Shown here piece by piece: positions 1 to 64,000 of a stretch of 64,000 nucleotides of DNA (within the stretch, counting starts at the first letter, position 1; the number at the start of each line of letters is the position of its first letter). The position numbers were made by a program, and so were the translations under genes. The notes beneath the pieces were generated by a model. The model made no database searches. It was not told the DNA's origin and saw nothing but the letters and a program-made list of their open reading frames with translations. The stretch covers positions 273,596 through 337,595 of the forward strand of contig NW_019217807.1 in the NCBI RefSeq assembly GCF_002571385.2, in the 5' to 3' direction. The stretch is from Stylophora pistillata (Eukaryota).

Positions 1-404
1 TGCAATGTTGATGCAATTTTCAACTGTTACCTTCATCAGAAACTTCTCCTTTCCACCCTCAGACGACTAAATGCAACACATCATTAATCTGTTTTAAGAA
101 GGATTAAACGCAAGGCCTTATTACTTTTATTGGATTTCCAGACAAGTTTACCGTTAGTCTGAACCTGCTTCAGTCGATTGTCGAGAGTTTAGAAATGTGG
201 CCACACTGTTTTATTACCTCGGCTATTAATTAAATTTTACATATCAAGGACGTGTAGTGTCTAGGGCGTGATGAAAGATGTTAATTTCTAAACTGACAAA
301 ATGGTCCAAACGTTTTCTACCATCAAACGTTTCAAATCAGAACCGTGTTTAATTTGACGTAAGGGCGACGGAGAGAGAAACATTTAAACAAGGTATTTTC
401 TTTT

Positions 405-1104
405 GGCACAATGAAATATATGAAGTTCATATATTTTGAACTGCGGTATTAGATACATATGATGTACGATCCTCGCAGTAGATAGCGCTATTTAAGCAAA
501 AGCGAAAATCAGACCTGAAAAAAAAAATAATACCGCAGNNNNNNNNNNNNNNNNNNNNNNNNNNNNNNNNNNNNNNNNNNNNNNNNNNNNNNNNNNNNNN
601 NNNNNNNNNNNNNNNNNNNNNNNNNNNNNNNNNNNNNNNNNNNNNNNNNNNNNNNNNNNNNNNNNNNNNNNNNNNATTTATCACTTTCACGGGTTTATTA
701 CGAATCAACTTAACGGCCTGCTCCCAGTTGGCTTGTTAGCTCAATTGGTAGAGCGCTGCACTAGTATCGCAGAGGTCAGTGGTTCGAATCCCGTACAGGC
801 CTGATTTTTTTCAGGTCTGATTTTCGCTATTGCTTAAATAGCGCTATCTACTGTGAGGATCGTACATCATATGTAACTAATACCGCAGTTCAAAATATAT
901 GAACTTCATATATTTCATTGTATCTGATTATCACTTTCACGGGTTTATTACGAATCAACTTAACGGCCTGCTCCCAGTTGGCTTGTTAGCTCAATTGGTA
1001 GAGCGATGCACTAGTATCGCAGAGGTCAGAGGCGTGATTTTTTCAGGTCTGAATTTCGCTATTACTTAAATAGCGCTATCTACTGCGAGGATCGTACATC
1101 ATAT
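405..1104. mobile_element. tRNA-derived tandem/inverted retroposed element (250-bp monomer) spanning an N-gap
   Basis: Direct monomers start at 681 and 931 (period 250). An inverted partial copy lies at 408-528. Identical 12-bp flanks GTATTTTCTTTT at 393-404 and 1105-1116 form a TSD. Confidence 0.8.
730..802 (+). pseudogene. tRNA-like head (Thr-AGT-like) of the repeat; probably not a functional tRNA
   Basis: Cloverleaf has acceptor GGCTTGT/ACAGGCC, D stem GCTC/GAGC, anticodon loop CTAGTAT and GGTTCGAATCC, followed by an oligo-T terminator. The T-stem has two mismatches, and the second copy (980-1035) lacks the T arm. Confidence 0.7.
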
Positions 1105-2585
1105 GTATTTTCTTTTATTGTAAAACGCAGGACTCCATCACGAAATGAAATTCCCTGTCTCGGTCCAAGGTTTTACACTCAAGTTCTAAAGAGAGTGTCG
1201 CAAATTACTATGACATATAATCATATCTCGATGTCTTATGAGCTACGTAAGCTGAAAACGAAGTGAAAACAAATCGGGCATAAATTTTTCAACAAATTTG
1301 GTGTAGTATTTTTCTTCGCTTCCTTAAGTGAATCCCTATCCCTTCTTCAAATTTACTGGTCAGTCTATCTTAACATCTTATCGTAGAGGAGAGATTGTAG
1401 TCCCGCTTTCATATCTACCCAATGCTCCTGGTCACTTAATGCCGACAAAAACCTTGACAAGCTCTGGCATTAAATGGACTAAACCCGTGAGAAGTAACAA
1501 GCTCGACCCCAGTGTGTGTATATAACCGGAACTTTTGAAACTTTGGAACAAGGAACATATTTCAAGTCCTTAAAGTAGAGCAGGGAAAGTAAGTAGCAAG
1601 GAGCTGTCGATGGCCAACACCATTTCCCAAGGTTATAACTATCGTTGCGGCGTGGATTGTGATTTATGATTTAAAAAGATATTCTGCTAATCTGAAGGCT
1701 GCAGCAGTGAAAATAACGTTTATTTTTAACTAACGACCTCGTGAGTTCGTGAGATTAGTTCTGTGCATCAGCGCATTTTACCGCAGACGAGGAGGAAAAT
1801 TCCTCCCTACCCCCCGTTTCGAAACAAAACGTTTGATTAAAAACGAGACAGTCTTGGCGATAAAATCATGTTCCAAGGGCGCTCTTCCCTTACAAATGCG
1901 TGAAGGACGGGTCAAACCACGTGCGAACCCATGCATGCACTGTTCCTATCATTTAGATATGAAAAATAGGCAAACAATATACCGCTGCTGATGATTTCGC
2001 GGGAAGAACAGCTTTTGCGGTTGATACCCTTCCCCAAAAGTATGACATACATCAGTACTGACACAATTTGAGGGGAAAGGGGACATAGTGAACCTTCAGT
2101 TATTGGAGTAGCAACAGCCAGTGAGAAGTTCTGATGAAGTGAAGAGCTAGAGCTCCACTTTTAGGTTTGGTTTAATATATATATTACAAGCATTTAGATT
2201 GGTTTCTACTTGCATCTTAAGATTTATTGGAGGACAGACGCTTAGATGACGTCACCATTAACAAAATTTGCTTTTTTATCATGTAAAACAAATAAATTCC
2301 ATGTAGCCGTGGGTCTTTACAGCAATAGATTACAGAAGACGTCAGAATTTTCACTGTATGATGCGCATCATACGGTTTCACTGTATGATGCGCTGATTTA
2401 CGTGACTAACTTCCTACACTGAGTATGAACCTCAGTCTTCACGAGCATTTTCTAACAATAACTAAGATTATTAAGAATTCTTTGGTAAATTAAATCGAGA
2501 TTACCTTTTCCTCGTATCTTTTGAAAGTTGGAGAACCCCTCGACGCAAACTGCTGCTGAAAGAGCTGAAAAAACTCGTTATCCAG

Positions 2586-2613
2586 CCAATCACGACACTT
2601 TGTTAGCGGGCGG
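2586..2613 (+). promoter_or_regulatory. CCAAT box and GC box upstream of a candidate first exon
   Basis: CCAAT at 2586-2590 and GGGCGG at 2608-2613, about 110-130 bp before the ATG at 2720 and a donor at 2738. Confidence 0.4.
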
Positions 2614-2719
2614 GGAGGGTCTTTGTAATAATGAAACACCTCTGTCGGGTAGGCGGGGGGAACGTTCAGGAACATCGTACAACAAACCACTTATCTTCGG
2701 ACTGCAGGTGAAACAAGTG

Positions 2720-5700
2720 ATGAAAGAAATCTATAAGGTACGTATCGTAAGTAAAGATCGATAACTTTAAACTTAAAATTCCGCTAAAATAATACAAACA
2801 ACCTCTTACTTTTCAACAACGATTATTTAAAGTGTATGTAAAGCATTGATGAATTTACGTTTGCATATGGGTTTTCTATATCTAGGATGACTAAAAGCGT
2901 TCTTTTCATGCATGCGCACAGTTACTTCCCAGACGAAAACTCAGTAGTTTTGACGCGAAAAATCACTTGTACGGATTGTGATCATCGAATTTAAGCTTCT
3001 CCTAGATGGAATAGTGAAAAATGCTCTCCATGATTACAACTCTTTCCCAGTAAGTTAGCGACCTTCTAAATAGCCAGTGTGATGAACGGCTTCAACGTCG
3101 GTTTTTTCCTCTCCTTCCTTTCTACTGAAGTCTTCTGTGGGTGTGAATCCTTTGACAACTTCGATTAAAACAAATGAGGACCTGATGGGACTGATCATTT
3201 GTAGCGATGAAGTGTTTAGCCAGCCCTGTTTTTGAACTTCATTCTACCTTCGTAGCTTTGTAGAAAGGTGCAAGAAATGCGGCCAGCGATAGTCACGCAT
3301 TTCATTAATAGAGATATATTGGACTTCTGATTAGCAGGTGGCAGGCGAGATATTGGTCTTGCATGACGTTGTGTAAAAACAAAAATGAAAGACTTCAAGA
3401 GCTTCTTCCAATAACTAAAGCACATCAGTCAGGTAATTAAAGCAGTGTGGAAACAATACCTAACTAGAGAAGCTTGGCAATTAATCATGTTTCGTTGATA
3501 CTGAAGGAGCATTGAGTCATTCAGCGATGAGAAGAAGAAGAAGAAACAAAGGAGCTGGCATTTTAATTATCACTCAGCTGAGTTGAGCTCGATGATTTTT
3601 TTTTTCAAGATTAAGAACGTTTAGAAAGCAGTGAGAGCTTCGATATTTTGTGGGAACATTGAGCAGATTCCTAATGGAAATATTTCTAGTATCATTTATA
3701 GTAAACTTGAAAACAACTGAGGTGAGTGCATCTAAATGATCCCCTTATTTTTAATTTAGAATATTTGAAAACGTTGTTTCCAATAACAGTGGAAACTTTT
3801 GTCTTTTGTGGAGACGTAAAGTATTTTCCTAAAGGAATATGCAATATTTCTGTTATAAACTTGAAATCATCTGAACCACGTACAAGACGTTGTTTGGTTC
3901 ACGTTTGCCCAATCTTCTGTGAAAGAAAACTCTGAGGATCTTCCATAAATTAAAATACAAAAGAAAATCGTAAAATAAGCAGCCGTGAAAGAAAAGCTCG
4001 ATTCCCACCAATGCTAAATATTCTGCCGACTACACTCAGTGACAAGTAACCGTCTACAATAAAGGCTAAACTGCCGTTCACTGAAAATAGCTATATAACG
4101 CCGCTGCAATCAATCGATTCTCGTAAGAGAACCGAAGTATTGTTCGATCTTCACTGCCTAATTAAGCCATGACTCGGAAACTGTCGAACACCTACGAAGT
4201 TGCTCCAAAGACGCCTGACTGGGAAGCGGTCCCGCCATCAACGAATATTGCACACTTAAAGGAACTAGGTTAAGGGAAAGACATTTCACGCTTTCCAGTT
4301 CGGTGTTTCATTATCTCCATCTTAAAGGCATTCTTAGTCTCTTTTGTTTAAAAATAACTCTTAGCTCCTTATTTTTATTATTCTCGTAAAGGGATCATCA
4401 TAACGTACGACAATGTTTAGGATCCAAATAGAGACTGAGACTATCCTCTCCTCGAAAGCTATCTATTAAAACCAGCAAATTATGGAACCGAGTATCCTTT
4501 CCGTCACGTGAGGGTGAGCAGGGAAAGTGAGAAGGAAAGCCTTCAATGTTCTTTCTGTAGTGGGGATCCCGAAAGTCTCCTGCACTTTCTTATCGAGCTA
4601 CTTGAAGAAGAAATGTGTTTGGGAAAGATCAGTGCTGCGGCTAAAACACCGTCAAATTGTACCTGATAACTATGTTTTGGAAAATACTGTAGCGATAAGA
4701 CTAAGATCAGATTCATCTAAGTCTACTTGTCAAAAGAAAATTTTTTTTTTTTTCACATCTGGCTCTGCAAAACAAACGAATCTGTTCCTGAGCAATAAGA
4801 AGAAAAGAAGACACGAAGAGAAGAAACAAACGGTGTTTAAAAAAACCACCCACACTGTCACTTCGAATATCCCTGAGCTTCAGTTGGCCGTTTCGCAAAT
4901 GGAATTCAGCGTCTCTTGTAAGATTTAAAGAATCTATTTTAAAAAGCTAATACTCACGGTACAATATTTCTAATCTTTTTTTCTCGAAAATTTGATCTTT
5001 TTGTAGCAAAAGTTAACGAAAGGATCTTCACTCACCGAATTCGCTTGTTGCTTCTCCTTTCCAAAATACTTAAGGAAGTTATGTCTACACCACTGAAAAT
5101 TTTCTTTTTCTCCTCCAAAGAAAAGGGGTAATATACTACCGATACCTCGAAAACTAAGACAGAAACTTTTACCAACAATGCTACGGCCTCAAAACCTTTT
5201 CATCATCGAGATCCCTCACGCAGATAATCTACATGAACGATTCGTCAGGTGTGGCTGAAAAAATTATCAATACTTAATGTTGTTTTTAAATTCGGTTCGT
5301 AGCGCTCAAGAGACGCTAATGGTCTGACTCGGCGGGAGATTCTTGCTTGCGTCATTCCGCCCACTTAAAAAAAGCTGCCGGGCAATTTCTCAAACAAAAT
5401 CTTGGAATTCTGTTGACAGGCTTGAGTCTTTCAAAGCTCTGTCTCAAGCAGGGGGCTTGCCATCTCATCTGGGCCATCTCGCCCAACTCAGTGTCATTGA
5501 ATTTGAGTAGCGCTAAACTGATCATAACTTGTGCCATTTTGAGTAGCACTAAACTGATCATAACTTGTGCCATTTTGAGTAGCACTAAACTGATCATAAC
5601 TTGTGCCATTTTGAGTAGCATTAAACTGATCATAACTTGTGCCATTTTGAGTGTCCCTAAGTTTTCATCAACGCTTTAAATTTCTTACATATTCCAAATT

Positions 5701-8700
5701 AGGCTTTTTTCTTTTTTCTATCTGATAACGATAAAGCCAGGCAATTCAAAACAGGAGACTTGGACCACCCCATTTGCACCAAATCGTCAAACAAAACCTA
5801 AGACAATTTATAAACTTTTTCATCTTCGGAGCTTTTCAAAATTAAGCTGGCGATTCCCAAAAGCGGTATTCAGTGCCTTTAAATAGAAACTGATGAGAAC
5901 ACTGAGAGCTCACCAATGAACGATTTCTGGCTTCATTCGACTTTGAAACTTTACTCTACTTCTTTGGCCCATTCACGTTACTATGTTCCTGCCTTTGGCA
6001 ACCGTTTTTAGGTCTAGCTGTAACAATATGAATTGCAAGGTCACAGTGTATTGTGAAGCTGAAGTTAAAATGATCCTAATAACGGCCAGAAGAACGCCTT
6101 ATGTAAAAAACGGAAAATTTGATTGTCAATACCTGGTAGTTTTTTCCGTAGCCGGTGAGGCTGATTTTTTTAACTGCATGGATAACGTACAAAGCAACGA
6201 AGAGCCAACATGAGCAGAAAATCTTTCGTATACCACAGGTAACTCTACAAACTATAATTTTCCGTTTCCATATCTTTCTTGTTTAAAGTCTCAGTCGGTT
6301 ACCAATAAAGCTACTGCTGGGTAAAATTATGTTAGAAAGCAACATCTTTGAAGGAAATTTGGTTTTATCAACTGAGTTGATAATGTAAATTGCCACCGTA
6401 GAGTGTTTCCAAAACTCACGTTTCGAGCGTCAGGCTTCGTCAGAGTGAATGATAACCGCTTTGGGACTGGTTGTAACAATATGAGTTGTAAAGTGTGTAA
6501 TGTAACTGAAGTTGAAGTTAGAGGAGCTTTGGTCGTTTGTTTTGAATTCTGTACTGAAGTTCGTTCCATTTGAATGTCTCATTTCTGATTAGAAAAGCTT
6601 TCAGATATCCTAACAAACCTAGACATGATTGAAATGGGAGCTAGACGGAAAAAGTAAGTTTAGTTAAAATAAAATGCTTCGGAAAAAAGCTGTCAGACAC
6701 CCGGAACCTTTTTAGGATGAAAAAGGTGGCGCTTTTGTGAACAAAATTATTTTTAGTCTCCGTGTACCCACAACTACAAGCGGCACCAGAAGATTAGCCT
6801 ACCAGTTGCATTCAGAGGTACTTTCTTCCCATTTTTGTTACGCTCAGAGAAACGAAAAACTAACATACCAGCACGTACAAGGAGTATTGAGGATTATTTT
6901 ATGTTTTAATATAGTGGTGGTTAAAAAAATACAGAAATCCATTTGAACTTGAGAGTGGTTCACTCCATGGGACTCAATGAAATGATCTTCAGAAACTTGA
7001 CCTCAAATTATAGTTGGTAAGAAACTTTGGCTCTAAACCAGTGAACCAGTGCTTTCCTTTACTGTCATGTAATTAAAGTCCTCCTTAATTCATTTCAAGC
7101 CGGTCACAGAAGTTGATATTTCATTCTCGTTTTCAATTTTGAAGAGTTCTTGTCACTCGCATTTTTTGTTTGAGTCATTTTGTTCCTTTTACAATCTACA
7201 ACACTTTGCTTTAAAATAGAGTCGGTATGAAATCTTTTTGACCATTTATTTCTTACAATTGATAGAAGAGGCATTTTGAAGTTTAGAAAAATACATGGCG
7301 CTCAAATTTTCTGACAATCAAATTTTCTGACAATCAAATTTTCTAACAATCTGAAAAACTTTGCTTCAAAAGACTTTCGTTCTTTGTGAAATCTTTGCGA
7401 CAATTTATTTCTTGAACTTGAGAGAGAGAACGCGCTTAGAAAAAATGCCAACTTCGCTTCGCGAAAAAATATGTACCAGGGAAAATCGGCGAAAGTCTTC
7501 TAAATGTTATCAGAGTAAGCGAATCATAAGAATTCTAAATATTATGCAAAAATGACAAAAGTTAGTCGTTAGGCTATAAATCCATGTTGTAGACATGGCA
7601 CCGGTATAACGTCTATGAAAGATGAGACCTAGTTCGAATTATCAACCTGGCGTGCTTCTACCCTCACAACACAATTCTGCTCTGTTGGGTTGTTAAAATA
7701 TTTAGGCTGTTGCCAGTTGCATGAATACTCTATTCAATCCCACTAACGGGAGGGGCCGGGCTTTAAAACGTGGAAACGCGTAAACTGTGATACTCACATT
7801 ATTATTGTCCACTTCAAATATAATTAAAACAAAGGATCAAAGAATGTGTGGGTTGTTTGAGATGTTCATCTCAAAAATCATATTAGTAACGTGCGGTGGA
7901 TAACATCGCCTAAACGATGAACATCCCATTTTGCTATGCGCCTGTCTGATAAAAAATGAATGCCCATTTCCAAGAAATTAGGCTCTAAATCATCAGCATT
8001 TGTGTACTTGAACTATATATGCTTTATAACATGGCTTTAGTTTCAATTTGACATAGTTCTGTCCAAGAATGTTCTATGTCTACTAGTTAGTCATGCAAAG
8101 ATCACGATAACTTCAACTTTTTTAGCGACTCTACAGGACAGAGCCAAGAAAGAAGAAAATGACAAAGATGTCCAATTCTACTCATGCAAAATTATGGTTA
8201 GGGGGGCTAGTAACGACGTCTAAAAATTTCCATGCAAGTTTAAGCTGCCAGCCTTTAAAACTGTACAGAATAATGCATCATATAGTAAACCTGGCCATTA
8301 GATGCCGCGGTGATCTAGAGCTAAGCTCAAAAAGTAGGTAATTAGGCAGAAAAATGCATCTCACGTCATCCATTAACTATCGAAAGGGAAAAGTAGCTTG
8401 TGTTAAGGTACTTGTTACCATGAATACAACTGAGGTACATAAAATCCGTGGATGAATGTTCCCGTGAGAACATCTTGAAATTTCAAAGATGTAAGCGGCT
8501 TCACGACTCCATAATCATTTGAAAACAAATATTTTCCTAGAATTGTTTACTAATAAAACATGATTTCACTGCAGTTCTCGTCCTTCTCTTGCAGTCCATG
8601 CCAGTTTTCATACTGTGCAAGGGTTCTTAGCCTTCAATCTGAAGGAACTCTTAGAACTGAAACATTTCCTACATTAAGAAAACTGACCGCAACAAGATAT

Positions 8701-11700
8701 TTTTTTTTCAAAACACTCCCTTACATCTTCAAGAGTGGGAACTGATCAAACTTCGACTCCTTACGGATGCCTTACCACTATTCTTCGTCCCACTCAAGAG
8801 ACAATTTAAACGCTCATTTCTCTATTCGACGATCGTGCTCACAATCCCCTTGACAAGATTCTTTTGAGATTTCTGATGGTAGTCATGTACAGGATGTTGA
8901 TTGCGTGTGAATCACCATACGGCCTTGCTCGTTAAATGATGAGTTCTCCGTTCGGTTTGTGGGCGGGTGGCTCTTACTGCGAAATGTGAACCTACTAAGG
9001 TTGAAATTCCTATGCTGACACAGCCTTGTTCATGCTCCAGGCGATTACAAATTAACATCTTCCTTTCTGTAGCCCTAACTATAACCCTTTCTTTAACGTT
9101 ACCAGCTTCGCTTAACATCCAATAAGCATTTGGAGAGTGCCTTAAGGATCTAAGGCAAGATAAACATTACTCAAAATTGGCATACCTTGAATCTTTCTGG
9201 AACCCTTTTAAGGAGACAATCCTATGGAATTGGTTTATCATGAAAAGTATCCAAGAGCAGCTTATAGCGAACAGATACCGAATGAAGATTTATGTCGCAT
9301 GATAATTGACACGCCGCTGACTGAAACAATTGTGAACTGAAAAAAGGGTTTGATTAGGAGGAATAAATTAGCACTTTGAAGATCGACTTCCGTTGTTGAA
9401 AACTCGTGGAATTGATGCCCTACATTGTGTTTGATTCTATTTTTTTCCTCAAAATAGACGACTCAGACAAATTTACTCTTTGCTACCTGTTTTATTGATC
9501 CTTAAGTAAAGGAATTTAGCGTCTGTCATCTCGAGGAAGTCGTTGAACCTCTAAGCTGCAGCTTCCGACACAATTTCTGTTTCGAAACTTCCGCTAACCA
9601 TACACTTATCCAGACACACATTGTCCCTTGTATTTCTAAGTTTGCTGTGGAAAATTATTCCAACGGAAACAGGATAGAAGTTCTGTGCACAAAAATTTCT
9701 TGCTTAAATTCACAGATATGGGTAATAACGTTGTTAACATTTCCCATCAGAATTAAACTCGATTATTCGAGACTCTGTTCAAACAATTATCATTAAGACC
9801 ATTAGTTCCAACATCAGCAACATTTAGATCTCTTTTCATGATATCAAGGAGTTGCACTGGGAACCACAAACCACTTTGACATGAGATGCATAACCGGAAC
9901 GAAATGAAAGTAAGTTGAAACATATTTTAGGTTTGGCAACTGAAACTTCCTGATGCCATTACTCAACTTTGTATTCTGTTTGGACAAACATACATTGGTT
10001 CTGTCTTAAAATGTCGCTAGAATTTCATGCAATGTTCGCTTATAACTTGCACAGTATGCCAAGGAAGTTTGCAAAAAAAAAACAGCAAGGTGATTTAAAA
10101 GGAATACGATGAACGCCTTAGAAGAAGATTTTATAAAATGATTGTGCAAAGGCAAGATCGATTCAGTGAAACGCTAAAGAGATTTAACCTGATTATTTCA
10201 TGCCCTATTTTTGGAGACCTCTGAGTTCTTATTTAAATACTACAATACAATATTTTACTGATTCCTGCTGCATAGGATTTTCAGAAACAATTTACATGCA
10301 AATTTTTAAGTATTAATAAACGTTATTTACGATAATTCATTAAAATGAGACTCATAATCAACCCTGAAACATATTTCAACTATGATATACCTCCCTATTT
10401 AATCACTGACTCCCCCCATTGGATTAATAACTGTTACGAGGCACTAAAATGTGGCATTCCTTTGTTTGTTCAACAACAAAAAGTACATTGAATGTGTAAC
10501 CCTCAGACTACTTCTGGTTAGGTATGTGCGACTGGACAGATCATCGATTGCATTTCCTAACAAAAATAAATTGAACATTTTCCAAACACGTTTTCGATAG
10601 TTTTTAAAATTATCCAGTTTGCAATGCCATATCATCACTAAAAAATTCACAGCTATGATTAAAGAGCGTAACTCATAACAGTTTTGTTTGGCAGACACAA
10701 ATTGATGTAATTGTTCCTATTACAAAGTAAAATTCTGCATAATAAGACTCAATGAATTAATACGAGATGAGAAACACTTTTCTACAGAAAAGAAGTTTGC
10801 GTAACTCATAACAGTTTTGTTTGGCAGACGTAATTGTTCCTATTACAAAGTAAAATTCTGCATAATAAGACTCAATAAATTAATACGACATGAGAAACAC
10901 TTTTCTACAGAAAAGAAGTTTCTTTGCAAACGAAAAACAGGTCATCAGATGCTTATCAGCTTCACCTTTGAACTCACAAGATCTCAACAGTAATTCTCTT
11001 TACTATGTACTTTTTTCCTTCACTCGAATCAAAAAAAAATATATATATATATAGATATATGCGGATCACGTTTCACCTCTGAAAATATAGTCAGGTGTTC
11101 ATCAAAAGTCCACTATATCCATTGAGCTTTGTGGGCTACTTTTTAAAATATGACTGATAGTTATATACGACTTCATCCTTGCCACTAGTTACCGATTTGG
11201 AGAGGAAAGGTCACCCAACTAAACAGAACTGATACATATGAATATGGACTGCGTAAGAAAAAACCCTGAAGAAAATTTAGAGTACCACACGAAGCTTTAT
11301 ACACATCCAAATCTGCAAGAGAATTTGACATCTTCAGTTCCTAAAGGCACCATGTAAGTATTTCATTATTCGTGCGAGAAAACTGCAGAAAACTCATTAC
11401 GGATACACGCAGAGTGCCACACAAAACTGCAAGAGAATTTGCCACCTCCAGTTTCTGAAGGAAGTGGATACTGGATAAATGTGGTATTATAGTCCGTAAA
11501 AGTTAAAAATTGCTGCGGAGAAGAAAGTGAAACCTGCGCATTGTCTAAGGGTAAAATACAACGACAGACGCCCTCAAACGATATCTCATGGTTCAGTGAA
11601 TTTAGAAAACGGGTCCTTCAAACCTGTCACTTTATTGTTATTTTAGGATCTTTCATGTCCGAGTCTCGTCTTACAATGCGTCCAGAATCAAATTTAAGCG

Positions 11701-14700
11701 AGATGCTGTGACTGAACAATTACGATTCACTCCATGATCTCAAAAAGTCTTCTTGTGGTTGTTTAATGGATCAATAGCTCCTCAATTGACGGATGCGTTA
11801 AAAAAAAAAAAAAAAAAAAAAAGAAACAAGTACGCATTTTGTAGATAAAAAGGGCTATGTCTGTTCTGGTTGTGATAGATTCTTTTGTGGTAAGGCCTTC
11901 CGCGGGAAAAATCGCCACATTTGGATTCAATTATAAGAGCTTTCATAGCACTCATCCATCAAGTGTAAAATACCCTTCATTAAGATTTTATCAGCCATTT
12001 GACCTACCCAGATCTGGAGGAATAGCTTAACAAATAGGTGCGGATGAGCATTTTGTTTCGAAAAACTCTCAAATGTACAGCAGAGTTCGGTAAATGAATT
12101 TCTGTAGTCATTACAGCCGATGAAAGCTGTTTCGGTTGAATGGCCGCCGTTCAGATAAGCAATTTTGCTGTTTACGTGATAACTCGTTTAAAACACTTAA
12201 CGGCTTACAATCTCTTCTTCGTCAAGACGGCAAGTGGAAGAAATTTGTAGATGTCTTACTCTTTGTTTCAAGTTTTCTTACAGATCACGGCAAAGCATTC
12301 GTGATAGAGACTGCATTGTACTGGCCCCTACACAAACGGTTTTAGGAAAGCCTCAAACACGCGGAGGCGAAAAGACTTACTATGTTTTCCAAATATTGTC
12401 CACTTTGCGATCGTTTCGCTATATTGGTCTGACTTTTTTACTTTCCAACGAATTTCGACCAAAAAAATTAATTCTTCGCTAATCTAAGTTGCAACAAACC
12501 TTTAACCAAACGTAACTTACAATTCTTTTGCTTTAGGATCCTTCAATGTCCTTCGTGAAAATCAGTTTCAGGATCGGTTCAGATTCTTGGAAAAATGTTT
12601 CCCTCTGTATCGCCAGTGATATCTATAAACACTTCCTTCAACTAGTCCCCGCCCTATCGCGTGTGTAGAGTGTATTTACATGACAAAAGGTAGCCAATGT
12701 ATCACTTGAAAATTTGTATATCGCGTGCAGACTCGAGTAAGTGTATTTGGCAGCTATCACGCTAGGCTGCTAAAGTCTTAATGGATAATTTATAAACAAA
12801 ACATTACAGTGAATGAAATTTTGGCTCGGACAATATTCATTATTAAATTATATCGAAAATCAATCGCATTTCTTAGGCGACTTTCGTCAAACTGAAATTA
12901 AAAAATATATATATATTCAAAACTCACTTTAAAAAATTGAGTCAGTTTAGCGCTAGTGACTTAAAACTCGACGGAATTTTCTCTTGCCGTGACTGTTTCT
13001 AGGTTTTAGAATATTCACGTCGAGTTTGAACAAAAGCACAGGGTTTTCTCGTTTCGTCAATAAACTAAGAAATGCTGATACTGTTACGTACACGAGAAGT
13101 GTTTTGTTGCTCCCAGACCTAACAAAGAAACATTGATATTACAAAGGCATAATGAACGGGGGAGTTGGAAACTAGTATTTTGAGTGGCGAAAGGTGGGTC
13201 TAATGTTTTGAGTATTTTTTCCGCCAAACACTTCTTTAAGTGGAGGGTGGCAATTCTACTTACAGAGTTTATTTACATCGAAGTATAAATAACGCAAAGC
13301 CTGAAAGCATGCGATCTGCTTTGTCGTGAATCGGGCCGGTTAAAAATCGAGAGCTTCTCAAAAAAACTGTGATTAAGGAGTTGTCACATTGTTTTGAATC
13401 AAATGTCATAAAAATCAGTTTAGCCGTATTAAAATTTAGCCATCTTGATCCGGCGTGCTATTAAGTTTGACGTGTGCCATGTTATACAAAGATATTGGAC
13501 CTGCATCCTTCTGAAGCTCGAATGTGCGTCAAAATATCAAGAATAATTATTTCAGGTTGTATTTGCTGAATAGCACGCGAAAGAAGAACAACATTCTGTA
13601 CAGTTGTGTTCTGCGCTAAAATTTTAATGCACAAGAATTACACAATGCTCTGTCGATCAAAAAGGAACAGTGAGAAATAAACTATTTTCAAAACTATTTA
13701 AACTAAACTTCGCGTGGAAAAGGTTTCACGCAGCTTCCCAAATCAATTAAAGGAACTTTAGCCTTAGGGACATAAATTTGACACTTGAATGATTCATCTC
13801 GTTTCGTAGACGTTCCTTTGCCCAAAGCTACAGAATAACCTTCACTGCATGTATCCCGTCGCTGTGAATCGACATCGCAATTAAACCAGGCAGTAACTGG
13901 CCTCAGATAATTCCGCGAAATATATTAAATCAGATACATTAGAGGCTTTGAAGTTTGATTATTTCCTCAGTTTTAACTGAATAACTTTTTCGCAGATTAG
14001 TCAAGTGCTTAGTTATATATAGAGGTTGTTATACATTTACCGTGAAGACAATTTCATAGTGATTACCATCAGCAGCGACCTGTCCACTTTTACACAGAAA
14101 GTTTCAAGCGGTAATTAATCTTTCATTCATTTAAAAATGCATAATTACCATTGAAGAGTACATATTACCTAAACGGGCGCTCGGTTAAGCACAAAGACGA
14201 CTGTCCCATACACAACCTACATTTTCGCAAACTTCGTGAGGCTAAAAGTAAGTCGGCAAGTTCCAGTACATGGCATAATATCCTAAGGCCATCCCGCTCG
14301 AGCTAGCACGTCAGCCTCTAATCACCAAAAAAACAAAAAAAGAAAAAAAATCGCTCCAGGCTTTAGATCTGGGAAAAAACAAAACAATAAGTTTTAGGCG
14401 TCTGTATGAGTTACAATCAACTGGTGTTTTCTCAAAATAGACCAAAAAAGTATTTCCATAATTATATATTAAAAACTAATCTGATGGAAAATCAATCACT
14501 TCATTCTACAACTTTAGATTAATGACGCAGCACAAACACGTAGTGCTTTTGGTTGTCAAGACAAGAAAACGTTTTCATAACTGTTTCTTTCATTCCTTGG
14601 AGACGGCGAACTTGACGCCCTTCCACGTGTGATAAAAGTGAACGTTTCTGGCCATCTCTGAAACTTTCTTGAAATCGTCCACCCAAAGTGAGCCATACCT

Positions 14701-17700
14701 GTTCTATGAAGCGTGTAAAAAGCTACACAGAGGAATAATTGAATTCAGACCACGTGCATCTCTCGTTTCCTTGATGCATTTATAAGCATTCTTTAACGAT
14801 TGCTTTTGCATCTATGATACTACATGCTGATAGAAAGAGTGCACATCCTGAGCTAAATTTGGTTTAGCCTTCCTTTTGTTTCTTTTTTTTTTTTGTTTTA
14901 TTTATTAACATTTTATTTTATTTTTAAAGTGTGAAACTGTTTTTTTCAAACACCTTCGACGTTAAGGGTTAGTTTGTGTTAACTTCGTTATATAGCAATT
15001 TCAACCAAACCGTAATTTCAAACTGATTCACAGCTACACAAGTTTAAGGTAGCGCTTTCCAAGTGTGAAATAAGTTCAAAAACTATAAACTAAAAGCAAC
15101 GGATGTGTGTAAAACATGGGAGCGAAAATAATGAAATACTGGCTGAGGTCCAAAGGCATAACGTAGTCTACATGCGCATGAAACGTGGTGAGGGCACTGA
15201 GAGAGGCAAAAGAAAGATACTGAGGTCAGCCTCAGGCTTTCTAAAAAGTATAACTACGGGGTGCACTGAAAGTTTACTATCACATATGGGCTTAGATATT
15301 GATTATTACTTTACTAAATTAAGTAAATGAAACAAAATTCTTAGGTGCCTATATTGACGAGCACTTAACATGGAAACTTTATACTAGCTTCGTTTGGGAA
15401 GAAGTCTCAAAGTCATTTGTTATCATATTTAGATCTGAATATCATTTATTATCGAATAATACCAGCTTACTCTTTACTACTCGCTAATTTACCTACATGT
15501 CTTTTATTGCAATTCAACCTGGTAGTTTCATATGGGGCCAACTTCAAAATAATTTTTAATTACACAAACGAGCTGAGCGAGCCGTTACCACCTCAAACTA
15601 TACAGAACATACTGCTCCCCATATTTGTTAAACTAGGTATCTGAGATATTTTCAAAGTTAGTGCAATGCAATTTGCTGAATTCATGTTTATTGTAATAAC
15701 CAGCTATTGCCTCTGATGTTTCTCAGTTTGTTTCCTACGAGCATGGTCAATTCACACGAATAACAAACTGTTATTGATCACCCTGCCACTGTCGTACTAA
15801 TCTTAAGCAGTTTACAATACTACACCAAGATCCTGAAATTTGGGATTCTTTCCCACTATTGATCCGTGGTTCGACTAATTTCTCTATATTTTTAATGAAA
15901 TGAGTTTGAATTAGCTAAGCAAAACATCCACAACTTAATTACAAACATATTGACAATCGAGGCGGCCTCCCCCCTACAAGCCTGGTGGTTTCTTGGAGGT
16001 CCGTGCTCGCCGTATCACACTGTCGAATTTTTTGGAATATTACTTCTGAACTGGCTGATAATTGATGATGATGACTAAGTCAAAAACGTAGCGCTCTAAC
16101 AGTAAAGACCTTAGGCAGTCAGGACGGCAACGCCGTGAAAGATGACAATTTAAAAGGAATTTGTATTTTTAGTTAGAATTTCGCGAATAGCTGGATGTGT
16201 TTACTTTCTCTTTGTCCTCCACACTTCAACTTCAGCATAATGTATGTCAGCAGCGTTGAACTCCATAGGGAAACTTAATTTTCCGTCGCGGTTTCCGCTC
16301 TTAGACCTTGCAAATTCTGGTGATTTCACTTTGTTGTTTTGCAAAAGACGGCTATGAAATGTACGAAGTCTTACAACGCACTGAGCTACAGTTCTGCTCA
16401 TTAGATCTTTAATTTTGCCTCGTCCTCGTTGCCGTCGCGGTTGCTTCTGGTCTTAAGCATAAAATCGGTACGGTTTGCGAGCATTTTTTCTAAAACGTGA
16501 TTGTACTTTTGTTCTCTAGTTCAGCGCTATTCGTGCTAAAACTCAGATGTGACGGTCAGTTGTCCGTCTCAGAAGAAAGGTTGTGTGAAGTCATTTATGC
16601 GGTTAAACAAATACCTCACCGTGAATAGACACATTCAAACACTTTTGAAAGCGACGACAACAACGATAAACTTCTATGCTAAAGTAACTGGTTGCCTGAA
16701 AATTTTCTGGGTGTGTTTTCAAAAGAAGGAACGGTGATTGTAATGCCTACCAACAAACATTTGTATCAAATTAAACCGGTTATATTTGTTTTGCTCTTTC
16801 CCAGGAAGGAGCTTGGGCCTACCAGAGACTGACGGTCCTTGAAGTACGTACAATTTTCAAAAAATAATGACACGGTAAACAAACTTTTGATAATCCCACC
16901 TGATGAGAGGAAAACCACTTCGCCTTTTATTATCATAGATTAAATCTCGTTGTGCTACAGAGTGGCGGATATAGTATCCAGCTACCGTTTGCGGGACCCA
17001 CAGTAAGCAAAATGACGAACATGAGTCACAAATAACTGGCAGACGGAGTTTTCGTCAAATAACTGGCATAGAAGAAGCCATAGTCATACAAATTGTTACC
17101 TTAAGAAAAAAGCCACCCTCACTTTAACGACTCCTCGATGCTTTCGACAATGTCGATCATAGCTGTATGCAGGACACGTGACGCACACGAACCGGGCTTT
17201 AGCTTTTGTAATCATAGCCTTCCCTGAGACTCAGTGGTTAAGCATCAGAGTGCGGAATCCGAAGTTTTGGGGTTTTAGAGTTTTAGAGTTTTACCTGTTC
17301 CACGCATTTTCCTTTCTTTCTTTCAAAAGAACGACGTAACTAGAAGCTCCAAAACACCTCATTTTACAAATTCTTCAAATATTGCATTTACATTTAAGTA
17401 AAAGGAATTGGATTTCGAGTCTTAAAACTGAAACGCCAAAATCGAAATGTTGGTTTGCCTTCCACCATACATTTATTTGCATGTTGATTCTGAGATTTAA
17501 TCAATGAGTATTCCCTAGGTGATAGTTTTTTTTATTCTCATCTGGCGGTTGAAAAAGCTATTGAGATCTTTCAAGATCTAAACTTTTAGTCGGAATACTT
17601 GGAAGGAAAAAGATTTAATTTAGACCGAAATGCCTGCTGTTGGTTGAGCGTTGAGTCACTTAATGCATGAGAGGAAAAATTATCTCACACGAATATTTCA

Positions 17701-18641
17701 AGAAAACAAAGCGAAAAAGGCAAACATGTTGCAGCAAAAAAAAAAAATAATAATAACAAATTACGAAACAGGATGTCAAGGCAACATTTAGCGCATCGCC
17801 TTTCTCCTAGTAATGTTCCTTTGTAAATTGCGGTGGCGTTCAGTGTTTCACAAAGCATATAACCTCAAGGAGAGGACACGGAAATCGTCAATATAGAGAA
17901 GGGAAAAGCGACACTAAAAACTTCATGCAATTACCTGTTGCCCTCTCCTCGCCTAAAGTCAAGCCTCAAATCTGAGAAGTTTTTTCTTATGCTCGATCAG
18001 TCCGGCAGTACTATTGCAGTAAAAAGTGTTCTAGTTACTAAACCTTTCACGTAACATTCTCCTTTTCTGTAAAACTACAGTGGCGTGATTTAAATCAACA
18101 TCTTTTCAATAAAATTTCTTTTTTTAGCATTGACTGATTCGTGCTGACGTCAATCAAGACACCTGGTTATGAATAAATTTATCATGAAGTCGACATTTTT
18201 ACGGCAAGACCTTTCGTAAAGGTTAATTTCTAAGTTGCAGGAATTCTCCTTATCGAACTAAAATTTAACACACAACATGATGATGGGACGTTTTGAAAAT
18301 ACACCACGAAAGTACGTTTCTTACTCCAACGAGAGAAGCGGCCTTCGGGGAATCCCTTTTTTTTAGGATCATGCACGACAATAGTGTTAACCGACTTTTT
18401 TCTTGTGGTTGGAAATTTTACCAGAGGGACACAATCTCTTCTGCACTTGAAGTATAGCGTTCGATAACAGCTGATCTTTTGTTTAAATCAGGCGTTTTTG
18501 CTTTCAGAAAAGTAGCGCTCTCTTCTTGCTCAGTTCAATTTACCTGTATTTTATTTTTTTTTTATTCCGTCTTTGTCCCGGGGCCAAAGTTCTTTGAGTT
18601 GTGCTTTTCAGGTACCGCTGATTGACGTCATGAAAATCTAA
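2720..18641 (+). CDS. Candidate three-micro-exon gene, 28-aa peptide MKEIYKEGAWAYQRLTVLEVPLIDVMKI (or the C-terminus of a longer protein)
   Basis: Exons 2720-2737 (AAG|gtacgt), 16805-16843 (ctctttcccag|...GAA|gtacgt) and 18612-18641 (gcttttcag|...TAA). All are phase 0 and join without a stop. ATTAAA lies at 18906. No homolog recognised. Confidence 0.45.
5502..5653. repeat. 36-bp minisatellite, about 4 copies
   Basis: Unit TTTGAGTAGCACTAAACTGATCATAACTTGTGCCAT repeated near-perfectly. It produces the repetitive ORFs on both strands. Confidence 0.95.
6355..6452 (-). mobile_element. Short element with decayed minimal hammerhead-ribozyme motif (Penelope-associated type)
   Basis: Minus strand reads act-CTGACGA-agcctgacgctc-GAAAC-GTG-agt, followed by the family body ...ggtggcaatttacattatcaactcagttgataaaacc. 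Confidence 0.65.
10240..10665 (-). mobile_element. Degenerate LINE 3' fragment
   Basis: Decayed coding-like sequence (ORF 10444-10698) runs into an AT-rich UTR and simple-repeat tail. The family is not identifiable. Confidence 0.35.
10666..10921. repeat. Tandem duplication of about 130 bp
   Basis: GCGTAACTCATAACAG...GAAAAGAAGTTT occurs at 10666-10798 and 10799-10921. The second copy has a 10-bp deletion. Confidence 0.95.
16111..16457. mobile_element. MITE-like interspersed repeat
   Basis: Subterminal inverted repeats GACGGCAACG ... CGTTGCCGTC. Confidence 0.5.
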
Positions 18642-19451
18642 TTATAGTCACTAGCGACAATTCAACACGATGTTTTTCGCTTCCGAAGTCATGCGTTTGA
18701 AAGTTCTTCCTTATCACAGCAGGACACGCCGGCAAAGCCACGTGCATGACAAGCTGTGAATATCTTTAGAATACAAAAGCCTAGTATAAATGTAGTAATT
18801 TCTATTTACGTCAATCATTATAGTAAGAATAAGGAAAAGCAACTTGAAAATACTGTAAGTGTTGAAGGTTTTCTTTGTTGGTTAACTTCTCATTTTCGTC
18901 CTTCCATTAAACCTTTTAATTGCTCGTTTTGGCTCTTCTATTGAAATGAAATTCTGTAAGTTTTATAGAGATTCTGCACCAAGGTAAAGCCCCTTTTCAA
19001 ATCCAAGACACGTATTTGATTTCTTTTGTTTGCACTCTGGTATTTTCTTAGTAATTCCCTTTAGCTTTCAGATAATTTTACGATCCATCCGTTAAATTTT
19101 AAGAAAGGCTGGATTCGTTCAAGAACAATCATTTATATTTCAGATCAGTCTCACAAATACATAAAGGACCAACATGGTTCCTCATTGCTTCAAAATCAGA
19201 TTTACACGAGGGTGGTGACTCTGTCGTATAGATACCCGGTATCGTGACTATTGAGCGGGTTTAAATTTTTCGCACGGTTTTTCATTGATCCGCCGTGAAA
19301 ACTTTTTCCCGAAGAAAAAAAGTTCGCAAAAGTTTACAATAAATCATAAATTTACAACATATGTAACGCTTATTGCAAGCCTCTGAGCGCTTTACCCAAT
19401 GAAAGAGAGAGAAACAAATAATTCCAAGAAATATAAAGTGCTTGAAATTTC

Positions 19452-19620
19452 CAACTAGCAGGAGGCAGATCAATTCATTGGCCATTTACACAGCGCAGCT
19501 GAAGAGATGAACTCGGGCCGGGGCAACTGGGAACAAATCCCGTGAGTAACAGGGCGGAGGACTTGAACCCGTCACCAGATTACAAATCCAACGCATTAAC
19601 CGCTCGGCCACGCCACCTCC
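19452..19620 (-). mobile_element. tRNA-derived SINE, family A (3'-truncated)
   Basis: Minus-strand A box TGGCCGAGCGG and B box GGTTCAAGTCC. Homologous to the copies at 48083-48327 and 49715-49966. Confidence 0.85.
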
Positions 19621-20044
19621 TTTGTTAGCTGCCTTAAATCTAATAAAAACCTTGGGCTTCAGATGTGAGACGGTCGGTACAAGAGCTTTCATCGCGAACT
19701 AAACTTCACGAAGATTATAAAGCCAATAAGTAGAACTGGAAATATAACTAAAAAATATTGAAACATCACCTTTCTTTCCTTGTTAATTTTTGGCCGCTTG
19801 GACAGAAAAGCCCAAAGGTGGGTCACTAGTAAAACACGAAAAGTCATCAAACCGTGAAGCACAACTACCGCGCAAATTCAAAAATTTTAACTTAAACACT
19901 TTCAATGATTTTCCTTAAAGAATGAAGGTTTCCTTAACCAGTTTTCGGGTGATACGCTAATTTGGGCACGCCTTACTTTCTACAAAATTGAAATTTCCAA
20001 ACTCAAATCTGTATCTACATGTCAATGAGTCGGTAAAGTCTTAA

Positions 20045-20589
20045 AGGGGAACTGAAGCCTAAAATTGGTATATTGTTTGCATTCATTTCTAGTTAGCTTT
20101 AGAGGAGTAAGATAAAGTGTCGATATTCATTTTCGTTCACTTCTTGTTTTTTACGAGAAAATTCGATTTGAAGTTGCCTTTTTCCCGCTTTTGGGGCTGT
20201 AAGACCGTCGGCTCAAAATAGGTCAGCAGCGGTCGTTTATGACGTCAGTGGTGGGGAACCAACTTAAGAAAAACAACTGTTACTATTTCATTTTCGTAGT
20301 TAATCCCCATTACAAGTCACGCAACTTCGATAACTCCATAACCAAACCAAATTTCTGTAGGAAGAGTACGGGTTTATTATCTTTCTTCCCCACCAGTGAC
20401 GTAAGAGCGAGCTAAAATGACCGCTGACATCGCTTTTCTGAGCCGCCGTACTACGAGGCCAAAATACCACTTTAAACTATTTTTTCGAGGCGAAGTTGGG
20501 CCCAAAGACTGGAAAAAACCCTCGAACATTGCTATTTGAACTATAAGCTGCAATTTAAAAATGGTTCATTTTTAGGCTTCGGTTCCTCT
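20045..20589. mobile_element. Non-autonomous DNA transposon, Kolobok-type ends
   Basis: TIR AGGGGAACTGAAGCCTAAAA / TTTTAGGCTTCGGTTCCTCT, flanked by TTAA at 20041-20044 and 20590-20593. Confidence 0.8.
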
Positions 20590-20879
20590 TTAAATGGCAT
20601 CACACCAACATCATTAAAAATAATGAAAAATTATTCCATGAGTGTGGATATAGGATAGTCAATAGTCAATAAGGAGCTTAGCGCCGAGTTGGCCATAACC
20701 AATCTCGTATCCAACAAGTGCGAATGGAATAATTGTTCTATCAAATTTCTTTAAATCCTGACAATTTGGACATTTGGAACTTTTTTCAGCTCGGCAACAG
20801 TTGGCGTAATGCATTTCCAAAGAAGGTGACTCAGAGTACGAGCTGAGTGAACCAATCAGAATGCCTATTTAAAATAATT

Positions 20880-21300
20880 GGTTAAACTTGTTTTAACAAG
20901 AGCAACTGATTTAGAATTCATAATGTCTGCCGGAAGTTCTGCCGGTTCGGAAGGTAAAGAATTCCACTCACTTCTATCTAGGGAAAAAAAAACAAAGCTT
21001 AAAATAGTTTGGACATTTGGAACTTTTTTTTGGAAGTTCTGCCGGTTCCGAAGGTAAAGAATTCCACTCACTTCTATCTAGGGAAAAAAAAACAAAGCTT
21101 AAAATATCTTTACTAGCTTTTAGTATTATAAGTTTGAATTTACGGCTTCTATATGTTCTGGTCTTTCTATGAGACAATCAATATTTTTCTGTTTTAATGT
21201 TTGTAAGATTATCACTCATTTTATACATTGTGTTCCTCTGTTCTTCATTCGTCTTGTTTCTAGCGTACCCCATCCTAGTTCTCGGTTGTATTTCTGAAGA
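20880..21300 (-). mobile_element. Degenerate LINE RT C-terminal fragment with an internal 100-bp-period duplication
   Basis: Translations contain FFPR...EWNSLP and MYKM..NL.NI, typical of the end of non-LTR RT ORFs. A duplicated block lies at 20932-21006 and 21032-21106. Confidence 0.6.
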
Positions 21301-21671
21301 CAGAAACCAGCTACTTTTCTCTGGAATCCTCTCATAGCAACATTTTTTTAATGTAATGCGAGTCCCTAGAGGCAATTGCGTACCCTAGGTAATAGCATGA
21401 GTCTAGCATAAGCAGTTTCTTTTACTTTCTTGGAGCAATTCCAGAGGATTCGTTTAATTAATCAAGCCTAAGGTTTTATTTGCTTTACTTCAGATTGATG
21501 AGACATGTTGTGACCATTTCAATTTATTGACAAATGCTTTTCTGCAGAAACAATCCTTCCTCGTTTACTGGGTATCTGAGTGGAGGAACTAGTGGGCCCT
21601 GGAACCGAGGTTGGAAAAAATTTTGTACGATCATCACGCAACAAGGAGCTTTGCGTGACTTTAATGCAAAA

Positions 21672-21685
21672 GTTGCTATGGCGAT
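21672..21685. promoter_or_regulatory. RFX X-box-like motif upstream of the CXorf65-like gene
   Basis: GTTGCTATGGCGAT compared with consensus GTTGCCATGGCAAC. Related motifs occur at 21921-21933 and 23162-23173. Confidence 0.5.
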
Positions 21686-22143
21686 CGACTTACACGGGTG
21701 TGACAAGAAATTCTAGGTTCTATCACGCTTTCTAACGACAGTGGAATAAGTAACACGAATATCTTTCAAATTTGAGGGCTTCGTATTAAACATTTGCAAA
21801 TACCAAACTTCGCCTTTCCCTAACGAATGCGTAACGGACGGTCACGATCATACAGTGTATGCCTCATTTGAGTCATTACCATTCAATTGTTTCAAGAATA
21901 TTACTTCAAATCACCTGCCCGTTACTATGGGACAAGATCCATTTATGCGAAAAAAAAAAAAGCAAGTACTTTATATAATAAGAAATCAATCGTCAACGTG
22001 TCTGAAGCAAAAGAGCACATCACTCGGGTGGCGTTTGTGACGCGGCCAAAACACCATCGCCGTAGTGGACAAGTTGCGAAAAACTTAAGGGTTGATGCGA
22101 GGTTGTTTTACTTCGTTACGACGTCGATGCATGCTTTGCAAAC

Positions 22144-25019
22144 ATGTTTGTAACGATTTATTACGGAGATCAGAAGTCGTTGCTTGTCAATCCAAGCTGT
22201 TCCGTGGTAAATCTACTGAACTCGATAAAAGAGCGCTGCGGTTATGGCGATAGTGACAGAGTTCTGGACTTGAGCGACGAAACAGGTAAATTATCAGAAT
22301 GGCTTTGGCTGAAGGTTTTACAGTAAACAATCTTAGACGGCAAGATGAAGCGAATTCAATAGAGCTTTTAAGCATCGCCGGATAGACAGACATAATGAAT
22401 ATCTGATTTAATTCAAATTCAAATAAGGAAGCGTTTAGATGAATATTTCCAATTAGAGCAGCGAGGAGGTTAATTGGAAATGCGCCAAAACCGACAGTCG
22501 TTCAATTTTTTTTTCTGTGGGTTAGGCAGCAACAAGTTGGCTCACTTTGAATTAAAAACCGTGAGGTAATTTGAGCAAAAAGAACTATAACTTTAAAATG
22601 ACCTCGGACTTAATAACAGCGTTAGATCAATTCTGATCCTACAAAAACAGGATTCTAAGCAGACGTCATGGTAAATCACTGTTCATTTTTTCCAAAAAAA
22701 TGAAGACTGACATAGAAGCGGAAAATTAAAAGGATCCCTTTCGATTACGAAGAGACTCTGTGGATTTATACAGACAACATAAATATCAGGTTTTGAATTT
22801 CGCCTTCAATGCAATTACTGAAGCATGTGACGAATGTGCGGTTTTCTTGTTAGGGAAATGCAAGTAGTAATGTCATTGTTCTCACGAGCTGTTTTTAGAA
22901 GCTTTTAAATGTTAACCAGAGGGTTCGACAGAATAACATCGCTAGCTTTTATGGTATATCAACCTGAAAACAAGAAGCCATGAAAACATTTGCACTCCGC
23001 CAAAAAAGCTTGTTTTTTCTTTCATTCCGTGTCGTGAAGAAAAAAAAAGACGGTCCAAAGCGAGAGAGAATTATGGACTTCTTTACATGATACGGGCTAA
23101 TCTTTGTAAGGAATGGAAAATCTTGTTTATTTTCTAAGAACGATCTTCGTAGATCCGTAAAGTTGCCATGGAGGCGTGTATTTCCACCCTGTAAGAGTTC
23201 CGCAGAGTGCAACAACTCCATGCTTAACATCGCAAAGCAACCTTGCCAAAATAACAATCAAATGAAATTATAATTACTTGAAACTAAGATGGACAACATA
23301 AGAACTAAGTAGTTTGCGAAAAAAATCGCAAATAGCAGATCCAAGAGGCTTTAGTGTGATTAATAATGTCAATAAGCGCCCAAAGACTTTCCATTACTGC
23401 TTTAAGTTTAAGCTACTTGTATTTTTTTGCCTTGGGTATTGTAACAGCCTTGGCAATCTTTCAACTGCTTTCACAATAATTTTTCTGTAATCACTATACA
23501 AACAAACCAAATAAACGGGGCGCGAAAGAGGGGATTATGTATGAAAAGAAGAAAAAAATCCAGGATTATCCGGCTACAATAATAACCAATTATTTCTCAA
23601 GGCACTTTCAGCGACGAAAAGCAGACTCAACAATTAACGGTTAATGGTTCTGGCTAATATCAGCGAATAGCAGAAGTGGCAATTAAAAGCTTCAGAATAA
23701 ATGCACGAATTAGCATGATGGCTTTGAGTCAAGTAATCGTAAAAGGCAAGATAAAAGAATTCACCGCACGTTTACAACTCACCAGCTTGATGGAAAGACA
23801 CACACATTGAATCAAAACAAGAGAAAATCATAATTTTCTCTTGATCACAACTTAATCTCAAATAAAATCATTCATAGAATGAGTCATAAAAAAAAAGCCG
23901 CAAATAAGCCTACGTCCAAACTACACCACAGAAATTTGAAAAAGGAAACTCTATTTCTACTGTTTAGCGGGCCTCTCGTCCAAACCGAAAACAAGACCGC
24001 TGACATGCATCACTGCTCTTTGCACCTTTTGGCGACAAAAAGCACATGCGAATAAAATCTTCCCGGCACAGGACTGGAGTTGATAAGAGCATGTTTTCGA
24101 TGAAGTGTCGAAAAACCAAACCCAAGGTAATCACAACTACTAATCACAACTACTAATCACAACCAAGGTTAACATCATTAACCACTGAAAACTCAAAGTT
24201 AAAACTGGCAACCCGCTTGAAGCACGGAAAAACGCCACTGACCAAGTGGGATTGGTTTTAGTTTTGCATTTGATTGGTTGAGAGACTGGCGCGAGTTTTC
24301 TGGCCGAGCACAGAGCTAAGTAAAGCAAAACCAGATCAATTCTGGGGCCCGGAAGAAACAAAACGGACTGGTGAGGGTATTGAACTCTGCCTCTATTCCT
24401 TACAACTGCTCCTCTATTCCTTACAATTTTATTTGAAAATATGGCTTCGGGCAAAACGTACCGGGACTTTCCAGAAAGGGAGCCCTGGATCACTTTCGAT
24501 ACAACTGAAAACTGCCCTAATTAAACTCTAAAATGTTAACAATTTATGTTTACAAATCTTCCGAGCACAAAACATTTTAATCTGTTTTACGCAGACTTAT
24601 TCCGGTGACAACGTTTCCCAATGAGTCATGCAACAATCAAAAGTCCAATTATCTAAGTCTCGCTGAAAACGTCTCAAAATATTTTCTTGTTTCTATTTAT
24701 ACCAGGACTAGTCTTAGATCTCAGCAGCCACAAAAACGATTACGCTAGCAAGTATCTCGCATCCAAAGGCTTCTACGTTCTGGTAGAGAAACGGACGATA
24801 ACATCACCTTCCAATGACCCAAACGAATCGAGGCTCCCGCAGGAAGTCCAATATGTACCCCTGCTTCTAAGACCCAACGAAACATTTCAAGGTTATAAAG
24901 CTAGAGTGGCTGAGAGGAACATGGGTCGAGATGAAATATCACAGACGAGCAGAAACACAGCAAGCAGAGGTAAACGAGGGAGACCGAGAGTACGAAAGAG
25001 TGTAGTAGAAGCAAGTTAG
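22144..25019 (+). CDS. CXorf65/C22orf15-like protein, 151 aa, 2 exons
   Basis: Exons 22144-22285 and 24706-25019 (phase 1, GT-AG). MFVTIYYGDQKSLLVNPSCSVVNLL...DLSDETG...YASKYL...YVPLL parallels CXorf65 MFIFIKHGDNQQFLVNTNC...YASKYL...FVPLL as recalled. Confidence 0.85.
24084..24520. mobile_element. MITE-like repeat in the intron of the CXorf65-like gene
   Basis: Imperfect TIRs AGAGCATGTTTTCGATGAAGTGTCG / CGATACAACTGAAAACTGCCCTA. A related remnant lies at 26355-26465. Confidence 0.55.
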
Positions 25020-26117
25020 CGCACGAGAACAGATTCCTTTGACAGAGTCCATCTCTGTTTACCCTTGTAGTAACAATTCAAGTTAGATGTTCTTTGAGAG
25101 GTATCAGGTTCTTTATAAGATTAAAATTGTAAATTAATAAGGATAAAACTGTAACTTGAGTTTAAAAACCTATTTTTAATTACAAAAAAAAAAGTACAAC
25201 ATGTATTTGTAAATAACGTGAAATCCCTAAGTTAAATTGTAATGTAATTAGCGTAAGGACCTTCCTTGTAATTTGCTTGTTTCGCAGTCATTACTGTAGC
25301 TTATTCTTAAAAAAAAAGAAAAGAAAACCTTTCTAGGGAACATGTAGTGGTCTAGAATTGGGCTACAAAATCAAAAACTTAACAAAAAGTTTCCTGAGCC
25401 GTTAAAGAACCCAATGAGATTTTTACACTCTAACGTCAAAAAGCATATTCTCCGTAGTCTTCTATATGCATTTCTTGTGGTATTTACAGAGCTTCAACAG
25501 TTGGTGATTACTTCCTTTGTTCTCGTGACGTCAATGCTTGATTCAGGAATGATATTGTGAGGACAAATTAGATGTAAGTGACCCTGGAGCAACACGGTCG
25601 GGAAGACCTCTCGAGAGGTCATCATGTTCAACTCTTGTACAAGATAATTCACTTTACTATTGCCTCTCTCTACCCAGGAGTATAGATGGTTACCGACTCC
25701 ACCCAGTATAGGTGCATACCGTAACAATTTCAGGGAAATTTTACGGCTCTCAATCTCGTCCAAGAAGAGCACCAACATTCTTAACTGTTTCATGTTACAG
25801 AAACCGTGATTTGGACTTCTAGAATTGTGTAACTTTTTCTTTAGGTATTATAGAAGTACTATGCCAGCTTCATTACAGTTCAGCATTACAATCTAGAACT
25901 CCACAACTTGAAGCAGGCACGGGAGGTGAATCATGGAGTAAGCATCGTGCTTTCGCTGTCAAATCCCGATTTACACGCGCGTGACCCACGCGAGACGTGC
26001 GCTAACACACCCTGCGTCCAAAATCCTTTTTTTTTGGTTCAAATCGACGGCAGCTTGGCAAACCTCGATCTCTCCAATCCACAAAGATTCTTCCTTCCCT
26101 TATCTACCTTTGTTTAA

Positions 26118-29100
26118 TCAAGAGGTTTCTAAAAAGGATTCTAGGGTAATGATATCTGTCGGGAAGTCATCTTTTAAGATGATTCCACGCTCTCGGTTGC
26201 AATCCAGTTCATCGATGAAACCAAACCAGTAAATCACCATGCCTGGACCAAATCTGCGAAATTAAACCAGACAAATAATACCTCATTACTGCGCTGCGGT
26301 TTGTACACAAAAGTTTGGCCCACATGTTCTAGGTCCATCATCTGCAATGTGTTTTAGAGCAGTTTTCACGCGCAAATTTTCTAGATTACCGGCAATCACA
26401 GAGCAAAGTAGAGCAAAACCAAAGCATTCCAGGATCACTTTGATACTTGATTGAAAACTAATCTAATTTTTCTCCAATCAGAGTTCGAATTGAATTCTCC
26501 CGACTTCTTGGAAGAAATTAAAAGAAGTGCTGAAAAAAGGGGGCTATCAATCCGCACGATGGCGATACTGCACCGCTATGGGAGATGGATACAGAACTAT
26601 CTTTTACACTCACAAGAATACGGTGGGAGAGGTAGAGCGGAATTTGGTGTAGCAGGGGTTTCAATAACTTATTCCATAAGTCGCTGCCGATAGTCTAACG
26701 TTCTCTTTATATATCACGGTCTCTTGGTTAGGTGCAATCAAAAGTTACCTTCAAGTTTTCAAGTTTGTCATTTACAATCCTTACTCAGTATTCTCCGCTA
26801 TCCATAAACATTTCCCATTCTCACCTTTTCTGTGATCGTCTCTTAACGTCCCGTAACTGGTTACAAAAGAACGTCGAAAAATAATCGGCCAAAACACCAC
26901 CAGAGCCTTACACGGGTTTTACAAACTGCCAACAAAAATACCCAATACGCGACTTTCCAACAGAACCTGCCACGCGCACAGCTATAATCATGCGGACGAA
27001 CTAATAGATTTAAAGGATGTTAAAATGTCTGAGCACACACATTACGCTAGTCCAGTGCCTCCTTCGCAGTCTCTTTAGGATTTTCCTATCTCCACGAGTT
27101 TATATTTAACTTCTAGGCTTTCCAAAGTGAATAAAGTTTTGCGCGAGACGAAATAGACACAAACCAACAAGAAGAATCGAAAACAAACTAACAAAAACAG
27201 TGAAGGATCGCGACGTACGTCTTCTAACGTCCATCGTTTTACCTGTTCCAGTAACTCCAGAACTGATCTTTCAAATACGTCTGGTGGTTGTACTCATCGC
27301 CAAACGAAGCTTTGCTTTCAATCCAATTAATCACGCAACCGTCTACAGCTGAAAATAAGACACGAAGAAAGGGAGTAAATTTCTAAACAAAACAGCGCTT
27401 TAGAAACTCTTTGTGGTGGCATATTTCCATCGTCAACTCAGTTGATAATGAATAACTATTCCTCCAAGTGGAGGTGGCGCTAGCCTCCAACACTGAGGTA
27501 AATAGTTGTTTTCCTACATTCTAAAACAGCGAGATAATATAGCACAAAAAGATGATTTTCATTCACATATTCCTGCAACGGCTACACTTTTTTCAGTCGC
27601 AAATCATGCGCGAGTTGCTCAGAAGTGAATAGCAAAGGATATTCGGAGCTTGAGTAGTCAACACCCACTTTCAGACAAATTTCACCCTCAAAAAAGGCGC
27701 ACAATGGCTGAACACAAGGCAACAAAAACTTAAAAACCAAAATTAACCAAAGCAACACGACAGACGATTCTCCTTGCAGATTTTCTTTTTGGGCATCTTA
27801 CATGAGCGATCTTGTCCTTTGAAACTCCGAGTTATGCCGAGTGGACTGGCCGTAAAGAGTTTCATACGCGGAGGATTTTCTAATATCCCCATTTTTGGTC
27901 ACTTGGTGGTAAAGGAAACAGAATTTTTGCCATCCTAAATTTACCAGCATTTTATTTTACCCTTTTCGTTCGGCGTGTACTGGTAAAGCAACAGACGAAA
28001 CGCAGATAACGAAGTTGCGATTGGTTTTGTACATACCGATAGGAATTTCCAGTTTGCAGTCCGGTGTTTTGTCGTATCCACGACTTCTCAAGTCATCTTC
28101 ACCTACACAACGAAAGGAAGAGGAAATTATCAGGAAAATCCGTCTCTCTCTCAGATATGTCATACAACTGAGCTCCACAAGGACTGTGTGACATTCCGAA
28201 GAAGACTGCGAGGCAAAATACCCAGTGATCGGCATGATGTTTAGGTACTTGACGAAATTGGCCTTCAGTTGTTGAAAAAAGTGTGTCTTTTTTTTTCATT
28301 TACTTTTTGATTTATTGCAAGCTCTCTTGTACGGGTATTTTTAAGATGGAAAGGCACAAAAAGTCTTTTCATTGCAACACCTGTAGGGTATCACACTCGT
28401 CAAACAAGGGCGAATAGTTTACTTAAACATGCACTAGGTGTCCTGCTATTTGCATTGAGAGAGCCAGAACAGTGAAAATAAACGAAACGCAAGAACAGTT
28501 TGTGATCCTTGCCCTGGAAAAATTGTATGTTAAGTAATTTTCAATTAATTCTCCCCAATCATCTAAGTCCTGAGACCCTTAATGAAAGTTCGGTCTCAGG
28601 CTCAAACCCTCGACTCCCTTCACGGTTACAAGCCGTTCGACCATTTGAGTTGACTGGGAAGCGGAGTTGGAGCACGAAACCCTGAAAACAACGAGAATAA
28701 TGGAAAGAGTAATGAGAAATTAGCAGTGGACTTTCCACGAGGTGACTCTTCTTGTCCTCTGTCTCCGGATCGAATTGAAATTTGGAAGGTTGTTTTCTTT
28801 TTGCGGGGTAGGAAACTGGAGCAAGGCCGAGAACCAACGACAAACTCAACCTACATGCGACACCAAATCCGGGAATCGAAACCAGGCCCCGCTCACCTAG
28901 TATCATCAGTGATACTTCGTATATCTGTACCTGTTTACATTTCAATATCTCCACTTTTAGATTAATCTATCACTCACCAAGGAACTGAATGCCTCGATTT
29001 TCAAGTCTCTCTCGTAGAATTAACTCGTACTCGTAACCGACAGAACTGTCAATAAGTTAAGGGAAACTCAAGGAAACGCAGCACACCTTACTAATTAAAA

Positions 29101-29424
29101 AGTCTTGTCCCTGACAAAGACTGAAACTTAAGTACTCTAAATACATGTATTTTACATTCAAACTTCGTTAAATTACACGGAGAGCAACTTCAAATGCCAT
29201 CTTTCATTCCCGCTTTTCTTTGTCTCCTAACATCTTAAGGATACCGTTTGATGTTGTCCACCAAGGGCCCGTAGTTTGGATCATTCAGTATACACTGGAA
29301 AACAAAGTGAGAGGCATAAGGTAAATACGTTGTTTAGTCTTTGTTTTAAAGTAAAACTCTACATGAATTCAACACACGGGCATTAGTATATGTGCAACGA
29401 TATAATCGTGCGAATGAATAAAAG

Positions 29425-29458
<34 letters not shown>

Positions 29459-32400
29459 TCCGTGGGGGAGTAGAAGAACAATTTGGTTTTATCAACTGAG
29501 TCGATGAGGTAAATTTGCCACCGTAGAGAGTTTCTAAAACTGACTTGTAGAGCTTAGCCCTTCGTCCGAGGTGCCAATGCTCAAATACTTGAAAAAGCTT
29601 TGTCTTGAGTTTTCATTTTTCACTATTTTTGTTTCCTTCTACAAATTTCTATGAACGTTTCAATTTGCTTTCGCTTATTTTTTTGTTTTTCTTTGAAATT
29701 TTGCGCGGGAAACTGGCGCGTGGCCGGCCAGGATGGATCCCCACGCGCATGCCCGACATTTGACTGCTGTATTGTTTATGGTATCCTACCTGGTGCACCT
29801 CAGTAGCTAGTGTCTTGTCCTCTATGAGAGACAGAGGATCTTTCATCATCTGGCTCACCACACCTCTTGGAGCTGAGAAAGAACAGAAAAAAGTAAACTT
29901 TCCTGTAAGTTCTAGGTGCGACATTTTTTCTTATTGATTTTTTTTCTTTTTGCGTGTTTGGAGTTCATCTACTTAAGTCTTTTTCTCTTTGTAATTACAC
30001 TTGTTTCATTAGCGCTTTTCTTTGTCATTCCGTTGCCGCCTTATGTCGCTCTGTGCTGCCTGCAAACTTTATCATGTGATATAACTGTTTTCTCGTTTTC
30101 TCAAAGCACAGTTTAGTAATGTTTCTGTCGCCGTCACAGTGTAAGTACTTTATGGTCCTCTTTCCGCCGTGTTGTTTGTTATTTCTTTCAGTTGTCTATT
30201 GTGCAACTATTGCAACCGTTTTCTATTTTCTTTAGTTTCAACCACCGTCAGCTAATCAGGATTAAAGTGAATAACGGATAGAGCGCTGAACTGTTGTGCG
30301 GGAGGTCGAGGGTTCGAGCCCCGGCCGGACCCACACTCAAGGTCTTAAAATAACTGAGGAGAATGTGCTACCTTTCTATAAGAAATGGTTAGATATTCTA
30401 GTCTTCTCGGATAGGGACAAATAAATGGAGGTCCCGTCTCCTGCAGGGTTAGGGGTAGGAGACGTTAATTTCGCACGCACGAGATTACTGTGTGATGAAT
30501 GTCCTCCCCTGGGGTGGGATGGGTGGGTTTCCACATTTGCATTTAAACGAGCTATAGCTCATATGCGATATGTGGTTAAATAAAATTACTTACTTACTTA
30601 ATTATATTTATATGAAAGACGCAGAGTTGTTAATTTCCGAGCCACAGACCTCAGATTTCGCCTAATTGCAGTAACACTTTCCCATGACTAAAAAATCCAA
30701 GTCACGGACATGAGGATCAAAGTTTCAGGGCTAAGGTTTCATCAACCCATCGCATCAATAAGCATATTCTCCATAGAATTACGGTCATTTCGCCCCCCGT
30801 CACTTCGCTCCAAGAGCGAATTTACTTTTGTATGGAGCGAAGTGACTTTGATTATGGAGCCAACTGACTTTTGGTTGGAGCGAAGTGACTGGGGGCGAAA
30901 TGACCATGGAGTGAAGTGACCAGATACCTCTCCCATACTTGCTCCCTATATTTCCTAAGGTACTGACGAGGGGAACTTGTTTAACAATCAACAGATTCAT
31001 TAGTTGGTGGTGATTTCTGTTATTCTTGCGACTGCAATGTTTGATTTAGGGTGATATTGTGAGAAGAAATTGGGTGCTAGTCACTCCTAGAGGTAAGAAG
31101 GCAAAACACGGTTTATATATACTGTCAGAAACAAAACGCTGCACTTACGATTTTGTCCCTCGTAACAAGTGTGAGATAGATGTCTTTCAAGCACTATTCT
31201 TGCCAGAAGAGAATGTGATAAATCAACCTGATGTTTTGAAAAAACAAAGCTCAACCTCCTCAGGAAAGAATGGAAATATTGGAAAACAAAAAAAAAAGAC
31301 ACGAGTATGATGTAAATAGACACTTTCTCCATCATTGGCAAGTTCTAGATGCCACTTTGTGGACAGTTTTTGGCAACAGTACCATGTTCATAACATATGT
31401 TGTATCTTTAGATTCTGAAACAATGGGAATAATGATAATAATGGGAATTTTTAACACAGACATTTGAAAATCAAGAGCTACTTTAGTTGGTGATCATTTC
31501 CTCTCTTCTTGTGAGCTTAATGTTGGATTCAGAGGGGATATTGTAAGTAGAAATTAGATGCGAGTTACCCTTGTTAATTTGATATGTATAGATACCCGTA
31601 CCTCTTCTGCAATCCTTAACAATACAGGCTCTCCTGAGTCTTGAGATACACCTGACAAATATCTAACAATTGAAACATTTTAGAAGAAAAAATGAGGTTT
31701 AACTTGAAACAATAACTGATACATCAAAGATGATGAGGTAAATTACTGTACCTTTCCAGACATAAAACTAAGAATGGAACTTATTATTAGAAAAACAAGG
31801 CATGTTAGAGAGCTCTGGGCAAGGATGCTTCCTTATTTACAGCTGTGGATGCAAGTAGGCGGCAGTTTTGCCACCTTTAACTTTACCCTTATACTACTAG
31901 ATCTTATTGGTAATTCTCCTTACCGTCTGCCACACAGTTCTTATGGTATTAGTTCTGGGAATTTTGTTTTGGATCAACTAATAATCCCCTAATTCGTACT
32001 ATTCTTTATTATCCAACTACACTTAGACGAGTACAAATAATGCCACAGACAAGTACAAATATCATGCCGTACTTGTACTCATCTATTATACAGTACCAGT
32101 TAAACAGGTTTTCTTGCATTGCACAAGCGAAGAATTGGATTGTAGTTATGAAAAAAAAAAAGAATTGAATTGTAGCTACCAAAAAAAAAAAGTGGCGGAC
32201 AATTTGAATCATATTTCCAATGACGAAGAGTCAGAATGGCTGGCAAATATAGATCCAAGTTTATTAGATGAATCGAACAAAGAAAAACAGCTTGACGACC
32301 AGAAAATTTCTTCATTTAATGGAGAAAATAGAAACAGCAACACAACGCGCCAATTCCGTTCTGCTTTACATACTTCTGTCACGCACTCCCCGTAAATAAA

Positions 32401-35400
32401 TATCCGCAAAATTCGCCCGCACTGAAATAACAGTTTGGCGTGTTGGATAGCAAATAACCTATTAGACGTTTTGTTGGGTAGTATCAATGAGTATTTTTAC
32501 TCGTTATTTGTATTTTGACTCGCCCTACGGGTTCGTCAAAATACGGCACAACTCATAAAAATACTCAGCGATATTACACAACAAAACATCTAATAAGATA
32601 TATTTATCCTCATCATTTCTCTTCAGGATATTTTATTGATAACTTGTAAGGAGAAATTCTGTCTTGGTCACTTATGGGAGTAAAGAAGAATTTCTTCACA
32701 GAGCAGCCAGTCATTTTGAGGAAGTATCTATTAGTTATAACAGGGGGCAAGCTGCTTTTGAAAACCCTTAATCATACAGGCTCTCTTCAGAAGAACCATT
32801 TCAGGTACCTTGCAAAATATTTACAAATACTTCACTGTCCTGAAAGCACTATATATCTAACACTTTGCCGAGTATTCACATTTTGCTCTAAAAACACAAT
32901 AAATGGGTTGTAAAATATATCTTCAGCCACACCTCTTGTAATAGGTCTCCATCACATCTGGCTTATGATGCTTGTGGTGGTTTTTTCTTGTCTTTTTCTG
33001 TAACAGTAAACCGCCAAGAAAAAAATACATTCAGACAAAAAATTCAACAACTGGTACTGAAGATGATAGAAATATCTTTATGACAGTTGATGGATGATAA
33101 ACAGCTACTCAGTGATTAAACATTGTTTTCTACTAAGGGTTTAGGTTACAAAATACAAAAATCAACTGATAGTGACAGTTTACCACTGAACCATACAATA
33201 CCATTAAAAGAGACTTAAAAAAAGTGTTAACAGTGCAAATATTGGAATGTCGCCAGGTAAGGAAAGGAGTAACAGGCCAATCCAGCTTAAGATTACTAAG
33301 CCTTGTGCAGCGACTCACAGTTACATAGTTTTAGGCTTTGTGGTTTTCTCACATGTCCTGATATCTAGTGGGATTAGTAATGACAAAATGAGCATGCAAA
33401 TAATTATAGAGACTATTACATGCAATGTGTGCACAAGTGATTTTTATTTACAAGTTGCAATATATAATAATAAATAATAATAAATAATAATAATAATAAC
33501 AATAAAAACCCAAAAAGTGAGTGCAGCCAACAAGAGATTTTTTTTTTGCATCCCAACAAGTGAAAAAAAATTGTTCAAGCACATTCCATGGTGCGATGTT
33601 TTCATTTCATTATCATACATACTGAGATTTTACCTTACTGACTGACATGTTTCAAAGATTGGAAGCAAATGACTGAAAATAGATTGTTCACCCAATCAAA
33701 GACATGAATGATATAACATCACAGTGTAAATCTCAGTACGTATGATATAAAATTCTGATGATCATTCTGCTTTTTCAGGTTTAACAGCAAAGAGTGATAT
33801 TGTTTGATGTACCACTGTTGACAAACATTCCAGAAGGTGAAAGAGTTTCAGGTTGATTCTACAGCATGGGAATGGTCTTGTAGTGTTTTTTCTCTCTCAT
33901 CTTCCATGTGCAAGGGTCAGATCACACTGTATCTACTGATGTTTCCATACAGAGCTAAGCTTTAGACTCTTAGAAATACCAATAATTTAATAATTAAATA
34001 AATAATAATTAAATAATTAAATAATAATTAAATAATTAAATAATAATTAAATAATTTAATAATTTAATAATTTCTTGTAGTGTTTTTTCTCTCTCATCTT
34101 CCATGTACAAGGGTTAGATCACACTGTATCTACTGATGTTTCCATACAGAGCTAAGCTTTAGACTCTTAGAAATACCAATAATTTATCTTCTTGCAACAC
34201 AGGATATCAGATATAGGTCCCCCAAGGATAACTACTCATTTGTTATAAGACTTACCTGATAATCTTGTGAGTATATACTAACTAGAGTGTTATATGTCAC
34301 ACTAAAAGAAAAAAGAAACAGAAAGAATCTTTGTAAAACATGTGATACCATTTCACAGTGTAGAGTAGTGTGTATTATTGGGGACTTAAAAGTTTTTGTA
34401 TGACTGAAAACCTTGGGGTATACTGGAATTTATGTGGATAATTCAAAACAGAGGGCTCTCCCAACAATTCTTGATAAGGGTGTGTTATTCACCTCTTCAC
34501 TGAAATCCTGTCCCTATTTCAGCCTAACCCTGGCACTTTCTGCACTCTTTTTACAGATCTGAGCCCAGTTGTTCAAAGGGCAGATAACACTGCCAACGGG
34601 ATAAATTGCTATCCAGTAGAAATGAGTTCACAAATCAAACTGTGCTATCCCCCAGATAGAAATTAATCCAGTCGAATTCAAACAACTGAAGCCTGCATAT
34701 TCTTTAAAATCTATAGCCATTTTCAAAATTGTATTCATGAAACCATTTCCTTTGTACATTTTTAGAGCAAGTCTAGCAAGATTTTGGTACAGCCCCATAC
34801 TTCAATATATGCAAACAGTTCTTGGATAAAGAAAACAATGGTAAAAACAATTTGGGATTACGGCTTTGTTTTAGAATAGCATGGGGTTATATGGAAACCT
34901 TTCCCATATTCCAATCGAATCACTGCGGTAAATACAAATTTTTTTACGCCAGGTTTGCTCCTGTAATTAAGCTTTGAGGTGGTAAAATTCACCTCAAAAT
35001 TCAGCTAGCATCAGGGCTGTAGCCAGACTTCAGAACAAGACGAAGCAAGTTTCGGGTCTGGCATGCCTCCCCCAAAAAATTTTGAAATCTAGAGGCTCAG
35101 AAATTTTCCGTGGCACTTTTCTTAAGAAAAGTCAATCTTGGGCAAACGTGGAAGCTCACTTTTTTATTGCCGAGCGATACTGGTGCAAAAAAAAAAAAAA
35201 AAAGGAAAAGGCTAAAATCAAGACGAGGCAATTGCCTCGTCTTGCCTCACGCTAGCTACGGCCCTGAGCATGATATCTCTGACTTCTCATCTTTCTCCGA
35301 CAATTCAGTTGGAGTTGAAAAGACGAGCACTTTTCTTCGTTCTCGTGGTTCCTTTAAAAACCACACTCGATTTAAGACAAAATGGTAAAAATTGATACCT

Positions 35401-35690
35401 TTTTCAGACCAAAACCGGCTCAAAACCATACTGTTTAGGCCGATAAATACTCATAAAGCCTAAAAAGACATGAAACCCGCCTCAAGATGGATAGCACCGG
35501 TGTAAATTGTACATGATACGGGATTAGCACGGGGTCAGCTGTTCTATGTAGCGACTCGATAGATGTTTATTTTTCTCGTTACTTTACGTTACGCTTACCC
35601 GGGGAACTGCAAAGCTATGGTTTTTAAACAGTCCCTTGAACCATACATATGCATCATGGATAATATCTGTTGGTAAATCTCTCGCTTCAT
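26118..35690 (-). CDS. CDIN1: CDAN1-interacting nuclease 1 (C15orf41), 283 aa, 11 exons
   Basis: Exons 35599-35690, 34256-34301, 32933-32997, 31602-31662, 31149-31227, 29790-29872, 29245-29294, 28978-29045, 28037-28102, 27243-27348, 26118-26253. All are GT-AG and phase-consistent (852 nt). Motifs include [18 protein letters not shown] and [21 protein letters not shown]. Confidence 0.96.
28565..28900 (-). mobile_element. Two adjacent degenerate tRNA-derived SINE fragments
   Basis: Minus-strand B-box-like GGTTTGAGCC (~28600) and GGTTTCGATTCCC (~28875), each followed by SINE-like body sequence. Confidence 0.55.
29423..29570 (-). mobile_element. Decayed copy of the hammerhead-bearing short element
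   Basis: Shares GGTAAGTTTCTAAAGAAACTGTGGTGCTGC and GGTTTTATCAACTGAGT...GCCACCGTAGAGAG...AGCCCTTCGTC with the other copies. Confidence 0.7.
30243..30600 (+). mobile_element. tRNA-derived SINE, family B, (TTAC)n tail
   Basis: B box GGTTCGAGCCC. About 240 bp is closely similar to 44270-44535, and the element ends in AATAAAATTACTTACTTACTTA. Confidence 0.85.
30782..30906. mobile_element. Small hairpin MITE
   Basis: GGTCATTTCGCCCCCCGTCACTTCGCTCCAA ... TTGGAGCGAAGTGACTGGGGGCGAAATGACC. Confidence 0.8.
32010..32600. mobile_element. Possible Crypton-like non-autonomous element nested in a TTAA MITE (about 31880-32690)
   Basis: A ~140-bp imperfect terminal palindrome lies at 32458-32598. An acidic ORF remnant ends ...[16 protein letters not shown]. 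The host MITE sequence resumes on both sides. Confidence 0.45.
33877..34187. repeat. About 110-bp direct duplication separated by a (TAATTAAATAA)n microsatellite
   Basis: Copies at 33877-33989 and 34073-34187 differ at only a couple of positions. Confidence 0.92.
35012..35266. mobile_element. MITE with CAGGGC termini
   Basis: TIR CAGGGCTGTAGC / GCTACGGCCCTG, with AGCAT directly repeated on both sides. Confidence 0.75.
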
Positions 35691-35822
35691 GGCTAAAAAA
35701 AGGTCAAAATTTGTGAATCAAAGATTTTCCAATATATTTCCCGCCATGGCGCAAAACACAAAACTTAGTAACCGGGCGATTTACTCGTTCCCAGGTTTTC
35801 ATCACAGTTGCATATTAAGAAA
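35691..35822. promoter_or_regulatory. Bidirectional promoter between CDIN1 and SRD5A
   Basis: Only 132 bp separate the divergent ATGs. An E2F-like TTTCCCGC (35737-35744) overlaps a YY1-like CGCCAT. Confidence 0.75.
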
Positions 35823-38800
35823 ATGGCTTCCCTCCTAGACTTTGCGAAAGGGCTGGAGGAACTCCAGCTCATCTTCATTCTCTCAAAGATAATGATGGTG
35901 ACGGGGGTAATTGTTGCAGTCTGTCTTATCTTTCTTAAGGCCGAATATGGACGGTACTTTTCGTCGAATTCAACACGGAAGTACGGCTTTGCTGTAGATG
36001 CAAGAGTTGCATGGTTTGTTCAAGAACTACCAGCCTTCGTCGTTCCATGTCTGCTGCTTTTGTATGCTCGCAAAGATGTCTTTGGATTGACTCCCAATAT
36101 GATTCTGCTATCGTTGTTTTTATTACATTACACTCAGAGGTTAGCATACCGTCCATATGTCCCCTCTGTTCTCTGTACAGGGGATCACGCACGGAGGGGG
36201 GGGGGGGGTACTCGATATATTCCTGGGTGGGGAAATTAGAGCTTGTAAAAATTTTGCTGTTTATCTTCCAAGAAAAGATATCCTGTTTAAGAAAAAATTT
36301 GATAAATTGATACCCTGATTAAGACAAAAAATGATAAATTTGATACCCTGTTTACGACAAAAATCTCAAAAAACATACCCTGGCTGGACGCACGTCCCCA
36401 TTAAGCTCTTATAAGGGAGTACCCCCCCTGGGATCACGCACTGCAACTCCCAGAGATTGACCTATAACATTCTCCTTAAATACTTAGGGAATTGAAAAGA
36501 GATAGTAAAAGAAAATAAATAACTCAATCATCCTTTGGATATTTCTTTGTAGGTCGCTTATTTACCCTTGGCTTATCAAAGGAGGGAAACCGACTCCTAT
36601 GTTTCTGTCATTTCTGGCGTTTATGTTTTGTGCATTGAATGGATACATGCAGGCAAGATATTTGACAAAATATGCTCGTTATGACATGTCTTACGTATCA
36701 AGTCCCCGCTTTGTTTGTGGTTTGGCAATATTTTTCATTGGGATGGCCATCAATATCCATTCAGATCACATTCTACGCAACTTAAGGAGACCTGGCGAAA
36801 CAGGATACAAGATTCCAAGAGGTATTACATGTTAAGTCTAATCATACACTATTTTGATTGGTTCTTAAGTATGATATATTGGAGGCCAGATGCATAGATG
36901 ATGTCACCATCAACAACAGAGGTATTATATGTTAAGTCTAATCTACACTGTTTTGATTGGTTCTTAAGTATGATCTATTGGAGGCCAGATGCATAGATGA
37001 CATCACCATTAACAGCAGTTTGCTTTTCTATTTTAAGCCTTTAACCTCTGATAATGTGTGAATAACATTTTCCTCTTCCTTTCCTTTTTTTTATGTGTGT
37101 AATTGTGCTATCTTGCTGACCATTAATTTATTTTCATTTAATGTTGTTGTTTACCGACTGCCTGGCTCTGCCAGCCCCTATAGTTATTCCAGACTGGCAG
37201 TCCTCTATTTGTTTTCAATATTGTTTTTTAACTTGACACAGGTAAGGGAGTACAAGTAAAGATTGTTGTTGTTGTTATTATTAACCCCCGAGAGTGACTA
37301 GTATATAACTTCTCCTTACAATATCACCCCTGCATCACACATTAAGGCCAAGGAAATAAAGGAAATAATCATCAACTAAAGGAGTTCTTGATTCTTAAAC
37401 AAATTCTACTTGTCAGCACCTTGGTAAATGTATAGAGAACAGTGTGGAGAATATGCATACCAATTTAAGGGTAGAGAGGGTTAAAAAGAAAAGGATTCTA
37501 TGTTGCTTTGGGTCTGTACAGTAATGAATTTATGGACCGGGGACCCGTTTCTTGGAAGTCCCAGTAACTTAATGGGCCCAAAGCCATTTCTAAATCAAAG
37601 TTTAAAGTGCACCTAAACCCAAAAATGTTTTTTCGCTTAACGAAATAAGCATATTTTTTGGAGTATTTCTGTGCAAAAATTTTTTTTATTTGCTCAAATC
37701 TTCAATTTTCTGTGCTCAGTCAAAATACGAAAAATCGGCCGCCATCTTGTCCCATGACCAAGTTTAAAGAGGAATGGCTCTAGCCGGTAATGTGACGTCA
37801 AATCGAGAACACGAAAGTCTGCATTTCGCACATTTTCACTTGTTTGGGAAGGTTGTGTCCATATTGTCCGAAAATATGCCAACTAAGTGTGTTGTAGGAG
37901 GATGTAGCAACCAACGAAATTTGCAAGAGAGTATCGCGCTTCATACATTCCTCGTACAACACACCTAGTTGGCATATTTTGGACAATATCGATGACAACC
38001 TTCCCAAACAAGTGAAAATGTGTGAAATGCAGACTTTCGTGTTCTCGATTTGACATCACATTACCCGCTAGAGCCATTGCTCTTTAAACTCGGTCGTGGG
38101 GCAAGATGGCGGCGATTTTCCGTATTTTGACTGGACACAGAAAATTAAAGATTTGAGCAAATAAAACATTTTTGCACAGGAATACTCCAAAAAATAAGCT
38201 TATTTCGTTAAGCAAAAAAAAAAAAATTTGGGTTGAGGTGCACTTTAAAGGATAGGAAAGCAGGTTCTGGCACCCAAACCAGTCCCTTTTGTTTCTTTAG
38301 CTGATAGTTTTATTGCATCATTTTCAAAACATTTGAAATCCCGATCTTGAATGAAAACAGAACAGCTTTACAGGCATGTTAAGTTACCGGGACTTTTGAG
38401 CCGGGTCCCCCGCAAACAAAAAATTCACGAAATAAAACTTCACCACATTTTTTCACAACCTGGTTGTACATCACCGAAAATAATTGCTCACAGTTGTTAC
38501 TGGTGATCTGTAAGTCTTGCAAATCAAGATGTTTTTTCCATATTGTTGCATTTGTTTTCTCTTTGTATCAGAATCGATTATTGTATAAATAAATGTAATC
38601 TATATCTTCCAGGAGGTATGTTCACATATGTGTCAGGAGCCAATTTTTTTGGTGAAATAGTTGAATGGGCTGGTTTTGCTATTGCTTGTTGGTCACTTCC
38701 CAGCTCAGCCTTTTTCTTGTTTGCTGCATTTAATATCGGCCCAAGAGCAATTCAACATCACAGGTATGTGCATCAAGATGGCACTTTTACATCTATTTTC

Positions 38801-40555
38801 TACTTAGATTTATCATTATTAATGAAAAGGATATTTAAACAATAGCAAAACTGCTGGCGTTTCAGATGTATTCTTTATTTATGGGTTTTGATAAAAAATA
38901 TTTAAACATTTTTTTGCTGAGATTGTTTTGTTGTCATTTTTTTTTAGTTTTTATTTATCAAATTATCAGTGCCCTCCAAAGTGATAGTGATTTTAATACA
39001 GTTTATGTTCTTGGATATAATTGTGCGAAATTGTAGCGAATGCTGTTGGGAAGTGCTCAATACACATGAGTGTAGAGCAAAATACAGTTCAAAATGACTA
39101 AAATGAAACACGCATGATTCCCTGTAACTCTTGAGTTTCGTGCTTACATGCTTGTCAGACAGATGTAATGAAAAACATTCTTGTAGGATAATTTATATAT
39201 ACATCATTCTATATAAAAAAGTAGCTGCTGATTACAATAGGTTGTTTAACAAATGGTAAACACCACAGTGTACACTATTGAGTTATGGATGCACTCGGGA
39301 GGTTNNNNNNNNNNNNNNNNNNNNNNNNNNCTTATTAAAATAATTAACTTTGCTTATGGACAACTCAATATGCAACATGTAAAGCTAACTAAGCCTTAAA
39401 AATACTATGTATAGTTATCTTAATCGGATGACAACTTCAGCAATCAAATTTGAGGTGTCATTTGCTGAATTTTCAAAAGGCGAACAAGTGTATGTGAATA
39501 GGAAATGAAAAGATTCGAGTTATTATAGAACGAATTCAAATATGGCGTCCAATTTGAGTTGCCATTGATCTGGACTCACTAGCCTCTCATACGTGTAATA
39601 ATCCTTTTGTGTTTCCACGTGAAGACGAGGCTAGTGAGTCCGGGTTTAGTCATGTATGTTTTCAGTTCACTCCAGTTTCTTATCGCCCTTGGTAAACACG
39701 GACTTATTTAACAAATGGTAAACACCACAGCGTGCACAATTGAGTTATGGATGCACGCAGGAGGTTGCTAAGCACGAAAGAAGCATAAGAGTCACTCGAG
39801 GCGATAGCCTCGAGTGACTCTAGCTTCTTGAGTGCGCGCTTAGCAAACCTCCCAAGTGCATCCATAACTCAATAGTGTACGCTGTGGTGTTTACCATTTG
39901 TTTTATAACACAACATTGATACATTGTAGCGCAGAAAAATAGTCTTTGCATTTGCTCACGTCAGCAGCATACACCCATGGGCAAATGGGGGGCGCTAAAC
40001 TGACCCATCAGAGCGCGCGCTTTACTTTGGTTATGTTATAATATATACTGGGTGAGAAAAAGTGAAAATTACAATTTCACTTTTTCTCACCCATTATATA
40101 TCAACAACCTATTGTAATCAGCAGCTGCATTTTTTTATATAGAACGATGTAAATATAAATTAGCCAACAAGAATGTTTTTCATTAAATCTGTCTGACGAG
40201 TGTACAAGCACAAAACTCAGAGTTAGAGGGAATCATGCCTGTTTCATTTTAGTCATTTTGAACTGTTCTTGGATATAAATATGTTTTGGACCCTTTTCAG
40301 AGTTATTTTAAGCTGAGCTACCTAAGACTCTGAGCTAGGCCCAAAACATATCATTGACAATGAACCAACTGACTGTTGACCAACATGTGTGCCCATGGAG
40401 TGGATGATTGGTTATTAAATGTGGCGATTTTGTTTTCGTCTTTGTTTGCAACATTAGTGTGGTGATTTTTTCACTCTCTTTCTTGTAGATGGTATCATAC
40501 AAAGTTTGAAGATTATCCAAAGTCTCGTAAAGCTCTGATTCCGTTTGTTTTGTGA
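35823..40555 (+). CDS. SRD5A1: 3-oxo-5-alpha-steroid 4-dehydrogenase (SRD5A1/2 family), 267 aa, 4 exons
   Basis: Exons 35823-36139, 36553-36821, 38613-38763, 40489-40555, phase-consistent. Motifs include YGRY, AWFVQELPAF, NIHSDHILRNLR, YKIPRGGMFTYVSGANFFGEIVEW and HHRWY..KFEDYPKSRKALIPF. Orthology to SRD5A1 versus SRD5A2 is not resolvable. Confidence 0.95.
36192..36432. mobile_element. MITE with G/C-rich termini and 8-bp TSD
   Basis: GGGGGGGTACTC ... GAGTACCCCCCC, with TSD ATCACGCA at 36184-36191 and 36433-36440. Confidence 0.85.
36818..37017 (+). repeat. 100-bp tandem duplication that includes the SRD5A exon-2 donor
   Basis: AGAG|GTATTA.ATGTTAAGTCTAATC... occurs at 36818 and 36918. Confidence 0.92.
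37281..37484 (-). mobile_element. About 200-bp TTAA-CCC (piggyBac-type) MITE, abundant family
   Basis: TTAACCC...GGGTTAA ends. Other copies or fragments lie at about 25420-25590, 30930-31100, 31470-31570, 43375-43530, 51380-51580, 61501-61704, 62460-62944 (interrupted) and 63888-64000. Confidence 0.85.
37539..38410. mobile_element. Harbinger-like MITE hosting the fold-back insertion
   Basis: Termini GGGGACCCG...AAGTCCCAGTAACTTAA and TTAAGTTACCGGGACTT...CGGGTCCCC. Confidence 0.65.
37606..38244. mobile_element. Kolobok-derived fold-back element with a THAP-domain remnant
   Basis: Inverted arms of about 290 bp with TTAA at 37602-37605 and 38245-38248. The ATG at 37876 reads MPTKCVVGGCSNQRNLQESIALHTF, a THAP N-terminus pattern. 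Confidence 0.85.
39021..40263. mobile_element. Composite inverted-repeat insertion flanked by 15-bp direct repeats (contains an N-gap)
   Basis: 39084-39246 is the reverse complement of 40104-40266, and an internal palindrome lies at 39710-39903. TGTTCTTGGATATAA occurs at 39006-39020 and 40264-40278. Confidence 0.7.
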
Positions 40556-41287
40556 AACAGTGAAGGAAATTAGGGAAGGGAAGTAATGAATGAACATTAA
40601 TTTTCAAATTTAGAGTTACCATGTACAGTATTTTTTTTCTTATGTGCATTGAGAACCAACAATAACATGTGCGGTATACTCAAAATGCTTTGTGTTAGTA
40701 ACAGTTTCCCACACCACTGGTCAAGTTCGCCATTCATATTTCAGCATTTTATGTAACATTTAACTCTTCCCTTAATAAAGTATTTTTTATCAAAGGCAAA
40801 GATTGACATATGATTGCTTCTTTGATCTTTTAAGTTTGCATGGACAGTAAATAAATGGTGTGGGAGAAGCAAAAATTCTCCATTGATGAATGGTAATAGC
40901 TGGGTTATGGTTTATGATATGTGACCACTTATGACCTTGTCACCTTTTCTGTCTTCAGTTCTTTTTCACAATTTGAGTCCATCACCATTCCACTTCCTTC
41001 CCTTCTCTCCCTCTCTCCCTCCCCTTCATTGGCAGTATCGCACGATATCCGCGCGTGATCACGCTTTCCGAGTGTGATCCTGACGACAAACCACCATTCG
41101 GGACTCTGTGTGAAATCGAGGCTCGCTTTTCGAAAACTTGCCGCCATGTTTTGTGGAGGGAAGTGAACACCATGGAAGGTGTGTGAGTTTTCACTCTCGT
41201 AAATCGGGTCGTGTTCCTTCACTGACGAGTTATGGTGGAGTTTAAAGTTTACAGGACGGTGATATGAATATTACGGAATGTTTTCCA

Positions 41288-44200
41288 ATGAGGAAGCGAC
41301 GATCTCTCGATAAGACTCCCGGACGATCTCACGACACTTCAGGTAGTTCATCTGATAGTAAGGCAATTCCGTAATTCAACTGTTAATGTTTTCCAAAGTT
41401 TTTTTATAACGTATTATTTCTGGCAATTAATGAAGTGAATTTGATGAAAAGTCGTTTGCTTTAAGTTCAGCGGTGCATGCTCGGTATGAAATAGCGACAG
41501 TGACAAAAGAAATTATGCTAGTGTGAATGTTTTTGTCCAGCGAAGGAAAAGTGTTTCTCTTGTATCGTTGAGCATGGACTGAATACAGAATACAAGGGAG
41601 CTGTATGGTTTGAAAGATGGGCAAAACTACAGAATACAGGGCCTCTTAATTACATCTCACTGAATCACAATGCATCCTTTTGTTTTCTGCCTCGTTCTTC
41701 AAAGCATGCCGACAAGGTGGACCTCAATGGCCCCGAAAGATGATTTGATTTTATCAACTGAGTCGATGATGTAAATTGGCCTTAATAAAGAGTTTTTACA
41801 GCGGACGTTTCGAGCGGCAGCCCTTCGTTAGAGCGAATGTGTGGTTTGAATTGTAAACTGGGTGTTCGTTCACCATTACGTTATATCTACTTTTCAGCCC
41901 TCAGCCGGTCTCCTCCAGTAAGTAGACTACGGCGAACTCCTCGTCGCCTCGGAGGTAGTATTTGTAATAACTCACTGTTGGATCAGTCTCTTGAAATTGT
42001 ATGGGACAACAATTCTCCATCACCTACAAGATTTACTCAGGGTATGTTACAGGTTGTGGGTTCGTTATGGAGTTGTTCACAATATCGTCCATGGTTAACT
42101 ACCTGCGCAGTGCATTTAAAACAATTATTCAGTCCAAGAAGTGTCTCATTCATAGTAATGGATTATACAACATAGAAACATTAACTGAAAACTAGGCTCA
42201 ATACAAAGTGATTACCGGTCTAAGTCTTAAATTTTCCCTTCTACATGTACTGTTAGGTAAACTGTTCAATCTGCAAGCTTATAAAATAGTGTGTGTAAGT
42301 TTTGAACAGGGTAATTTTGTCAACTTAGTAGAAATTGTAAATTGGCCACCCTAAAGAGTTAAAAAGCTGATGTTTCAAATGTTAGCCCTTCATCATTTGC
42401 TCTGTTGAAGGGCTAATGCTTGAAACATCAGCTTTTTAACTCTTTATGGTGGCCAATTTACAATTTCAACTAAGTTGATAAAACCAAATTACCTTGTTAC
42501 CCCCACTGATGCAGCCACAGTTTTTTCAGAAACTTACCTCCTTTTTAAGTGGTGAACAGTTATTAACTGTAACATGAATGAAAAACAAGTCAATGGTACA
42601 AAAAATTCCATGAACAGACAACTTTCTAAAAAGTAATTTCACATTCATAAAAAACATAGGCTTTTACTTTTTCGCACTGGTTGAGTTCTCTTCCAATTTA
42701 TACCTGATCCATGTTCATCTAACCAACCCAACTGCAATATTGCACTACTCCCTGGCTCATTGGGAACACTGAGAACCTCTCAAATTTTCATTGGTATGGA
42801 CCTGTTCTCATGCAATCCAGAGAGAAGCCTCTTCATAATTTGCATGTGAATGTGTTAAAATAAATAGACTGTGTACATATAACAAATTTTTCTGTCAATT
42901 TAATAGGGAAAAGGAAGAAACACCATGGAAGTGACAGCAGCAGCAGTGGAGGTGAAATTTCAGATTTGGTACAAAAGTTGGCTGACAAGGTGAATGTAGT
43001 GCAGGGCAGTGTTTGGATAAGACTTATTTTATTTCCTCGGCCACATTCTTAGTATCTTTTGTTCTGTAAGTATGAGTAACCTTACTCAGTCTTGGTCCAT
43101 ACTTACAGGTAGGTCACTCAGAAATATGTTTGCTACAAAATGATCAGGTTTTGGTTGAGCATCAACTGATGGTCATAGGTCAACTGACATTTGACCAATA
43201 GTGAGGTGATGTAAGCTGACTCTTAGTTATCTACACTTAGATATCAACTTATGTTGGCTGAGTGTTTGGTGGTCATTAATTGACTCTATTGGCTGACAAT
43301 CAGCTTGTGTATATTGATGGACTAACAGCAAACATTTGAACTAATAGACATACTTTTAACCAAATCTACTTTTTACTTTTACCCCTAAGAGTGGCTGTCA
43401 TTTAATTTGTAAGTACAACATCACCTTAAACATTCAAGAAGTTCTCGATTGTTTGACAAATTCTCCTTGTCAGCACCTTAGGAAGTGTATGGAGAAACAG
43501 TATGGAGAGTATGCACACCTTATCAGTTTAAGACATCAGGTACCTTTGGGTCTTTCACTGGTATATGCTGCTCTAATAGGTGGGTACAAACTATAATTAA
43601 AGAAATTTTTTTCTGTCAGTCTGGTAGTACGCCAGAAGCAAATCCACCATTGCTAGCATTCTGGATGTCCAGAGAACACAACACCTCAGCACAGGCCAAC
43701 AGTAGCAATGCTTCAGTGAAAGGGGATGGAAGTAGTGGGCAGAAGATCAAGGAATTCCAGACACCATCCCGAAGATCTAGGTAAGTGGTGTCATTGCCAT
43801 TTTTTGTGACTGGTCTCTATTCATTATGATTTTGTTTCTGCCTGTTTTTCTATAAGTGGATAATGAAATATATCTTTTTTGTAGACGGCTTCTTCGGAAA
43901 TGCAACAAATCCAAGATGAAACTTCTGAAACAGGACCTTGAACTTCTTGTACTTCCACCAGAGAAAACAGGTTAAAATGGGGATTTTGAATCCATTGAGA
44001 ACATTTATAGCATGGCTGTGAAGACCTCATTTTGTCAAATTCATTTTTCAAGATGATTATAATTATGGTAGTGGTTTCTTTTAGGATTTCTTATGAAGCT
44101 ATTATTATTAATATTACTGTTGTTGTTGTTATTGGAATCGTTGTGGTTATTTTCCTTTACAGAAGAGGAAGCCACAATTAGAGAGGAGAGTTCAGAAACT

Positions 44201-46245
44201 TTAAGGTACATGAAGCTTTACTCAAAATATTTTGTTGGTAAATCTATTAAGTGGAGGTCCACTTAATAGACCGCCTCCCAGTTAGCTCTATTGATAAAGC
44301 GCTGGACTGTTGTGCAGGAGGTCGAGGGTTCGAGCCCCTGCTGGACCAACACTCAAGGTCTTAAAACAAGTGAGAAGAATATGCTACCTTTCTATATCAA
44401 GAAATGGTTAGATACTCTAGTCTTCTCGGATAGGGACGAATAATTGGAGGTCCCGTCTCCTGCAGGGTTTGGGGTAGGAGACCTTAATTTCCCACGCAGG
44501 AGATTACTGTGTGATGGATGTCCTCCCCTGGGGTGGTTGCTGGGTGGCAATTGACCCTGAAAAGCCCCCATGGGGAGTGGTCAATTAACATAATGTATGT
44601 ATGTACAACACAGCCTTTTTTGTCCTCTTTTTCTTGCAGCAAGTTACATCAAAAAGCCTGCCAGGACACTGAAGATGTAAATCAAGGTGTAAAAGTAAAG
44701 GGATCTGAAAGCTCAGAGTTCTTTGATGACTGGGGCTCCGATGAAGATGATCTGATTCTCAGTCAAATGGAGATTCCTGTTTTGAAAAGTGCCATTCCAG
44801 AAACACAAGTCATGACCAACACACAATTCCTGGACAGTGGGGGAGATATTCAGCAAAACAGTGAGTTGGTGCTGCCACTGCTTACCAAAAGCCACAGAAC
44901 TAATGCAAATGTAGATACCATTGATAAAATTTGTACAGAAAGTTGGGATTTTGTTAATGATGACACTGATGATGACTACATTCTTCAGACTGCTCTTGAG
45001 GATGTTGAAAAATCCCAGCAGGTTACCATTCCAACTGTTAGAAGAGTGTCACATTTGTACATAAAACCTGATATGCTTAATGTCAATGAGGGAAAAAAAG
45101 GTGATTTGCATGGCAGAGGGAATGCTTGTGTGAAAGACAAGAGTGACATTACCAGGTCAAAGGACCAATGTTTTAGACTACAGAATAATCCCACACTGCA
45201 AGTACAAAGCACAAGAAAAAGAGACTATTCCTTTGTGCATCACTCTTCTATTCAAAGCAGCAGTACTGTGCAGACAAAAAGTTTCACAACTATTCAAGAA
45301 AATAAAAATGATTTAAAGATTACCGCCAGTGACACCCCACTGCAAACAAAGCCTCAGAGAGTGGTACAACAAGCGACAATTTGCCCAGAGATTGACAATA
45401 AAAACCAGGAATTTAGGATGCAGCAGAGAAATAAATCAGAAGGAAGTACACTGGGTGAGTATTTCCTGTGTGATAACATTTATTCAAGAGTGCTTTTACG
45501 TAACAAATAGAATCTATGTTGCTGTGCATCTGTTCAGCAGTGGATCTCAGATTATGTGAAAATGTGGCAAGAACAAAAAGCTACCCATGATGGGTGGGTG
45601 AGTGTCATTGATGTTCTTACCACAGTTTGACATCTTCTGTGAGCCATTACTGTTGAGAGCCACGCCAATATGGAATCTATTTGTTTTGTAGAATAAAGAA
45701 GTGATAAAGTGTCGATGGTGATGGTATCTACATACATATCCCTCAGTCAATCATAAGTAAGAATCAATGAAATGCACATACCAGCAAATGAAAATGTTAA
45801 CTCAGTGTGGGTGTCTATTTTCCACCATGGAGACCTGCCAGCAGATGGGGTTTGAGGAAAAAGTTAAGGTGGTAGAATTTTTCCCACTGTGTTTGTTCAC
45901 TTTTTGCAACTTTTTGATTCACTACTTGTCCATACTAGCTGCTCACTTTCTGCCTGTTTCTGTTGGTCAAATATTCATTCATAATTAGTAGATTTGCTTG
46001 TGCCTGGTGCCAGGGTGATGGAGCTGATTAAGAAACAAATTTTCCCTGCTTGGTTATAGGTCATTGTTCTCTCTAATAAATAAGCTTGATATTCATAAAT
46101 AAGTGATTTAATTTTTTTTACTGCATGCTTTTAAGGAGGCTCCAAGACAGCTAAATACTCTAAGGAAGAGATAGAAAGGAAAAAGTTGGCTGCTCAAAGT
46201 CGCCGGCAACAAAAAATGGCACAGTCAAGTCAGTTCAAGCAGTAA
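41288..46245 (+). CDS. ETAA1: ETAA1-like ATR activator, about 498 aa (506 from the in-frame ATG at 41264), 8 exons
   Basis: Exons 41288-41342, 41898-42041, 42907-42989, 43620-43780, 43885-43970, 44163-44205, 44640-45454, 46136-46245, phase-consistent. AAD-like EIVWDNNSPSP..GKRKK..EISDLVQKLA..LLAFW, RPA70-binding-like DDTDDDYILQTALEDVEK and RPA32-binding-like YSKEEIERKKLAAQSRR. Confidence 0.88.
41746..41838 (-). mobile_element. Hammerhead-bearing short element (core G-to-A mutated)
   Basis: Minus strand reads gct-CTAACGA-agggc-tgcc-gctc-GAAAC-GTC. Confidence 0.7.
42310..42545. mobile_element. Hammerhead-bearing element with inverted arm and about 14-bp TSD
   Basis: 42310-42395 is inverted against about 42403-42493. 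The plus strand reads gct-CTGTTGA-agggc-taat-gctt-GAAAC-ATC-agc. Flanks TAAGTTTTGAACAG and TAAGTGGTGAACAG lie at 42296 and 42546. Confidence 0.8.
44270..44605 (+). mobile_element. tRNA-derived SINE, family B, with AAAGCCCC..GGGGAG..(ATGT)n tail
   Basis: Body is homologous to 30243-30515. It ends about 35 bp before the ETAA1 exon-7 acceptor. Confidence 0.85.
45501..45688. mobile_element. About 185-bp palindromic interspersed repeat
   Basis: AACAAATAGAATCTATGTTG... and ...CAATATGGAATCTATTTGTT arms. A fragment of the same family lies at about 2285-2345. Confidence 0.75.
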
Positions 46246-47071
46246 AGACAGACTGCAGGAGATTGAAAATGGATTTGTTGTATATGGGTTTTAAATGTTT
46301 GCTCAACATTTGTCAATATTATGAAGAATCCAATTCTTTATGTACATGAAACAGTGAATAAAACTGATTCAATGAAGATTGCTCACAGTTATATTATTGA
46401 TAATTATTGAGTGAGTGAACACTTAATTTAAACACAAGGGAGTATTCAGCAGAGCTGGTGGGGTCGTGTATTTAGAAATAAAAAATAAGTATTAAAAATT
46501 TAATTAAGAACCTAGAATTATGTACAAGAATTATGCTATGTACAAGACTGTAAATTTAAAATCCTAAAAATAAATACAATCGTCTTTATACTTGATTACA
46601 GCGGCAATTGGATCAAAATTTATTTATTGTGATTTGTCAGTGACAAGTTGTTCTATTGTTTGCCTCAGTAGCCATTCCCCCTGATATTGATCTGCCACAC
46701 TAATAAAATGCAACATTTTGTGATAGCTGAGTTCAGTAAGTGTAATATCATCCAATTAAGGTGCTTTTCAAAATTATTTTTGGTTTCACACTCTTGATAG
46801 TTCAGGGGAGTGCATTGTCATTTTGTATGGGCATGCAAGGGTACAATGCATGCTTCAGCCCACATTATTTGTGGCCTGGGGGCGGGCTAATAGCACAAGC
46901 AGTTCCTGCAATGTAAAGTACCCTTCGAGCATTTGTTCAGTGTCTTCCGATAAACAGGAGTACTAACTATGGGTGATAGATTATGACTGGCTAAGTAACC
47001 AGAGAGGATTGTTCTTGAATCTTGGCAAGCAGGGTTTGTGTGGGTCAAAGGCTGCAAATCTGTGCTTCAGA

Positions 47072-50000
47072 TCAACTATTCCAACTCCAGCCCCCAGTTG
47101 TTGTAGAAGAGTTTGACCAAAGAGTGGATCCATCATCATACCAATTCCCAGGATTGTCAACAGGCTCACCCCACCCTGTGGGACTGTCAATGCCTTTGAG
47201 TTCCTTGCCACCCCAGCGATCTGGTCCCTTGGGTGGGTTTGGCATAGTGCCTGGGGGAGCCTGGTAACAGTCAGCATTTGTAGTTGACTTGAGGTTGCCA
47301 AGTGCTTGAATGCGGCTGGGTGTTGCCTTTGAAGGGGTGGCTTTAGATGCACAAGATGCCTTCTCCTTATGAAGAGCATTGACATACTGTTGTACCATAA
47401 CATCATCCATGTTATCATTATCACTGATTGCAATAATGTCCTCTAAATCTTCATCATCAATCACATGCACTGGAGCAACAACTGATGTGTCCCAATCATC
47501 CCAAGGATCTGAGTTGGTTTTCTCCTTCTGGGTATTGCATTTTTCTGATGTCGTGTGTAATGACTCCTTGTTTCTGTCATTGGGATTATCCCATTTGTGG
47601 CTTGCTCCTGTTGTTAACTGTTCATTGACACTCTCTTTTGGCTGTCCAGGTTGTGGCTTTTGTGTTTGGTAGTGCTTTCCATACCGTTTATTTCTGAATC
47701 GTGGAGGAAGATTAATATTTGAAGCAGAATCTTCATTTGCAGCAACATTTACTTTTTCTTTGTGGTTTTCAAGTTCATTCTGAAACAAAGATGCTGTTTG
47801 AATATCTCCTTGTGACTGGGTGCCACTCATTGAGGCCTTTGACCAGTCTGCGCCCCCAGCAGAATCCACACAGGAGTCAACTTTAATCTCTTCCTGTTGT
47901 AGTTGGGTAGAAGAGAAGCACACGGAGTCAGCAGTACTTCCATGTTTACCAGCACCAATGCATTTGTCAACAGTTTCCTGAAAAGAAGTCAATAACAACA
48001 TGTTAAGTTTTTTTAAAGGTTACCTGATGACCTCTCAAAGCACGAAATCAGTTAAAATATAACAAAGACATAGAAGGAGGAAGAGGCAGTGTGGCTGAGT
48101 GGTTAGAATGCTGAACTTGTAATCTGATGGTCCTCAGTTTCAAGCAGTCCACCCTGCTAATCACTCGATTTGTTCTTGGTTTCCCCAAGTTCAACTTCTT
48201 GTTGCACTATGTATATAGCCAACTAGTCTGCTGCCAGCTAGTTTTGATTTTTTTTAACACTGTGTTTGTTGTTTGTACTGGCCTTGACAAGCCCCATTAG
48301 GGGAGTGGACAATGTAGTATACTTACTTTTAAATCCTAGGCAATATTGCAAAATCCACAAATATACATCAGGTGAAATTCAACCTGTTAAGCAACTAACA
48401 CAGTACTGCATTTTACTGAGTGCAAAACCTTGCTAGATCTTTAAAAAATTCTGAAAACACCAACTGGGGGTGCCTTCTATCACACTTGACTGTGTAGATT
48501 TATAAAAATCCAAAACAACTAATTATACTATAAATGTATATTTTTATAACCTTTGCCTGGGGCAATGTTGTTGACCAGAGATTGGATCCATCATCATACC
48601 AATTGCGCGAATCCTCAACAAGTTCACCCCACCCTGTGGGACCGTCAATGTCTTTGAGTTCCTTGCCACCCCAGCGATCTGGTCCCTTGGGTGGGTTTGG
48701 TATAGTGCCTGGAGGGACCTGGTAAGAGTCAGCATTTGTAGTTGACTTGAGGTTACCAAGAGCTTGAATGCGGCTGGGTGTTGCCTTTGAAGGGGTGGCT
48801 TTAGAAGCACCAGATGCCTTCTGATGAAGAGCATTAACATACTGTTGTACCATAACATCATCCATGTTATCATTATCACTGACTGTAATAATTTCGTCCA
48901 AATCTTCATCATCCATCACATGCACTGGAGCTACTACCGACGTTTCCCAATCATTCCAGGGATCTGAATTTGTTTTCTCCTTCTGGGTATTACATTTTTC
49001 TGGCATCATGCGTAATGACCCCTGCTTGTTTCTTTGACTAGGATTATCCCAATTGTGTCTTACTCTCATCTCAAACTGATGTTCATTGACACTCTCTTTT
49101 GGTTGACCTGGCCCTGGCCTTTGTGTTTGAAAGTGTTTTCCAATGTGTTTATTTTTTAATCTTGGAGGAAGATTATTATTCATAGCACCATCTTCACAGT
49201 TACCAATATTCAATTTGTGTATGTGGTTTTCAAGGTTATTATGAAACAGTGATGCCCTTTTCATTTCCTTTTGCCACTGTGTGCTTTGCATGGGGGTTTT
49301 TGAACAGTTTTTGTTACCAGTTAATTCTGTATAGCAATCAGTTTGAATGGGTTTGAACCCATCTAGTTGTTGCTGATTGGAGGACGATGACACATAACCT
49401 GAACTGTTTCCATTTTCACCAGTATCATTCAACTACAAAGAAGACAATGTTGACAATGTTAAGTCAATGTTAAGTCATTATTTAGTTAACTGATGACTGA
49501 CATAAGAAATCAGACAATCAAAATCAATTAATTTTTTTCTGCCAAAAACTCTTTTGCATAATATCCTATCATAAATTCATACTCTTCCTTTTTTTAACGT
49601 TTTCATTCAGGTCTTTTGTTATATATGAGCATTACTCTCATCAATATTCTGTTCTTTTTTCCTTCATAATTTTCCTTTATTTATATAATAATAGTAATAA
49701 TAATGATAATATACATTAATTGAAGCTTCCCCTTAGGGGCTTTTCAGCCACAATGTAGACTAACTAATGTAGACTAACTACACAATGTAGACTAACTAAG
49801 AGCCCCACTAGCAGGAGGCAGACCAGTAGGCTATTTACAGAGCGCAGCAGAGGAGTTGAACTAGGGGCAACCGGGAACAAATCCAGTGAGTGGCAGGGTG
49901 GAGGACTTGAACTCGGGACACCGGATTACAAGTCCAGCACCCTAACCACTCGGCCACGCCGCCTCCTACATGTATCACTTGTTCAACATAGATTTTATTC

Positions 50001-53000
50001 ATTCAGATCCACCTATTGTTTGACTGTTTGCATAGTTTAACTTCATAATATCCCTTTTTGCATCTTCATTTTACCCCAGTCTTGTTCAATGTTTGTGTCT
50101 TTGTTTCCTTTATTTTTGTTTTGCCTTTGCCAGCTATTTCTTTACTTATAATTGTAATAACTTTTGTTTATAGTAACTGCTCCAACTTTCTTTCCTTTTG
50201 TATCTTAACAAGGAGTGAATTAAAGAGCACATTCATTGGACATGTAAAGAGTATTTTTTTGTCCATCATATAACCAGTGGGGATGTATTTGCACAAGTTG
50301 TAACTGCTTTTTCAAGTAATTGAAGGAGTGGATAATGGAGATTTGTAAGTTTGTTAGTGAGTTTAGATCAATTATGTTCATAAGTTACCTTATCCAGCAT
50401 TGCTGAGACATTTAATTGGCCACTCAGTATCAACTTTTGCACTTGTCTTCTTCTTTCAACCTCCTACAAACAAAAGCCAAAGATCAGAAAATACTTACAA
50501 TAACTTGCAAAAATGTGACTCTTGTAAAACTGGGATAGGTACACATAATCTAGTGTTTTCAGCATTAATGTTAGTATCCTCATTTGGCTGGAAATTACAA
50601 TAACCCCATAACATTTCAATTAGACTGAGCATTTTAAAAAGAGTTAATTCCCTGCAATTTTTTTAAATTTCATAAATTTCAATCAATAAATATATTTATA
50701 GCAGGGCTCCCACACATGCTTCGCGTGCATGGGGCAGAGCCCCATACCCATGGAATGTGGTCAACCTCTTTTGTTTGGTTGTCACGTGACTGACTGAGCG
50801 TAAGTACGTACATGCCTTCAGATTGTACGGGTAGGGTAGGGGAGACTATCAAAACAAAGGGAGGGGTGACAGAGGCGAGTCTTGGCAAATGCACATCTTT
50901 TATGTTATCATTGATATTACGAACTTGGGAGCTCTGCTTTTAGGCTTGACTAATAAATCTATATATTATAATTATCTTATTACTAGCTTTTATTAAAATA
51001 TGAACTTGTAAAGTGTATGTATGCATACATAAGCCCCAGTCTAATGAAAGTGTAATTATTGTTATTGTTATCCATTTAATTCACAAATGATTTTACAATT
51101 CGCTTTCAAGTGCAATGATTTCATAGTAAAACCCTTATTCTATAAGTGCCATGCCCTTCACTACATACATTATATTAACTGCCATTCAAGTTTTGGCTTT
51201 CACTCCTAAACAACAGCTGGTCCAAACACATGCAAGATCTGTTTTGATTCAGCTGTCTGCACAACCAGTGCAATATTCCACTTTGTTGAATGTAAGTGCT
51301 GGCTCAAAGACCATATAAAGTACCATCACCAACATCATCTGGAAAGTGCTTTTGTCAATGGCACAGAATGTTTAAACCATTCTAAGAGGGACCAGCAGGT
51401 AAATTCCTCTTGATCACTTCTCAATCAAACATTAAGGTCATGAGGAAAAAGGAAATGATCTCCTTGGAACTGAAAAAGCTCAGGTTACTGGACAAATTCT
51501 CCTTGTCAGTGCCATTGGAAATGTCTACAAAACAGTGTGGAAATTAATGTGCTAACTGATCTTAAGGAGTAGAGAGTTTTACCTCTAAAATATAAAATAT
51601 GCAAGTCAGTAAGTTCATCATTTTAACCCCCCTTCCCATCATTTGGTTGGATAATTAAAGAAATATATCAGCCACATGTTTAATTATTATTAACATATAG
51701 TAATAAAATTACCAGTATTAGTAAGAATAATGTATTTATTGTAACCTCTGCTTTAGGTACTGTCCGTGAAGATTCCTTTAGGGCTCTTCCTCGTCCAGCA
51801 ATGTATTTTCCTGTCAGCTTTGAATTATTCCTCTCCTGTAAAATAAAACATTTTAAAAAAAGGTGAGATATAATAACTCCTTAACTCTCAACATCTGAAT
51901 GTTAATTCTCCTCTCTGGCTGTTACACATTCCCTGTAAATTAATTGTGAGAATTTGGTGTTACATCAAGAATAACAACTTCTCAGGGAGAAGCCGGCAAC
52001 GAAGCCAGCTACTATATAGCCATTCCACCTTCTGGTTTTTGTGCGTTTTTCGGAAAAAATTCAATATATTATTCTAAAGGCAGTCATCAATACAGGTTTT
52101 TTTTTGTTTGTTGATATTTAGTCTCCTTTTTGGTTGTTGGGTGATTTTTGTAATGAGTTCTCACACAATTGGTTTGCTGTGCGCCATGGACAGAAGAGAA
52201 AGACTGGTGACAAATCTGCCTTGATTACCGCTGTTTACTGGATGACATAATTATGAATTCACAATTTGTCACATGAATATCAAAAAAGCTTATGATTTCC
52301 TCAGATATTGACACAATAACAAGTAAACCTGTGTAAAAGTTAAATATTCTTAGGTTGCCAATGATGGAAGATAGTTCAGAGGTACAAAAAGGACAGACAT
52401 CTTTAAAAAAGATGGCAAGACTTAGGCTGGAAAGTTCCATGTTCAATGATAAGTTGTTCAAAAGTAGCATCAAAATAATGCATGCAAAGACCTCATCAGG
52501 AAGTGCACCTATAAGATTACTTTGACAATTGGATCAAAACTCTTTTACAATCATATTCCATGTTTTACTTCTGGGGCCTGTAAAGGATCTTTGAAAACCT
52601 TTGAATTGTTCAAAATATTAGAAGACAAAGGTTTCATTCTTCTTTCTTTGACAAGTCTCATTTCAACTATAAGCAAGGAATTTCTTATTAAACAATTTGA
52701 ATCTAACACTTACATCACACCTCAAAACACTAGGACCCATGAAAAATTTAACAATGAAAGAGACTTGATAATTATCAAAGCATGGAGAGCAAATAGAAGA
52801 AATAAAATGCAGCAAGTTCATCATGATGGACCCAGAAAAAATTTGGAAAAATGAGACTTGATAAATTTCAAAGGATATAGATGGGACAAAAGAAATAAGA
52901 CTTCGTCATTGTGAAAACATCTAGATCCAGACACAATTTGGAACAACAAAACTCGAAAAATTGTAAAGAATGGACAGAGAAAGGAAGAAATAAAACGTAG

Positions 53001-53230
53001 CAACTCCATCATTATGTAAACATAGAGACGCAGGAACAATTTGGTACCATGAAACTTGAAAAATTGTAAACAATGGACAGAAGAAAGAAGAAATAAAAAC
53101 GTGGCAACTTTATCATGATGGAAACATCTGCAGTACAACTCTCATAGTTTGTTATTTAAATGGAACAATGTTATACACATAGGTCCTACTCTCTATATAT
53201 TTAAATTACCTTTCCAGGTTGGCCATCCAT
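47072..53230 (-). CDS. Uncharacterised ~657-aa disordered protein with duplicated LPPR(F/L) plus Ago-hook-like Trp module
   Basis: Coding exons 53210-53230 (accATGG, with in-frame stops upstream), 51746-51835, 50389-50463, 48551-49432 and 47072-47977. All are phase 0 and GT-AG. The last two exons are paralogous, long and stop-free. Confidence 0.8.
48083..48327 (+). mobile_element. tRNA-derived SINE, family A (CpG-decayed)
   Basis: TGGCTGAGTGG A box, a body matching the 49966 copy, and an AAGCCCC..GGGGAGTG tail. Confidence 0.8.
49715..49966 (-). mobile_element. tRNA-derived SINE, family A (well preserved)
   Basis: GGAGGCGGCGTGGCCGAGTGGTTAGG...GAGTTCAAGTCC head. AATGTAGACTAACT occurs three times near the tail. 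Confidence 0.88.
52790..53132. repeat. Degenerate ~100-bp tandem repeat, 3-4 units
   Basis: Recurring GAAATAAAA...CAATTTGG.A..A.GAAACT.GAAAAATTGTAAA.AATGGACAG. Confidence 0.7.
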
Positions 53231-54173
53231 GGTGTAGTAATGTTCCCTTTATTAGGACGCAATCAGTCACATCTGTTCAGTTCATGATCTACAAGCATCA
53301 AAAGAAAATAGATAAATATCATATTGTTGTATAAGAAAACTCTATTCTTGCTATTTCACACTTATTTAAGAATCATGGAGAAGTTGGGGAAGGCTATCAA
53401 CATTCTCATGTATTGTATGGATATGTCTGAACCATAACATGTACAGAAGCCCAAGTACATACAAATTTTTCTAAACTTGGACATCATCCAGGTTGTTTAC
53501 AAATTTCTTTGTTCTACTCTAATGGTGCATATGTGGTTGACCTGGTATGTGTTAAGTTCTCAGAACAGATAAACTGAGTAATTACACTTGCATACCAAGC
53601 ATGGCATGTTGCAAAGGGGGGTCTAACTCTCCCAGAAAAAAGTGAAATTTGAAACTCTCCAAGATCTGATTTGCAGCACTCTTAAGACATATTTAAGTCC
53701 CTCTTTTAGCAAAACATTGATGTTAGAATCAATTCAAAAGAACATATATTCTGTCTTTAATCAAATTTCACAAAGTAGCCAGTGAAAAATGGTCTGACAG
53801 CTGGTGGGTTTCCGCACCCGACAGGTTTTTAATGACAATCCTGCAGTTATTAATACAATCGTAAAAACACTGATGTTCACTGGCTAACCACATGTTTTAT
53901 CCCCAAGCAAGATCAACTCAGTGCAGTGGATAAATTCATTCTTGAAGCTGAATTGCCACCAACACTGTGCATTGATTGGAACAGGTTGTTCAAAGCCTGA
54001 TTTCAGTTGAAGCTAAAACCTTGTCCGATTATTGTTCGGTGCTGTAACTTTGCAGAGAGTTAATTATCAAGCTTATCCATCACCAAAATCTGAGCCATAG
54101 CATATAAATTGAGAACATGAATAACATTTAACATCTCTATTTAACTGAGAGTTGTAAAAACAAAGAAGAGATT

Positions 54174-54272
54174 TCGCTCTGAAGGAGGGCTCATGCTCGA
54201 AAATTTCAGGTTTAGAAACTATTTACAGTGGCCAAGGTTCATTATTAAAGCAGTTTATAACGTCAAATTATC
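54174..54272 (+). mobile_element. Highly decayed hammerhead-bearing element
   Basis: CGCTCTGAAGGAGGGCTCATGCTCGAAA...TAGAAACT.TTTACAGTGGCCAA. Confidence 0.55.
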
Positions 54273-55341
54273 AAAGAAGAGATAAGTCTGATTGGGGAGT
54301 GGTCAGAATTGACGGAAACTTTTTGGAGGTGAAATCCTTGGTAAAGTTGCAGACTTGTACTTCTCCAAAAACACACAATATTGATTAAAATGAAGTTGAA
54401 CAGACGTGTTCGTGTTTCGGTCATGGTGAGATTTAGACCTTCAACAAGAGGCCAAGGGGCCTGTCACCAGATGGAAGCAAACTACTTTGATCGACTGCAC
54501 CAAAAGCGATGAAAGCGAAAGAAATTAAGACAGGAAACTGAACAAGTACACTTCATCCTCGATTTCCTCTGCGTTATTAAAATTACCAAGAATCTCACAG
54601 CAAAGTGCATTGGAACACATAAGCCTGTTATAATTATGTTTACACCTTAGTATTAGCCACCGTAAATCGCCTGTGATTCTTGAAACTGCCAACCCAAGGT
54701 ATACATGAACTTTCCCTTTCAGATACAGCTCGCACTATCAGTTCATTTTTGTCTGAAATTGAAATTTGCGATCACGCAGATCATGCAAAGAAAATTAACG
54801 TCATACGCCCAACAGCTGATGTGATGGCAGCATTAGCTCACGCGATCGCGAGAGGATACAAAACGTTGATTTCCGAAAAATGACGATCGAAAGTGGTATG
54901 TGGCTAGAAGAAAGAACCATATTATCGAGTTAAAAATACCTTTTGGTTTCCAAGTGACACTTTCTCGGTGCTTACGTTGGCATATTTTCGGTACTACTTC
55001 TGTAAGACACCGAGGAAATACGTTTTTTAAGGCAGGATACAGTATTTTATTGGCCAGCGGACACCTCAACGAAACCATAAAATGCCGTTAACTTTTATGT
55101 TTTCGCCGCGAGTCAAATCGACAGTGTAAATAGGCAAAACTTAGAAAGAATATTGTAAACTTAGCTTTGAAACTCCGTTCACCTTTTGGATAGTTCTCAA
55201 GCTCAATTATATAATTTGCCAAAGCCGAACTGAAGTTGCACACGATATGAAATTGTTGTTTTTCGCTGGCGGCTCCGTGGCAACAAAGTTTTGTTTATAG
55301 AAGAGCATAAGCACTAAGGCTAAAAATGAGAAGGTTTTTGA

Positions 55342-56137
55342 ATGGCTGAAGCGGTGATCCGAGGACGCTGCACCATCAGGTTTGTAAAGCAGTGGCTTGA
55401 ACTGTATAAATCGGTGTGTCAACGGCATTCCGGTCAGATTCGCCGAGAAGACAAAACATGCTCGTTTTGCACGGACACCCTATCCCCCACTCGTTATTGT
55501 ATGTATCATAGTTGGCCAAAAACCCATGACTGTAACATGTATGGGACTGAAGACCCCAAAAATACAAAAATTGGCTCAACTACAGGAAGAATAAACCGAG
55601 GTATGTTTAAGTACAAAATGTTCATTGTAATGGTGATAAATTAGGTTTTCACTTTCCACCTTAGTTTGTAATTTTTTTTTCTAAGCTGTAATTTTTTTTC
55701 TGAGCAATAATTTTACTTTCCCAACAAGTATTTGTTTCCCATCACAATTATGAATAATTTGTAGTATGTCTTTTTTTTATGTTGCTCTTCCCTCACTAAT
55801 CATTTTACTTTATTTCCTTCGTTTTGCTTTTTCTTTTCTTTCTTTACTAACTTACTGCCATCCGCAACAAAATGTAGTAAGCTAACAGAATACTTCTGGT
55901 TTATATAGCTCCCTGATTCACAAAGTAACATTACCATCTTGGTACTACTAGAAAAAAAATTGTAAAAAAAAACAAATGTTTAAAAAACAAAAGTACTGTA
56001 AGGTAAAATAATTAGAATAATACAATTTAATCGATTTATGTGAATAAAGCACTGTATTGTCTTTTCTCATATTGCAACAGCCTTGAATGAATCAACTATC
56101 TTCTAAACTTGATTTCTTATATTCAGAAGCTGCCTGA
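55342..56137 (+). CDS. Candidate 89-aa Cys/His-rich orphan protein, 2 exons
   Basis: gaATGGct start. Exon 55342-55600 ends CGAG|gtatgt, and exon 56127-56137 (attcag|AA GCT GCC TGA) fits phase 1. No homolog recognised. Confidence 0.35.
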
Positions 56138-58227
56138 ATTATAAACAAAGAACTTATGTTGGGTGTTTATGGAGGTGGAAAGAACATAATGATTATGATG
56201 ATTAATCTTCCAAATTAGAAATGTCAGAGGGAAATTATCAGAAGTATTTCTGAAGTCAAAGTTGTTTGTTAAAAATGTTCAGGAGAAAATTGATTAGATT
56301 AAGTCAGCTGTCAATTCCCAGTTAACACTAAGTCATGAGGAGTAACCAAAAGCTTGTAATTAGCCTGTGTACTGCTGTGCCCATCCAGTCAAATAAAAAT
56401 CAGGGATGGGATATTCCCAAACGTAAACAATGATAGCACCATACAAATGTCCTTTTCCCAACTTATTACTGGGGAGGGGAGCACTGGTATGGCTACACTA
56501 GTTGTGCTCAATAAGAAATTCTTAACTAATTTTGGAAATATACATATATTTTGCCACCTTGAAAGAAAATGGATACAAGTCAAATAGGAATGTTTCATAA
56601 CAATGTTCTGTAGGGATATGATGTAATATTACTGATGGGGATATAATTATCCTTACAGTGGCGGAGCATGTGTATGTAAAGCAAAGCAAAGCTAATCTTA
56701 AAAAAAAATTAATGGAAGAAGAGTGGTTGATTATTTGCATAAATTACTGCAATGTACATGCAAGATAGTGGAATTTACTTCAGGTAAACATACGTGTGCC
56801 TGTAAAAGTTTCAAATGACTGAGTTATAAAAATATAATAATAATAATAATAAAGTGTGTTTCATTGAAAATGCTTTCGTGTAAAACAATTAGAGCTGTTT
56901 GGGAAATTAAAGTAGCTGTTGTTGCAACAGAATAACGTTTGTTTAGTGATGTTTACAAAGGAACTGAAAATCGAAGAAATTGTGAATTTTTTGCTGCACC
57001 AAGGCTCGACAAAGATTATTATATAGGCGATTGATTGAGGGCGCTGAAAATATGCAATAATTGAGACCGTCCAACATGGTTCCTTTATAATTTATCTTGA
57101 ATTAAGCCTTTATTGACAGCAGTTGATAGTAGATCTCTATTACATGTCTTAAGTACGTTTGGTTGTGCCTGTTCACGAGATAAAACTGCAAGTAGATGAA
57201 ATGAACAGATGTTTTCATATTTTGATTACGGACACCCGTTCTTAAAGGCAGAGAAAATCAGAAGGGTGGAATGGCGAAAAATCAGTCTAGAAAGGTAAAA
57301 TTCTCATCCAAGCGAATAATTACCAAAATGAAAAATCACCGCACGTCGGATCGGCGCAATATAATTTCCACAACACAATAATTACCTGTATCGCTTCATG
57401 CTAATAACACTTAAAAATCCACCAGTCTTCAGACTCGCTGGAAAAGTATCTTACAGAACTAACGTCCTGCTTTGTCTGGATAACTATCGCTGTTTTTGAC
57501 GATTCTGAAGGCGAGCTCGGCTGAAGAACCAAGATCGCGCTTAACTGGACGGCCAGCCTAAGTCAGCAAACAGCACACAACTCTAAACAAAATGACTCCC
57601 CTATACCGCTATTTGTTAAGACGTGGTTTTAGTAATAAAAACCCATTCAAAGTATCAAATATAACAAACAAGGAGAAGTTTCATGCATATTTTCCAACTT
57701 AAAACCACGCAAAAGGCCGATGTGTTCATCTAACTCAGTCTACAAACATATAGTAGCGCTTGGCAGCCTAAAGTTGATAACCACTGACCACTTACTGTGA
57801 CGTCACGAAAACGTATTTCCGCGGTGGTATGAATTGTACGAAAGCGAGATTGTTATTAATATGAGGGAGGGGTGGGTGAGTACAAAATAAAACGGATTAA
57901 AATATATATTATTGAGGTTAGGTCTAAAAATATAATAATTTGTGATTCTTACTTAAATTCTGTTTGATCATAAAAAATGGATATAATATGTTTAAATGAG
58001 AGATCCAAATGGAAAAAACATCTCATACGCCACATCAACCTTGGCCAGCAGAGAGGCATTTGGTCTGCGAATGTTCTGTAAACTTTTATTGATGCTGGTA
58101 TGTGCCTTCGTCGGTTTCCCGCTACAGAATTGAAGCAGCAGATAGAAAATTTGTCGGAAATCAACAATGACGAGTACTTGAGGCATGGCAGCCTTGCAGA
58201 TAAAATGCCCATCTGCTACCTTAGCCT

Positions 58228-58335
58228 TAGTCTCCTTCGCAGCCGCTCGGGCCGGAGTCACGCAACGCTCCCCGTCCCCACGTGGGGACGGGGAGCGTTG
58301 CGTGACTCCGGCCCGAGCGGCTGCGAAGGAGACTA
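58228..58335. mobile_element. Perfect 108-bp palindromic MITE with 9-bp TSD
   Basis: Two 54-bp arms with no spacer, centred on CAC|GTG at 58281/58282. CCTTAGCCT occurs at 58219-58227 and 58336-58344. Confidence 0.95.
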
Positions 58336-58554
58336 CCTTAGCCTACACCAGAAAGTACATTTGTGGTTAGTGGGAGCGAGACGAAATAAGGCCGGATCAT
58401 CTCCAGTCCCTCCCAAATTGAGTTAAAAATTCAACATGGCGGACGTTTGGGAACAACTTCCATTGAGAAGAAAGAATAGAAAAGAAAGAAGCATGAATTA
58501 TGCTCTTACACCACTCTGGTTTGATCATTCGGTGGATTTCTGCATCAGGAAAAG

Positions 58555-61500
58555 ATGAACATTATTCCAACAGTGGATGGACAGAGCCATACTTTCCTGT
58601 CTGAGAATGTTCGTCAGCTGATTTGCGAATCTTTCGAAGGGCTTGAATGTGCTGGAATCAATGCGATCCGGGCGTCTGAATGTGATTTCACAGAGGATGG
58701 TTATTTGTTATGGGAAAAAATTGGGACAGTTCTTGGGCAAGGTATTAGAGAAACTCTGATTTGAAATATGCATTCCAGTATAAAATATATAGGCTAGTTT
58801 ATTTTTGGCTAGTTTGCTATACTTTGTTTCAAGCTAGTGCCCAAGGATCAAGTAAAGTGCGGATTATTCTATCTAGCTCCACTTCTCCGTTTATATAGTG
58901 AGAATATGTACCTATTGACTGAGTGGGGGGTCGGACAGGAAAATCTTTGGCTCGAAGGCATGACTTATGGACCGAGCGCAGCGATACGAGAGCCAAGTAT
59001 TTTCGGCCTGACCCAACTCAGTCAATAAGTATTTTATCGTATGATCACTTGCTAAGTTTTAAAATTCAAAAGAATTTGTTTTAACTTAAATAGGACGCGC
59101 TAGCTAGACTGGTGCGTGCGGGAAAACCACAAATAAGATTCTGCCAAAAAAAACTTTTCACTGTTCACTGCTGTCACTCATTTTTTTGCAACAACAGCAA
59201 ATAATGTTTCTTTTTTCCTTTTTTTTCTTATTTCAACAAAGCTGTACATATGCACTAGGAGGGTCCCCTAGACTCTTTTTTAAAACTCAATATAATGTAA
59301 AAATATATGGCCTTTTTTGTGCATCAGGCATAATATCCCAATTTTTTCCAGGGGTTAACCAAACCCCCTTGGCTCTTTCCTGTGACCTTTTGTTTTTGTA
59401 TTGATATGAAACTTACTAGTTGTCTCCCCATAGATCTAATTAATGATCACTCCAACTGTGATTATCATGATGCTGTGACAAGGTTACGTCCAGTTTGTCA
59501 TGCTGTCCACCAGGAGCTTATCTGTCTACAGCCACCTGAATTTGAAATGCAATACATGCCTTGTCTTTTATGGACTGGATGTGAGAGAAGATTTCAAGAG
59601 TGCTTCAAACTTCTCAAATCTCCAAATACTGCTGATAATAACTTGTGCCTGTTACTTTTGACATCTTCTCTGGAGCATGCACTGGGTGATGTGTATTTGT
59701 CATATTCTTGTGCACCTCATTGTCCATCTTTACTTAAAGACTTGTTAGCAACACAAGAACTGAAAGAAGTGTTTGGTGAAACAGTGATAAGGCTTTTGCA
59801 CATCTTAATTGGCCCTCCCTCCAGCCTAAACCTTAGGAATGTTTTGTGGCATGGCTTTGCAGGACCTGGAGAAGTTCCTATTCAGTAAGCATGTGTTAAT
59901 TAATGCACAGTATTAAATTCTCCTCCTCAGATATTGAATCTCTAGTATTCTGATTGATTCATGCAATCTAGGATATGAATAAAATGGGGAAATTTCACCT
60001 TTGGTGGAAAATGATCATGCCAGGTGTGCAAAGCTGAATTTTTTTTTAAAGTTCACTCTCCATTGCAGTATTTGAAAAAAATTCAACAAAAATGAGCTTA
60101 GCCAACCAGTATATTTAAACAATAGGCTACTTTCTATCTGTTTATCCATATAATAATCCACGAGGGATCAGTGTTGGGAAAACACTTGAAATGTAGCATC
60201 AGTATGTAGATGTAGTCACTAACAGGAATAATTATATTCAAAAGAGTGACCAGAAAGGAATTAATACTCCCTCAAGATCATTAAACTTTTCAGCAGAAAG
60301 ATCATGAGAAGTAAGAAAAATACATTTCTCAATTCTTAAATCTACATTTTCAGACTGAGCTAAAATTATAAGAACTGTCAAGGAGACAAAATTGTTGTAT
60401 GAGAAAACTTGTCTAGATCTTGGGAGAAAAAGGGTTCGTGCATGGCATAGGCAAGTACATAATATTAATGCAAGTTCACATTTTGTTTGATCTTTAGGTA
60501 TATCTCACTGCTGCTAGTGATCACTGCTTCACTGAATGTCAAGCTAAAAGACCCTCCATTTTGTTCAAGAGAGATTAAGAGGAGACCTTTGATTGCCTTG
60601 TCAACTTGTGCTGATGATAAACTTCACAGTGCTTTTCCTACTTTAGAACTGTGTAACATGACAGAGATATTCAATTTATTTTATTCAAGTTCTTTTATCA
60701 TTCCAAGTATGCTTCCATTGTGGCTTACAGCACTTGATTACTTAAAAGAGCAAAGGTATGTCAGGATCTTCATCTACTTTTTTTCCTTATTTGAAAAATG
60801 CTGTTGGACTTTCTCAAACCTTCCTGTCTTCAGCTTGATAGTGTTAATCATTTCATTTGAAAGGAATAAATCTGGGTCCAGTTGTATGAAGGGCAGACAA
60901 CGCTATCCAATAGATAAATTGCAATTATTACCGCCACATGCGGCCAAATGACAAACTACGCTCTCTAAAACACTCCTTTTCACAGGCCAAACGGCAAAGT
61001 GTGGGCTGTAAATGGCATTTGCCACCCACTCAAACATGAACCCTCAGTCTCTTCTACAAAACCATTTTATTTCTTTGGCACAGCCGTATCTAAATTACAC
61101 CCAATATATTCAGATTGGAGTAATGAACAGTTATCATGGAAAGTATGAAGATCGAACCATCACCACCAACCCGCAAATGCTGCCAAATAATCAAGAGTGA
61201 TAATAACCACTAAACATGTTTTCTTATTAAATGAATTTGTACAATTTGGCCTTGTGTATTGATAATAATGATAATGACATGACTTTTGTCGGACATATAG
61301 CTTATTTGTGTCCCTTGTAGCATCGTTTGCACCCCCGCTCTGCTCGGGCGTTAATGATGCTACTCGGGCCACAAGTAAACTATATGCCCTCCAAAAGTCA
61401 TGTGATTGTCCTATTCACTACTCTATCCACTGGATAGAGATTTAGTTAGTGCATAGTGTTATCCAACCTTTGAACAACTGGGGCCTGTTGTTTGCCTCAG

Positions 61501-64000: not shown

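What the first reader, a model, noticed from the sequence alone, without database searches (positions are those of the whole stretch)
47072..53230. Candidate 'Ago-hook-only' protein: GW182-like motifs in duplicate, no silencing domain
Seen: a five-coding-exon, ~657-aa low-complexity protein. Each of its two paralogous modules carries NLPPR(F/L) (47696-47710; 49157-49171), DPW(D/N)DW, GPDRWGG and PTGWGE-x7-WYDDGSxLW (47117-47182; 48575-48640). It ends in GGWSWNS and has an N-terminal AGRGRA. Knowledge (recalled, needs alignment): TNRC6/GW182 proteins have an N-terminal VPPRFR motif and Argonaute-binding motifs of the form PTGWEEP...DDGTSAW. They also have UBA, PAM2 and RRM silencing regions, none of which are visible here. 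RG motifs are methyl-arginine Tudor ligands in germ-granule proteins. Inference: this could be an undescribed bivalent Argonaute scaffold, or a natural decoy that competes with GW182 as isolated Ago-hook peptides do.
Basis: partly seen in the sequence, partly recalled or inferred. Interest (0 to 1): 0.85.

Follow-up and report, generated by a model that had tools for sequence, protein, structure and literature searches.

The report
Coral tryptophan-motif adaptor, exon duplicated
This is a real, expressed Stylophora pistillata gene (LOC111320977) for a disordered 657-aa protein made of two copies of a module found only in corals and sea anemones; its invariant tryptophan motifs resemble Argonaute-binding hooks, but nothing here shows that it binds Argonaute.

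Summary
RNA contigs from four runs give GT-AG joints for five phase-0 coding exons on the minus strand. Their translations tile the public 657-aa protein XP_022779461.1 exactly ("uncharacterized protein LOC111320977", Stylophora pistillata). Exons 4 and 5 are 70%-identical modules of about 300 aa, joined in one mRNA.

The family is a small orphan group in stony corals and sea anemones. It is normally a one-module protein of about 340-370 aa. A close relative has three tandem modules, and another lineage has added extra GWG/NWYDDGS.LW units. Five Trp are invariant in 20 of 20 sequences. The C-terminal half is under purifying selection (dN/dS 0.2-0.3) and shows signs of gene conversion between the copies. 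AlphaFold2 predicts disorder with short helices.

Pfam Ago_hook, all other Pfam models, PDB sequences and 1.84 billion representative proteins give no link to GW182. The likeness is confined to short strings (PTGW.E, D[DN]G[ST]..W). More than half of the invariant residues lie outside the "hook", so it is not hook-only. A complex prediction with a coral AGO PIWI domain gave no verdict.

My best reading is a multivalent Trp-motif adaptor with Argonaute as the likeliest partner (about 0.3).

The parts
53210..53230 (-). Coding exon 1 (7 codons, MDGQPGK; ATG at 53230-53228). The 5' UTR runs at least to 53290.
   Evidence: The joint 51835|53210 appears in 4 RNA runs. Translation and GT donor. Tiles P0180 residues 1-7.
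51746..51835 (-). Coding exon 2 (30 codons). It holds the family-wide AGRGRA motif at 51782-51799.
   Evidence: Joints; translation; conservation of AGRGR.
50389..50463 (-). Coding exon 3 (25 codons, EVERRRQVQKLILSGQ...). The Met of its MLDK is the start of RefSeq isoform X2.
48551..49432 (-). Coding exon 4, called module 2 here (294 codons, phase 0-0). It is the duplicated copy and ends at a new GT donor just after ...LWSTTLPQAK.
   Evidence: 70% identical to module 1. The DNA alignment shows that the duplication includes about 70 nt of the upstream intron and ends after LWS. The joints 49432|50389 and 47977|48551 appear in 4 runs.
47072..47977 (-). Coding exon 5, called module 1 here (301 codons plus stop). 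It is the ancestral-type terminal exon, starting ETVDKC... and ending GGWSWNS.
   Evidence: Its start and end match the single-module orthologues. Joint.
47117..47227 (-). Trp block of module 1: GPDRWGG (47207-47227) and PTGWGE-x7-WYDDGSTLW (47117-47182). It holds the invariant W255, W269 and W287.
48575..48685 (-). Trp block of module 2: GPDRWGG (48665-48685) and PTGWGE-x7-WYDDGSNLW (48575-48640).
47411..47509 (-). Module 1 central conserved island: DPWDDW (47492-47509), then an acidic run, then the hydrophobic-acidic stretch IIAISDNDN (47411-47437, SIM-like). A predicted helix, DDVMVQQYVNALH, follows.
   Evidence: Invariant W159, W162, D186, N187, D188. Helices at 158-166, 175-181 and 190-207 in the AF2 model. 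dN/dS 0.06-0.47.
48866..48964 (-). Module 2 central conserved island: DPWNDW (48947-48964) and IITVSDNDN (48866-48892).
47696..47713 (-). NLPPRF motif of module 1. The family consensus is IPPRFRN.
49157..49174 (-). NLPPRL motif of module 2. Here the F is replaced by L and the following R by K.
51169..51524 (-). Minor alternative cassette exon between exons 2 and 3. It has in-frame stops (poison exon) and probably underlies isoform X2.
   Evidence: The joints 50462|51168 and 51524|51746 appear at low depth, the first in runs X9 and X1, the second in X9 only. Stops in every frame tried.

Best explanation
The locus is Stylophora pistillata LOC111320977. It belongs to a small orphan family found in stony corals and sea anemones (Nematostella LOC5518933, Oculina LOC144634624). 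The proteins are intrinsically disordered and about 340-370 aa long.

The ancestral gene has three short 5' exons and one large terminal exon. In the Stylophora lineage the large exon, with its acceptor, was duplicated in tandem and in frame. The mRNA therefore encodes two modules in series, 657 aa in all. This part is shown here.

Each module is a string of short linear motifs: IPPRFR, DPWxDWE, an acidic-hydrophobic stretch plus a helix, LKSTxNAD, PPGTxPNPPKGPDRWGG, [ST]GWG[DE] and YDDGxxW. The protein ends with a C-terminal W. It is shown here that the Trp are invariant and that the C-terminal half is under purifying selection.

The rest is inferred. I think the Trp block docks its tryptophans, spaced 10-14 residues apart, into Trp-binding pockets of a partner. 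An Argonaute-family protein is the likeliest partner, by analogy with GW182/TNRC6 hooks. The other conserved islands (N-terminal AGRGRA helix, PPRFR, DPW/acidic helix) would bind other partners. That makes the protein a multivalent adaptor, or a competitor of GW182, whose valency is tuned by module copy number.

I put the anatomy and family assignment at about 0.95 and Argonaute as the partner at about 0.3.
For: - Gene and splicing.
- Duplication: (only two copies in the genome).
- Family and range.
- Trp conservation: W159, W162, W255, W269 and W287 are invariant in 20 of 20 sequences, and W299 in 16 of 17.
- Disorder: mean pLDDT 51 with only short helices.
- Selection: C-half dN/dS is 0.2-0.3 in paralogue and orthologue comparisons. 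The dS between the paralogous C-halves (0.26) is lower than the dS between orthologues (0.36-0.42), which points to gene conversion.
- Recurrent gain of valency: a relative has three tandem phase-0 modules, and P0029 and P0035 carry extra GWG / NWYDDGSSLW units.
- Trp contexts (RWGG, TGWGE, GGWSW, DPWDDW) are of the G/S/T/D/E-flanked type used by AGO-binding and CCR4-NOT-binding W motifs (PMC5314787).
- Literal likeness to TNRC6A 'PTGWEEP' (PMC7917804) and the hook peptide 'DNGTSAWG' (PMC3925969).
- Cnidarian AGOs do bind the N-terminal, Trp-bearing regions of GW182 (PMC5314787).
- The reported S. pistillata GW182 candidate had only one GW repeat (PMC3962355).
Against: - No profile or sequence search links the family to GW182 or Ago_hook.
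- The N-terminal AGO-binding region of Nematostella GW182 itself has no detectable homology to TNRC6 (PMC5314787). A retained ancestral hook is therefore unlikely, and the string likeness may be convergence or chance found after the fact.
- Non-Trp residues around the hooks are also invariant (KGPDRWGG.EL, N.YDDG). That is more than the flank-tolerant AGO pockets are thought to need.
- W279 and W297 are lost in sea anemones.
- Acidic Trp motifs are also ligands of CNOT9/NOT1, AP-2 and COPI appendages, and TFIIH p62.
- The complex prediction of a coral AGO PIWI domain with the hook scored 0.28, below the 0.34 mark. That is no verdict and not evidence either way.
Confidence: 0.33

Rival explanations
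1. The same disordered adaptor, but the Trp block and the proline-rich PPGTxPNPPKGPDRW stretch dock on mRNA-decay machinery rather than on Argonaute. Candidates are the CNOT9/NOT1 Trp pockets, as for the W-motifs of the GW182 silencing domain, or an EVH1 or GYF domain.
For: The W[GST]/[GST]W contexts match the definition of CCR4-NOT-binding W-motifs in PMC5314787. The PPGTMPNPPKGPDRW stretch gives a weak match to the XRN1 DCP1-binding motif PF18245 (E = 0.54). PPG- resembles the PPG-Phi ligand of GYF domains (PMC10187677).
Against: The PF18245 match is not significant and is absent for module 2 and for the other family members. PPGT lacks the hydrophobic residue that GYF domains require (PMC10187677). 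No partner was tested.
Confidence: 0.15
2. The protein is an adaptor in a pathway unrelated to RNA silencing. The invariant DPWxDWExSVV and (I/V)(I/V)x(I/V)[DS]DND stretch would act as an acidic-aromatic or SUMO-interaction-type motif, as in SIMs, TFIIH p62 ligands, or DPW ligands of endocytic adaptors. On this reading the GW-like strings are a by-product of composition.
For: The most strongly conserved and most constrained block is this central island, not the hook. From general knowledge, its form (four hydrophobic residues followed by an acidic/Ser run) resembles SIMs, and 'DPW' resembles AP-2 appendage ligands. There is no homology to any small-RNA factor.
Against: These are resemblances recalled from memory and were not tested here. 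They do not explain the invariance of three further Trp in the C-terminal block, or why that block has been amplified on its own in P0029 and P0035.
Confidence: 0.3
3. The protein is a pure decoy. It has no effector function and only occupies the Trp pockets of AGO in competition with GW182.
For: No silencing-type domain is present. Isolated hook peptides are used as competitors of this kind (PMC3925969).
Against: More than half of the invariant columns lie outside the hook, among them an N-terminal motif kept from corals to Nematostella. A pure decoy would not need them.
Confidence: 0.07
4. Exon 4 is a non-functional duplicate, or the two-module protein is an annotation artefact.
For: The duplicate has diverged in its N-terminal half (dN/dS 0.55) and has lost F in PPRF.
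Against: The exon 4 to exon 5 joint appears in all four RNA runs, and no exon 3 to exon 5 skip is listed. The frame is intact at 882 nt in phase 0. C-half dN/dS is 0.2-0.3, including against its orthologues in a relative.
Confidence: 0.03

Closest known systems
Argonaute-binding domain of GW182/TNRC6 (Ago hook, Pfam PF10427)
   Same: Both are disordered. Both have several Trp flanked by G, S, T, D or E and spaced about 10-14 residues apart. Short strings match literally: PTGWGE against TNRC6A PTGWEE (PMC7917804), and DDGS.LW against DNGTSAW of the hook peptide (PMC3925969). Copy number matters in both.
   Different: There is no HMM or sequence match. It has no Q-rich, UBA, PAM2 or RRM region. 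It is 340-657 aa long, against about 1,700 aa for Nematostella GW182 (185 kDa, PMC12768352). It carries conserved non-GW islands that GW182 lacks. It is restricted to corals and sea anemones.
GW/WG 'Ago-hook' proteins without a GW182 silencing domain, such as the viral suppressor P1 of SPMMV (PMC2904775); plant NRPE1/SPT5L and fission-yeast Tas3 are cited from general knowledge
   Same: These proteins use W motifs on an otherwise unrelated scaffold to bind or block Argonaute.
   Different: Those proteins have AGO binding shown by experiment. Here nothing is shown. It would be the first such animal-encoded cnidarian protein if confirmed.
CCR4-NOT-binding W-motifs of the GW182 C-terminal effector domain (PMC5314787)
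   Same: Both have WG/S/T or G/S/TW motifs in a disordered region that act additively.
   Different: In GW182 these motifs flank PAM2 and RRM. Here they sit in a very strongly conserved block of about 50 aa with fixed spacing.
Public annotation: XP_022779461.1 / PFX32380.1 / A0A2B4SU38 'uncharacterized protein LOC111320977 isoform X1' (Stylophora pistillata)
   Same: Identical protein. The five exon translations tile it exactly.
   Different: The public record carries no function, domain or family. No paper in the library mentions it or its orthologues.

Membership tests
GW182/TNRC6 | Match to the Ago_hook model (PF10427) or detectable similarity to GW182 N-terminal regions | tested here: not met
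   There is no Pfam hit at E up to 10 for the modules, short pieces, 20 family members or the 657-aa protein. Among the 17 hits in 1.84 billion representatives none is a long GW182-like protein.
GW182/TNRC6 | Silencing region (UBA, Q-rich, PAM2, RRM, PPGL) | tested here: not met
   No UBA, RRM or TNRC6-PABC_bdg match. Only a PPGT string is present, and it lacks the hydrophobic residue of PPG-Phi (PMC10187677).
GW182/TNRC6 | Direct Trp-dependent binding to Argonaute | not testable with these tools
   The complex prediction (Oculina AGO PIWI domain P0072 with Oculina hook P0006 303-367) scored 0.28 against a mark of 0.34, which is no verdict.
GW/WG Ago-hook proteins (a functional class, not a homology family) | Several Trp in a disordered region, flanked by small or acidic residues | tested here: met
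   The AF2 model has mean pLDDT 51 and is mostly coil. Contexts are RWGG, TGWGE, GGWSW and DPWDDW. Trp makes up 2.7-3.3% of residues.
GW/WG Ago-hook proteins (a functional class, not a homology family) | The Trp residues are the conserved positions | tested here: met
   Five Trp are invariant in 20 of 20 sequences (Fisher p = 9e-4).
GW/WG Ago-hook proteins (a functional class, not a homology family) | Binding to AGO that is lost on W-to-A mutation | not testable with these tools
   This needs a pull-down. See the next steps.
Hexacorallian orphan family (LOC111320977 / LOC144634624 / LOC5518933) | Full-length similarity of each module to the single-module proteins, with the shared N-terminal AGRGRA exons | tested here: met
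   E = 1e-104 to 1e-38 for corals and 5e-37 for Nematostella. Exons 2 and 3 are found upstream in relatives. The divergent DUF4209 neighbour is conserved.

The most novel reading that the evidence does not exclude
Corals and sea anemones have their own trans-acting Argonaute-hook adaptor, separate from GW182. It would couple (or compete for) the Trp pockets of AGO or PIWI to other partners through its AGRGRA, PPRFR and acidic-helix motifs. Its valency would be tuned in evolution by in-frame exon amplification: one module in most species, two in Stylophora, three in a relative. This could compensate for the GW-poor GW182 reported in S. pistillata.
Probability: 0.25. Interest if true: 0.75.

Novelty: new member of a known kind. 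Interest (0 to 1): 0.45.

Why it matters
Cnidarian small-RNA pathways are studied as a window on the ancestral animal system, and GW182 is so far the only known AGO-docking partner there (PMC5314787). If this conserved, expressed Trp-motif protein binds AGO or PIWI, it would add a lineage-specific regulator. It would also be a natural series of one-, two- and three-valent hooks, useful for studying how valency controls RISC partner choice.

Even if the partner is something else, the locus is a clean example of in-frame exon amplification with gene conversion in a disordered adaptor. If it has nothing to do with Argonaute, it is simply one more uncharacterised lineage-specific disordered protein.

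Tried and rejected
- Pfam on the modules, short pieces, 20 family members and the full protein gave nothing. There was only noise: XRN1_DBM at E = 0.54, ubiquitin at E = 0.064 on one orthologue, S4 at E = 0.01.
- A profile search of PDB sequences gave only a poly-Q artefact.
- ESM Atlas gave no usable hit.
- The structure model was too poor (pLDDT 51, pTM 0.20) for a fold search to mean anything, so none was run.
- Searching the genome itself for GW182 with PF10427, PF16608 and PF12938 found nothing. The controls also stayed silent and the search works exon by exon, so this does not show absence. I rely on PMC3962355 for the existence of GW182 candidates.
- Complex prediction with the Oculina AGO PIWI domain and the Oculina hook scored 0.28 and 0.18, below the mark. 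That is no verdict and not evidence either way.
- I looked for the Nematostella orthologue in the AGO1/AGO2 IP-MS table of PMC7713132, by accession and by computed mass. No match was found. The table uses NVE ids that I could not map, and the stored file is truncated.
- Accession searches in the paper library returned zero papers.
- The recalled TNRC6 strings 'VPPRFR' and 'DDGTSAW' were not found in any paper.
- Idea rejected: that the two modules are alternative terminal exons giving one-hook isoforms only. The exon 4 to exon 5 joint is present in all four runs and no exon 3 to exon 5 joint is listed. Contigs can hide rare isoforms.
- No exon-joined model was built or searched. All searches were exon by exon, by reference. 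The only joined sequences used were the public proteins P0179 and P0180, which the tools returned.
Full report
**What is there**

The region 47072-53230 carries a minus-strand gene.
- Contigs from four RNA runs of four studies give five joints, each with GT..AG ends on the minus strand: 53210|51835, 51746|50463, 50389|49432 and 48551|47977.
- The exons have 7, 30, 25, 294 and 301 codons, all in phase 0.
- Their separate translations tile, in order and without a gap, the public protein P0180. This is XP_022779461.1 / PFX32380.1, 'uncharacterized protein LOC111320977 isoform X1', Stylophora pistillata, 657 aa.
- I did not build or search a joined model. Every search was made exon by exon, by reference. 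The only joined sequences used were the public proteins returned by the tools.
- A minor cassette exon (51169-51524) with in-frame stops is spliced in at low depth in two runs. It probably explains isoform X2, which starts at the Met of exon 3.

**The two modules**

- Exons 4 and 5 are 70% identical in protein, E = 9e-132.
- The DNA alignment shows that the duplicated segment starts about 70 nt upstream of the acceptor and ends right after ...DDGSxLWS. After that point exon 4 runs into a new GT donor, while exon 5 continues to GGWSWNS and the stop.
- The genome holds only these two copies.
- Both exons are joined in the same contigs in all four runs, and no exon 3 to exon 5 skip is listed. Contigs can miss rare forms.

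**The family**

- HMMER against 1.84 billion representative proteins finds only 17 relatives at E < 0.001, none of them long or GW182-like.
- Word-seeded searches find about 30 clusters.
- Named members are 'uncharacterized' proteins of Oculina, Desmophyllum, Montipora and Nematostella.
- The typical protein has 340-370 aa: the three short 5' exons (with an invariant AGRGR) plus one module.
- A divergent DUF4209/EMARD_N gene lies upstream in Stylophora and in three other genomes.

**History of the duplication**

- In a tree, the two Stylophora modules fall in a clade (support 100/100) with ORFs from Tara Pacific coral metagenome scaffolds.
- Those scaffolds carry three tandem modules. All have AG acceptors, the first two have GT donors, and their lengths are multiples of three. 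The third has lost about 75 residues of the central island and the DRW.
- An outgroup coral has one module within 6 kb on either side.
- The dS between the Stylophora paralogues (0.44) is close to the orthologue dS against the relative (0.35-0.39) and half that against the outgroup (0.84). The first duplication therefore only slightly predates the split from the three-module relative.
- In the C-terminal half the paralogues are closer at synonymous sites (0.26; 0.10-0.15 over codons 176-265) than orthologues are (0.36-0.42). This indicates gene conversion.
- dN/dS is 0.2-0.3 in the C-half and 0.5-0.65 in the N-half, so both copies are kept under selection.
- In another lineage, P0029 and P0035 have independently added extra SGWG and NWYDDGSSLW units at the C-terminus.

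**What kind of protein**

- AlphaFold2 with the family alignment gives mean pLDDT 51 and pTM 0.20. Only short helices are predicted, at 92-98, 158-166, 175-181, 190-207 and 220-227.
- Conservation is concentrated in short islands. W159, W162, W255, W269 and W287 are invariant in 20 of 20 sequences, and W299 in 16 of 17. W279 and W297 are coral-only.
- Trp accounts for 5 of 28 invariant columns but only 10 of 301 residues (Fisher p = 9e-4).
- Many non-Trp positions are also invariant: DND, LKST.NAD, P.....R.G in KGPDRWGG, and Y.DG.
- This is the signature of a disordered adaptor built from linear motifs, not of a folded enzyme.

**Relation to GW182**

- No Pfam model matches at E up to 10, Ago_hook included. 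This holds for the modules, for 47-86-aa pieces, for 20 members and for the full protein.
- A family profile finds no PDB chain.
- The likeness is limited to short strings, two of which I could confirm in papers. TNRC6A has EEEPTGWEEPSPE in its Ago-binding domain (PMC7917804). The classical hook peptide is [22 protein letters not shown] (PMC3925969).
- The recalled VPPRFR string could not be verified.
- Mauri et al. found no detectable homology between the AGO-binding N-terminus of Nematostella GW182 and TNRC6 (PMC5314787). Descent from an ancestral hook is therefore unlikely. Convergence on the same kind of pocket, or chance, is more plausible.
- A separate GW182 does exist. Two candidates were reported for S. 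pistillata, one with PAM2 and P-GL motifs but only one GW repeat (PMC3962355).
- My own Pfam searches of the genome for GW182 were uninformative.

**Mechanism**

I commit to a multivalent Trp-motif adaptor.
- The C-terminal Trp block has Trp spaced 14 and 10-18 residues apart in G/S/D/E contexts. It is the part most likely to insert into Trp pockets.
- Argonaute is the likeliest owner of such pockets (about 0.3). CCR4-NOT or other decay factors come next (about 0.15).
- An unrelated pathway acting through the acidic-aromatic, SIM-like central island remains about as likely (about 0.3).
- The extra conserved islands argue against a pure decoy.
- One complex prediction was run, with the Oculina AGO PIWI domain (found through the Stylophora AGO exon) and the Oculina hook. 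It scored 0.28 against a mark of 0.34, which is no verdict.

**Verdict**

The gene is publicly annotated but uncharacterised. If it binds AGO, it is a new member of the known class of GW/WG hook proteins. Its most distinctive feature is the one-, two- and three-module series produced by in-frame exon amplification.

Noticed in passing
window 51169-51524 (-): A minor alternative cassette exon between coding exons 2 and 3, with AG/GT sites and stops in every frame tried. It is seen at low depth in 2 of 4 RNA runs and is probably the basis of RefSeq isoform X2 (599 aa, starting at MLDK).
   Followed up: partly
L005 7012-10482 (also L006-L008): Tara Pacific coral metagenome scaffolds carry three tandem modules of the same gene. 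The third (terminal) module has an internal deletion of about 75 aa that removes DPWxDW...LKSTTNAD and the DRW Trp. Splicing was not checked with RNA.
   Followed up: partly
window 49890-49963 (-) and about 48080-48200 (+): A tRNA-Thr(TGT)-like head of a SINE-type repeat lies in intron 3, and a diverged inverted copy lies in intron 4. RNA contig depth over 49750-49949 and 50750-50949 is 10-100 times that of the exons, as expected for dispersed repeats.
   Followed up: partly
window 59382-59888 (+): An exon of a DUF4209/EMARD_N gene (PF13910, E = 2.5e-19) lies upstream and points away from the gene. The same neighbour lies upstream of the orthologues in L003, L004 and L005, so synteny is conserved.
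   Followed up: partly
window 53290 and beyond: One RNA contig (run X9) runs on from 53290 into 86 letters that do not fit the window there. This suggests a further non-coding 5' exon upstream of coding exon 1.
   Followed up: no
G000:C1:2377041-2377784 (L009) and G000:C1479:8308-9051 (L010): Two nearly identical AGO-clade PIWI-domain exons lie on different contigs, with a third on C1184. They may be recent paralogues or uncollapsed haplotypes of a Stylophora Argonaute.
   Followed up: no
P0006 residues 42-69 (equivalent to exon 3 of the window gene, 50389-50463): The segment RRKQ.QQLILSGK..LDKET.. gives a weak local match to the ubiquitin family (PF00240, E = 0.064) in one orthologue only. 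This is probably chance.
   Followed up: no
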